Source: an uncultured Bacilli bacterium (GTDB lineage: Bacteria; Bacillota_I; Bacilli_A; RF39; UBA660). From it: a DNA stretch of 51,083 bases. The stretch lies in NCBI GenBank assembly GCA_947624175.1, contig CANQJD010000003.1, forward strand, positions 1-51,083, written 5' to 3'. Shown piece by piece: positions 1 through 51,083 of the stretch (the first letter of the stretch is position 1; each line of letters opens with the position of its first letter). Both the position numbers and the translations under genes were made by a program. The notes beneath the pieces were generated by a model. That model was not told where the DNA came from, did not search any database, and saw only the letters and a program-made list of their open reading frames with translations.

Positions 1-1
1 C

Positions 2-75
2 TGGAGCGAATGATGGGAATCGAACCCACGTGGTCAGCTTGGAAGGCTGAAGTTCTACCATTAAACTACATTCGC
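2..75 (-). tRNA. tRNA-Gly(TCC) with encoded CCA
   Basis: Reverse complement GCGAATG...CATTCGC TCCA; D-loop TAATGGTA, anticodon arm TCAGC-CTTCCAA-GCTGA, T-loop GTTCGAT. Confidence 0.96.
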
Positions 76-201
76 ATCAAAAGTAGACATTTATTATTAT
101 ACTCAATAATCTAATAATGTCAACCTATTTTTTAACTTTTTATGAAAAAAGTTGCTAATAACTCTAAAATAAAATAAACTATACTTATGAAGGTGGTATA
201 A

Positions 202-693
202 ATGAAAGTTTTTCATACACTTGAACCAATTTATGATAAATCTTCGAAAGTATTAATTTTAGGAAGTATGCCTTCTGTTAAATCCAGAGAAGTAGGTTTT
301 TACTATGGACATCCAAGAAATAGATTCTGGTCTACTCTTTCTAAAGTTTATAATGAAGAAATTAAAGATACTAAAGAAGATAAAATAAGTTTTTTACTAA
401 AACGTAACATAGCCCTTTTTGATGTTTTAAAAAGTTGTGAAATTACTTCATCAAGTGATGCAACTATTAAAAACCCAGTTCCGAATGACTTAAGTGATAT
501 CTTAAAAAACTCTAATATTAAAGCAATATTTACAACCGGAAGTAAAGCCTATACGTTATATCAAAAATATATATATCCTAAAACTAAGATTAAAGCTATT
601 CCTTTACCAAGTACATCTCCTGCTAATTCTAGAAAAGATATTGAAGAAATACTTATAAATGCTTACTCTCAAATTAAAGATTATACCGATTAA
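202..693 (+). CDS. DNA-deoxyinosine (hypoxanthine) glycosylase, UDG superfamily family 6
   Basis: Motifs LILGSMPS, YYGHPRNRFW, LPSTSPAN. Confidence 0.85.
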   Translation: MKVFHTLEPIYDKSSKVLILGSMPSVKSREVGFYYGHPRNRFWSTLSKVYNEEIKDTKEDKISFLLKRNIALFDVLKSCEITSSSDATIKNPVPNDLSDILKNSNIKAIFTTGSKAYTLYQKYIYPKTKIKAIPLPSTSPANSRKDIEEILINAYSQIKDYTD

Positions 694-713
694 TAACTAT
701 CACTTTTTGATAG

Positions 714-1190
714 TTATTTTATATTTTTACATACATCATATAATCGAATATGATAACCATTCTTTTCATAGAAATTAAGAGCATTTGTATTATAACCAAA
801 AACTTCAATTAAAATATTTTGACACCCTACCCTTTTTAAATAATTTTCCATAGATTCTAAAAGAACTTTACCATAACCGTTATCTCTATACTTCTTATTT
901 ACAATTAATTCCGTTATTCTTCCCCTAATAGGTGCTTTAAAATCATATTCATTTATACTATTCATGATAATTCCAACCACAAGTCCAACTATCTTATCCT
1001 CTACTTTTAATAAAAACATTTTACCATTTTCATTATTTATTTCTTCAATAGTTTTTTCAAAATATAAATCTCTATAACTACTTGTTAATATATTAAATTT
1101 TTCTTTATCAAGAGATACAATATATTCCTGTAATTCAGTGAATAAATCTTTAACTTCCTCTTGATATTTATCTTCATACTCTATTATCAT
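714..1190 (-). CDS. GNAT family N-acetyltransferase
   Basis: Acetyl-CoA motif VNKKYRDNGYGKVLL and NALNFYEKNGY. Confidence 0.9.
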   Translation of the reverse strand: MIIEYEDKYQEEVKDLFTELQEYIVSLDKEKFNILTSSYRDLYFEKTIEEINNENGKMFLLKVEDKIVGLVVGIIMNSINEYDFKAPIRGRITELIVNKKYRDNGYGKVLLESMENYLKRVGCQNILIEVFGYNTNALNFYEKNGYHIRLYDVCKNIK

Positions 1191-1201
1191 AATTCCCTTT
1201 C

Positions 1202-1225
1202 AAAAAAAGATTACCGAGGTAACCT
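1202..1225 (-). terminator. Rho-independent terminator after the DUF362 gene
   Basis: Minus strand AGGTTACC-TC-GGTAATCT followed by a T run. Confidence 0.65.
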
Positions 1226-2108
1226 AATCTACATTAATAAGTTCGTATTCTTTAGTACCAATTCCAAGACTCTCGGCTGCATCAATTGTATGAGTTCCTT
1301 GCCTTGAATTAATTCTTTCTAGTAAATGGTCACGTCCAGGATCAGTAGACTTTTTAACTAAATCAATACAAGCTTGATCAATTGCAACGGGGTCAGTTGA
1401 TGCTAGAATTCCAATATCTTTCATACAAGGATCTTCAGCAACACTACAACAATCACAATCAACTGACATATTACACATAACATTAATATATAAAATATTA
1501 TCTTTAAAATAATTAGTAACTGAAGAGGCGGCATCAGCCATTGCTTCTAAAAAACTAATTTGGTCGGTTCTAAACATATCTTCATAACTACCATCTTCAT
1601 CTCCAGCACAATGGATATATCTTTTACCATGACTTGAAGCAACTCCAATTGATAATTGTTTTAATGCTCCACCATAACCACCCATTGGATGACCCTTAAA
1701 ATGTGATAAAACAAGCATTGAATCATAGTTAGCTAAATGTTTCCCAACATAATTCTTTTTAATAACTTTACCATTTGGAATATCTAAAATCATATTCCCT
1801 TCACTATCCATAATATCAACTGTAAAGTATTTACTCCAACCATGTTTTTCCATTAACTTCGTATGTTTTTCAGTTGTATCTCTTTCTCCATCATAAGCTG
1901 TATTACATTCAACAACTGTTCCTTTCAAATACTCAACCATTGGCTTCACAAATTCTGGTCTTAAGTAATTTTGATTTCCTTCTTCTCCAGAATGAAGTTT
2001 AATAGCAACTTTACCTTTTAATTCATGATTTAATTTCTGAAACATCTTTACAACAGCATCAGGTGTAATTTCTTTTGTAAAATAAACTTTCGCTTTTTCC
2101 ATAATCAT
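1224..2108 (-). CDS. DUF362 family Fe-S protein
   Basis: VAIKLHSGEEGN, SHFKGHPMGGYGGALKQL, DCDC, STDPVAIDQAC motifs. Confidence 0.85.
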   Translation of the reverse strand: MIMEKAKVYFTKEITPDAVVKMFQKLNHELKGKVAIKLHSGEEGNQNYLRPEFVKPMVEYLKGTVVECNTAYDGERDTTEKHTKLMEKHGWSKYFTVDIMDSEGNMILDIPNGKVIKKNYVGKHLANYDSMLVLSHFKGHPMGGYGGALKQLSIGVASSHGKRYIHCAGDEDGSYEDMFRTDQISFLEAMADAASSVTNYFKDNILYINVMCNMSVDCDCCSVAEDPCMKDIGILASTDPVAIDQACIDLVKKSTDPGRDHLLERINSRQGTHTIDAAESLGIGTKEYELINVD

Positions 2109-2148
2109 TCCTCCTGTAATTATTATATCATGTATTTTTACTTTTTAT

Positions 2149-3798
2149 CTATTTTTTATTACTTTTTTCAAGACTATAAACATCTGGTACTCGATATTCC
2201 ATATCATTTGTATAAATATCTATCTTTTTATAAACTCCATCTTTTATCATTGGTAAATCTATTTTAAATATATTTTCATATTTCATTCCATCAATACCAG
2301 TTAATAATTGTTCTTTTGTATAAATTTTCTCGGATACTTTAAACTCAGTTGGAAAATTCAAAACCATTCTTGAATCACCATATATATTAAAGTTTCTATT
2401 TGGCATTTTTAAACTAACAGCATCAGGATAAGCTATAATATTATTCTTCGTTTCCTCGCTTGCTCCTAAATTATCTGCTATTTTTAAAGATGCTGAGGTT
2501 TTATCAAGATAATAAAGACAACTTAAATTTTCTAAATTATTATTAGTATATTTAGCATTATAATATTGCATTAGTTCATTATCTAATTCATATATTACTT
2601 GATTCATAGTACTTCCCCATTTTTCTTGAAAATCAGCATCATAATGATTTCGCCATAAATTATTAAAAGTATCAAAATTACTTATAACATGACAAGCCAT
2701 ATTATAATCAGGAATAATCTCCATTAAAGCACTTGTTAAGATATTAGGACGAGGGTTAACATAATATTTTCTAATATTATCAGGACCAATTATTTGAATT
2801 AAAGGCATACCATATCTTGTTAACCAATTATAACTATTATCATAATTACTATTATCACCATAGTATTCATTATTCATATTAGCAGTTGTAAACTCATAAA
2901 GAGCATGACCCAATGTAATATTGGGATTATTACTAAAAATATGTATAAATTCATGACTTAAACTAGACTTTTCAGCACTTTCAAAATCTATGGCATTATA
3001 AACTTTCATAGTTAAAAGAGTATCTTGCCATTCAGCAGTTCGATTATTATTTCCTAGATTAGAAGCATATTCAATTTTAAAATTTCTTAATTTATATAAA
3101 ACATCTTCATTTAAATATGGTGCTAAACTTTCTAAAAACCTTGAACTCTTTAAAAATAAATTTTTTTCATTAGATGTTAAATTAGAATTAGATAGAACTG
3201 CCTTAGCAATGTCTTCAACTCCAATTTCTCCTTGATTAGAAATAGTAACATCTTGATAAACTATTCTGCTATTTGGAGTTGGAAGAGTTCCATTTGCTAC
3301 TAATCTTAAAGGTTCTTCTTTAAGTAAATGATTTAAAGAAAGTTCTATACCAGCAAGACTTATTAATACTAGAGTTGAAACCCCACCTATTTTTATAACT
3401 CTTTTAATTTTCTTAACTTGTTTTTCATGATAACTTTCTTTTCTATAAATAGCAACATATTCTTCTTGATTATTAAAAATATAATTTAAGTTAAATAAAT
3501 CATCAGGATCAGGAATATTTAAATCATCACCTTCATAAAAAAGATGAAAGTCTCTGCCATTATCATAGAAATGTCTAAACTTTTTTTGATTATATTTGAT
3601 ATAACCTAAATCTGCTATATCATGAGAAGTCATGGTTAAAGTTAAAGCCTTATCTAAAACTATCCTTTCCTCTTCCGTTAAATCATAATTTAATTCATCA
3701 TTTATAATACTAGCATAGATAAATTCTCCGTCATTAGAAAATACAACTAATTCTTTTCCCTTATAATTAAATCTTAATAATTCTTCCACGATTATCAC
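2149..3798 (-). CDS. Membrane-anchored hypothetical protein with gluzincin-like Zn-metalloprotease motif
   Basis: One hydrophobic segment (IGGVSTLVLISLAGIEL); HEFIH followed by GHALYEFTT as candidate third ligand. Confidence 0.5.
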   Translation of the reverse strand: MIIVEELLRFNYKGKELVVFSNDGEFIYASIINDELNYDLTEEERIVLDKALTLTMTSHDIADLGYIKYNQKKFRHFYDNGRDFHLFYEGDDLNIPDPDDLFNLNYIFNNQEEYVAIYRKESYHEKQVKKIKRVIKIGGVSTLVLISLAGIELSLNHLLKEEPLRLVANGTLPTPNSRIVYQDVTISNQGEIGVEDIAKAVLSNSNLTSNEKNLFLKSSRFLESLAPYLNEDVLYKLRNFKIEYASNLGNNNRTAEWQDTLLTMKVYNAIDFESAEKSSLSHEFIHIFSNNPNITLGHALYEFTTANMNNEYYGDNSNYDNSYNWLTRYGMPLIQIIGPDNIRKYYVNPRPNILTSALMEIIPDYNMACHVISNFDTFNNLWRNHYDADFQEKWGSTMNQVIYELDNELMQYYNAKYTNNNLENLSCLYYLDKTSASLKIADNLGASEETKNNIIAYPDAVSLKMPNRNFNIYGDSRMVLNFPTEFKVSEKIYTKEQLLTGIDGMKYENIFKIDLPMIKDGVYKKIDIYTNDMEYRVPDVYSLEKSNKK

Positions 3799-3894
3799 CT
3801 ATTTTTATATTATCAAAAATAGGAATAATCTTCAAGATAAAATTTGACTTTTTTACTATTTGTAGTATAATAATCGAAGTTTTAAAGGTGAACT

Positions 3895-4773
3895 ATGAAT
3901 ACAGAATTATTAAATGCTTTATTTTTAAATATACCAAATAATTTAACTAAACTAGAACAAGCAATTTTTCTCTATATTAAATTATGTAAACTTTTAACTT
4001 ATGATGAGTTTTTTTATACTATGAATGAAGATGCTATTAAATATCATGAAAATATTAGTAATTTAAAAAATATTACTTTAGAGAATAATAAAGTTGTTTG
4101 TTATGAATTTAATATGCTTTATGCTGAAATATTAGATAAATTAGGTATTAAATATCAAATTCAAGATTATTCTAAAGATAAATCAAGAAAAGGTCATGCT
4201 AATTTAGTCTTTAAATATGATAATTTTATTGTAATAGCTGACTCTGTTACTTCTATTTTAATGGGTGATTTAACTAATGCTAAACTAGGATATCCTTTGG
4301 TTGGTTTAACTTGTAAAAATAATCCAAAAGAATTTGAAAAACTAATCTTAAAAGTTTATAAAAATCAAGTTATGGAAACTAAAAATACTTTAATTAATGA
4401 TAATAGTTTATTTTCAAGATTTAAAATCATAATTACTAAAGTTTTAGAAAAAAAACTAGCCTTAATTGATGCTTATTCTTATCTATTAATTCTCAGAAAT
4501 ACTTTATTTAATTATGATGAAAAATTATCTAACTTTAGAGTTTCTTTAGTTAGAAATAATAAAACATTAAAACCATTAATGATTTTAACGTTAAATAAAT
4601 ATGATTTTGAAAATGAAGAAGATGAAACTCGTTATTTTTATTTTGATAATCATAGTTTAATAGAAACTAGTGTTGAAGAAATTAGAAGCAACTTTTTAAA
4701 TGATACTTTTTCTTATTTTGAAAATGATTTAGCCAGAATTCCTAATATAGATATTAAAGTATTAAAAAGGTAA
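3895..4773 (+). CDS. Hypothetical protein with transglutaminase-like Cys-His-Asp triad
   Basis: VVCYEFNMLYAEILDKLGI...GHANL...IADS spacing typical of transglutaminase-like folds; upstream TTGACT-N16-TATAAT. Confidence 0.55.
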   Translation: MNTELLNALFLNIPNNLTKLEQAIFLYIKLCKLLTYDEFFYTMNEDAIKYHENISNLKNITLENNKVVCYEFNMLYAEILDKLGIKYQIQDYSKDKSRKGHANLVFKYDNFIVIADSVTSILMGDLTNAKLGYPLVGLTCKNNPKEFEKLILKVYKNQVMETKNTLINDNSLFSRFKIIITKVLEKKLALIDAYSYLLILRNTLFNYDEKLSNFRVSLVRNNKTLKPLMILTLNKYDFENEEDETRYFYFDNHSLIETSVEEIRSNFLNDTFSYFENDLARIPNIDIKVLKR

Positions 4774-4777
4774 TAAT

Positions 4778-5164
4778 TTATCTTTTTAATTTTTTAACTT
4801 TGGAACTATTATTTATATTTTCTTTATCTATTAAATCTTCTTGTCTATAACTTTTTAATATTTCCATAATAAGTTCATTTTCTTTGTTACTATCTAATTC
4901 TAAATCTTTAATAGCTTTTATCTTTTCTTTTAATTCTAAATATCTATTTGGCCATCTATTAGTTTTGATAACTCTAAATAAATCAACATCACTTTCGGTA
5001 ATAACAACATCCCCATGTAAAATATCATCTATTTTCTTTGAAGTTTCTTTATCTTCTATATTATTACTTTTAATTGTTTGAAGATTATTATAAGTTCTAT
5101 TTCTTTGATAATACTCTTTCTCCTTTTCATTCATTTCAATAAGCCAATGTTTTTTTAACTCCAT
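4778..5164 (-). CDS. Hypothetical protein
   Basis: 128-aa ORF with native codon bias; start uncertain; ends KVKKLKR. Confidence 0.55.
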   Translation of the reverse strand: MELKKHWLIEMNEKEKEYYQRNRTYNNLQTIKSNNIEDKETSKKIDDILHGDVVITESDVDLFRVIKTNRWPNRYLELKEKIKAIKDLELDSNKENELIMEILKSYRQEDLIDKENINNSSKVKKLKR

Positions 5165-5453
5165 TAGTAATTAGTTTTAATCTTTTATCTTTATTAAATA
5201 ATATACTTTTATTAATAGCAACAATTAAATTTAGAAATGGTACATAAGTAAAAATTAGCATTTTAGGTAAAGTTGAAAATGATTGAAATAATAAATCATC
5301 AAGAAATTTAGGAGCATCATTTGCTTCTTTAAATCCTTTATCAGCTGCTTCCATATAATATTTCTTTTCAATATTTTTATAAATTTCTAAAGCACCAACT
5401 GTTGTTATAGTACCTGATAAAATTAAAAACATGAATATATCGATTGCTAACAT
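5136..5453 (-). CDS. Small membrane protein, hypothetical
   Basis: Two hydrophobic segments, AGGAG RBS upstream. Confidence 0.6.
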   Translation of the reverse strand: MLAIDIFMFLILSGTITTVGALEIYKNIEKKYYMEAADKGFKEANDAPKFLDDLLFQSFSTLPKMLIFTYVPFLNLIVAINKSILFNKDKRLKLITNGVKKTLAY

Positions 5454-5462
5454 ACTAATCTC

Positions 5463-5660
5463 CTATCTTTTTAATTTTTTTACCTTAAAATCACTAGGTA
5501 TTATTTCATTTTCTTTTAATAAATCAACTATTTTTTGATTTTTTTCATTCTCATCTATATCTTCTTTGGCAATACTTAAATAGTATCTTTTAATTTATAA
5601 ATCTGTTCTAATTCTTCATTTTGAGGATTATTTAATGTTTCTTTATCATCTTCACCTTTT
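5463..5660 (-). pseudogene. Frameshifted 3' remnant of a hypothetical gene
   Basis: Manual translation KGEDDKETLNNPQNEELEQIYKL / frameshift / KRYYLSIAKEDIDENEKNQKIVDLLKENEIIPSDFKVKKLKR*; no start found; abuts the RM operon. Confidence 0.5.
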
Positions 5661-5716
5661 CAGTTTTAATCCTAAAAACCACTATTCTTATCATAAATAT
5701 TACCAGTGATATATAT

Positions 5717-7159
5717 CTATAAATTATCCATTGCAATTCCAAGCCTATCATCTATAATCGAATATATTTTTTCACTTAAATCTGTTCCAAGATTATTAAG
5801 AATCAAGGAATTAAATATTTCATAACTACATTCTTCATGATTCTTATATAATTTAAATATATATTTTGTTATTAAATCCGCAAAACAATATGATGTAATA
5901 ATACATGTATCAGTGCCTTTAATATCTTCTACTGCACTTGGTACATATCCTGGTGTGACAACAATGGTATATTTAGCATTGTATAATACTCTATGTTGTT
6001 TCAATCTGCCATCATTAATACTTGATAATTTTTTATGTGTCGATTTACCATCTGCACAAAAAATAATATCATCTTTTAAATAATGACATAACGAATCTGG
6101 TTGCCCTGGACCTCCAATAGTTTCAGCTTCAACATCTTCAAACAAATTGAAACTTTTTGTAATATACTCCTCAAATTTAGACCATTTGTCAGGATTGATT
6201 GATGTCTCAATAAGCAATTTAGGAATCTGTAGATACTCTGTATACATATCTTCTTTCTCTTCTATTTCTTGTAATAGTATTTCTGGAACACTATTATAAA
6301 TGTTTCTTATCCAGTCACTTCTAAGTCCACATGGCTTTTTAGTTTCTTCATATAATGATACTTCAGATAAATATTTATTAATAAATTCTAATAAATTGGA
6401 GGCTATTTTTAATGTCCTTGTGGTAATTACTGTAGGATTCTTTCTAACCTTAGAATGCAGTGTAAAACGGTCATTGACCTTTTCTTGTATCGTTATATTC
6501 ATATCGGACAAAATATTAAATAAATAATTGCAACTAACGTAGTTTTTTATAAACTGAGTCACATCTACTACAAGTACTTCAATATTTTTTTCTATACTGT
6601 TATTTCTAAATTCAAGAATTTTATCAACTATATTATCATACTCATTTTTATTTCTAACCGATTTAATATAATAAAGAATTTCTGATATTTCTATGTTTGT
6701 TAATTTATAATTCAATCTACTATCAGTTAACAATTTAAATATAAGCCTTAATGGATATATATCAAAATTCTTCATTTTTTTATAAGGATTATCAAATTGA
6801 ATATTGAAAAGCATTCCAATAAATACTTTATTTCTTTTTACTTCATCGTGCTCATATTTCAATAATAATTCCCCATATGAGCTAACATGTATTTTTTTAT
6901 TTGCAGTTTCATAAATAGCACCATAAAAACGTGGTTCATCAATTTTATGATTAGCAGAAGAAAAATCATAAAAGTCTTTTTTTATATATGGATTATATGT
7001 ACCCATTTTTGAATGTTGTTCCATAAGTAATTGTTGAACATTTTCTTTTCTGCTAATTCCATTAAGTTTACCAAATAAATTTAATGTTATAAAAAATTGA
7101 TTTATATCACATGAATTCTGTGGAAATAACCATACATCTCTATTCATTATTATCACCAT
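5717..7159 (-). CDS. Type IIS-like restriction endonuclease (AlwI/HgaI-like architecture)
   Basis: Last gene of a two-MTase operon; N-terminal YPLRLIFKLL recognition region and C-terminal FEEY...QPD...ADGK PD-(D/E)xK motif. Confidence 0.75.
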   Translation of the reverse strand: MVIIMNRDVWLFPQNSCDINQFFITLNLFGKLNGISRKENVQQLLMEQHSKMGTYNPYIKKDFYDFSSANHKIDEPRFYGAIYETANKKIHVSSYGELLLKYEHDEVKRNKVFIGMLFNIQFDNPYKKMKNFDIYPLRLIFKLLTDSRLNYKLTNIEISEILYYIKSVRNKNEYDNIVDKILEFRNNSIEKNIEVLVVDVTQFIKNYVSCNYLFNILSDMNITIQEKVNDRFTLHSKVRKNPTVITTRTLKIASNLLEFINKYLSEVSLYEETKKPCGLRSDWIRNIYNSVPEILLQEIEEKEDMYTEYLQIPKLLIETSINPDKWSKFEEYITKSFNLFEDVEAETIGGPGQPDSLCHYLKDDIIFCADGKSTHKKLSSINDGRLKQHRVLYNAKYTIVVTPGYVPSAVEDIKGTDTCIITSYCFADLITKYIFKLYKNHEECSYEIFNSLILNNLGTDLSEKIYSIIDDRLGIAMDNL

Positions 7160-8243
7160 CCAAATTACTTACTATTTTAAAGATTAATAATGGTGGAATA
7201 CCCTCACCAATAACTTTTCTTATAAAATTTTCATTTGCCCATTCAGGTATACACCAATCATCAGGAATTGTAAACAATTTCATGATTTCATAAATGGTTA
7301 AAACTCTTGCATCACTATATGTTCCATCCTCGTTTAATCTACCTGGATGAACATTACATTGGGAAGATATAACACCATTTGCCATAGTTATTGTTGGTGC
7401 TGGTTTATCCCATTCCATCCTTTTATAAGTAGTATTGTATCCTTTAACACGAGTGCCATCTATTTTTTTAGGAAAATAAACTTCATTTTCGAATGCCGAA
7501 TGCCCAGTTGGGGTATGTTGCATTATTTCAACATGTCTTAACGAATGCTCTCTTGGAATATGCCATTTATGTATTTTTTTACACTTTTCAATTTTTTTAT
7601 CATTACCAATGAAGTAATTGCTATTGCCATTAATAATAGCTTCAACACTTGGAAGATCTCCAATTGCATCTCTAACAGTTACAATCTTTTTTTCTTTTTT
7701 TGGAAATTCCCATTTATTCTTTTTATTTAACAAAATTACAGCTCTTTTTCTGTTTTGAGGAACCCCATAATCTCGGGCATTAATTATTTTGTTATCATTG
7801 ATATTATAAATATTTTCAAATTCCTTTTGAATTATTTTCTCAACTGTATTGTTATTCCCATTATAATTAATTTTTAATTTAAGTAATTGAGGAACATTTT
7901 CAATTAATACATAATCTGGATTCAAATCTTTTATAGCATTTAAAACAGGTATTATTAAATTATTTCTGCTATCAGAATAATCTCTTTTACCTGCAACACT
8001 CATACCTTGACATGGTGGTGTTGCCATTAAGAATTTACAATTTTTTTCTTTCGCTTTTTTTATTATTTCTTCATAATGTTTATTAATATCTCCTGCTATC
8101 ATTTCACATTCGGGATATACATTTTTGTAAAACTCGACTCTATCTTTTTCAAGCTCGTTAGCAACAACAATATTTATTCCGCATTTTTTTAATAGCAACT
8201 CTCCAATTCCAACATTAGAAAAAAGTGATAAACCATTTATCAT
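7140..8243 (-). CDS. DNA (cytosine-5)-methyltransferase, M.HgaI-like
   Basis: LSLFSNVGIG, TPPCQG, IENV, PQNRKR; C-terminal ISSQCNVHPGR...YSDARVL recalled as matching the HgaI MTases. Confidence 0.92.
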   Translation of the reverse strand: MINGLSLFSNVGIGELLLKKCGINIVVANELEKDRVEFYKNVYPECEMIAGDINKHYEEIIKKAKEKNCKFLMATPPCQGMSVAGKRDYSDSRNNLIIPVLNAIKDLNPDYVLIENVPQLLKLKINYNGNNNTVEKIIQKEFENIYNINDNKIINARDYGVPQNRKRAVILLNKKNKWEFPKKEKKIVTVRDAIGDLPSVEAIINGNSNYFIGNDKKIEKCKKIHKWHIPREHSLRHVEIMQHTPTGHSAFENEVYFPKKIDGTRVKGYNTTYKRMEWDKPAPTITMANGVISSQCNVHPGRLNEDGTYSDARVLTIYEIMKLFTIPDDWCIPEWANENFIRKVIGEGIPPLLIFKIVSNLDGDNNE

Positions 8244-9352
8244 AGTTTTTCCTCCTCATATATATTTTGGAAAACATTCATTAGGACATTTACTACTATA
8301 GAATTGCCACAAATTTTCATTATTTGACCATCAGATAATTTACCATTTTTCATATTATAATAATCTGAATCTTCATATCCCATTAGTCTGCAACATTCTA
8401 ATGCATTTAGTTTTCTTTCAAATAGTTGCCCATTTTCATTTTTTATTAATTTTAATCCTGTCCTACCTGCTCTCTGTGTTGAACATACTTTACCAATCAT
8501 TACACCATTTATTTTCCAATCTCGGTCATCTAAAAAAGCATATTGTCCAACTTTAACAGAACCTTTAATCTCAGATTTTGGGATAAATTTTTTCCATCCT
8601 TTTTCATTAAAGTCTATTATATCATTGATATCTTTTTTTATTGTTAATTCATTATCTTTAATTAAATCGGTACTACATTTTCCATATTTAGATACTACAA
8701 TGACACGAGGTCTTCTTTGAGGTATTCCATAATCTTTTGCATCAAATATTTTCCAATAGTTTGTATAGCCTTGTTTTTCTAAATATTCGAGCCAATCATT
8801 AAAATTTTTTCTATTCTTACCAGTTGTTAAATTCTTAACATTTTCTAGTAACAAATATTTTGGTTTTTTACCTTCTATAATTTTTTTACATTCCCACAAC
8901 AATGAACTTCTTGTTCCACTTCCAATGTCTAATCCTTTTTGAGTTCCCACTGAAGATATATCTTGGCATGGAAAAGAATAAGTGAATAAATCATGATCTG
9001 GAATATCTTTCACATCTAATTTAGTGATATCTCCTAAATTATTACAAACATCTACTGCTCTAAACAACACATCTAAAGATTCCGAACTCATTTTCTTTAT
9101 TTTAGATTTACTTCCTATTCCTCTATTAATTATAAATTTCTGTTTTTTCTTATCATCATATTTTTTTCTACTGTTCTTAGTACTAGCATGAACATAATAA
9201 TAAGCAATGACTGCAGCTTCGTCAATATCGCATGTTGCTACTATTTTATAATCTTGTTTTAAATTTCTTAGTGCCATGCATTGAGCACCAACACCGGAAA
9301 AAGCTTCAAATACTTTTAACATATCATCATCTCTCTTATTATATTTATACAA
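8240..9352 (-). CDS. DNA (cytosine-5)-methyltransferase (probable start at 9322)
   Basis: EAFSGVG, YSFPCQDIS, LENVKN, PQRRPR, CGNSIVV motifs. Confidence 0.92.
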   Translation of the reverse strand: MYKYNKRDDDMLKVFEAFSGVGAQCMALRNLKQDYKIVATCDIDEAAVIAYYYVHASTKNSRKKYDDKKKQKFIINRGIGSKSKIKKMSSESLDVLFRAVDVCNNLGDITKLDVKDIPDHDLFTYSFPCQDISSVGTQKGLDIGSGTRSSLLWECKKIIEGKKPKYLLLENVKNLTTGKNRKNFNDWLEYLEKQGYTNYWKIFDAKDYGIPQRRPRVIVVSKYGKCSTDLIKDNELTIKKDINDIIDFNEKGWKKFIPKSEIKGSVKVGQYAFLDDRDWKINGVMIGKVCSTQRAGRTGLKLIKNENGQLFERKLNALECCRLMGYEDSDYYNMKNGKLSDGQIMKICGNSIVVNVLMNVFQNIYEEEKL

Positions 9353-9413
9353 TATAATTGTACCATTAAATTTATTTTTTTTCTACTAAATAAAACAAAT
9401 TAATAATAATTAT

Positions 9414-10058
9414 TTAATAACTAATTAAAGTTATTCTTCTTCCATTACATCTAATAAATCCATCTTCTTTTAAGTTTTTAAGTTCTCGCATCATGGCACT
9501 TCTATCAACGGATAAATAATCAGCAAGGTCTGTATAAGTAAATGGTAAAGTAAAGGTTCTTTTAGGACTAGAATTAGCTAAAAGTTCAAAATAAGAAAGT
9601 AATTTATCTCTAATAGTTCTTTTCGATAATACTTCTAATCTTTCATTAAGGTCTACGATCTTTTGAGATAAAAGTTTTAAAACATTATTAGTTAAAGTAC
9701 TATGATAACTACAACCTTTTTTACATCTTTTAATAATATGTTCATATTCAATAAATAAAACTTCGCAGTCGCTAGTTGCAATTACGGAAATATCACTTCC
9801 AAGTCTTGAAAATACTTCTCCAAAAACTGAATTTTCTTCTAGTTTTTCAATAATTGACCGATTACCATTATAATCATATCTTACCATGTTGGCTGTTCCA
9901 CTTAAAATAATACCAACCATTTTTACATTAATTATGTTAGTTACAATCGTTCTATCTTTTTTGAATGTCATTTTCCTAGCTTCAAAACACTTTAACATCT
10001 TACTAACTTCTTCATCAGTTATCCCTTCAAAAATTGATTTAACTTCCATGCTAATCAT
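9414..10058 (-). CDS. Crp/Fnr family transcriptional regulator
   Basis: cNMP-binding fold (FGEVF) and C-terminal HTH LADYLSVDRSAMMREL. Confidence 0.92.
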   Translation of the reverse strand: MISMEVKSIFEGITDEEVSKMLKCFEARKMTFKKDRTIVTNIINVKMVGIILSGTANMVRYDYNGNRSIIEKLEENSVFGEVFSRLGSDISVIATSDCEVLFIEYEHIIKRCKKGCSYHSTLTNNVLKLLSQKIVDLNERLEVLSKRTIRDKLLSYFELLANSSPKRTFTLPFTYTDLADYLSVDRSAMMRELKNLKEDGFIRCNGRRITLISY

Positions 10059-10090
10059 TCCTTCCTTGCAATTTAATTATATTGTATTTT

Positions 10091-10106
10091 TGTTGCAAAT
10101 GCAACA
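10091..10106. promoter_or_regulatory. Palindromic operator, likely for the adjacent Crp/Fnr regulator
   Basis: TGTTGCA-AA-TGCAACA in the divergent crp/nrdD intergenic region. Confidence 0.65.
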
Positions 10107-10168
10107 TGATTTTTTAATTTTTCTTTGTTATAATTTTTATATAAGAATTAGGAAAGGTTCGGGGTAAA

Positions 10169-12304
10169 ATGATGAAAATCGTTAAAAGAAATGGTAAAAT
10201 CGTTGATTATGATGCCGAGAAAATTCGAATAGCAATCAAAAAAGCCAACAATGACGTTTCAGATGAAGATAAAGCAAGTGATACTGAAATAAATAAGATA
10301 ATTAAATATATTGAAAACTCGAATAAAAATAAAAAGAGATTATTAGTTGAAGATATTCAAGATATTATTGAAAAAAAATTAGTTGAATTAAATAAATATG
10401 AATTATCAAAAGCCTATATGTTATATCGTTATGAAAGAGAATTGATAAGAAAGGCTAACACAACTGACGAGTCAATTTTAACCTTAATTAAGAATAGCAA
10501 TAAAGAAGTTATGGAAGAAAATTCCAATAAAAATGCCACGACTGCTTCTACACAAAGAGATTTAATTGCTGGTGAAGTATCTAAAGATTTAACAAAACGC
10601 ATTCTTTTACCCGAAAAGATAAGTCAAGCCCATGAAGATGGAGTTTTGCATTTCCATGATGCGGATTATTTTGTCCAACCAATCTTCAATTGTTGTTTAA
10701 TTAACATCGAAGATATGTTAGATAATGGAACGGTTATGAATGGAAAGTTAATTGAAACACCTAAAAGTTTTCAAGTTGCTTGTACGGTTTTAACTCAAAT
10801 AATTGCTGCGGTTGCCTCAGGTCAATATGGAGGACAATCCGTTAATATTAGTCATTTAAGTAAATATTTAAAGAAAAGTGAAGATAAATTTAAACGGAAT
10901 TTCACAAAAAAATATAAAGATAGATTTTCTAAAGAAGAAATAACCGAACTTGTTAAAGATAGACTTCAAGAAGAATTATCAGCTGGAGTTCAAACTATTC
11001 AATATCAAATTAATACCCTAATGACCACGAATGGTCAAGCCCCTTTTGTAACCATATTTATGTATTTAGACAAGAATGATCCTTATTTAAAATATACAGC
11101 CATGATTATTGAAGAGATTATAAAACAAAGATATCAAGGTATTAAAAATGAACAAGGAGTCTATATAACTCCCGCTTTTCCTAAACTTATCTATGTTTTA
11201 GATGAAAATAATGCTCTTAAAGGTGGTAAGTATGATTATATAACTCGTCTTGCCGTTAAATGTTCTAGTAAACGACTTTACCCTGATTATATAAGTGCTA
11301 AAAAGATGCGAGAAAATTATGAAGGAAATGTCTTTAGTCCTATGGGATGTAGGAGTTTCTTATCCCCATATAAAGATGAGGATGGAGAATATAAGTTTGA
11401 AGGACGATTTAATCAAGGAGTAGTGAGTATTAACTTACCTCAAATTGCTATTTTAGCTGATAAAGATGAGAAAAAATTCTTTGAACTTTTAGATGAAAGA
11501 CTTGATTTATGTTATGATGCTTTGATGTGTAGACATCATGCTTTACTTGGTACTTTATCAAATATCTCCCCTATTCATTGGCAGTATGGAGCAATTGCAA
11601 GACTTGATAAAAATGAAGTTATTGATAAATATTTAAAAAATGGTTATTCAACAATTTCTTTAGGTTATATTGGTATCTATGAAATGACCAAGTTAATGAA
11701 AGGTGTATCCCACACTGACCCCGTTGGTAAAGCGTTCGCGATTAAAGTTATGAAAACAATGCGAGCAAGATGTGATAAATGGAAAAAAGAAACAGGAATT
11801 GGCTTTGGTTTATATGGAACACCAGCTGAATCGTTATGTTATAGGTTTGCCCGGATTGATAAAGAAAAATTTGGTAGTATTAAAGATATAACTGATAAAG
11901 GTTATTATACAAATTCTTATCATGTTGATGTCAGAGAAGAAATTGATGCTTTTTCTAAACTTAAATTTGAAAGTGAATTTCAAACGATTTCATCAGGTGG
12001 AGCCATTTCTTATGTTGAAATACCAAATATGGAAAATAATCTAGAGGCTTTAGAAGAATTAGTTAAGTTTATCTATGATAATATTCAATATGCTGAATTT
12101 AATACGAAAAGTGATTATTGCCATGTCTGTGGGTTTGATGGAGAAATCATAATCAATGATGATTTAGAATGGGAATGTCCTAATTGCCACAACAAAGATA
12201 AAAATAAAATGAATGTTACAAGACGAACTTGTGGTTATTTAGGAGAGAACTTTTGGAATGTTGGTAAAACCAAAGAAATAAAAGACAGGGTTTTACATTT
12301 GTAG
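10169..12304 (+). CDS. nrdD: Anaerobic (class III) ribonucleoside-triphosphate reductase
   Basis: N-terminal ATP-cone, FNCCL, MGCRS, TPAESL, two CxxC, RRTCGYL glycyl radical motif. Confidence 0.97.
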   Translation: MMKIVKRNGKIVDYDAEKIRIAIKKANNDVSDEDKASDTEINKIIKYIENSNKNKKRLLVEDIQDIIEKKLVELNKYELSKAYMLYRYERELIRKANTTDESILTLIKNSNKEVMEENSNKNATTASTQRDLIAGEVSKDLTKRILLPEKISQAHEDGVLHFHDADYFVQPIFNCCLINIEDMLDNGTVMNGKLIETPKSFQVACTVLTQIIAAVASGQYGGQSVNISHLSKYLKKSEDKFKRNFTKKYKDRFSKEEITELVKDRLQEELSAGVQTIQYQINTLMTTNGQAPFVTIFMYLDKNDPYLKYTAMIIEEIIKQRYQGIKNEQGVYITPAFPKLIYVLDENNALKGGKYDYITRLAVKCSSKRLYPDYISAKKMRENYEGNVFSPMGCRSFLSPYKDEDGEYKFEGRFNQGVVSINLPQIAILADKDEKKFFELLDERLDLCYDALMCRHHALLGTLSNISPIHWQYGAIARLDKNEVIDKYLKNGYSTISLGYIGIYEMTKLMKGVSHTDPVGKAFAIKVMKTMRARCDKWKKETGIGFGLYGTPAESLCYRFARIDKEKFGSIKDITDKGYYTNSYHVDVREEIDAFSKLKFESEFQTISSGGAISYVEIPNMENNLEALEELVKFIYDNIQYAEFNTKSDYCHVCGFDGEIIINDDLEWECPNCHNKDKNKMNVTRRTCGYLGENFWNVGKTKEIKDRVLHL

Positions 12305-12310
12305 GTTGAT

Positions 12311-12847
12311 ATGAAATATGCAAAGATAAAAAAATGTGATGTTAGTAATGGTCCAGGTGTTCGAGTTTCTCTATTTGTCTCTGGTTGTAATCGTCATTGT
12401 CAAGGATGTTTCAATGAAGAAGCCTGGGACTTTGAATATGGAGACGAGTTTACAAATAAAGAAATTGATGAAATTATTAACCTCCTAGAACCAAGTTATA
12501 TAAGTGGTTTATCAATTCTTGGTGGTGAACCTTTAGAACTAATTAATCAAGAAGGACTTATTCCTTTATTAAAAAAAGTTCGAGAAGTCTATAAAGATAA
12601 AAAAAATATTTGGCTTTATACGGGATATACCTATGAAGATATCTTAAAAATGCCTAACCAAAAAATCAAAGAAATCTTAAAATCAATAGATGTTTTAGTT
12701 GATGGAGAATTTAAAGAAGATTTAAAAGACCCTCTACTCTACTTTCGAGGTTCTAGTAATCAAAGAATAATCGACATCAAACAGACTCTAAAAAATAAAA
12801 AAGTTATCTTACATGAAAAAAATAGAAGGAGAGATAGAAAATGTTAG
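12311..12847 (+). CDS. nrdG: Anaerobic RNR activating radical SAM protein
   Basis: NGPGVRVSLFVSGCNRHCQGCFN, GGEP, RGSSNQ. Confidence 0.96.
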   Translation: MKYAKIKKCDVSNGPGVRVSLFVSGCNRHCQGCFNEEAWDFEYGDEFTNKEIDEIINLLEPSYISGLSILGGEPLELINQEGLIPLLKKVREVYKDKKNIWLYTGYTYEDILKMPNQKIKEILKSIDVLVDGEFKEDLKDPLLYFRGSSNQRIIDIKQTLKNKKVILHEKNRRRDRKC

Positions 12848-13281
12848 AAGATAAGTTACAAATTAAAAAATTAGATGAAAGGGCTACCATTCCAACTTAT
12901 GGAACGATTGACTCAGCAGCAGCTGATTTATATGCAGTTTTAGATAGTGAAGCAACTATTGAGCCTGGTGAAATGTTAATGATTGGAACGGGACTAGCGA
13001 TGGCTATTCCTAAAGGTTATGTGGGACTTGTATATGCTAGAAGTTCTTTGGGAAGTAAAAAAGGCCTTGCTCCTGCTAATAAAGTTGGAGTAATTGATGC
13101 TGACTATCGAGGAGAAGTAAAGGTGCCTTTATTTAATCACTCTAAAATTCCTCAAACAGTAAGTCCAAATGAAAGAATTGCTCAAATAATTTTTACCCCT
13201 TATTTAAAAGCTAATTTCCGTGAAGTAGATGAGCTTGATACAACTGAACGAGGCGAAGGAGGATTTGGTTCAACCAACTAA
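12841..13281 (+). CDS. dut: dUTP diphosphatase
   Basis: AAADL, RSSL, GVIDADYRGE, RIAQ, RGEGGFGST. Confidence 0.96.
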   Translation: MLEDKLQIKKLDERATIPTYGTIDSAAADLYAVLDSEATIEPGEMLMIGTGLAMAIPKGYVGLVYARSSLGSKKGLAPANKVGVIDADYRGEVKVPLFNHSKIPQTVSPNERIAQIIFTPYLKANFREVDELDTTERGEGGFGSTN

Positions 13282-13292
13282 ATCTTTTTTTC

Positions 13293-13321
13293 TTGCTTTT
13301 TTCGAAGTTTTGTAGTATAAT
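13293..13321 (+). promoter_or_regulatory. Sigma-A type promoter for the three-paralog operon
   Basis: TTGCTT-N17-TATAAT, followed by AGGGGAG RBS. Confidence 0.6.
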
Positions 13322-13345
13322 ATACCGAGGAAAAGGGGAGATACT

Positions 13346-14383
13346 ATGCAAAACAAAGAAATTTTACGTAAAAAACGTCAAGAATTAGTCTATTTAGAAT
13401 ATATAAAATTGATTAATTCAAAAGAAAATATTTTAGTTGGAATTGAGGTAATTTTAGAAAAAGTTAAAATGTCTCTTTCCAAATTTATTCAAACATTAAT
13501 GGATTATATTAAAGAAAATACAGATGATGATGATTATTCTTTAATCTTTGATACTTTACTAGAAATAGATAATCCAGAAGAATATTTAAAACAAAATCAT
13601 ATTCCAGGAGATTTCTTAAGAGATAACTTAAATAATTACTTATTATATAAAAGACCTGATATCTTATTTACTAATAAAAAATTACTTCATACATTAGAAA
13701 GATTAGTTAAATATAATGAAAAACTATGGCAAAATACTTTAACTAAAGAAAAGTTTAAAGAAGAAAGTTTACCTAAAATTAAAAGTTTTGTAAACGAATT
13801 CTTAAGTTTACCTTATTCAATTGAAAGATTTGCATCTGCAAAGAAAATAAGTAAACATTTTTTTAATGTTAATGAAGGTTTTTATGTTAGACAACTAGCT
13901 ATTCATGACCAAGTATTATATAAAAAACTTACTGAAAATATAATCTTAAGAGAACAAACTAAATTTGAAAATATTTCAAATGATATTACTAAAATTTTAG
14001 ATTTAATTAATACTAAAAACGAAAATTTTGATTCTCTAGATTTTTATCAAGCAACTCTTTATAGTCCAATTGAAGTTATGGAAGTTGCTGATAAAATATT
14101 AGATTCTGATAATTTAAAGAAATTCCAAATCTATATTGGTAAATATAAACATCATAGTCATACTAATAAATATACAAATTGTAATATTAAAAACGAATTA
14201 TTAAAAAATAAATTTTCAATTAGTTTAGATGATAACTTAATTGAAACAACTTTAGAAGATAGAACTTCGATTATTAATTATTTAGATGAAAATTTTATTC
14301 CTATTAACTCTATTACATTTTTAGATGCTTGTAAAAGATTTTATAAACATGAATTAATAGAAAATAAAGAGAAGGTGAAATAA
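13346..14383 (+). CDS. Hypothetical protein, paralog 1 of tandem family
   Basis: Shares YSIERF, DFYQATLYSP, ETT.E.R and IPIN motifs with the next two ORFs. Confidence 0.75.
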   Translation: MQNKEILRKKRQELVYLEYIKLINSKENILVGIEVILEKVKMSLSKFIQTLMDYIKENTDDDDYSLIFDTLLEIDNPEEYLKQNHIPGDFLRDNLNNYLLYKRPDILFTNKKLLHTLERLVKYNEKLWQNTLTKEKFKEESLPKIKSFVNEFLSLPYSIERFASAKKISKHFFNVNEGFYVRQLAIHDQVLYKKLTENIILREQTKFENISNDITKILDLINTKNENFDSLDFYQATLYSPIEVMEVADKILDSDNLKKFQIYIGKYKHHSHTNKYTNCNIKNELLKNKFSISLDDNLIETTLEDRTSIINYLDENFIPINSITFLDACKRFYKHELIENKEKVK

Positions 14384-15384
14384 TGGTAACTAATAGTATG
14401 GGATTAGAAATATATCAAAAGTATTTAAAACTTTTAACTTCTAACGAAAATCTTCTTATTGGAATTGAAACAATAGCAGATGACTATGAAGTTGAATCAG
14501 ATAAAATAATTAAATTATTACAACAATATATTGACAATTATGTTAAAAAACCAGATTATGCTATTTTATTTGATAATTTAAGATGTGTTGAAGATAAAAA
14601 TACTTATTTAGAAGATTTAGGTATTACACCTGATTATTTAAAAGAACATCTAGAAGAATACTTACGTTTCTATAAACCTGAAATTAGTCTTAAAAATAAT
14701 AAACGTTCAAGAGTATTTGATAATATTATTAAAAGTTATGAAGCTTATTTAAGAGGTCCCAAATTAGGTTCAACTCTCGAAGAAGTAAAACCTATAACGG
14801 AAGAATTTATTAAATCAGAATATGGTCTTGAAAGATTTTGTATTAAATATCATCTAGACCCTAATTACTTTAGTTTTAGTAAAGGAAGTTATATTACAGC
14901 CTTAAAAAAAGACCCTATTCTATATAAAAGATTTATAGAAAATTTAGAATTGAAAGAAAAGATTAAATATGAGCATATAGAAGATGATATAAGTGTTATA
15001 TTAAATTGTATTCATAACTTGGGTGATGAATTTTCAGCCATTGATCTATTTCAATTAACAAAATTTGGTCCTCATGAATTATTATCTTTTGCTGATGAAT
15101 ATCTTCCTCCTCTAGAATTAAAATTATTTAGAAAACATATAGGTATAGCATATAGAAATTTTGCAACTCATGGTAATATTATGAATAATCTTCGAAGTGA
15201 TGCCTTAATTAAAACTAGATACATGTTAACAATTGATAATGAACAATTTGAAACAACTGAAGAATTTAGGAGTGAAGTTGTAGAATTTTTAAGAGAAAAA
15301 GATATTCCAATTAATACTGAAATATTCCATATTGCTTGTGTTAGACATTATAAAAATAATTTAATTAAGAATTATGTAAGGTGA
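14383..15384 (+). CDS. Hypothetical protein, paralog 2 of tandem family
   Basis: YGLERF, DLFQLTKFGP, ETTEEFR, IPIN; TAATG stop/start overlap. Confidence 0.75.
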   Translation: MVTNSMGLEIYQKYLKLLTSNENLLIGIETIADDYEVESDKIIKLLQQYIDNYVKKPDYAILFDNLRCVEDKNTYLEDLGITPDYLKEHLEEYLRFYKPEISLKNNKRSRVFDNIIKSYEAYLRGPKLGSTLEEVKPITEEFIKSEYGLERFCIKYHLDPNYFSFSKGSYITALKKDPILYKRFIENLELKEKIKYEHIEDDISVILNCIHNLGDEFSAIDLFQLTKFGPHELLSFADEYLPPLELKLFRKHIGIAYRNFATHGNIMNNLRSDALIKTRYMLTIDNEQFETTEEFRSEVVEFLREKDIPINTEIFHIACVRHYKNNLIKNYVR

Positions 15385-15388
15385 TAAA

Positions 15389-16408
15389 ATGAAAAATTCA
15401 ATAGATGAAATAATTGCTTATAATGAATATATGAATTATTTAGCAAATAACTACAATGATCCATATGGTATTGATAAAATAATTGATAAATTAGGTACTG
15501 ATTACAGAAGATTCTTTGATAATTTAATTAGTTATATTGATAAAAATATTAAAAAACCTAAATATGTATTAATTTTTGAAAGAATCTTAGAAGCTATAAT
15601 CTATGATACTAATCTTGATGTTAATAAATATCTTTATAATAATGGTATTACTCCTGAAGAATTACAAACTAATTTAAATAAGTTTCTTAATTACTTTAGA
15701 CCTGATATGAAATATACAAATGAAAATTTACCTCGATTACATGCTATTTTACAAAAATATACAGAATATTCTAGAAAGATTAAAGAGACTAATGCTTTAA
15801 TAGAGACTAAAGATGCTATATCAAAAAGAATTATTTTAGAATTTATTAATTCTCCATATAGTTTAGAAAGATTTATTTTACCTAAAAGATTAACATCAGC
15901 TGATTTTAATAAAATATTAGATTTTACAAGACAACATGATAAAGTTAATTATCAATTATTTCAAGATAGTATGAATAGGAAAGAAGAAATAAAAAATGCA
16001 ACTATTGAAAGTGATATCTTAACTATTTTAACTTTAATTAAAGAATTAAAAGATGATTTTACAAGTGTTGATTTATTTAAAGCTACTTTATATGGTCCAA
16101 GAGAATTAGTTAAAGCAGCGGATACATATTTAACTGGAGAAGACTTAAAATTATTTAGGTCTCAAGTTAATAAATATCGTATATATACTTTTACAACAAC
16201 TATTCTAACTGATAGTGCTACTGAAGGTTTAATCAAGACTAAACTTAATTTAACAATTAATAATGAATTAGTAGAAACAACGGAAGAAGAAAGACAATCA
16301 ATAGTTGATGATTTAAATAGTCACTCTATTCCTATTACTTCTAAAACTTTCTTTGATGCTTATAACAAATATTATCAAGATAAGAAAGTTAAAACTTATA
16401 AAGCATAG
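15389..16408 (+). CDS. Hypothetical protein, paralog 3 of tandem family
   Basis: YSLERF, DLFKATLYGP, ETTEEER, IPIT. Confidence 0.75.
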   Translation: MKNSIDEIIAYNEYMNYLANNYNDPYGIDKIIDKLGTDYRRFFDNLISYIDKNIKKPKYVLIFERILEAIIYDTNLDVNKYLYNNGITPEELQTNLNKFLNYFRPDMKYTNENLPRLHAILQKYTEYSRKIKETNALIETKDAISKRIILEFINSPYSLERFILPKRLTSADFNKILDFTRQHDKVNYQLFQDSMNRKEEIKNATIESDILTILTLIKELKDDFTSVDLFKATLYGPRELVKAADTYLTGEDLKLFRSQVNKYRIYTFTTTILTDSATEGLIKTKLNLTINNELVETTEEERQSIVDDLNSHSIPITSKTFFDAYNKYYQDKKVKTYKA

Positions 16409-16693
16409 AATTTCTATGTTTTTTTTCATATAATTAAGCGATTTTAAAACAATGACAGAGTTTTTAAGTGCAATAGTTTTATATTTAAAGTGCAAAAATT
16501 GCACTTTAGATATTTACATAGTATTATACTATTTTATAATGCTTATCTTTCATAATTTTATTTCTATTTTTATAGGTCACCAAGTATAAAAACACTCAAA
16601 CAACTATAAATAATGGATAAGACATTTTTTTATTAATAAAGTATCAAAATTGGGAATGTATTATAAAGCATAGAATTTCTATGTTTTTTTCAT
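16396..16693 (+). repeat. About 33-bp direct repeat containing a terminator (16396-16429 and 16661-16693)
   Basis: TTATAAAGCATAGAATTTCTATG-T(8/7)-CAT occurs twice; internal hairpin CATAGAA/TTCTATG plus T tract. Confidence 0.85.
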
Positions 16694-16733
16694 TATCTAA
16701 TATTTTTTTCATATAATTAGGTGAGGTGAAATT

Positions 16734-17363
16734 TTGAATACTTATATTGTTAAAGAAAATGATAATTTATATGATATAGCTAAACAGTTTAATACTTCCG
16801 TTTCTGTATTAAAAGCCTTGAATAATTTAGAATCAAATATTTTACAAATTGGTCAAGAATTAAAACTTCCAACAAGTATTGTCGAGGAAACTCCTCCAAG
16901 TGATTACTTAATTTATACTGTAAAACCTGGTGATAATTTATATAATATTGCTAAAACTTATGGTATAACTTTAGAAGAATTAATTAACTTTAATGAACAA
17001 GGTACTACTCTTTTAAAGATTGGAGAACAACTTTTAATTCCAGTTAAAGCAAATGATACTAATAATCTAACTTATGTTGTAAAACCAGGAGATACTTTAT
17101 ATAATATAGCAAAACGTTATAATACAACTGTTGATACTTTAAAAGATTTAAATAATTTAGATAGTAATTTATTAAAAATAGGAGAAACTTTAATTATTCC
17201 TGAAACTAGTAATTATCAAACTTATGTTGTAAAAGATAATGATACTCTTGAAAGTATTGCTGATTATTTTAATGTTACAACAGAAGACATTGAAAGAGTT
17301 AATAATATGTTAACTGATGATGTTTTAATAGGTCAAATTCTTTTAATTCCAAAATCTAAATAG
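16734..17363 (+). CDS. LysM-repeat protein (four LysM domains)
   Basis: Four Y.VK.(G/N)D.L..IA..(F/Y)...V..L...NNL....L.IG..L.IP repeats; TTG start with GAGGTG RBS. Confidence 0.93.
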   Translation: MNTYIVKENDNLYDIAKQFNTSVSVLKALNNLESNILQIGQELKLPTSIVEETPPSDYLIYTVKPGDNLYNIAKTYGITLEELINFNEQGTTLLKIGEQLLIPVKANDTNNLTYVVKPGDTLYNIAKRYNTTVDTLKDLNNLDSNLLKIGETLIIPETSNYQTYVVKDNDTLESIADYFNVTTEDIERVNNMLTDDVLIGQILLIPKSK

Positions 17364-17402
17364 AACTATCGCAAGATAGTTTTAATTATGAAAAAAAGAA
17401 GA

Positions 17403-18542
17403 CTAATCTTCTTTATATTCCGTTAATTTGACTTTCGTTGTTTTTTCTTTACCATCTCTTAAATAAGTAATAGTAATAGTATCTCCAACTTTATATTTAT
17501 ATAATTCATATCTTAAATAAGCAACGCTATCAGTACTTTCACCATTTAATTTAGTAATAACATCACCCTTCTTTAAATCAGATTTACTTGCTCCAGAATC
17601 TTTAGTAACTTCAACAACTACAACTCCTGATGTAATATCTTGGTCTAACATAATACCATTTCGATATAGACTATAAGTATCAGTTACATTAACCATACTA
17701 ATTCCAAGCATTGGTCTTACAATGGCTTGTCCTTTTTCTAAACTATCAATATGACTCATAGCATATTCAATTGGAATAGCAAAGCCCATATTTTCAACTT
17801 CCGTTTCGACAAGTTTTAAAGAAATTATTCCAATTACTTCCCCCTCTGCATTAAGAAGTGGACCACCACTATTACCAGGGTTAACTGCTGCATTCGTTTG
17901 TAATACTTTCATAACCCAGTCATTACTACTTGCAATTGTAACCGTAACTGACCTATCTTTTCCTGATAAAATACCATCTGTTACAGTTCCTCGATATTCA
18001 TATCCTAAAGGTGAACCAATCGTGAACACAGTATCTCCTAATTTAGACTTTTCACTAGTTCCAATTGCAACTTTATCTATCATATCACTTTTAGCAATCT
18101 GAACAACTGCTAAATCTAAATACTCATCACTTCCTAAAACTTTGCCATTAATTTCTTTATCATCACTTCTAATCAATGTTACTTTACTTGCCCCATCAAT
18201 TACATGATGATTAGTCATTACATAAGCATATTTATCATCACTCTTATAAACAAAGCCACTTCCCGTTGATTGAACAGTCGTATCATTCTTATAATTACGA
18301 ATCATCATCACGGCATCATAAGCTTTTTCAACACTTGCTGATAATGAACCATCATTTACAATAACAGTTCCACTACAAGCTCTACAAGTACTACCAGAAC
18401 TACTAGTACCAGTAGAAACCCCTAACTTTTCAAATACTCCTGTATTTATAGCAATTACATACATAAGTAATCCACCTAAAATAAAGGCTACAAACAAATA
18501 AATTACTAAATTAATATTTTTCTTTTCTTTCACAATAATCAC
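17403..18542 (-). CDS. htrA: HtrA family serine protease with PDZ domain
   Basis: N-terminal TM, TNHHV, DLAVV, NPGNSGGPL, C-terminal PDZ. Confidence 0.93.
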   Translation of the reverse strand: MIIVKEKKNINLVIYLFVAFILGGLLMYVIAINTGVFEKLGVSTGTSSSGSTCRACSGTVIVNDGSLSASVEKAYDAVMMIRNYKNDTTVQSTGSGFVYKSDDKYAYVMTNHHVIDGASKVTLIRSDDKEINGKVLGSDEYLDLAVVQIAKSDMIDKVAIGTSEKSKLGDTVFTIGSPLGYEYRGTVTDGILSGKDRSVTVTIASSNDWVMKVLQTNAAVNPGNSGGPLLNAEGEVIGIISLKLVETEVENMGFAIPIEYAMSHIDSLEKGQAIVRPMLGISMVNVTDTYSLYRNGIMLDQDITSGVVVVEVTKDSGASKSDLKKGDVITKLNGESTDSVAYLRYELYKYKVGDTITITYLRDGKEKTTKVKLTEYKED

Positions 18543-18543
18543 C

Positions 18544-19473
18544 TCAATCTAAATTCCTTAAATCATAATAATTCTTTGGAAATCCCATTCTATCTAATAC
18601 TTTATCAACACTAATTGTATGCAAGTTTAAACTTAAATTTTCTACATTATGTCTTATTTCTTCCATTAAATTAGCAAATTCTTCTTTTGATAACATCTGT
18701 TTCATAATAATAATTAAAGCAAATGAATCTTCTTTACCATAGATATATTCATCATCCATAATTGGAATATTTAATAATTTATGATACTTATTATCATCTA
18801 TTCTTCTTTGAGTTTTATTCTCAAAAACAATATCTTCATGAGCACATAAATTACGATAATTAGAAAGAATTGTTAAATAATTAGTTAATACATCAACATC
18901 AAGTTTATATATATCAGCAATTCCCATTTGGTCTTCTTTCTTTAATATCGAATATAACTCTCCAACTATTCCAAATGATAATACTTTAACTAATACCCAC
19001 AGTGGAATATATCCATAGTTATTAACATAATGCATTGTAGCCGAATGCTGGGTAGCATTAACATTAATCTGTCTTTTCATTTTTCTTAATATATCATTAA
19101 CTTGTTTTGTTTTTTCTTTATTAGTAGTAAAGTTTTTAGGAGTTAAATAATCTTTTTCTCGATAACCATATTTTAATGATAATTGATAACTAATAATTGA
19201 TTTAATATTATTTTCAATTACTAATATATTTTTAAATAATATATTTCTAAATGTTCTATCAAATAAAAATAAACTATATAATTCTTCAAAAGTAGTTCCT
19301 TCAATATATCTTTTATCAACACTACTTCTCATGAACAAATGTCTATATCCATTTAAAAAGAAATAGTTTTCACGCATTAATACTTCTTCAGTATATTCAG
19401 GATTATTAATAACTAAACCCTTACTTTTTAATATATCTATTTGTTCAACTAATGTCTTAAACTCCTTTTTCAT
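18544..19473 (-). CDS. Abi_2 (AbiD/AbiF-like) HEPN protein
   Basis: EQIDILKSKGL, TFEELYSLFLFDRTFR, IPLWV, RNLCAH (Rx4H). Confidence 0.88.
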   Translation of the reverse strand: MKKEFKTLVEQIDILKSKGLVINNPEYTEEVLMRENYFFLNGYRHLFMRSSVDKRYIEGTTFEELYSLFLFDRTFRNILFKNILVIENNIKSIISYQLSLKYGYREKDYLTPKNFTTNKEKTKQVNDILRKMKRQINVNATQHSATMHYVNNYGYIPLWVLVKVLSFGIVGELYSILKKEDQMGIADIYKLDVDVLTNYLTILSNYRNLCAHEDIVFENKTQRRIDDNKYHKLLNIPIMDDEYIYGKEDSFALIIIMKQMLSKEEFANLMEEIRHNVENLSLNLHTISVDKVLDRMGFPKNYYDLRNLD

Positions 19474-19577
19474 TCTTTATCTCTCCTACCTTTATAAGTA
19501 TATCATACTTTTCCTAAAAAAATATGTTTTTTTTATGAAATTTTCGTATTTTTTTCAAGTAAAAAGAAAAAGACTAA

Positions 19578-19883
19578 TTAATAGTCATAATGTAATCTAT
19601 TACATAATTTAATAGATTGTCTTTCACTTATTATCCTTTTCTTAAAACTTTGTTCTATATAAAAGTCAATTAAATTAACTTTCATAAGAGTTTTAATTTG
19701 AATATCTTTTCTTTTATCTATATTAGTATAATTAGCAATATAAACTAGTTCTAATAATTCATAACTATCATTAACTAATCTATTCCTAAGTTCAAAATAT
19801 TTTCTTGGATAATTAATTAAATAATCATCAAGTATCATAATAAATTCTTTAATATATTTAGCAATAGTAAACTTATCATTCAT
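19578..19883 (-). pseudogene. avd: DGR accessory variability determinant (Avd, four-helix bundle), C-terminally truncated
   Basis: NYPRKYFELRNRL...LLELVYIAN...RKDIQ...IIS pattern; the final helix ending in GW is replaced by HYDY*. Confidence 0.7.
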
Positions 19884-20235
19884 TTACAATACTAGATATA
19901 GTTTCTAGTATTCTATCTAATTTTTCAGGACTTATTTTTTTAACCTTTTCAACTAAATCTTTATAATTAGTATCTTTTTCATATTTTTCTTTTCCTAATC
20001 TTACAAATTTTAAATATTTATTTAAGTTCTTAAAGTTATTATTGTTATCTTCTCCTATAACTTCATAACTAATCTTATTTTCTTCTAATTTGTTTATTAC
20101 TTTATTAAGGGCTGATTTAGGAAACCCTACTTTATTATTTATAATTTGATAGTTAAGAAGATAATAAAGAATATAAGAATCATCGTCATAAGTACTATAA
20201 AAAGTACCGCTTCTTCTTATCTTAATAACATTCAT
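19876..20235 (-). CDS. MutS domain I-like small protein (DGR MSL-type accessory)
   Basis: SGTFYSTYDDDSYIL and KVGFPKSALNKVINKL match MutS_I motifs; overlaps the avd start. Confidence 0.72.
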   Translation of the reverse strand: MNVIKIRRSGTFYSTYDDDSYILYYLLNYQIINNKVGFPKSALNKVINKLEENKISYEVIGEDNNNNFKNLNKYLKFVRLGKEKYEKDTNYKDLVEKVKKISPEKLDRILETISSIVNE

Positions 20236-20333
20236 ATAACTATAAAACTATACCTTTCTTTATTATTTATATAGTTAAACTTTTAATCAAAACCTATTTC
20301 TACTAATGCTTAATTCCCTTGATATATAAGCCT

Positions 20334-20363
20334 GTTTCCGGACGTCCTTGCCGTCCAGGAAAC
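20334..20363 (-). other. GC-rich hairpin directly 3' of the DGR target gene
   Basis: GTTTCC-T-GGACG-GCAAGGA-CGTCC-GGAAAC with no U-tract on the sense strand. Confidence 0.7.
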
Positions 20364-20364
20364 T

Positions 20365-22011
20365 CTATGCCATTTCCGGGTAATATGGAGTTGTCTCAGT
20401 TCCTTCTCCTTGTGTTATTTTTATCTCGGATATTAGATTAACAGACGGACGAACGCCGAGGTTGCCGCCCACGTTGCTACGGTGCACACTACCAGTCGTA
20501 TTCAAGTTAGCAACATAAATAGAACTGGTAGAGGAGGGAGACAACAAACATCCTCCATTACTTGGCATACTATTCATCCAACTTGATGATTTTATTGTAC
20601 TAAAATCTTTTAATTGGGTTTCCCAATTACTACTTTCCGTACTAAATCCATAATCACTTGGATACATTAAGGCTACTTTTCCTTCCCATATTGCTTTATT
20701 TCCTGCCCATACTCGACAATTTGGTGTTTCTGAAAAAGTTAAATCACTTCCTGTATTAGTTGATGGTCCATTCCCATCAGCACACTCACTTACTGCTCTT
20801 TCATTTGCATAGGCTTCCTTTGGTGTATCAAGTACCATACTAGATGAAGTTAATGATGTTACTGTTCCCAAATAATATTTTGTTTCTTCTATCATACTTA
20901 AAGTATCACCTTTTAAGTAACTTAAATATCCTTTATTTGCTTCTCCTTCGGTTTCATCTTCTTTTGTATTTAACCAATATTGTAATCCCGCAGTTGCCCA
21001 ATCATTATTATCTGTTCCACTTACTTTATTATTCCAATAAGCAGTAGTATCCATACTTTTTATATTATAAGTTGTGCCTTCTACTTCATATGTTTCAGGA
21101 AATATTCCACTTAATCTCTCATTTCTTACGATTTTTAAGTGTTCTTTACCACTTTCATCTTTGAATACTCCGATTATTCTCCATTTTTCACAATTAGAAC
21201 TTGCTGTTTCATATGTTGTTCCTTCACTACAATTAAAATAGATATAATTCTTTATTCCATCATTTCCAGAGTATCGATATTCTCTTACTTCGTCATCTTT
21301 AGAAGTTGTTGGAGTATTATCAGCCTTTACTCCAATTACTCCTCCTGGTTGACCTATTGTATCTTTTACTACATCAGTTCCTATTTCACTTTTTATACTT
21401 TTTTCATTGAAATCTCCAGTTACATTTACCTTGATACTTGCAAAAACATCATTCCATTCATCCATATCATAGTTTGCATCACTTGTATTTCCTATTATTG
21501 TTTTACTTGATATCCACATATATAATCTATAGGTTCTTGTTATTTTAGAGTTAGTTCCTGCTGGTATAGTGTTTACATATATTCCTTTTCCGGCTGCTAA
21601 TCCTGTATAACTTCCTTTTTCTATTAATACTTCTTCTTGGTTTTCATCTTTAACTTCTACTAATTTAAATGCTAATAAGTTATCTTCTATTCTCGTCCCT
21701 CTCGTCTCATGTGGTTCTCCATGTTGGATGTCTATTTCATACCAAATTGGTTTACTATAGGTATTTTTTCCTTCGATTGTAAACTCAAAATAATCATTTG
21801 CTCCTGGTCCTTCACTTGGCATAGCATTTTCAATTGTTAAAGCAGGGGTTTCTTTAAACTTCATGTAGATATCTCCCGTTACTAATATTTGATTATCAGT
21901 TGTTCTTGAATAATTCCATATTGCAAATGTTACTCCTAATACGGCAACTAATATGATTGCACTTATACTGGCTATTATTATACCTTTCTTTTTACTGCTT
22001 TGATTGTTCAT
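20365..22011 (-). CDS. Surface protein with SipW-type signal and C-terminal CLec-like variable domain (DGR target)
   Basis: N-terminal KKK-hydrophobic-GVTFAIW; WRIIG, KIVR, GKVALMYPSDY, LLSP...GVRPSVNL...GEGT...PY. Confidence 0.78.
   Translation of the reverse strand: MNNQSSKKKGIIIASISAIILVAVLGVTFAIWNYSRTTDNQILVTGDIYMKFKETPALTIENAMPSEGPGANDYFEFTIEGKNTYSKPIWYEIDIQHGEPHETRGTRIEDNLLAFKLVEVKDENQEEVLIEKGSYTGLAAGKGIYVNTIPAGTNSKITRTYRLYMWISSKTIIGNTSDANYDMDEWNDVFASIKVNVTGDFNEKSIKSEIGTDVVKDTIGQPGGVIGVKADNTPTTSKDDEVREYRYSGNDGIKNYIYFNCSEGTTYETASSNCEKWRIIGVFKDESGKEHLKIVRNERLSGIFPETYEVEGTTYNIKSMDTTAYWNNKVSGTDNNDWATAGLQYWLNTKEDETEGEANKGYLSYLKGDTLSMIEETKYYLGTVTSLTSSSMVLDTPKEAYANERAVSECADGNGPSTNTGSDLTFSETPNCRVWAGNKAIWEGKVALMYPSDYGFSTESSNWETQLKDFSTIKSSSWMNSMPSNGGCLLSPSSTSSIYVANLNTTGSVHRSNVGGNLGVRPSVNLISEIKITQGEGTETTPYYPEMA
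20437..20550 (-). other. Putative DGR variable region (VR) and IMH
   Basis: 38 consecutive codons with no third-position A, rich in NNC/NNT, ending GGCGTTCGTCCGTCT. Confidence 0.75.
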
Positions 22012-22060
22012 TTTATTATCTCCTTCCTCTAGGGTTTTGCCCCTTTACTTTGATATTTTT

Positions 22061-22089
22061 ATTATAAAATATTTTTAGGATTTTAGCAA
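22061..22089 (-). promoter_or_regulatory. Sigma-A promoter of the DGR target gene
   Basis: TTGCTA-N17-TATAAT on the minus strand, GGAAGGAG RBS downstream. Confidence 0.6.
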
Positions 22090-22108
22090 GTTTTTTTTTA
22101 AATCCTCA

Positions 22109-22170
22109 TGTGAAAAAAGACATATTTAAAATACGTATTATAAATACTGCATTTTATATGTCTTTTTACA
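22109..22170 (-). terminator. Long imperfect hairpin, probable terminator
   Basis: TGTAAAAAGACATAT...ATATGTCTTTTTTCACA arms with inner AAAATGC/GTATTTT and GTATT/AATAC pairing. Confidence 0.6.
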
Positions 22171-22192
22171 TCTTTTATTATAATTTAAATAA

Positions 22193-22288
22193 TTAAAGGT
22201 AGTAACCCCCCCCCATAGTTGACAAATCGTTAACTTTTGTGGCAAATTTATCATTTGTATAATTTAAATTCAATTCATAATTTGTCAT
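22193..22288 (-). CDS. Unannotated 31-aa sORF containing a G9 tract (MTNYELNLNYTNDKFATKVNDLSTMGGGYYL)
   Basis: AAAGGAAG RBS; promoter TTGATT-N17-TACTAT with extended TG at 22322-22350. Confidence 0.45.
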   Translation of the reverse strand: MTNYELNLNYTNDKFATKVNDLSTMGGGYYL

Positions 22289-22350
22289 ATGGGGTCACTT
22301 CCTTTATCTTATTACTATTTAATAGTATCATATCTAATGGAAATAATCAA

Positions 22351-22995
22351 CTATTTCTTTTTAGATTTTTTATCTTTTTTCTTTTCTTTCGTTTCAATTA
22401 ATTTAGCTTCTTCAACTACATCAGCATCTTGAACATGAGATTCTTTTTTAACTTCCGTTTCAAATACTATTCTTTCTTTTCGACTAAAAACATATCCAAA
22501 TATTTCTACAATAGAATAAACCATTAATACTAAACCATAGGCTTTAAAGGCTAAATTAGTTCTTAAGATAGTATATAACCCACCTGCTATTAATAATAAG
22601 GAAAGTATTAATAGAACAAAGAAATTAGTATCTTTCTTTTCTAACATTAAAGCATTAGCAAGTCTAGTTATACCACATATTAATATCCAACCACCAATTA
22701 TAAATCTAATTAAAGTTTCAATTACTCCACCTAAAAAGATAAAGATTAAACCTACAACAATCATTAGAATACCTATAACCATACCTATAGATGATGTTGT
22801 ATTATCCTTTTTTACTTCAATATAGTTTTTAATACAACTAAATACTCCAAGTAAAGCTATTAAACCACCTATTACATAAGTTACTACTAAAACTACTGCT
22901 TCAGGATTAGAATAAATAATAGCTCCTAATATAAATAACACAACTGAACTAATTAATAGCATAACATTCGTATATGCACTTACTTTTATTTTCAT
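22351..22995 (-). CDS. DUF308/HdeD-like membrane protein
   Basis: Six hydrophobic helices in a repeated pattern, charged tail. Confidence 0.75.
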   Translation of the reverse strand: MKIKVSAYTNVMLLISSVVLFILGAIIYSNPEAVVLVVTYVIGGLIALLGVFSCIKNYIEVKKDNTTSSIGMVIGILMIVVGLIFIFLGGVIETLIRFIIGGWILICGITRLANALMLEKKDTNFFVLLILSLLLIAGGLYTILRTNLAFKAYGLVLMVYSIVEIFGYVFSRKERIVFETEVKKESHVQDADVVEEAKLIETKEKKKDKKSKKK

Positions 22996-23058
22996 ATCTA
23001 CCTCACTTTAATATAAGTATACAACAAAAAAATAAAAAAGGGAATAAAAAAACAAAGA

Positions 23059-23880
23059 TTAATGAAATTTTAACATCTTTGTTTTAACTTTATTTGTACT
23101 ACTACTTAAAAACATAAAATCATCATCTGGAATAATTGGTTCATCAAACCAATTATCAGGATTTAAATCCGAATTATTATCAGGATTATCTGGGTCAAAA
23201 TAACTTGGAATATCTGAATTTTCTTCATTATCATCATTAAAGATATTCTCTTCTTCACTATCAAGATAAGTTAAAGAATTATCAGTTATACTACTACTTG
23301 CTACTATATCAAAAAGACTACCTACTTTAATATATGGATATTCATCCATAATATTTTCAAGTATACTAACATAATCACTTTTTACAAAAGAATCAGTTTC
23401 TATATCATATTTATAAGCATAAAAACCAGCAGTTGCTGTAAGTGGTTCTCCATTTTGGTCATATGCAACTACATTTTCCCAACCATTAGTTGCTCTTTCA
23501 TATTGGATTAAATCTAAATTATCACTAATGGGAACTAAACCTTCAGCCATTAATCTTTTTTGAAAATCTTTATCATCATAATCATCAAAATTTAATTTAA
23601 ATTGATTAGTTTTATAAAAACCATTTATTTTTTCTTCTTCACTATTAAGATATACACTATATCTCCTATTATTTACATATAAATGACTATGTTTACCTGG
23701 AATATGACAACTATCTTTATCAAAATGTTTATAAGTAGCAATTCCAACGATTGAACCTACTAAAACTAATGAAACACCACGTATTATTGTTTTCTTAATA
23801 TTTTTCTTATTTCTTTTCTTATACATACCTATCCCCCAACAAGCATATATTCTAGCATAAAAGGCTAGAAAATACAACAT
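23059..23880 (-). CDS. Membrane-anchored hypothetical protein (probable start 23826)
   Basis: Basic N-terminus plus TM, CHIPGKHSHLY motif, acidic D/P/N-rich tail. Confidence 0.65.
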   Translation of the reverse strand: MLYFLAFYARIYACWGIGMYKKRNKKNIKKTIIRGVSLVLVGSIVGIATYKHFDKDSCHIPGKHSHLYVNNRRYSVYLNSEEEKINGFYKTNQFKLNFDDYDDKDFQKRLMAEGLVPISDNLDLIQYERATNGWENVVAYDQNGEPLTATAGFYAYKYDIETDSFVKSDYVSILENIMDEYPYIKVGSLFDIVASSSITDNSLTYLDSEEENIFNDDNEENSDIPSYFDPDNPDNNSDLNPDNWFDEPIIPDDDFMFLSSSTNKVKTKMLKFH

Positions 23881-23955
23881 TTTTTTTACTTTAACTTGTG
23901 TAATTTTTTAGAAAATGTTAAAATTAATTTATAATTTATTTAAAGGAGTGAAAAA

Positions 23956-24258
23956 ATGAATTACGATTATATTAAAACGTTAAAAGATGATGATACTATT
24001 TTAGTTAAAACTACTTTACTATTATATATGTATTCTTATTATGAAACTAATGAATTATTAGATGAAAATTTAAAGATAATGTTTGATAAAATGATTTCCT
24101 TAATTAAAACAAGTGGAAGTAAACCTGATATCGTACAACCTCCATATTTTAAAATGAGTATTCGTGATGTTAAAAAGATTTTTTCTAAAGCACCTAATGA
24201 TATTTATACTAATTTATCTTTTAAAGAAGATGAAAGTCCTAAAAGTAAAAGTAAATAA
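23956..24258 (+). CDS. Hypothetical protein
   Basis: Strong AAGGAG RBS, 100 aa. Confidence 0.65.
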   Translation: MNYDYIKTLKDDDTILVKTTLLLYMYSYYETNELLDENLKIMFDKMISLIKTSGSKPDIVQPPYFKMSIRDVKKIFSKAPNDIYTNLSFKEDESPKSKSK

Positions 24259-24315
24259 TTGACAAGTATATTTAAAAACAATAAATGTTTTGTTATAATT
24301 AGTTTAGGTGGTAAA

Positions 24316-25899
24316 ATGAGTGATTATGAAATAAGTAAACAGGCTAAGTTAAAGCCTATTAAAGAAATTGCTAAAAAAATTGGATTAAAGGAAGATTTAA
24401 TTAGTCCTTATGGTAAATATATGGCTAAAATTCCAATTATTGATAAGAAACCTTATGGTAAATTAATTTTAGTAACTTCAACTAATCCTACTCCTTATGG
24501 AGAAGGTAAAACAACCTTAGCAGTTGGTTTGAATGATTCTTTAAATAAAAATGGTTATAAAGCAATTGTTGCTTTAAGAGAACCTTCCTTAGGTCCTGTA
24601 TTTGGAACTAAAGGAGGAGCAGCTGGTGGTGGAAAAAGTCAAGTTGCTCCGATGAATGATATTAATTTACATTTTACAGGTGATTTTCATGCTATAACTT
24701 CGGCTAATAATTTAATATCTGCAATAATTGATAATCATATTTATCAAGGTAATAAGTTAGAAATCGAAGATGTTTATTTTGAAAGATGTTTAGATGTTAA
24801 TGATAGAGCTTTAAGAAATATTGATTTAGGAACCAGAAGGGAACATTTTACAATTACAGCTGCTTCTCAAATCATGGCTATCTTCACACTTGCTAAAGAT
24901 ATAGATGATTTAAGAATAAAACTTGATAACATTTTAGTTGGTAAAAGTAAAACGGGTAAAGATATTTATTTAAAAGATTTACATGGAACTGGTGCGGTTT
25001 TAGCCCTTCTTAAAGATGCTTTTAAGCCAAATCTTGTTCAAACATTAGAAAATAATCCGGCGATTATTCATGGTGGACCTTTTGCTAATATAGCTCATGG
25101 TTGTAATTCCGTGGTTGCAACCAAGACCGCTTTAAGTTTAGCTGATTATGTAATAACTGAAGCCGGATTTGGAAGTGATATGGGAGCTGTTAAATTTTTA
25201 GATATAAAGTGTGCTCTTAATAACTTATATCCTGATTTAATAATTATCAATGCAACGATTAGAAGTTTAAAATATCATGGAAATGGTAATTTAGATAAAG
25301 GTTTAGAAAACTTAAAATTCCATATTTTAAATATGCAAAAATTTAATGATAATGTTTTAGTTATTTTAAATAAGTTTGAAAATGATACTAAAGACGAAAT
25401 TAAAACTTTAGAAAATTATTGTAGTTCTTTAAATGTTAAAGTTTTAATTAGTAATATGTATAAAAATGGTAGTAAACAAACTAAAGAAATTGCTAATACA
25501 GTAGTAGAATATGCTAATAAGAAAAATACAAAACATTATGAAATTTATAAAGAAACTGATGATATCTTAATGAAAGTTTCAAAATTTGCACATGATATCT
25601 ATGGAGCAAGTGAAGTTATTTATAAAGATAATTTAGATAAAGAATTAAAGAGTCTTGATAAAAAATATCAACATTATAAAATTTGTATATCTAAAACACC
25701 GGCTTCAATTACTGATAATAAAGATGTACTTGGATATCCAAAAGATTTCACTATGACTGTTACAGGTTATAAAATCAATAATGGAGCTGGCTTCATAACT
25801 ATTCTTATGGGTGGAGTTGTTAGAATGCCAGGTTTATCAGATAAGGCTAATTATTTAAATATAGATGTTAAAGATGATGAGATACTCGGAATATTCTAG
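24316..25899 (+). CDS. fhs: Formate--tetrahydrofolate ligase
   Basis: TPYGEGKTT, LREPSLGP, NLHFTGDFHAI, HGGPFANIAHG, TEAGFG, MPGL; start moved to MSDYEI after AGGTGG RBS. Confidence 0.96.
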   Translation: MSDYEISKQAKLKPIKEIAKKIGLKEDLISPYGKYMAKIPIIDKKPYGKLILVTSTNPTPYGEGKTTLAVGLNDSLNKNGYKAIVALREPSLGPVFGTKGGAAGGGKSQVAPMNDINLHFTGDFHAITSANNLISAIIDNHIYQGNKLEIEDVYFERCLDVNDRALRNIDLGTRREHFTITAASQIMAIFTLAKDIDDLRIKLDNILVGKSKTGKDIYLKDLHGTGAVLALLKDAFKPNLVQTLENNPAIIHGGPFANIAHGCNSVVATKTALSLADYVITEAGFGSDMGAVKFLDIKCALNNLYPDLIIINATIRSLKYHGNGNLDKGLENLKFHILNMQKFNDNVLVILNKFENDTKDEIKTLENYCSSLNVKVLISNMYKNGSKQTKEIANTVVEYANKKNTKHYEIYKETDDILMKVSKFAHDIYGASEVIYKDNLDKELKSLDKKYQHYKICISKTPASITDNKDVLGYPKDFTMTVTGYKINNGAGFITILMGGVVRMPGLSDKANYLNIDVKDDEILGIF

Positions 25900-25922
25900 A
25901 AATCACGAAAGTGATTTTTTTC
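25900..25922 (+). terminator. Rho-independent terminator after fhs
   Basis: AAATCAC-GAAA-GTGATTT followed by a T run. Confidence 0.8.
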
Positions 25923-26061
25923 TTCTAAAATTGTTTATTTAATAACTATCTTATAGTATAATAATTAAGATATTTTAATTGGAATTATATAGACTAGTTA
26001 CACACTGTGTAACCAGTAAGGTTAAATCTAATATTTAAAACTAAATAGAGATAAGAAATCC

Positions 26062-26233
26062 ACGTTTGAATTAGTATATTATAAAACCAAGTGGAGACCA
26101 ACTTAATGCTATAAATGAAGTTAATAAACAAACTTTAGTTCTTGCTCCTAATAAGACTTTAGCTGGACAATTATATTCTGAATCAAAAGAATTATTTTCT
26201 AATAATCGCATTGAATATTTTATTAGTTATTAT
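26062..26233 (+). pseudogene. uvrB: Decayed copy of the uvrB 5' end
   Basis: Aligns by eye to 27988-28257 (AAACCAAGTGGAGACCAAC; AAACAAACTTTAGTTCTTGCTC; GGACAATTATATTCTGAAT); ATG changed to ACG; internal deletion of about 96 bp. Confidence 0.88.
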
Positions 26234-26342
26234 AATATTCACTTAAAATTCATGTTATTTGTTTTTTTTAACATAAATGCCAAAAAAATGTTCTTTTTTT
26301 TAGGAAAATATGATATAATTCCTTATGAAAGGAACATTAAAT

Positions 26343-26933
26343 ATGAATTATGAAGAAAAGGTCTTAAATATTTTAAATGAGAAAAAAATTATAACTACAA
26401 ATGAACTAACTAAATTAAATATACCAAATGTTGTTTTAACAAGACTCATTGAAAAGAAAAAAATTGAAAGAGCTAAAAGAGGTATATATGTTTTACCAAA
26501 TTCATTTGGGGATGAATATTATACTTTATTGTATGGAATAAATGATGCAACCTACTCTTATTTTACTGCATTATATTTTTATAATTTATGTGAAAGAGTT
26601 CCACTCAAGTATGATGTTACAGTTAAGAGAAATTATGGTGGTTCTTTAATAAAAAATGAAAATGTTAATTTACATTATGTAGATGAAAGTATACTTGATT
26701 TAGGTAGAACTAAAGTAAAAAGTCCTCAAGGACAAGAAATAGTATGCTATGATATTGAAAGATGTTTATGTGACCTAATAAAAGATAAAGATAATCTTTA
26801 CTTTGAATATGTCAAATATGCGTTTGTAAAATATTATAGAGAGGAAAAACATGATACTTTTAAATTATACAAATATGCTAAGTTGATGAAAATAGAAAAA
26901 CAAGTACATGAATTTATGGAGGCATTATTATGA
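26343..26933 (+). CDS. abiEi: Type IV TA antitoxin AbiEi family
   Basis: N-terminal wHTH (IERAKRGIY), [16 protein letters not shown]; start after AAAGGA RBS. Confidence 0.88.
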
Positions 26934-27766
26934 ATAGTGAAAGTTTAAAAGCAAAAATTAACAACCGAGCCAAAAAAAACAAAGTTATGCCACAAGATTT
27001 AATGCAAATGTATTTTTTTGAAAGATTACTATATAGAATTTCCATCAGTAAATATAAACATAATTTTATTTTAAAAGGTGGTCTATTACTTTCTGCCTTA
27101 TTTGGTGATGAAAGAAGAACAACTCAAGATATGGATACAATGATAAAAGGTATCGAAATAGAAAATGATATATTAAATCCTATTTTAGAAGAAATTATTA
27201 ATATAAATGGTGATGATGGAATAGAATTTAAAATATTAAAATCAAGTAATATTAGGAATCAGGACAAATATGGTGGAATTAGAATATCATTATTAGGCAT
27301 AAAAGAAGAATTACAAGTAAACCTAAAAATTGATATTACGACTAAAGATCCTATCATACCAAGAGAAATTAATTTTAAATATAAAAGTATGTTTGATAAT
27401 TCATATATTAATATTATGGTGTTTCCGAAAGAAAGTATCATAGCTGAAAAGTTTCAAACTTTAATAGAAGATACAGAAAGTGATACAAGAGCTAAAGATT
27501 TTTATGATTTGTATATGTTAATGAAAGAAGATATAGATAAAGAAAATTTAAGAAAGGCTATCATAAATACTTTTAAAAGACGAGAAAAAAGTTATATCTT
27601 AAAAGAAATTGAAGAAAGGTATGATATGATTTCTAAAAGTGATATTTTAAAATCATATTGGAATAGCTTTAAAAAAAGTCATATTTATGCTTCTAATATT
27701 AGTTATGATGAAATTGTTGATAAAATAGAAGAAATTGTTAATGTAATTATTGGGGTAACTGTTTAA
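26930..27766 (+). CDS. abiEii: Type IV TA toxin AbiEii nucleotidyltransferase
   Basis: ERLLYRIS, LKGG, RTTQDMD, AEK, TRAKDFYD; ATGA overlap with abiEi. Confidence 0.92.
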   Translation: MNSESLKAKINNRAKKNKVMPQDLMQMYFFERLLYRISISKYKHNFILKGGLLLSALFGDERRTTQDMDTMIKGIEIENDILNPILEEIININGDDGIEFKILKSSNIRNQDKYGGIRISLLGIKEELQVNLKIDITTKDPIIPREINFKYKSMFDNSYINIMVFPKESIIAEKFQTLIEDTESDTRAKDFYDLYMLMKEDIDKENLRKAIINTFKRREKSYILKEIEERYDMISKSDILKSYWNSFKKSHIYASNISYDEIVDKIEEIVNVIIGVTV

Positions 27767-27987
27767 CAATAAAGTATGGAAACATACAGTGTTTCCTTGT
27801 TTTGTTTATAAAATCGTGTTAAAATATCTTATTGAAATTTACTTTATATCGTCTAATGTTATTTAGTGCTATTTGGTAAATTTATGACCGACATTCGTGT
27901 CCTATAAAAAAGTTAGATTTTTATATAAAAAAATTTGATTTGGACACGAATTTCATGTTTGATAGTAATCATATTAAGGAGGTAATT

Positions 27988-29940
27988 ATGTTCGAATTAG
28001 TATCTAATTATAAACCAAGTGGAGACCAACCTAATGCTATAAATGAATTAGTTAAGGGAATAAATGAAGGTAAGAAGCATCAAGTATTACTTGGAGCAAC
28101 CGGAACTGGTAAAACATTTACAATTGCCAATGTTATAAAAGAAGTTAACAAACAAACTTTAGTTCTTGCTCATAACAAAACTTTAGCCGGACAATTATAT
28201 TCTGAATTAAAAGAGTTGTTTCCTAATAACCGAGTTGAATATTTTGTTTCTTATTATGATTATTATCAACCAGAAGCCTATGTTCCATCAAGTGATACTT
28301 ATATTGAAAAAGATGCTCAAATAAATGATGAAATAGATGAATTAAGACATTCAGCCACCAGTGCTCTTTTATCTCGTGATGATGTAATCGTGGTTGCCAG
28401 TGTTTCTTGTATCTATGGAATTGGAGAAGTTGAAGAATATCGGAATAAAACCTTAACTTTAAAAGTAAATGATACAGTAGATAGAAATCAAATTATGTTA
28501 AAGTTAGTTGATATGTTATATGAAAGAAATGAATTTGATTTTAAAAGAGGAACTTTTAGAGTAAGAGGTGATATTTTAGAAATTATTCCATCTAATGAAC
28601 ATGCCCATGGCTTAAGAATCGAATTTTTTGGAGAAGAAATTGATCGAATAAGTGAAATAGACGTTTTAACAGGAGGAGTAATTAGTAATAAAAAAAGTGT
28701 TACTATCTTCCCAGCTAGTCACTTTGTAACGAATGAAGATACTCTAAAACTTGCTATTAAAAATATCAAGGCTGAGTTAGAAGAAAGAATTAAGTATTTT
28801 AATGATAATAATAAACCCCTTGAGGCTGAAAGAATAAGAGAAAGAACTAACTATGATATGGAAATGTTAGAAGAAACAGGCTTTTGTCATGGAATTGAAA
28901 ACTATTCAAGACATTTGGCTTTAAAACCAGCCGGGGCTACCCCTACTTGTCTTCTTGATTTCTTTAATAAAGATTTTTTACTTGTAATTGATGAATCCCA
29001 TGTTACGATTCCTCAAGTAAGAGGTATGTATAATGGAGATAGAGCAAGAAAACTTAATTTAGTTGACTATGGATTTCGTCTTCCAAGTGCCCTAGATAAT
29101 AGACCCCTTAAATTTCCTGAATTTGAATCAAAACTTAATCAAGTAATCTATGTTTCAGCAACGCCTGGGGACTATGAACTAGCCCTTACTAATCAAAAAT
29201 ATATTGAACAAATTATTAGACCAACTGGTCTTTTAGACCCAACCATTGAAGTAAGAAAAACCAAAGGTCAAATTGAAGATTTAGTTGGAGAAATAAACGA
29301 AAGAATCGAAAAAAATGAAAGAGTTTTAGTTACTACTTTAACGATTCGAATGGCTGAAGAGTTAACCAATTATTTAAAACAAATTGATATTAAGGTTGCT
29401 TACTTACATTCTGAAATTAAGACTTTAGAAAGAATGAAAATCATTAGAGATTTAAGACTTGGTACCTATGATGTATTAGTTGGTATTAATCTTTTAAGAG
29501 AAGGACTTGATATTCCAGAAGTAAGTTTAATTGCTATCCTTGATGCTGATAAAGAAGGATTCTTAAGAAGTGAAAGAAGTCTAATTCAAACGATTGGAAG
29601 ATGTGCAAGAAATGCAAATGGTCATGTTATTTTATATGGTGATAAAGTAACTGAAAGTATGCAGTATGCGATTGACGAAACGAAAAGAAGACGGGATATT
29701 CAAACTAAATATAATCTAGAACATGGAATTACCCCTAAAACAATTATTAAAGAAATCAGGGATTTAATTTCTAATGTTGATACCAAAGAAGATAAGAAAG
29801 AAACTAAGAAGATGACTAAGAAAGAAAAGATAGATATGATGTCAAGAATTGAAGAAGAAATGAAGGAAGCTGCTAAAAATCTTGACTTTGAAAGAGCTAT
29901 GGAACTTCGGGATATCTTATTTGAAATGAAAGTGGAATAA
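27988..29940 (+). CDS. uvrB: Excinuclease ABC subunit B
   Basis: [36 protein letters not shown]-terminal UVR coil; start after AAGGAGG. Confidence 0.98.
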
Positions 29941-29941
29941 T

Positions 29942-30775
29942 ATGAAATTCTCAAAAATATATGTTGAAATCACGAATATTTGTAATTTAAATTGTTCTTT
30001 TTGTAGTAAAGATAATCGAATTAAAGAAGAAATGTCTTTAGAAAACTTTGAACTTATCTTAAAGAAAATAAAAAATTATACAAAGTCTATTTATTTACAT
30101 GTTAAAGGTGAGCCTTTACTTTATTCAAAACTTGATGAGTTATTAACTTTATGTGATAACTATAATATGAAAGTTAAAATAACAACTAATGGTACTTTAT
30201 TAAAAGAGAAACTTGAAATTCTAAATAATCATTCTTCTTTAAAACAATTAAATATTTCTTTGCATTCTGAAAATAATAATCCAAATTACTTTCAAGAAGT
30301 GTTTGAAACTTCCGATAAAATTAAAAATATTTCCATCGTTTATCGTATTTGGTTACTTGATAACTTAAATTTAGATATTTTATCCACCAAAATTGTGGAA
30401 AAAATTATTAAGTATTATAAATTAGATAAAAGTTTTATGGAAGAAGTTAAGAAAAATAAAAATATTAAAATAAAAAATAACTTATATCTCGATAAAGATA
30501 ATTACTTTAATTGGCCTAAAGAAAAGAAGGAAAGTAATCTTACAAAAGGAACTTGTCTTGGAACTAGAAGTCATATAGCCATTTTAGTAAACGGGGATGT
30601 TGTTCCTTGTTGTCTTGATTCAGGTGGTATTTTAAAACTTGGAAATATTTTTAAAGAAGATTTAGATACTATTTTAAATAAAGAGTTATTTCAAAAAATA
30701 AATAAGGGTTTTAAAGATCAACAAGTAGTTGCTAAACTTTGTCAAACTTGTGATTTTAGAAAGAAATTTGAATAA
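29942..30775 (+). CDS. Radical SAM/SPASM domain protein
   Basis: CNLNCSFC, GEP, TTNG, GDVVPCCLD, C-terminal CxxC. Confidence 0.9.
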   Translation: MKFSKIYVEITNICNLNCSFCSKDNRIKEEMSLENFELILKKIKNYTKSIYLHVKGEPLLYSKLDELLTLCDNYNMKVKITTNGTLLKEKLEILNNHSSLKQLNISLHSENNNPNYFQEVFETSDKIKNISIVYRIWLLDNLNLDILSTKIVEKIIKYYKLDKSFMEEVKKNKNIKIKNNLYLDKDNYFNWPKEKKESNLTKGTCLGTRSHIAILVNGDVVPCCLDSGGILKLGNIFKEDLDTILNKELFQKINKGFKDQQVVAKLCQTCDFRKKFE

Positions 30776-30827
30776 TTGCATAAGTATTAAAAATATGATA
30801 TACTTATACCATTAAAGGAGTGATATA

Positions 30828-31169
30828 ATGGCTAAATTTTGTATTAATTGTGGTAAAGAATTAAAAGAAGGAGCAGATATTTGCTTAAACTGTGGTAAAA
30901 TTGTTCCTACTGAAGAAGAACCTAAAAAAGTTAATCCTAATGCTAAAAGTAAAATAGCAGCTGGTATATTAGGTATTTGTTTAGGTTGCTTTGGAGTTCA
31001 TAATTTCTATTTAGGTTATACCGGAAAAGCCATTGCTCAATTGTCGATAACTTTAGTTTCCTTTTTTTTACTTTTCCCAATATCTGCTATTTGGGGCTTT
31101 ATAGAAGGAATCTTAATTTTATGTGGTAGCATTGATAAAGATGCAAATGGAGAAAAATTAATTGATTAA
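30828..31169 (+). CDS. TM2 domain protein with N-terminal zinc ribbon
   Basis: FCINCG...CLNCG; KSKIAAGILG...GVHNFYLG. Confidence 0.9.
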   Translation: MAKFCINCGKELKEGADICLNCGKIVPTEEEPKKVNPNAKSKIAAGILGICLGCFGVHNFYLGYTGKAIAQLSITLVSFFLLFPISAIWGFIEGILILCGSIDKDANGEKLID

Positions 31170-31188
31170 AAAAATATTCATATCAACA

Positions 31189-32412
31189 TCAATATGAATA
31201 TTTTTTTCTTAATAAATGAACAATTAGAAAAACTATTAAAGATAGAATAAGATAAGGTATAATAGATTCTAAAAACATTAGAAAAGTAAATTTAATATAT
31301 TTAAAGTAACTAACATAAATTATTAAAAAATAACTAATTCTATATATTAAGATAAAACTTAATATCATAAGAAGTTTAAAAATATTTCTTTCTTTATTAT
31401 TAACTCTTAAAGCAATAAATTCTAAAGAATTATGACATTCATATATATAAAGATTATAAGTTATATAAGAAGTTAAAGTAATATTAAATAAAAAGATAAG
31501 AAATTCTAAAAAACCATAATCATGAATGTTTTTTAAACTAACTAAATTAATAATAATATTAGGATTAAACATATCTTTTGAAATACCTAACCCCATCATA
31601 TATAGATAAACTAATAAAAAGATTAGTTCAACTAGTAACCACTTCCATAAATGGCTTTTGAAATTATTAAGTAATATTAGAAATTGATATTTTAAACTAA
31701 CAAAGTTTTTCTTAATTATTAATAAGTTAGTTATTAAAACTAATAAAGATAAAAGAATAATTTGAATAATACTACCTAATAATTCTAAATTAAAATTAGT
31801 CCAAGTTGCCCTTGTTAAATAACTACTATAAAGAAATGAAATATGACTAAATCTAGTTGGAGTAATAAAAAATAAGAGAATAAAGATTAAAGATATAAAA
31901 AAGGCTAGATTTTTATTCATAATGTTAAATAGATTAAAGAATAACTTAGTAATTAAATAAAGAATTATAACTTCTCTAATTAGAAAAAAGATATTATATA
32001 AAGCTAAATCTATATTATAGATTTCATGATAATAAGTATCTATTTTAAAACCAATTTTAAATAATAGAAAGAATGTATTAAAGATAAGATTGATTGTAAA
32101 AATTAAGCCTAGAAATATTAATATTCTTTTTAAAGTAGATTTATAAAACTCTTTATAGTTTTTATATCTTAATATATAAATACTATCTTTTAAAGAAGTA
32201 TTTATCATTACAACACTTATTAAAATAATACCTATAAAAAAGAAGTTATAACTAGTTAAAAAATCATAAAATAATTTATGAAAATTAGGATTAATGGGAG
32301 TACCTGCTAAAGTTGGAAGACTACTTGCTAGTAATATGATTAAGATAATAAGTAAATGTTTACTTTTAAAAACAGCTAAACTTTCATTTAGAAGATTATT
32401 TAATTTATTCAT
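31189..32412 (-). CDS. Polytopic membrane protein, probable ABC exporter permease
   Basis: About 11-12 hydrophobic segments; overlaps the ATPase stop. Confidence 0.65.
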   Translation of the reverse strand: MNKLNNLLNESLAVFKSKHLLIILIILLASSLPTLAGTPINPNFHKLFYDFLTSYNFFFIGIILISVVMINTSLKDSIYILRYKNYKEFYKSTLKRILIFLGLIFTINLIFNTFFLLFKIGFKIDTYYHEIYNIDLALYNIFFLIREVIILYLITKLFFNLFNIMNKNLAFFISLIFILLFFITPTRFSHISFLYSSYLTRATWTNFNLELLGSIIQIILLSLLVLITNLLIIKKNFVSLKYQFLILLNNFKSHLWKWLLVELIFLLVYLYMMGLGISKDMFNPNIIINLVSLKNIHDYGFLEFLIFLFNITLTSYITYNLYIYECHNSLEFIALRVNNKERNIFKLLMILSFILIYRISYFLIIYVSYFKYIKFTFLMFLESIIPYLILSLIVFLIVHLLRKKYSY

Positions 32413-33034
32413 GAACTAAACCTGCATCAAAGTAATAAATTTTATCACTTAATTCTTCTAAATCATCTTTAATATGACTAGATAGAATAATCGTTTTTCC
32501 AGAATTAGCAAGTTCTCTTAAATAAGATTTTATTTTTAAAACAGTATCATTTTCAATGCCATTAAAGGGTTCATCAAGAATAATTACTTGACTATCTTCC
32601 ATAACGGCTTGAGCAATTCCTAATTTTTGTTTCATACCAAGAGAGTATTTACTAAATTTCTTATCTTTTTCAGTTATTAAATTAACTTTTTCTAAAGTAT
32701 CTAAAATTTCTTTATCACCAATTTCTTTTTTAATATTAGCAAGTAGTTGTAGGTTTTCATAACCAGTTAAGTTAGGAAAAAAGGCTGGTTTTTCAATTAA
32801 AGCTGCAATATGTTTAGGAACTTCCAAGTTAGGGTTTATCTTTACTCCATCATAAAGTATTACTCCACTGGTTGGAACATATAAACCACATAGCATTTTT
32901 AAAAGAACACTTTTGCCACTTCCATTCCGACCGGCTAAACCATAAATTTTACCACTTTCAAAGGTCATATTAACATCACTTAAAATAACATTATCTTTAA
33001 AACTTTTAGATACATTTTTAACTTCTATTCGCAT
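32405..33034 (-). CDS. ABC transporter ATP-binding protein
   Basis: GRNGSGKS, YSLGMKQ, LDEP, SSH. Confidence 0.95.
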   Translation of the reverse strand: MRIEVKNVSKSFKDNVILSDVNMTFESGKIYGLAGRNGSGKSVLLKMLCGLYVPTSGVILYDGVKINPNLEVPKHIAALIEKPAFFPNLTGYENLQLLANIKKEIGDKEILDTLEKVNLITEKDKKFSKYSLGMKQKLGIAQAVMEDSQVIILDEPFNGIENDTVLKIKSYLRELANSGKTIILSSHIKDDLEELSDKIYYFDAGLVHE

Positions 33035-33043
33035 ATTCTCCTC

Positions 33044-33970
33044 CTAATTATTTTTTTCACAAGAAATTATTAATTTTTCTTTATTACGATAACATAAATA
33101 AACAATGAAACTTGTTATAAGTACTAATGAGATAACATAAATAAAGTAAACTAAGACTCCTGGCTCTAAATTCATTCTAAATACTTCTAATATTTTAAAT
33201 AGTTGATTATTATACATACTTTTGCCAGTTGCATCATATAACTTTTGCCAAATTATGCCACCCGGGACAATTTCTAAAAATAATTCTATAGCAATAACTA
33301 AAAGAAACGATTCTATCACAGCTAAATAGTAATTATGTTGATATCTTACAACTATTAAACCTAAATTTAAATAAGTTACGGAATATAAGAAAACACTTAT
33401 AAGATTGGTAATAATTAATAGTATAGGTGATGCATAAACAAAACTTTCAAACATATAACTATTTTTAGCAACTTCATAATTAAAATCCGAACCAATTAAA
33501 CAAACTATAAAAATTAAAAGCATGATTAAGGGCCAAAACCAAACTGATTTAAAAACACTTTTAAATATTCTTTTTAGGAAATCTTTATAGTTTTCTCTTT
33601 TTAACATTAAAAGGGCTGTTCGATTTTTTAAAATACTACTAATTTCTTTTAAAGTGATAATAAATAACACAAGTCCAAATATTTCACATACATATAGTAA
33701 ATCCCCATAGGCTATAATATCTAATTTATAATAAAAATCATCTGCATTATAATCAAAAGTTCCATTTTTAACTTCCATACAAACATCATATAATTCTGAT
33801 GATGCATATTTATTTGTATTGTCAAATACACTTGCACACGTATTATTTAAAAGTCTTTTTTCATTTTTAATTCCATTATTAACATCTATTGCTATTTTTG
33901 CAACTAAAAGTAAACCAAAGAGTAAACATAATATTGTTAACCAATTTTTCTTAATAAATTTCATAAGCAT
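33044..33970 (-). CDS. ABC exporter permease-like membrane protein, copy 2
   Basis: Multiple TMs, near-duplicate of 34187-35092. Confidence 0.72.
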   Translation of the reverse strand: MLMKFIKKNWLTILCLLFGLLLVAKIAIDVNNGIKNEKRLLNNTCASVFDNTNKYASSELYDVCMEVKNGTFDYNADDFYYKLDIIAYGDLLYVCEIFGLVLFIITLKEISSILKNRTALLMLKRENYKDFLKRIFKSVFKSVWFWPLIMLLIFIVCLIGSDFNYEVAKNSYMFESFVYASPILLIITNLISVFLYSVTYLNLGLIVVRYQHNYYLAVIESFLLVIAIELFLEIVPGGIIWQKLYDATGKSMYNNQLFKILEVFRMNLEPGVLVYFIYVISLVLITSFIVYLCYRNKEKLIISCEKNN

Positions 33971-34123
33971 CTACCTTATAAATTAAGTATAGCATATGTC
34001 ATATATATAAACAATATGATTTTTTAAAAAATTAATAAAACTCACTAATAAAAATTCGTTTCATTAGAAAAATGACTCTTTTTCAATTAGTTTGATGCAC
34101 ATATATTTTTTTAATTTGTAACA

Positions 34124-34177
34124 TTACCTACAAATATCTTTAAAACTTTTTGATACATTTTTAACTTCTATTCGCAT
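34124..34177 (-). pseudogene. Truncated duplicate of the ABC ATPase 5' end
   Basis: MRIEVKNVSKSFKD-ICR* with the same GGAGGAG RBS as 33034. Confidence 0.8.
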
Positions 34178-34186
34178 ATTCTCCTC

Positions 34187-35092
34187 CTAATTATTTTTTT
34201 CACATGCAATTATTAATTTTTCTTTATTACGATAACATAAATAAACAATAAAACCAGTTATAAGTACTAAAGATATAACATAAATAAAGTAAACTAAAAC
34301 TCCTGAATCTAAATTTATTCTAAATACTTCTAAAATTTTAAATAATTGACTATTATACATATCTTTACCAGTTGCTTTGTATAATTGTTGCCAAATTATA
34401 AAACCAGGTACAACTTCTAAAAATATTTCAATAGCAATAACTAAAAGAAACGATTCTATTACAGCTAAATAGTAATTGTGTTGATGTCTTACAACTATTA
34501 AACCTAAATTTAAATAAGTTATAGAATATAGAAAAACACTTATAATATTTAAAATAATAAAGAGTACAGGTGATGCATAAAGAGAATTTGTATTTGGCTT
34601 ATAATTAAAATCTGAACCAATTAAACAAACTATAAAAATTAAAAGCATAATTAAAGGCCAAAACCAAGCTGGTTTAAAAACACTTTTAAATATTCTTTTT
34701 AGAAAATCTTTATAGTTTTCTCTTTTTAACATTAAAAGGGCTGTTCGATTTTTAAAAATACTACTAATTTCTTTTAAAGAGATAATAAATAATACAAGTC
34801 CAAATATATAACATGCGACTAGTAAACTTGAGTATGCTATATCTAATTTATAATGAAAATTATCTGAATAATAATCATACGTTCCATTCTTAAATTTCAA
34901 ACAATCATTATATAATTCTGATGATGAAGAAATATTAGAATTATTAAATGCATACGAACAAGCAGTATTTAAACTTTTATCTTCATTTTGAATTCCATTA
35001 TTAATATCTATTGCTACTCTTAGAACTAAAAATAAACCAAAGAATAAAAATATTATTGTTAACCAATTTTTCTTAATAAATTTCATAAGCAT
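34187..35092 (-). CDS. ABC exporter permease-like membrane protein, copy 1
   Basis: Multiple TMs, near-duplicate of 33044-33970. Confidence 0.72.
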   Translation of the reverse strand: MLMKFIKKNWLTIIFLFFGLFLVLRVAIDINNGIQNEDKSLNTACSYAFNNSNISSSSELYNDCLKFKNGTYDYYSDNFHYKLDIAYSSLLVACYIFGLVLFIISLKEISSIFKNRTALLMLKRENYKDFLKRIFKSVFKPAWFWPLIMLLIFIVCLIGSDFNYKPNTNSLYASPVLFIILNIISVFLYSITYLNLGLIVVRHQHNYYLAVIESFLLVIAIEIFLEVVPGFIIWQQLYKATGKDMYNSQLFKILEVFRINLDSGVLVYFIYVISLVLITGFIVYLCYRNKEKLIIACEKNN

Positions 35093-35195
35093 CTACCTTT
35101 ATAAATTAAGTATAACATATGTCATATATATAAACAATATGATTTTAAAAAAATTCAATGAATTAAATCAAATAATTTCATTGAATTTAGTATTT

Positions 35196-35585
35196 TTAAT
35201 TAACTTTCATATAACTTTTTTCAATAATTTTTTGAAGTTTTTGTTCACTTATAGGATACATAGAGGCAACATAAGAATTTTTATTTTCTCTTAATTTTAA
35301 TTTTACAACAACGCAAACATTTTCGTATAATTTTTTAAAATACATTAAACTTTTTCTATCTTTTTCATAATAAACAAAATCTGGTTCCAATATTATATTA
35401 TCAATATTTTCAATAGAGAAATCATAACTTTCTTTACTTTTAAAATCGTTTTTATGTTTTTCTATATGTGCATACAAATCTAATGAACGAACTATAGGCT
35501 TCTTTGCATATTCATATAAATTATATTTTTCTATTATATCTTCATTTATATATCCAACTTTTTTCTCAAATCTTTTGCTTGCCAT
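35196..35585 (-). CDS. PBECR-type (barnase/EndoU/colicin/RelE-like) nuclease-fold protein
   Basis: HIEKH...IDNIILEPDFV...YFKKL..NVCVVVKL...VASMYPI pattern; start reassigned to MASK after GAGGTGG. Confidence 0.62.
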   Translation of the reverse strand: MASKRFEKKVGYINEDIIEKYNLYEYAKKPIVRSLDLYAHIEKHKNDFKSKESYDFSIENIDNIILEPDFVYYEKDRKSLMYFKKLYENVCVVVKLKLRENKNSYVASMYPISEQKLQKIIEKSYMKVN

Positions 35586-35595
35586 AAACCACCTC

Positions 35596-35628
35596 AAAAA
35601 AATAACCCACACTATATTGTGTGGGTAT
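35596..35628 (-). terminator. Rho-independent terminator immediately upstream of the PBECR RBS
   Basis: ACCCACAC-AATATA-GTGTGGGT-TATTTTTTT. Confidence 0.8.
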
Positions 35629-35740
35629 CATGAATGAAGTAGTCTCCCAGTCCTACATGTATACTTTCACCATAAGGTTACTCGGACTTATTAAAATAAG
35701 CGTTAGTGCAAGAAGAAAATTTACACCCTATTCATTCATA
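35629..35740 (-). ncRNA. Candidate structured RNA of unknown class
   Basis: Closing stem ATGAATGAA/TTCATTCAT enclosing GGTGTAA/TTGCACT, AGTCC/GGACT and ACC-TTAT-GGT; GC above background. Confidence 0.5.
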
Positions 35741-35957
35741 AAATATAGTTAACCTATTGTATATACTATATTACTCAAAAGAGTATGAAAATACAAATTA
35801 AGTTTTTCACTCAATTAAGTAATATTATACTAACACATTATTACATTATTTGTCAATACTTTTTGTATTATTTTAATATTATTTAAGTATAACTATATCA
35901 CTATTAATATATGCAACAATCTATTAGATAATTTAAAAAGAAACTAATATCTAGTTT

Positions 35958-36749
35958 CTAACCTAATAAAACATCTAAAACCATCATTATTGTAAAGCCA
36001 ACAAGGCAGCACATGGCCATTACATCTTTACTTTCATTAGTTTGACTTTCAGGTATTAATTCTTCCGTTACAACATAAATCATAGCTCCAGCTGCAAATG
36101 CTAAAAGGAATGGTAAGATTACTCGAATTTTTAATACTAATAAGGCTCCGATAACTCCTGCAATTGGTTCAACTATTCCACTTAATTGACCAATAAAGAA
36201 AGACATTTTTCTAGATACTCCTTCCCTTCTTAAGGGAACACTAACAGCTGTTCCTTCGGGAAAATTTTGAATACCAATGCCGAGTGCCAAAGTCCAAGCC
36301 GACATTAAAGTTGCACCATCTAAACCATATAAAGTTGAACCAAAGGCAACCCCTACTGCTAGTCCCTCTGGAATATTATGAAGAGTGATAGAAGTTATTA
36401 ACATTAAAACACGTTTATTAGTTGAATGATTACCTCTTTTTTCTATACTTTTCATGACTTTATCGCCAATAAAAAGTAATAATCCTCCGGCTAAAAAACC
36501 TATTGAAACAACTAGCATTGTATTCATATGTAAATTCTCAGCCATTGTAATCGAAGGTGAAAGCAAAGACCAAAATGAAGCGGCTACCATTACTCCGGCT
36601 GCAATTCCTAACATACCATCTAATAAATTCTTATGAACTTTTTTGAACATAAAAACTAAAGCCGCCCCAAGAGCTGTAACTCCCCAAGTAAAAATGGTTG
36701 CTATTAAAGCTTGAATAATTGGATTTAATGTAAAAATAAAATTAGACAT
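35958..36749 (-). CDS. ZIP family metal transporter (GufA/ZupT-like)
   Basis: AAGVMVAASFWSLL, TLHNIPEGLAVG, IQNFPEG, EELIPE. Confidence 0.93.
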   Translation of the reverse strand: MSNFIFTLNPIIQALIATIFTWGVTALGAALVFMFKKVHKNLLDGMLGIAAGVMVAASFWSLLSPSITMAENLHMNTMLVVSIGFLAGGLLLFIGDKVMKSIEKRGNHSTNKRVLMLITSITLHNIPEGLAVGVAFGSTLYGLDGATLMSAWTLALGIGIQNFPEGTAVSVPLRREGVSRKMSFFIGQLSGIVEPIAGVIGALLVLKIRVILPFLLAFAAGAMIYVVTEELIPESQTNESKDVMAMCCLVGFTIMMVLDVLLG

Positions 36750-36800
36750 CTCTAAATACCTCTATTAATAAGGTATTAAAAACATCTAACTTTGTATAGG

Positions 36801-37733
36801 CTAATTTAATGGTATTCCATCACCATATGATTTATTTTCAAATAATTTTTCTAAATCAACCTTTTTATCTTCAAAAATATATTCATAAGTTTTTTCTATT
36901 ATATTAGAAGCCTTATCTATAACTTCATCATATAACTCTAAAAAAGATTTCTTACTTTTAGAATTTGCATTTTTTAAATTAAACCATTCTGCATGTTCTA
37001 AATTTAAGTAAAAGTTATCATTATCAAGTGGAAAATTATAAGATAAGTATCTTACATCTCGAAATAAGCGAGAAGCAAAAATATTAGCAAAATTATAAAA
37101 TTTTCTTTTTAAACCTGTTGGGTCATATCTTAAAAAATGAAAGAAATTTTTCATATCAGAAATTGCTTTATAAAAGTATTCTCCAATATTATCTTCTTGA
37201 AATACTTCTTTAAATGCTTTATTTAATAAGTTTACAATATCTTCATTTCTTTCTACTTTAAATAATTCCTCATATATTTTATATTTTTTATAATCGATAT
37301 TTTCACGATTTTTTATAAAGTAATTATCTAAATATGTTTCAATTTGAAAATGAGCATCTCTCATCGTAAAATGTTTTTTAGTAATTGTTTTAGCCTTATA
37401 ATTAATATAAGGATGAATAGTTGAATCTGCAGCATAATGAGTAAGCAAGCCCATTAAATACATGAATTGTGAGATATTTTTAGTCTCCTTAATTTGATTA
37501 GTTAAATTAATCAAAAATTCATTAGTTTTAGAGTGATGAGCTGTTGCTCCTAACTTAGTTACAGTATTATAAGGCTTTATAGATAAAATTTTATAGAAAT
37601 ATAAAATATCAAAACCTGATGAAAACATTAATAATTCATTATAATTTTCATTAGTTATCTTCCTAGTTATTTTTTTATCTAACTTTTTATAAACATCTTT
37701 AGCAATATATGCATGTGTTACAGTTGATGGCAT
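36801..37733 (-). CDS. Zinc-dependent phospholipase C family protein
   Basis: MPSTVTH, THYAADSTIHPY, HFQIETYLD. Confidence 0.8.
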   Translation of the reverse strand: MPSTVTHAYIAKDVYKKLDKKITRKITNENYNELLMFSSGFDILYFYKILSIKPYNTVTKLGATAHHSKTNEFLINLTNQIKETKNISQFMYLMGLLTHYAADSTIHPYINYKAKTITKKHFTMRDAHFQIETYLDNYFIKNRENIDYKKYKIYEELFKVERNEDIVNLLNKAFKEVFQEDNIGEYFYKAISDMKNFFHFLRYDPTGLKRKFYNFANIFASRLFRDVRYLSYNFPLDNDNFYLNLEHAEWFNLKNANSKSKKSFLELYDEVIDKASNIIEKTYEYIFEDKKVDLEKLFENKSYGDGIPLN

Positions 37734-37745
37734 ATTACCTCCTGT

Positions 37746-39332
37746 TTATTTTATTTCAGTTACAACTCGAATGTTATTACTTTCATAATATTTAACATTA
37801 TATTTTTGATTTACTCTTATAAATGGTAATAATTCTTTATTAACTTTAATACTAACTGAATATCTATTGTCATTCGTATCAATTAAATAATAATAAGTTA
37901 TTCCATCTATAACAGCTGTATTAATCTCTTTAATTGTAATATCAAGACTTGCTAAATCTTTATTACTTCCCGAATTATCACTTAAATAAATTCTTGCAGC
38001 TTCTTCTATTCCTAGGGAAGCATCACTTGTTACTACTTTTTGATAATCTGAAACATCTACAAAAGCATACATTTTAACAAGTCCAGCATTATCTTTTAAA
38101 GATAAAAGATATGTTGGTTTATTATTAAGATTAATTAAAAGTGGGAAAGTAGAACGATATTTTTTATCTTGAACAACTCCTTCAGCACTAGCCATAGCTG
38201 AATATTCTTCAGCTCCAGGAACACTATAGAAATGAGTTTCTTTAGTCCTCATATTGGTTAAAATAAATCCTAAATTTGATTCATCTGATGAAACAGAAGT
38301 TACACCTGTATAAAGATAAACATCATCATTCATCGTTAAATAGTTATATCCATCGGTTGTATTAACTACTCCTTTTTGACCAAAGATAGAATTAAAGAAA
38401 CCATTTTTATATTCTCCCCAATTATCAAACTGTTCAATTATTAAATTAGCATCATAGACATGGTCTATCCAAGTTGGAACATCTCCAACTTTATACCATT
38501 TACTATCACCTGTAATTGGGTCTAAAACGATAACGCCTGAAACTTCTTTCTTTAAACCTACTCCCTTATAGGCTAAAGTTTCAACTATCCAATAAGGATT
38601 ACCTTCATTATCAATTTCAAAATTCTTTTCTCCAAGAATTTTCGTTGGATAACTTAATCTTAACTTTCGATTTAAGTTTTCAAAAAACATAGCTGATGGC
38701 ATATATTTCATACCTTTATCTAATCTAACTAATTTAGATTCACCATTAACGGAATTAACTGTAATATATCCTTTAACACCTTCCTTACGATTCGTGAAAT
38801 ATTTTATTATATCAGCATATTCAAGAGGTGTTACCCTGACAATTTCATTATTATAATTAATTTGAGTATATAAGTCTGAAACATAGAATTGGCTAACTAA
38901 ATCAGTCATAGCTCCCATGGTTCTATCTCCTAACTTCCTACTACTTTCTTTATCAAGAAGGGGAATAGCATTAAAGTCAACGGCTGGAACATCAGTTGCA
39001 AAATCTTTGGTTTCATCAACTTTAATCCGATTAGCATAAGAACTAGCATTGAAAAGAGGTGAACAGAAAATATTAATTAAAATAATTAAAACAATAATCG
39101 CAGGAATTACTAAAGTTAATTTTCCATAACTTAAAATTGATATTCCCCTACTCTTTCTAAATATTGTAGTTCCTACACTATTAAAAGCACTTATTGTAAT
39201 ATAAATAGCTAAAATTATAATTACAAAGACCCAAAAAGTTATATCTGAAAGATTTATAGGTGGTAACATAAAGTAATATAAAACTAAAGCAATTAATAAA
39301 GTTATTAAAATACTAATTAAATTTCTTTTCAT
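37746..39332 (-). CDS. Conserved membrane protein with large extracellular domain
   Basis: Three N-terminal TMs; VRVTPLEY, VPTWIDHVY, GAEEYSAMASAEG motifs. Confidence 0.7.
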   Translation of the reverse strand: MKRNLISILITLLIALVLYYFMLPPINLSDITFWVFVIIILAIYITISAFNSVGTTIFRKSRGISILSYGKLTLVIPAIIVLIILINIFCSPLFNASSYANRIKVDETKDFATDVPAVDFNAIPLLDKESSRKLGDRTMGAMTDLVSQFYVSDLYTQINYNNEIVRVTPLEYADIIKYFTNRKEGVKGYITVNSVNGESKLVRLDKGMKYMPSAMFFENLNRKLRLSYPTKILGEKNFEIDNEGNPYWIVETLAYKGVGLKKEVSGVIVLDPITGDSKWYKVGDVPTWIDHVYDANLIIEQFDNWGEYKNGFFNSIFGQKGVVNTTDGYNYLTMNDDVYLYTGVTSVSSDESNLGFILTNMRTKETHFYSVPGAEEYSAMASAEGVVQDKKYRSTFPLLINLNNKPTYLLSLKDNAGLVKMYAFVDVSDYQKVVTSDASLGIEEAARIYLSDNSGSNKDLASLDITIKEINTAVIDGITYYYLIDTNDNRYSVSIKVNKELLPFIRVNQKYNVKYYESNNIRVVTEIK

Positions 39333-40567
39333 TATTTTTCTCCTTCCGCAAGTACATCAAGTGCTTTTTGTAATTGACTATCATATTTATTTTCAGTATC
39401 ACTAGCCTTAAATTCTACTTCATAATCTGGTTTAATTCCTTCTCCATCAATCGAATTTCCTTTTGGAGTTAACCATTCTTGGAAAGTATATTTAATACTA
39501 GCCCCACTTGATAATTCTTGTGTTTTTTGAACTTTTCCTTTACCATAAGTAGTAGTTCCAACTACAATTGCACCATAACTTTCTTTTAAAGCTGCCGTTG
39601 TAACTTCACTAGCAGAAGCAGATCCTCCATTAACTAAAATAGCAACTGGATATTCACGTTTGGTTTCAGTTTTATCAAGAATTTTCTCAATTTTTTCCTT
39701 GGTTTTTAATTCGTAAATAACATCACCTTTTTTAGTAAACATTGAAATTATTTCATTAGCAGCTGTTAAATAACCCCCACTATTACTTCTAACATCAATT
39801 ATTAAAGAATCAATTTTCTCTTTTTCTAGCTCTTTTAAGGCTGTTTCAAACTGTTTAGATGTATTAGCAGCAAAAATATCCATAACTAAATAGCCTATCT
39901 TTTTATCATTATATTCAATTAATTCTTTTGTAACAGATTGAATATCAATATTTTCTCTTTTTACTTTAAAGGACATTTCTTTTTCATCTCTTAAAACCGT
40001 AATTTTAACAGTTGTACCTTCTTTTCCCTTAACAATATTTGAAATATCAGTTAAAGACATATCTTTGATATCTTTATCATCAACCTTTTTTAATAAGTCT
40101 TTATCTCTAATCCCGGCTTTATAGGCTGGTCCATCTTGATTAACATTTTGAAATTCTATTTTGCCGTCACCATAATCAGCTATTTCAGTTCCAATTCCAA
40201 CATATTCCCCCATAACTTTTTCAAGGAAGGCTGTACTTGCTTCTTCATCCATATAAACAGAATAAGGGTCTCCTAAAAAATTAACCATTCCATTTATTCC
40301 AGCTTCAAGTAATCCTTCTTCTGAAACATCTTTATAATAATCATTTAATATCTCTGTATAAGTTTCAACAAATTCATTTAATTCCTTTTTAATTCCAACA
40401 TTTAATGCACCTTTCCGATACATTAGAATTCCACCAACAAACATTCCAAAAATCGAGGTAATTATCATTAAACAAACAACTTCCATTAAATTAAATTTAT
40501 TTTTTTTATCAACAAAATTTGTATATTTTTTTAATGTTGATTTAATATTTTTTAACTTATTTTTCAT
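39332..40567 (-). CDS. ctpA: S41 family C-terminal processing protease
   Basis: LGDPYS, PDZ, IDVRSNSGG, SASASE, TYGKG. Confidence 0.9.
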   Translation of the reverse strand: MKNKLKNIKSTLKKYTNFVDKKNKFNLMEVVCLMIITSIFGMFVGGILMYRKGALNVGIKKELNEFVETYTEILNDYYKDVSEEGLLEAGINGMVNFLGDPYSVYMDEEASTAFLEKVMGEYVGIGTEIADYGDGKIEFQNVNQDGPAYKAGIRDKDLLKKVDDKDIKDMSLTDISNIVKGKEGTTVKITVLRDEKEMSFKVKRENIDIQSVTKELIEYNDKKIGYLVMDIFAANTSKQFETALKELEKEKIDSLIIDVRSNSGGYLTAANEIISMFTKKGDVIYELKTKEKIEKILDKTETKREYPVAILVNGGSASASEVTTAALKESYGAIVVGTTTYGKGKVQKTQELSSGASIKYTFQEWLTPKGNSIDGEGIKPDYEVEFKASDTENKYDSQLQKALDVLAEGEK

Positions 40568-40648
40568 TAAATTTCTCCTTAATAAATTATATTACTATCA
40601 TATCACATTTTGCCTATTAATAAAATGAATTTTTTGTGAAAAAAAGAA

Positions 40649-42097
40649 CTATTTTTCATTAACTAGTTCTAACTTTTCATTATATTCTAATATTTTTCCA
40701 TAGTAATCTTTATTATTACCTTTAAATAATCCATGTTTTGAATTACTATAACCACTTACTATATAAGGTTTAGTACCATTTATTTCATCAGCTGTTCCTG
40801 GGATTGCAAAATCAATATCGGTTAAAATATCATTTTTATCACCACTATAGGCTTTGGTATCTAAAACTTTTCCATCATAGTCAAAAGTAACAATTATTCC
40901 TTCACTCATATTTTCTTTATAATCTAAATCTTTAATCTTAATATCTTTCGAATTAGTATAACCAACAGCTATAATCTTGTCATCAAGTAACATTAAGGAA
41001 TTAAATCTATCATCACTGCTACCACCTATTGAATAAGTATCTACCAAATCACCTTTCATATCAAAGATAATTATACCAGCATCATATTGATAAATTAAAT
41101 TTCCTTCTTCATCTTTTTCATTACTTGTATTAACTCCACTTGCTATATAAATTTTATCATCACGGACTTCTAAATCATACATTCCATAAGTATCAGTAAA
41201 CTCATAATTATTTTTCCATTCCATATCTCCATTTAGTTTATATTTAATTAAAAGTCCATAATTAAGAGCATCTTTGCCACAAACAATATACCCATCATCT
41301 ACTGGTACTATCTCTTCAAAAATTCCTGATTTATTACCACCGAAGTTATTATGCCATATTTCATTTCCATCAAAATCATACTTAACAATAATACCACCAC
41401 CAGTTGGATGATTACCTATTTGCATATTTTCATAGATACTTTGACCAACCGCAATAATTCCATCCTCGACGATAATAACACTCTTAAACTCTGTATCTCC
41501 TAATACTTGGTAATTCTTACTCCAAATCATATTACCATCTAAATCATATTTAACAATCAAGCCATCTCTTGTATTAATACTTAACTGACTCTTATCATAA
41601 ACATAACTTCCAACTGCAACTATAAAATCCTTATTGGCTTTTGCATCATAATAAACAGAATCATAATCTGTCTTGAATGTCTTTTCAAAAACAATATTCA
41701 TTTCATTATCATATTTAACTAATTTAGCTTGTTCAGCATAAACTCTATTTATTTTACCCTCTTGAATACCATCTTCATATTCATAAGTAAAAGGAGTATT
41801 ATAATTACTATGTTTAAAGTTACTAGAACCTGCTGCTAAGTAATATTCATTATCGATATTTTCAATACTATTTAAAGTATCTATATAAGTTAATTCATTT
41901 TCTTTTTTAGTATTCATAAGTAACATAGCAATAACTTCAAATACAATGATTACAGCACATATTATCATTACTACTTTAGCAATTCTTTTTAACTTTGTAT
42001 AATCTTTTATTTCTTTCTTTTCTTTTTTTAATTTATTTTTTTCTTCAATTCTTTTTTCTTTATAACTTTTATTTTTCTTATTATCTGTCTTTTTCAT
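40649..42097 (-). CDS. Membrane-anchored beta-propeller repeat protein
   Basis: TM, then repeated I.AVG...G.IVKYD.DGN.IW...(Y/F)GG units. Confidence 0.7.
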   Translation of the reverse strand: MKKTDNKKNKSYKEKRIEEKNKLKKEKKEIKDYTKLKRIAKVVMIICAVIIVFEVIAMLLMNTKKENELTYIDTLNSIENIDNEYYLAAGSSNFKHSNYNTPFTYEYEDGIQEGKINRVYAEQAKLVKYDNEMNIVFEKTFKTDYDSVYYDAKANKDFIVAVGSYVYDKSQLSINTRDGLIVKYDLDGNMIWSKNYQVLGDTEFKSVIIVEDGIIAVGQSIYENMQIGNHPTGGGIIVKYDFDGNEIWHNNFGGNKSGIFEEIVPVDDGYIVCGKDALNYGLLIKYKLNGDMEWKNNYEFTDTYGMYDLEVRDDKIYIASGVNTSNEKDEEGNLIYQYDAGIIIFDMKGDLVDTYSIGGSSDDRFNSLMLLDDKIIAVGYTNSKDIKIKDLDYKENMSEGIIVTFDYDGKVLDTKAYSGDKNDILTDIDFAIPGTADEINGTKPYIVSGYSNSKHGLFKGNNKDYYGKILEYNEKLELVNEK

Positions 42098-42171
42098 TTT
42101 ACCACCATATTAATGATAACACTTTTTTTAATTTAATACAATAAGAAAAAGTCCAAATGGACTTTAACTTT

Positions 42172-42585
42172 CTAACGTTTACTAAATTGTGGTGCACGTC
42201 TAGCTTTCTTAAGACCATATTTCTTACGTTCTTTAACTCTTGCATCACGAGTAATCATTCCGTTTACTTTTAATGGTCTTCTTAAACTATTTTCACTATC
42301 AGGACTAGTTGTTGAATCATATTCAAGTAAGGCTTTCGTAATTCCTAAACGAATAGCTCCTGATTGACCTCTAAATCCACCACCAAATACTTTTGCTTCA
42401 ATATCGAATAACCCTTTAGTATTTGTTAATACAAGTGGTTGTTCTAAATCCATAACAAGGGTTTCAAATGGAAAATATTCACGAACATCTCTACCATTTA
42501 CAGTAATTTTACCTTTACCACTTGTTAATGTAACTTTAGCAACACTTCCTTTTCTTTTTCCGGTTGCTTGATAAACTTTTGCCAT
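42172..42585 (-). CDS. rpsI: 30S ribosomal protein S9
   Basis: [37 protein letters not shown]. Confidence 0.98.
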
Positions 42586-42599
42586 CTCTATAATCCTCC

Positions 42600-43031
42600 C
42601 TATTTAACCTCAATTTGAACTGGTTTTTGTGCTGCATGTGGATGAGTTTCATCAGCATATACAAATAACTTCTTACCCATAGCTCTTCCTAAACGATTAT
42701 GAGGAAGCATTCCTTTAATTGCTCTTTCAAGCATTTCTTCTGGGTAATTTTCTCTCATTTCTTTAGCTGTTCTTTCTCTTAATCCACCTGGATACATAGA
42801 GTGATTATAATACATCTTATCATTTAACTTATTACCAGTTAAATTAACTTTCTTGGCATTCACAATAATAACATAATCACCACAATCAACATGAGGTGTA
42901 TAAGTTACTTTATGTTTACCTCTTAAAATATGAGCAGCCTTAGTTGCTACTCGACCTAAAGATTCTCCTTCAGCATCAATTAAATACCATGTCCGAACGA
43001 TATCTTCTTTCTTTTGCATATAACTTTTCAT
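42600..43031 (-). CDS. rplM: 50S ribosomal protein L13
   Basis: [26 protein letters not shown]. Confidence 0.98.
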
Positions 43032-43044
43032 TTTTATCTCCTAT

Positions 43045-43100
43045 CTTTCTGTTTCATGTTCCCACTATGAAACAATCCGGGAATCAATGTACCGACATAG
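43045..43100 (-). promoter_or_regulatory. L13 ribosomal protein leader
   Basis: 5' UTR of rplM with CCCGGA motif and TGTTTCAT/ATGAAACA hairpin; boundaries approximate. Confidence 0.55.
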
Positions 43101-43190
43101 ATTATATCTAATTTATCCTTAAAAGTCAACGATTTTTTAACAAATTCTCCTAATTATATGTAAAAATATAGCAAAATTTACCTATATTTT

Positions 43191-43577
43191 CTATTTTCTT
43201 AAAGTTTTTACTTGACTATCTTTAACTTCTTTCGTTAATTCAGCCAGTTTTTCAATATCAGGAATTATTTCACTTGTTACAATATTAGGTTGAAAGTTAA
43301 CTTGATTAATTACATAAGCTCTTGATAAACTCTCAAATGGAATTCTTGAATCAGTATATAACATACAATTACTTTCTAAAAAATCTCTATCTAAATAATT
43401 ATCTCCTCTATATACTTCTTTATCAGTATAAAACTCAACTAACTTTCCATCAACATAATGTACAACAATTGGTAATCTTTGTTTAATTCTATCCGTTTCA
43501 ATTCCTGATATATTTTCAGCTAATGCTAAATATAAACCACTTTCATACTTTCCTTTTTCCATCTTGTAATCCTCCAA
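43191..43577 (-). CDS. Hypothetical protein (probable start 43562)
   Basis: GGAGG RBS before MEKGK; ends VKTLRK. Confidence 0.65.
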   Translation of the reverse strand: MEDYKMEKGKYESGLYLALAENISGIETDRIKQRLPIVVHYVDGKLVEFYTDKEVYRGDNYLDRDFLESNCMLYTDSRIPFESLSRAYVINQVNFQPNIVTSEIIPDIEKLAELTKEVKDSQVKTLRK

Positions 43578-43631
43578 TACGATTTACTATCATAAACCAT
43601 GATTTTTAGATTGTCAATAATTTTTATAAAA

Positions 43632-45149
43632 TTATATATCTAAAACTTCACATCTATATTTTATTTCTTTTATAAACATAGATTCCTGATTTTTATTAGT
43701 CATTAGAAAAACATAATTTAAAGTTCTAGTTAAAGCAACATAAAACAATCTTCTCTCTTCAGCATATAAATATTTATCTTTATTTTTAAAACATAAATTA
43801 ATTAAAGGATCATCTTCCATTTTATTAGGAAATCCTAATAATTCATCACTTAAATTTAAGACTATAACCGCTTCACTTTCTAATCCTTTAGAACTATGAA
43901 CCGTTAAAAATCTTAACTTCATATCTTTATAAACTAACTCTTTATCTTTTAAAACCACATTTATATCATGATTACATCTTCCCAAAATTAAACATTCTCT
44001 TATTCCTAAACTATAAATATATTCAAGTAAATTAAAGAATTTATATTGATAATTACTTCTTGTAAAATAAATTATTTTAATTGGAAACTTAATACTTTTA
44101 CTAGATATTAACTTTTTAGATAATTGATAAGGATTTTTATGGATAAAATAATTGGCTATCTTAATTAGTTCTCTTGAATTTCGATAAGTATTTTTTAAAT
44201 AAAATATTTTACTATCTTTAAAATATTTTTTAAATTTAATAAATAATTCTAAAGTCGAACCTGAAAAAGCATAAATAGATTGAAAATCATCACCAACGGC
44301 AAAGATATTACTATCTAATTCTTTTTGAATAGTTTTTATTAAATTATATCTAATTAAAGATATATCTTGATATTCATCAATAATAATATATTTATAATAT
44401 CTTTTCATACCTTTCTTTTTCACAACTTCACTTGCTAAACTAATCATCATATCAAAGTCTATTTTACATGAACTATTAATCTCTTCTAAATAAAAACGAT
44501 AAATTTCAAACATAATAATTAAGAAATCTTTATTTTTTTCTTTTAAAGATTTTGATAATAACCATTTATTTCTTTTTAAATAGTTATGAAAATCAGTTAT
44601 AGTTTGATTATTACATTTAATTTTATTAATAAACTTGATAATTAAATTTTTATATGATGAAAATAACTTATTATATTTTGTTTTAATTATTTTAATATCT
44701 AAGTCTTTATCTTTAATATAATATTTAAAATAATTAATTATATATTTTAAGTACTTATTATCTTCTAAGAAACCTTCAAAATATTCTGAAACAGTATATT
44801 CTAAGTAATCCGAAGATGCTATTTGATAAAAAACATGATTATCTTTTAAGATATTTAAGGCTAGTTTATGAAAAGTAAATACATCTATATCATAGTTAAG
44901 TCTTTCTTTTAAATTATTAACTGCTTCATTAGTGAAAGATAAACAAAGTATCTCTTTTGGATTAACTTTTTTAACTTCTACTAAATATTTTATTTTAGCA
45001 ACTATGGTTAAAGTTTTACCACTTCCAGCCCCAGCTACAACTAAATTATTTTTAGCACTAGATACTATCGCTTTTCTTTGGTCTAAATCTAACTTATAAC
45101 CATTTATATCTAAAAATATGTTATTATTTAATTCATCACTTGTTTGCAT
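43632..45149 (-). CDS. UvrD/Rep family SF1 helicase (helicase IV-like)
   Basis: AGAGSGKT, DEYQD, VGDDFQSIY, TVHSSKGLE, EERRLFYVALTR. Confidence 0.9.
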   Translation of the reverse strand: MQTSDELNNNIFLDINGYKLDLDQRKAIVSSAKNNLVVAGAGSGKTLTIVAKIKYLVEVKKVNPKEILCLSFTNEAVNNLKERLNYDIDVFTFHKLALNILKDNHVFYQIASSDYLEYTVSEYFEGFLEDNKYLKYIINYFKYYIKDKDLDIKIIKTKYNKLFSSYKNLIIKFINKIKCNNQTITDFHNYLKRNKWLLSKSLKEKNKDFLIIMFEIYRFYLEEINSSCKIDFDMMISLASEVVKKKGMKRYYKYIIIDEYQDISLIRYNLIKTIQKELDSNIFAVGDDFQSIYAFSGSTLELFIKFKKYFKDSKIFYLKNTYRNSRELIKIANYFIHKNPYQLSKKLISSKSIKFPIKIIYFTRSNYQYKFFNLLEYIYSLGIRECLILGRCNHDINVVLKDKELVYKDMKLRFLTVHSSKGLESEAVIVLNLSDELLGFPNKMEDDPLINLCFKNKDKYLYAEERRLFYVALTRTLNYVFLMTNKNQESMFIKEIKYRCEVLDI

Positions 45150-45247
45150 TTTTATCCCTCAATATAATATAACCGAAAAAAATGCAAAAAGAAAAATAAT
45201 TTACTAATTACTTAATTTATGTTAATATTAAAATAAGGAAGGCGAAT

Positions 45248-45940
45248 ATGAAATATTTAATTATTATATTATCAATTTTACCAATTGTTTTAATAGGTAT
45301 ATTTTATTATAAAAGAGATACTGTAAAAGAACCAACTAAACTACTTAGAAAATTATTTTTAAGTGGGATTGCCTCTGGTTTATTAGTTGGTTTTAATTCT
45401 TTAATAATAATTACTTTATTTCCAAGTTTTAAAGATACTGCTAGTTTAAGTGTTTTGAATTTATTTATATATACTTTTTTGGCTGTTGCACTCATTGAAG
45501 AACTTTTTAAATGGATAATGGTTTATTTTATTTCTTATAAATCTCCTCACTATGACCAATTTTATGATATTATTTTATATGCTGTTTTCGTTGGTTTAGG
45601 TTTTGCTTGTTTTGAGAATTTACTTTATACTATACCTAATAATGATCTTTTTGTGACTTTATTTAGAGGAATAACCGCGATTCCTGCTCATGCAAGTTAT
45701 CAAACTATAATGGGTTATTACTTAACTTTAAGTAAATATTACCCTCAAAAAAAGAAATTATATATCAGATTAAGTATAATTGTTCCAGTCATTTTACATG
45801 GTTTATATGATTTCTTCTTATATTTAAATAATTTTATCTTTGTTATTATCTTCTTAATCTTTATAGTCTTACTATTTGTCTTTACAATTTTAAAAACAAA
45901 TCAAGTATTAAATATTGATATTAAAAACTTAAAAAAATAG
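45248..45940 (+). CDS. PrsW family intramembrane metalloprotease
   Basis: EELFK, GFACFEN, PAHA, LHGLYDF. Confidence 0.9.
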   Translation: MKYLIIILSILPIVLIGIFYYKRDTVKEPTKLLRKLFLSGIASGLLVGFNSLIIITLFPSFKDTASLSVLNLFIYTFLAVALIEELFKWIMVYFISYKSPHYDQFYDIILYAVFVGLGFACFENLLYTIPNNDLFVTLFRGITAIPAHASYQTIMGYYLTLSKYYPQKKKLYIRLSIIVPVILHGLYDFFLYLNNFIFVIIFLIFIVLLFVFTILKTNQVLNIDIKNLKK

Positions 45941-45955
45941 CCGTTTGGCTATTTT
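45933..45955. terminator. Bidirectional terminator between prsW-like gene and asnS
   Basis: AAAAATAGCC-GTTT-GGCTATTTT. Confidence 0.75.
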
Positions 45956-47333
45956 AAAAATCGCAATTTCCTGGAGTTCTTGGATAAGGAATAACATCTC
46001 TTATATTTTCAACCCCAGTTAAATAAATTAATAATCGTTCAAATCCCATTCCAAATCCTGAATGATAACATCCTCCAAACTTTCTTAAGTTTAAATACCA
46101 TTCCATACCTTCTTCAGGAACTCCCATCTCTTTCATTCTTTTAACTAACTTATCATAATCGGCTTCTCTTTCAGAACCTCCGATAAGTTCACCAGCTCCA
46201 GGTACTTCCAAATCAACGGCTGCAACCGTTTCATTATCAGAGTTTAACTTCATATAAAAGGCTTTAATATCTTTAGGCCAATCCGTTATAAAGACTGGTC
46301 CATTAAAATATTCGGTTATATATTTTTCATGTTCTTTAGCAATATCTCCACCATATTCTGGTTCAAATTCCCATTTAACTTTGGCTTCTTTTAGAATTGT
46401 TATTACATCATGATGAGAAATTCTTGTAAATTTACTATTAACAAGTTTTTGTAATTTATCAATTAATCCTTTTTCAACAAATTTATCAAAGAATTCCATC
46501 TCATCTTTAGCATGTTCTAAGACATAACTAACGATAAATTTTAGCATATCTTCTTCAATATCCATAACTCCTGATAAATCACAGAAAGCAATTTCAGGTT
46601 CAATCATCCAAAATTCACTTGCATGGGTTTTGGTATTAGAGTTTTCAGCCCTAAAAGTTGGTCCAAAAGTATAAACTTTTTTATAAGCCATTGCATAGGT
46701 TTCGGCTTCAAGTTGTCCAGATACGGTTAAAGCTGCACTTTTACCAAAGAAATCTTTCGAATAATCAACACTGCCACTTTTAGCCACTCTATCTAAATCA
46801 AGAGTTGTAACTTGAAACATTTGACCTGCTCCTTCACAGTCACTAGCTGTAATTAAAGGAGCATGAAAATAAACATAGCCTCTATCCTGAAAGTAAGTAT
46901 GAATAGCATGAGCTGCAATACTTCTTACTCTAAAAACTGCATTGAATAAGTTAGTTCTAGGTCTTAAATAGGCTTGTTCTCTTAAAAATTCTCTTGTATG
47001 TCTTTTTGGCTGAATTGGATAATCATCAGGACAATCTCCCATCAAAGTTAAATCAGAAACTTTTACTTCAAATTCTTGACCTGCTCCTAGGGACTTAATA
47101 ACAGTTCCAACTACTTCAATACTAGAACCTACTTTAATTTTGGTAATCTCATTAAATTTACTTAAAGAATTATCATAAACAAGTTGCACATTTTTAAAAC
47201 AAGTTCCATCTGAAAAATCAATAAAACCAAATTCTTTTTGCTTCCGATGATTTCTAACCCATCCTTGTAATTTTACTTCCTTATCAAGATACTTATCTAA
47301 ATCCTTATAAATATCCACAACATCAATTAACAT
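45954..47333 (-). CDS. asnS: Asparagine--tRNA ligase
   Basis: CEGAG, TVSGQL, FGPTFRAENS, EFWMIEPE, GFERL; start at MLIDVV after GAAGGAGG. Confidence 0.97.
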   Translation of the reverse strand: MLIDVVDIYKDLDKYLDKEVKLQGWVRNHRKQKEFGFIDFSDGTCFKNVQLVYDNSLSKFNEITKIKVGSSIEVVGTVIKSLGAGQEFEVKVSDLTLMGDCPDDYPIQPKRHTREFLREQAYLRPRTNLFNAVFRVRSIAAHAIHTYFQDRGYVYFHAPLITASDCEGAGQMFQVTTLDLDRVAKSGSVDYSKDFFGKSAALTVSGQLEAETYAMAYKKVYTFGPTFRAENSNTKTHASEFWMIEPEIAFCDLSGVMDIEEDMLKFIVSYVLEHAKDEMEFFDKFVEKGLIDKLQKLVNSKFTRISHHDVITILKEAKVKWEFEPEYGGDIAKEHEKYITEYFNGPVFITDWPKDIKAFYMKLNSDNETVAAVDLEVPGAGELIGGSEREADYDKLVKRMKEMGVPEEGMEWYLNLRKFGGCYHSGFGMGFERLLIYLTGVENIRDVIPYPRTPGNCDF

Positions 47334-47339
47334 AATTTT

Positions 47340-47567
47340 CCTCCTTCTATAAATAAAAAGCATTAATATAAAGAGGCGCATTCACGGTACCACTCTTTTT
47401 ATCAATGCTTGATATCTCTCTTTGATAACGGTCTTCTAACCGATATTTCCTACTAATTTCAAAAATATACTCCGTGGTGTTATTCTTACAAGATAACTCC
47501 TAATTTCCACCAACCATTAGGTCTCTTTAAGTTATTGATTTGTAATACTTCTCCACATCAACACTTT
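47340..47567 (-). promoter_or_regulatory. T-box riboswitch, Asn (AAC) specifier
   Basis: AGAGA and GGTGGAA stem I motifs, GAATAAC specifier loop, AGTA motifs, T-box AAGAGTGGTACCGTG...CGCCTCTT. Confidence 0.9.
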
Positions 47568-47599
47568 AAATATATTAATTATTATACAACTTATTTTTT

Positions 47600-48565
47600 C
47601 TAAGTCAATAATTTTCTCCATAATTTATTAGAAACTTTTTGATAAACTTTATTTTTTCCATTCTCTACTTTAGTATCCATATTAATTAAATTCTTATATT
47701 CAGTATCTAAATCTTTTTCTTTATCGAAAGGAATATTCCCGTCAAAATAGTCATAATAAACTCTTAATATTAATTCATTATCTAAATAATTATTACACAT
47801 AATTTTAAAAATCATCTTCTTTAAGATTTCTAATATATTCAAACTATCTCCTAAAACATTTATAAATTCAATTAGCCCAATTTCCATACATATTCTTTTT
47901 AAAGGAAAATAGCCTTTACTATCTAATTTTTTAAATTCTATAAATTTATTTCTAAGTCGTATTTTTATATTATCATCTAAATTATTATCTTTAAGAAAAT
48001 AATATAACATTTCTAAATCTTTATAATTTTCTATTTCTAAATGACTAATAAAGTACGATAAAAGATTCTTTTCTACTAAAATATCTACAAATTCTTTAAT
48101 ATCTTTATTTTTAAATTCTTTAATTAATATTTGAAACTTAAATCTCTCATATATATCTTTATGCATTTCAAAGATTTGTTCTAATGTTTTATTAACTATA
48201 TCTATTGAAATATTAGAAGCTACTATTAAATTAGCAAGTTTATAGTTATCTTCATCCGTTCCTTCTTTAATTATTAAATCTAAATATTTAGTAATTGGAA
48301 AATTAACATTATCTATTTCATAGATTGCCAGAATTAATTCTATTTTATGAGGATAATTTTCAATTAATTTGTTATATTTATCTTGATATTTAGAATATAA
48401 AATAGGATACATATAAGCTAAATATTTTATACTATTAGAACTAAATAACAAATCAACTATCTCTTCTTCCTTAAATTTATTATTAATAAATATATTACCT
48501 AAATCTCTTCCTGATATTTCTCCATTTAAAAGCATTTTTTTAAATAATTCAAATTCATTTATCAT
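47600..48565 (-). CDS. Hypothetical helical protein
   Basis: 321-aa ORF, GGGAGG RBS, no recognisable motif. Confidence 0.65.
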   Translation of the reverse strand: MINEFELFKKMLLNGEISGRDLGNIFINNKFKEEEIVDLLFSSNSIKYLAYMYPILYSKYQDKYNKLIENYPHKIELILAIYEIDNVNFPITKYLDLIIKEGTDEDNYKLANLIVASNISIDIVNKTLEQIFEMHKDIYERFKFQILIKEFKNKDIKEFVDILVEKNLLSYFISHLEIENYKDLEMLYYFLKDNNLDDNIKIRLRNKFIEFKKLDSKGYFPLKRICMEIGLIEFINVLGDSLNILEILKKMIFKIMCNNYLDNELILRVYYDYFDGNIPFDKEKDLDTEYKNLINMDTKVENGKNKVYQKVSNKLWRKLLT

Positions 48566-48619
48566 ATAAACCTCCCAAAATGCTTTTATTATATAAGTTA
48601 TTATCTAATTAGTCAAATA

Positions 48620-51083
48620 TTAATTATCTTTCCATGGAAAATCTCGAGTTATTGCAAGAACTGGTCTTGTAATTGTAGATGGGCTTAAATATGTACTACC
48701 TCCAGTTGTAAAACCGGCATCTCCTTCTCCTGAATAGAAAATACCAACACCTATACCATCTGGGACATTTCCACCTCTTACTACAAAACTTCTCGATAAA
48801 TGATGAACGTCATTAAACCAAGCATTATCAGAACCATTGTCTATTTTCTTCTTTATTTCTTTTATTGCATCTCCTAATTTAGAACGAGAAATACTATCTT
48901 TGGTATCCCTTTCAGTATTATAAGAATATTTATCATAATACTTATCTAATGGTATATTTTCTGAAGTCCAATTTCTTGCATAATCAACATTAAATTCTCC
49001 TTCTTTAGTTACTGCATTTCCCATTACAATCTGATGCCCTCCACCTGACATATCATATATTCCATATATTGTTCCAGTAGTTGATGCTCCAGCTCCAAGA
49101 TATCCTTGACCATCAGTTCCAAGTGTTAAATTATTATATGGAACTCCCGTTATTCCAGCAGTTATATTTGGTAATGTTCCAGAATATCCAGTTTTAAATG
49201 TTCCATTATCATTATAATTATTTTTATATACTTCTTTATAAGCATCTTTATATAAACTATTTCCATATTTTCCATACTTTGACATTGTTAAATAGGCAAC
49301 AGCTCCCCATTCCATATTCTTTTCCATATGAATATCATAATTATTTGAATCATTAGTTATTTCTCCTGTTAAACTAACAGAATTAGCATTTGTACTCTGA
49401 TTAAAACCATGTATATTATTATCTAATTCCATTCTTCTTATATTAACAAACATATTTGATATATCTTGATATCTCAAACTAGTAACACTTGGTTTTACTA
49501 ATATATTCATATTAGTATTATTACAACTTGCACTTTGATTACTCAAACAATTACTATCATCTGTTGACATTGCAAATTTAGCAAACCAAAATCCTACTAA
49601 TTCATCTTCACCAAATGTAAAGGCCGGATGTGTATAAGTACTTACTCCATTTTTTATACCATTATTTGTTTCATCTGTACATACTTCACTTGAGGCTGAA
49701 TCATCAGCCGTTAATATTACATCATGACAACTAACAGTTCCAGTACTATTTATTCCATGTTCAAACTGAACATTTATCATCTGTTCATTTACTGTCTCAT
49801 TATTACCATTAAATATTGTATATTTATATCTTGGTATCCAGACCCACATACTTGATATATCATCCATTTTAACTTCTGTTCCTGCATTTGCTTCTAAATA
49901 TTTTTGTCTTGTATCTAGTTCATTAAATTCTGTTTTAGCAACTAATAAATTATCTTTTGGGTAATCTGTTATTTCACCACTAAAGTATTTTGATACTTCA
50001 TCACTAGTTAAAGCATCATCATATATAAAAGCATCACTTATTGTAGATTTTGATGGATTACCTATGTTTACTATTTCTTCTAAATCACTTGATGGATTTG
50101 GATTTCCTCCTAATATTATAGATGGAATGGATGATTTTATATTTCCAACTACTTTTTGTGATTTTGCTACTTCAACACCATCTATATATAATCTAATATA
50201 TTCATTATCATATGTTCCAACCAAAGTATACCATTCATTATAATTATACATTGACTGACTAACAGCACCAACATAACCATTTTCTTCTATATATTCACAA
50301 AAGTAAAAACTTTTATCTTTATTATATGCAAATCCACCTCCAGCACTTTCCCAATTGCCAAAAAATTCCTGAGTTTTATCTTCTTCAATAATCTTAACTC
50401 TAATAACTAAAGAAATAGCATTTCCAAATTTATAGTTTTCATATCCTAAATCATAATAATCATCTACTCCATCAAAGGTCATACTTCCATCATCATTTAA
50501 AGTTCCATTTGACTCTTTAACCGTTACTGCATTGGCCCACATATAATCATTATAATCATACCATTTATGACTTTGATCTCTATTTGTTATATCTGCTTTT
50601 CTCCATACTCCTTCTGTTTCACTTATCTTATCATAATAAACTGGTATCATGTTAGGAAGCATCTCTGGTGGATTTGCTCCACTTATATCAAGTGTATCTG
50701 CTTGTAATCCTTCTAAGCTTAATACTTTACTATATGTTAATCCATTTGGATTTGCATCATAATTTATCCATATTACTAGTTCAAAACTTATCTCTTCACT
50801 TGGAGCTATTATCCCTTCATCAAATACTCCATCTGCACTTAAACTCTTAACTTCTCCCGTTTCTTCTCCTGTACTTCTAGTTCTTTTTACCCGATATCTT
50901 ATATCTAAATTACTCATTGTACTAGCAACTGTACTGTCGATTAAACTTACTCGATATTTGGCTGTAACTCCTCCTTGATTTTCAATTGTAAAAGTGTTTG
51001 GACTATTCTTTAATCCCTCTTCATCACTCTTTGGTACTTCATTATTTAAAGTTATAGCTTTCATATCTTCTTTTATGACAAGC
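48620..51083 (-). CDS. Large surface protein with TasA-like N-domain, LamG/ConA-like domain and C-terminal CLec/FGE-like domain; 5'-partial
   Basis: Frame open to the window edge; FDGVDDY, WYTLVGTYD, LYIDG (LamG); MWVWIPRY, GIYDMSGG, RGG...RPV. Confidence 0.75.
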   Translation of the reverse strand, partial: LVIKEDMKAITLNNEVPKSDEEGLKNSPNTFTIENQGGVTAKYRVSLIDSTVASTMSNLDIRYRVKRTRSTGEETGEVKSLSADGVFDEGIIAPSEEISFELVIWINYDANPNGLTYSKVLSLEGLQADTLDISGANPPEMLPNMIPVYYDKISETEGVWRKADITNRDQSHKWYDYNDYMWANAVTVKESNGTLNDDGSMTFDGVDDYYDLGYENYKFGNAISLVIRVKIIEEDKTQEFFGNWESAGGGFAYNKDKSFYFCEYIEENGYVGAVSQSMYNYNEWYTLVGTYDNEYIRLYIDGVEVAKSQKVVGNIKSSIPSIILGGNPNPSSDLEEIVNIGNPSKSTISDAFIYDDALTSDEVSKYFSGEITDYPKDNLLVAKTEFNELDTRQKYLEANAGTEVKMDDISSMWVWIPRYKYTIFNGNNETVNEQMINVQFEHGINSTGTVSCHDVILTADDSASSEVCTDETNNGIKNGVSTYTHPAFTFGEDELVGFWFAKFAMSTDDSNCLSNQSASCNNTNMNILVKPSVTSLRYQDISNMFVNIRRMELDNNIHGFNQSTNANSVSLTGEITNDSNNYDIHMEKNMEWGAVAYLTMSKYGKYGNSLYKDAYKEVYKNNYNDNGTFKTGYSGTLPNITAGITGVPYNNLTLGTDGQGYLGAGASTTGTIYGIYDMSGGGHQIVMGNAVTKEGEFNVDYARNWTSENIPLDKYYDKYSYNTERDTKDSISRSKLGDAIKEIKKKIDNGSDNAWFNDVHHLSRSFVVRGGNVPDGIGVGIFYSGEGDAGFTTGGSTYLSPSTITRPVLAITRDFPWKDN

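Follow-up and report, generated by a model that had tools for sequence, protein, structure and literature searches.

The window (the whole stretch of DNA that was analysed, 51,083 nucleotides) contains, at bases ~19560-22350, one copy of a chromosomal DGR module, all parts of which lie on the minus strand. The largest gene of this copy (20365-22011) encodes a target protein of 548 amino acids, with a membrane anchor or signal-like segment at its N terminus and a putative DUF6273-like domain at its C terminus, and harbours a variable region (VR) whose core of ~99-105 nt (20440-20545) bears a signature of adenine mutagenesis and has no cognate template (TR). One nucleotide past the target stop is a GC-rich hairpin of the DGR target-recognition type (20333-20363), which has an 11-pair stem with one bulge. 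This is followed by msl (19876-20235), an intact accessory ORF of 119 codons, and by a truncated avd gene (19578-19883), whose product of 101 amino acids ends in CNRLHYDY. The last four codons of avd (HYDY) and its stop derive from foreign sequence. They are found at a presumed deletion joint, a 9-nt microhomology ATAGATTAC (19584-19592) that is common to avd and to the tail of a small post-TR ORF, orf88, and a remnant of the orf88 3' end with a weak hairpin and a T run (19560-19583) forms the downstream end of the inserted cassette. Upstream of the target is a small leader ORF of 31 amino acids (22193-22288), which contains nine consecutive G on its sense strand (22206-22214; C9 on the plus strand). 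A preliminary description of this DNA had reported the co-oriented target, the GC hairpin, a MutS_I-like gene and an Avd-like gene, and each was recovered at or near the place given to it. It had also reported neither TR nor RT in the 51 kb, and indeed the window has no RVT_1 match and no second copy of the VR stretch.

The cassette is flanked by a gene for a DUF308 membrane protein (22351-22995) on one side and by an Abi_2-family gene (18544-19473; Pfam E 1.8e-42), a core gene of the genus that lies outside the cassette, on the other, both also on the minus strand. Full-length Abi_2 DNA is found in 21 of 22 genus relatives. At the Abi_2 locus of nine relatives there is no target, MSL, Avd or RT in any case, and in three of the nine DUF308 directly adjoins Abi_2. 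Since these two core genes are adjacent in three relatives, the comparison indicates that the cassette was inserted between them.

The target belongs to a large family, for which tblastn gives 56 matches spread over 35 of the 77 contigs of the genome. The closest paralogue, on contig C28, was considered as a hidden second cassette and rejected, as it has an ordinary terminator past its stop, no hairpin and no msl. In a profile search the window target protein itself has no Pfam match, DUF6273 included, and the matches to DUF6273 among its relatives are weak (7 of 12, the best at E 0.0032, with matches up to E 1 counted); clusters of DUF6273 are listed in the Atlas at 0.97. The earlier label of a ‘CLec-type’ target is hence supported only indirectly, through the relatives, and not by the window protein. 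An AlphaFold (AF2) model of the C-terminal 219 amino acids, made from 12 sequences, was unusable (pLDDT 49.7) and was dropped from the fold search. DUF6273, a C-type-lectin-like domain, is described in reports on gut phages as a DGR target (PMC10743442, PMC11792537) and, as is presumed here, the VR is placed in those accounts at the C-terminal end of the DUF6273-like domain. Unlike the phage targets, the window protein is chromosomal and membrane-anchored and belongs to a large paralogue family, some members of which match DUF6273 weakly.

The position of the leader ORF is conserved in the cassette of a sister species (G018). The genome has 31 G/C runs of at least 7, of which 15 lie 110-220 nt upstream of target-family genes, and a 1-nt deletion at 22206 is present in two contigs of the metagenome run X5. 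These sequence patterns make the G9 tract a candidate for on/off switching of the target gene by strand slippage. Promoter-like sites in 19400-22400 (22, against 18.8 +/- 4.8 in shuffles) were not informative and the sole terminator-like match in the same interval is on the wrong strand.

Taken by itself, the 101-residue protein scores below the cut-offs of both Avd family models (NF033474 and PF22296), with E 0.0077 for Pfam bAvd and E 3e-5 for NCBIfam DivGenRetAVD (24.3 bits against a cut-off of 80). Its relatives nevertheless place the product of 19578-19883 in the Avd family, as all 17 aligned members match DivGenRetAVD (best 1e-13). Full-length relatives are encoded between msl and RT, and the two closest have 112-113 amino acids. 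In the window protein the conserved C-terminal segment L.INKMLyKW is replaced by HYDY, so that it is not full length and would fall short of a complete four-helix bundle, and the abrupt end of Avd remarked upon in the preliminary description reflects the loss of this segment and the four foreign codons.

The MSL protein matches Pfam MutS_I at E 0.013, as do six of the 16 members of its family (best 5.4e-8), and its structure model (pLDDT 94.7) shows an N-terminal half resembling MutS domain I and, after it, two long helices. Among the Foldseek matches listed for this model against the PDB, all are MutS-family chains (best E 5.6e-4), and the model superposes on 1wbd_B with an rmsd of 1.2 over 59 columns at 24% identity. 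On the strength of the model, MSL is thus predicted to have the fold of the MutS mismatch-recognition domain I. When the PDB was searched with sequence profiles built from the Avd and MSL alignments, the top-ranking entries, an isoprenoid synthase at E 1.1 and PYL3 at E 0.095, were not meaningful. DGRs with an MSL have been described as ‘Architecture D’ (Wu et al. 2018, PMC5758913), and Msl-containing DGRs are also described from Bacteroides (bioRxiv 10.1101/2024.11.15.621889). As in the window, these accounts have a small MutS-domain-I-like protein encoded with Avd, and the 119 amino acids of the window MSL fall within the published range of 112-283. In one relative (G019:C43) RT and MSL are fused.

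The GC hairpin is well supported by folding (-10.9 kcal/mol, z = -5.17; none of 200 shuffles folds as well). Of the 13 target 3' ends examined, 11 have a hairpin past the stop, and an alignment of those 11 shows compensatory changes in eight of the 11 predicted pairs; the loci examined around the two ends without a hairpin are also without an MSL, Avd or RT match. In the DGR of Bordetella phage BPP-1 a GC-rich inverted repeat is the target recognition element, for which the published consensus has a 7-10 bp stem, a 4-nt GRNA loop and a distance of 4-34 bp from the VR (PMC3240598). The window hairpin is likewise GC-rich and just 3' of the VR gene, with a conserved structure and a varying stem sequence. 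It differs from that reported for BPP-1 in having 11 pairs with one bulge and a loop region of ~7 nt around GCAA, GTAA or GCGA, and in lying ~75 nt past the VR core rather than 4-34 bp (PMC3240598). The small hairpin with a T run that had been noted at the Avd stop (GACTA-TTAAT-TAGTC) is present, but is weak by folding energy (-2.4 kcal/mol, z = -1.96; 11 of 200 shuffles fold as well). Its significance lies in homology and not in energy.

The window encodes an MSL with avd in a DGR cassette, and has neither an RT nor a TR/VR pair that differs at adenines alone. In the whole genome, RVT_1 matches were found only on contigs C19 and C1. The C19 enzyme proved to be a maturase of the group II intron type, scoring 357 bits where the cut-off is 300, which leaves the RT on C1 as the sole one of DGR type; C48 has just a 23-aa RT fragment. 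MSL and Avd are confined to the window contig (C3) and C1, and C1 carries the one intact DGR of the genome, complete with RT, Avd, MSL and a template, TR1. The genome-wide search for a DGR-clade RT, and for a TR differing from the VR at adenines alone, that the preliminary description had proposed thus ends with a single RT, on C1, and with no TR that fits.

What the cassette once looked like can be seen from its relatives. Cassettes of the genus run from target through hairpin, msl, avd, RT and TR to the small ORF, and the window copy differs from such MSL-containing DGRs in being without RT and TR. The RT adjoins MSL at 19 of 22 MSL loci outside the window, the other three being weak MSL matches (30-39% identity). 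The sister-species locus G018:C2 is complete, with target, MSL, Avd (112 aa), RT (368 aa), TR and a small ORF, orf83, in that order. TR and RT are thus linked to the target family, right behind Avd, and the absence of such a linkage would have counted against the earlier assignment. The TR and VR of this locus differ from each other at 12 adenines and one other base. The window MSL is 97% identical in amino acids to its G018:C2 counterpart, and nucleotide identity to this locus is 95-100% per 100 nt from ~20300 down to 19592, where it falls to 47-50%.

Beyond this break the sequence resumes elsewhere in a cassette of the same kind. Homology to the genome's own C1 cassette, at ~80% identity between the two copies, ends at 19600, and window bases 19564-19600 are 97% identical over 37 nt to C1:51375-51411, with 33 consecutive identical bases against C1:51379-51411. 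This C1 segment is the tail of orf88, the small ORF past the TR of the intact C1 DGR. The 9-nt ATAGATTAC is found in both parents, one copy spanning avd codons 94-96 and the other being 24 nt short of the orf88 end. Pfam searches of orf88 and orf83 gave nothing, and a relationship of orf88 to MSL was rejected (hhalign probability against the MSL alignment 1.5%).

The intact G018 cassette, the end of identity at 19592, the orf88 tail and the ATAGATTAC at the joint together make it very probable that ~1.6 kb, comprising the 3' end of avd, the RT, the TR and most of orf88, was deleted from the window cassette, freezing the last VR variant. A deletion of this sort was the first of two explanations offered in the preliminary description, and the comparison of relatives that it proposed bears it out, with an intact orthologue, a loss of homology at 19592 and a resumption in the tail of the post-TR ORF. 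The orf88 tail at the joint matches that of the C1 lineage and not that of the G018:C2 orthologue, hence the direct parent of the window cassette is not in hand, and the joint could have arisen by an exchange between two cassettes instead of a simple deletion.

The VR itself differs at 11 of 26 adenine columns that are invariant among TRs, compared with one of 38 invariant non-adenine columns (Fisher p = 9e-5), and so carries the marks of past adenine-directed mutagenesis. None of the four TRs compared matches at the remaining bases, the non-adenine mismatches numbering 19 for TR1, 16 for TR2 of C48, 16 for G018:C2 and nine for G008:C3. TR2 was rejected as the cognate TR on account of its 16 mismatches together with three indel columns. 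The 3' end of the lost TR is predicted to read GGCGTTCGTCC, followed by AGNCCTTTAT.

It is conceivable, if improbable, that the cognate RT and TR persist, be it on a short contig left unbinned, on a mobile element or in an intact structural variant, with the VR still being diversified in some cells. With a completeness of 95% and no contig below 2702 nt, the assembly leaves room for a short RT/TR contig that escaped binning, and intact variants of degenerate loci were reported from long reads in another bacterium (PMC10907252). Moreover, three contigs of run X5 and one of X6 match both VR flanks and skip the core 20458-20530; these were placed at 88% likeness with a shorter side of 21-23 nt (47 in one X5 contig), a type of joint that often stems from other organisms or paralogues, and they hint weakly at further VR variants or at paralogues rather than amounting to evidence. 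Against persistence, the window contig runs unbroken through msl and avd into unique flanks, which makes it less likely that the assembly holds a second copy nearly identical to this one, and BLAST of the VR against 22 genus relatives gave no fitting TR. When the metagenome collection was scanned for the pattern of the predicted TR end, two places were hit (L043 and L044), neither with a DGR protein match, and these were dismissed as chance.

A quite improbable reading is that the shortened cassette is a kept state. Deletions between short repeats that take away RT and TR would then recurrently fix a phase-variable surface protein in a useful variant, the msl gene and the shortened avd would be retained to act with the C1 RT or with an RT and TR from a mobile element, and cassettes would move between species and sites as units. 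The last of these elements is supported by the dS of msl-avd, which is 0.10-0.13 as against 0.61-0.71 for core genes.

The second explanation in the preliminary description, a satellite target of a distant DGR, would have the C1 DGR still rewriting the window VR in trans, with the local hairpin as recognition element. A distant DGR does exist, and it is apparently active, since TR1 and its own VR differ at 22 positions, all of them adenines; the window has also kept the conserved hairpin, and trans service of degenerate loci is documented elsewhere (PMC10907252). However, homing has to leave a VR identical to its TR at every non-adenine base, and TR1 has 19 non-adenine mismatches to the window VR over the 99-nt core, as opposed to none to its own VR, which renders service in trans very unlikely. 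In addition, BLAST aligns just 64 nt of TR1 with the window VR, and the GC-rich VR 3' end GGCGTTCGTCCG is different from the TR1 3' end GCGGTGCGGCCA.

A mis-join of two repeats as the origin of the joint at 19592 is extremely unlikely, even in a fragmented genome (77 contigs) rich in paralogous repeats, given that the shared sequence is just 9 nt, that the two cassette copies are only ~80% identical, that the sequences on either side come from one kind of cassette and are correctly ordered and oriented, and that a Logan contig from a different assembler bridges the joint without a difference. This 399-nt contig spans 19253-19651 and comes from X1, the only run in which such a bridging contig was seen and which may be the source sample, so it is perhaps not independent of the assembly. 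Runs X5, X6 and X7, likewise used as contigs, have little or no cover of the stretch 19584-19727, which says nothing either way.

In the proposed mechanism, the intact module would have consisted of a promoter region with the G9 leader ORF, the target with its VR, the GC hairpin, msl, avd, RT, TR, orf88 and a terminator. The RT of such a module, with Avd and probably also MSL, copies the TR RNA into cDNA with misincorporation opposite adenines, and the cDNA then replaces the VR, guided by the VR 3' end and the hairpin. Deletion between the two copies of ATAGATTAC, in avd and near the end of orf88, would have removed ~1.6 kb. Lacking its own template and enzyme, the VR would no longer be rewritten and its last variant would be fixed, with only ordinary mutation left. 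As to the order of events, we infer that the deletion came after the insertion.

Decay of this kind has already been published in other bacteria and the present case raises no new question on DGR mechanism. ‘Degenerate’ DGR loci are described from the 7.95-Mb genome of the purple sulfur bacterium Thiohalocapsa PB-PSB1 (PNAS 2024, PMC10907252) where, as here, a complete DGR locus (one per class) is reported beside loci in which RT, TR or an accessory gene is missing or broken. The window differs from PB-PSB1 in belonging to a 1.5-Mb low-GC gut bacterium, in its targets, in that the deletion ends and the 9-nt microhomology are resolved, and in that the trans test fails. It offers a clean and traceable case of DGR death, in which the parent architecture, the two deletion ends, the microhomology and the frozen, adenine-scarred VR are all visible. 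A single 1.5-Mb genome holds a live cassette and a second, differently decayed one, and together these show that DGR cassettes turn over quickly in this gut lineage, through gain, exchange between species and loss. In annotation, a target with MSL and Avd and without RT should be read as a remnant and not as a DGR, and counting non-adenine mismatches provides a simple test of trans service.

The deletion is probably recent because the reading frames of msl and the shortened avd are still open, with neither stops nor frameshifts, and both genes are presumed to be functionless passengers by now. Their open frames and their dN/dS against G018 (0.14 for msl and 0.39 for the shortened avd) would still allow for continued use. 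The divergence of the two genes from G018 may mostly predate the deletion.

The window carries a degenerate DGR locus, the gene order of which, read along the minus strand, begins with a DUF308 membrane-protein gene (22351-22995). This is followed by an intergenic region that includes a leader ORF of 31 aa containing a nine-G run (22193-22288), the target gene (20365-22011, 548 aa), a GC-rich hairpin starting 1 nt past the target stop codon, the MutS-domain-I-like gene msl (19876-20235, 119 aa), a shortened avd, termed avd' (19578-19883, 101 aa), an Abi_2-family gene (18544-19473, Pfam E 1.8e-42) and, last, an HtrA-like protease gene. All the co-oriented elements named in the preliminary description, the target, the hairpin 1 nt past its stop and the MutS_I-like and Avd-like genes, are present. 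Its statements that the 51 kb hold neither a reverse transcriptase (RT) nor a template repeat (TR) also stand, as a genome-wide RVT_1 search gives matches on contigs C19 and C1 only, and no second copy of the GC-richer stretch 20440-20545, the variable region (VR) of the target, is found within the window. At 32992-35162 the window also contains two tandem copies of a ~1.1 kb unit with 84-91% identity.

The 101-aa protein matches NCBIfam DivGenRetAVD (E 3e-5) and Pfam bAvd (E 0.0077) below the model cut-offs, and its assignment as Avd is supported by its family, in which 17/17 aligned members match DivGenRetAVD (best 1e-13) and full-length relatives lie between msl and a reverse transcriptase. 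The conserved end L.INKMLyKW is missing from avd', which closes with four foreign codons (HYDY) and a stop. The 119-aa protein matches Pfam MutS_I weakly (E 0.013; 6/16 relatives match, best 5.4e-8), its structure model is confident (pLDDT 94.7) and every PDB row listed for the model is a MutS chain, such as 1wbd_B with an rmsd of 1.2 over 59 columns. Invariant residues in the family alignment include G10 and F12, which we take to align with the MutS mismatch-binding motif G-x-F-Y-E, the Glu not being kept. The ORFs of msl and avd' are still open, with dN/dS values of 0.14 and 0.39, respectively. The 119-aa protein is the accessory protein described as MSL by Wu et al. 2018 (PMC5758913). That MSL and RT are directly linked in function is supported by a single 493-aa ORF in a relative (L021:379-1860, G019:C43), in which a DGR-type RT is fused to an MSL-like C-terminal domain. 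Another relative's cassette (L015, G013:C82) has two Avd-like genes, 774-1124 and 1844-2149, either side of msl.

The intact form of this layout is found on C1, where a complete DGR comprises a target, hairpins, msl (128 aa), avd (113 aa), an RT of 366 aa whose translation contains LGAMTSQ and YMDD, a template repeat (TR1, C1:50905-51020) and an 88-aa ORF, orf88. Between TR1 and its own VR there are 22 differences, every one of them at a TR adenine. A genome-wide search finds MSL and Avd nowhere besides the window and C1, and the RT on C19 scores as a group II intron maturase (357 bits against a cut-off of 300). A second decayed DGR, at C48:10395-11729, has kept its target and hairpins, the C-terminal 23 aa of RT and a template repeat (TR2), with msl, avd and most of RT deleted; TR2 and its VR show 19 A and 7 non-A differences and 3 indel columns. 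PMC10907252 already describes degenerate DGR loci that accompany a single complete locus in each class. New in the window case are the fully resolved deletion and the small-genome gut host; the locus adds no new mechanism.

MSL homologues occur in 24/61 genomes searched (the present one counted) and in 19/22 genomes of the same genus. RT adjoins MSL at 19/22 distinct non-window MSL loci, the other three being weak MSL matches of 30-39% identity. The closest relative, on contig C2 of the sister species G018, combines an MSL of 97% aa identity with Avd (112 aa), RT (368 aa), a TR with 12 A and 1 non-A differences from its VR, and an 83-aa ORF, orf83. Linkage of TR and RT with this target family is seen in related genomes. 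Small ORFs of 83-88 aa accompany DGR cassettes in 12/23 genus genomes (e.g. L002:2668-2934, G000:C1:51135-51401), behind the TR in most matches and directly before msl in three (G022, G006, G015). They match no Pfam family and are a candidate further DGR accessory gene, of which only the last codons are left in the window.

Identity between the window and the G018 cassette, taken per 100 nt, is 95-100% over msl and avd and 47-50% past base 19592. Window 19564-19600 matches C1:51375-51411 at 97%, with 33 consecutive bases identical, and this part of C1 is where orf88 ends, comprising its final codons, hairpin and T run. Exactly at the joint lies ATAGATTAC, common to avd of the window lineage and the orf88 tail. 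The missing piece, ~1.63 kb in C1 coordinates, covers the last ~14 avd codons, RT, TR and most of orf88, and would have been lost between two copies of ATAGATTAC, one in avd and one in the orf88 tail. The small hairpin in which Avd had been seen to end abruptly thus belongs to the orf88 tail, and stands there because the cassette's own downstream end has been brought next to avd; it is weak (-2.4 kcal/mol; 11/200 shuffles as good). A 399-nt contig of sequencing run X1, which may be the source sample of the assembly, spans 19253-19651 with 0 differences. The tail of orf83 in G018 is unlike that at the joint, so the G018 cassette is not the direct parent. A caveat is that the joint may derive from exchange with a C1-type cassette, its tail matching orf88 of C1 and not orf83 of G018.

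Homing overwrites the whole VR, and a served VR must therefore match its TR wherever the TR base is not A, an identity test also used in PMC10907252. Over the 99-nt core, the window VR fails this test against all four TRs compared, with 17 A and 19 non-A mismatches to TR1, 15 A and 16 non-A plus 3 indel columns to TR2, 14 A and 16 non-A to the G018 TR, and 15 A and 9 non-A to that of G008:C3, a further relative. The proposed check for a TR differing from the VR only at adenines finds none among these, nor does BLAST of the VR against 22 genus relatives yield a fitting TR; a scan of a metagenome collection for the predicted end of the lost TR gave only 2 matches, both chance. The VR differs at 11/26 columns with A in all four TRs and at 1/38 columns with a shared non-A base in all four (p = 9e-5), a pattern indicating that it was once DGR-written. 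A less likely alternative is that an intact variant or the cognate TR lies in unbinned sequence of the organism, the bin being 95% complete and holding no contig under 2.7 kb. The option of a satellite target of a distant DGR is made unlikely by the 19 non-A mismatches to TR1. The other option offered, a deletion that froze the last variant, is supported by the missing ~1.63 kb, the joint at 19592 and the lack of a fitting TR.

The hairpin past the target stop has a folding energy of -10.9 kcal/mol (z = -5.17; 0/200 shuffles as good). A strong hairpin directly past the stop is found in 11/13 target 3' ends examined, with compensatory changes in 8/11 predicted pairs in the alignment of those 11, and the loci examined around the two ends that lack it contain no MSL, Avd or RT match. 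The hairpin fits the DGR target-recognition element as outlined in PMC3240598, although here the stem is longer and bulged and the GCAA-type loop is larger.

The window cassette is an insert between DUF308 and Abi_2. Abi_2 DNA is full-length in 21/22 genus relatives (81-87% identity), and among nine relatives' loci examined DUF308 directly adjoins Abi_2 in three (G007, G010, G004), and none of the nine matches target, MSL, Avd or RT there. Abi_2-family genes are usually read as mobile phage-defence genes; here, the gene is a conserved core gene. Abi_2 adjoins the HtrA-like gene in 9/9 loci. The orthologous G018 cassette occupies another site, between a mreC/mreD-like flank and cmk-alaS, and its flanks map to other contigs of the present genome. 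Simple Nei-Gojobori estimates put dS between the two species at 0.61-0.71 in Abi_2, HtrA and alaS and at 0.62 in the mosaic target gene; msl has a value of 0.10 and avd one of 0.125. The msl and avd values are far under those of the core genes, and sharing of msl-avd therefore took place well after the species split.

The target protein has a Lys-rich and hydrophobic N-terminal segment. Its description as CLec-type has indirect support, in that weak similarity of the C-terminal domain to DUF6273, a C-type-lectin-like DGR target domain (PMC10743442, PMC11792537), is seen in 7/12 relatives (best E 0.0032), and DUF6273 clusters are listed at 0.97 in the Atlas; the window protein itself gives no DUF6273 match and the structure model of the domain failed (pLDDT 49.7). 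The family is large, with 56 tblastn matches on 35/77 contigs of the 1.48 Mb genome. Many contigs start or stop inside its genes, and the paralogues probably cause much of the assembly fragmentation. The closest paralogue, on C28 (80% aa), has the same VR 3' end and is followed by an ordinary terminator, with no hairpin. A group II intron RT/maturase lies at the start of C19 (L001, G000:C19:1-1214), directly upstream of another target-family gene.

Runs of 7-9 G or C occur at 31 places in this 26%-GC genome, window 22206-22214 included, and 15/31, with the G strand as sense strand, sit 110-220 nt upstream of target-family genes, one of which is the target of the intact C1 DGR. Two contigs of sequencing run X5 carry a 1-nt deletion at 22206. 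These features suggest that the surface-protein family as a whole undergoes phase variation by strand slippage.
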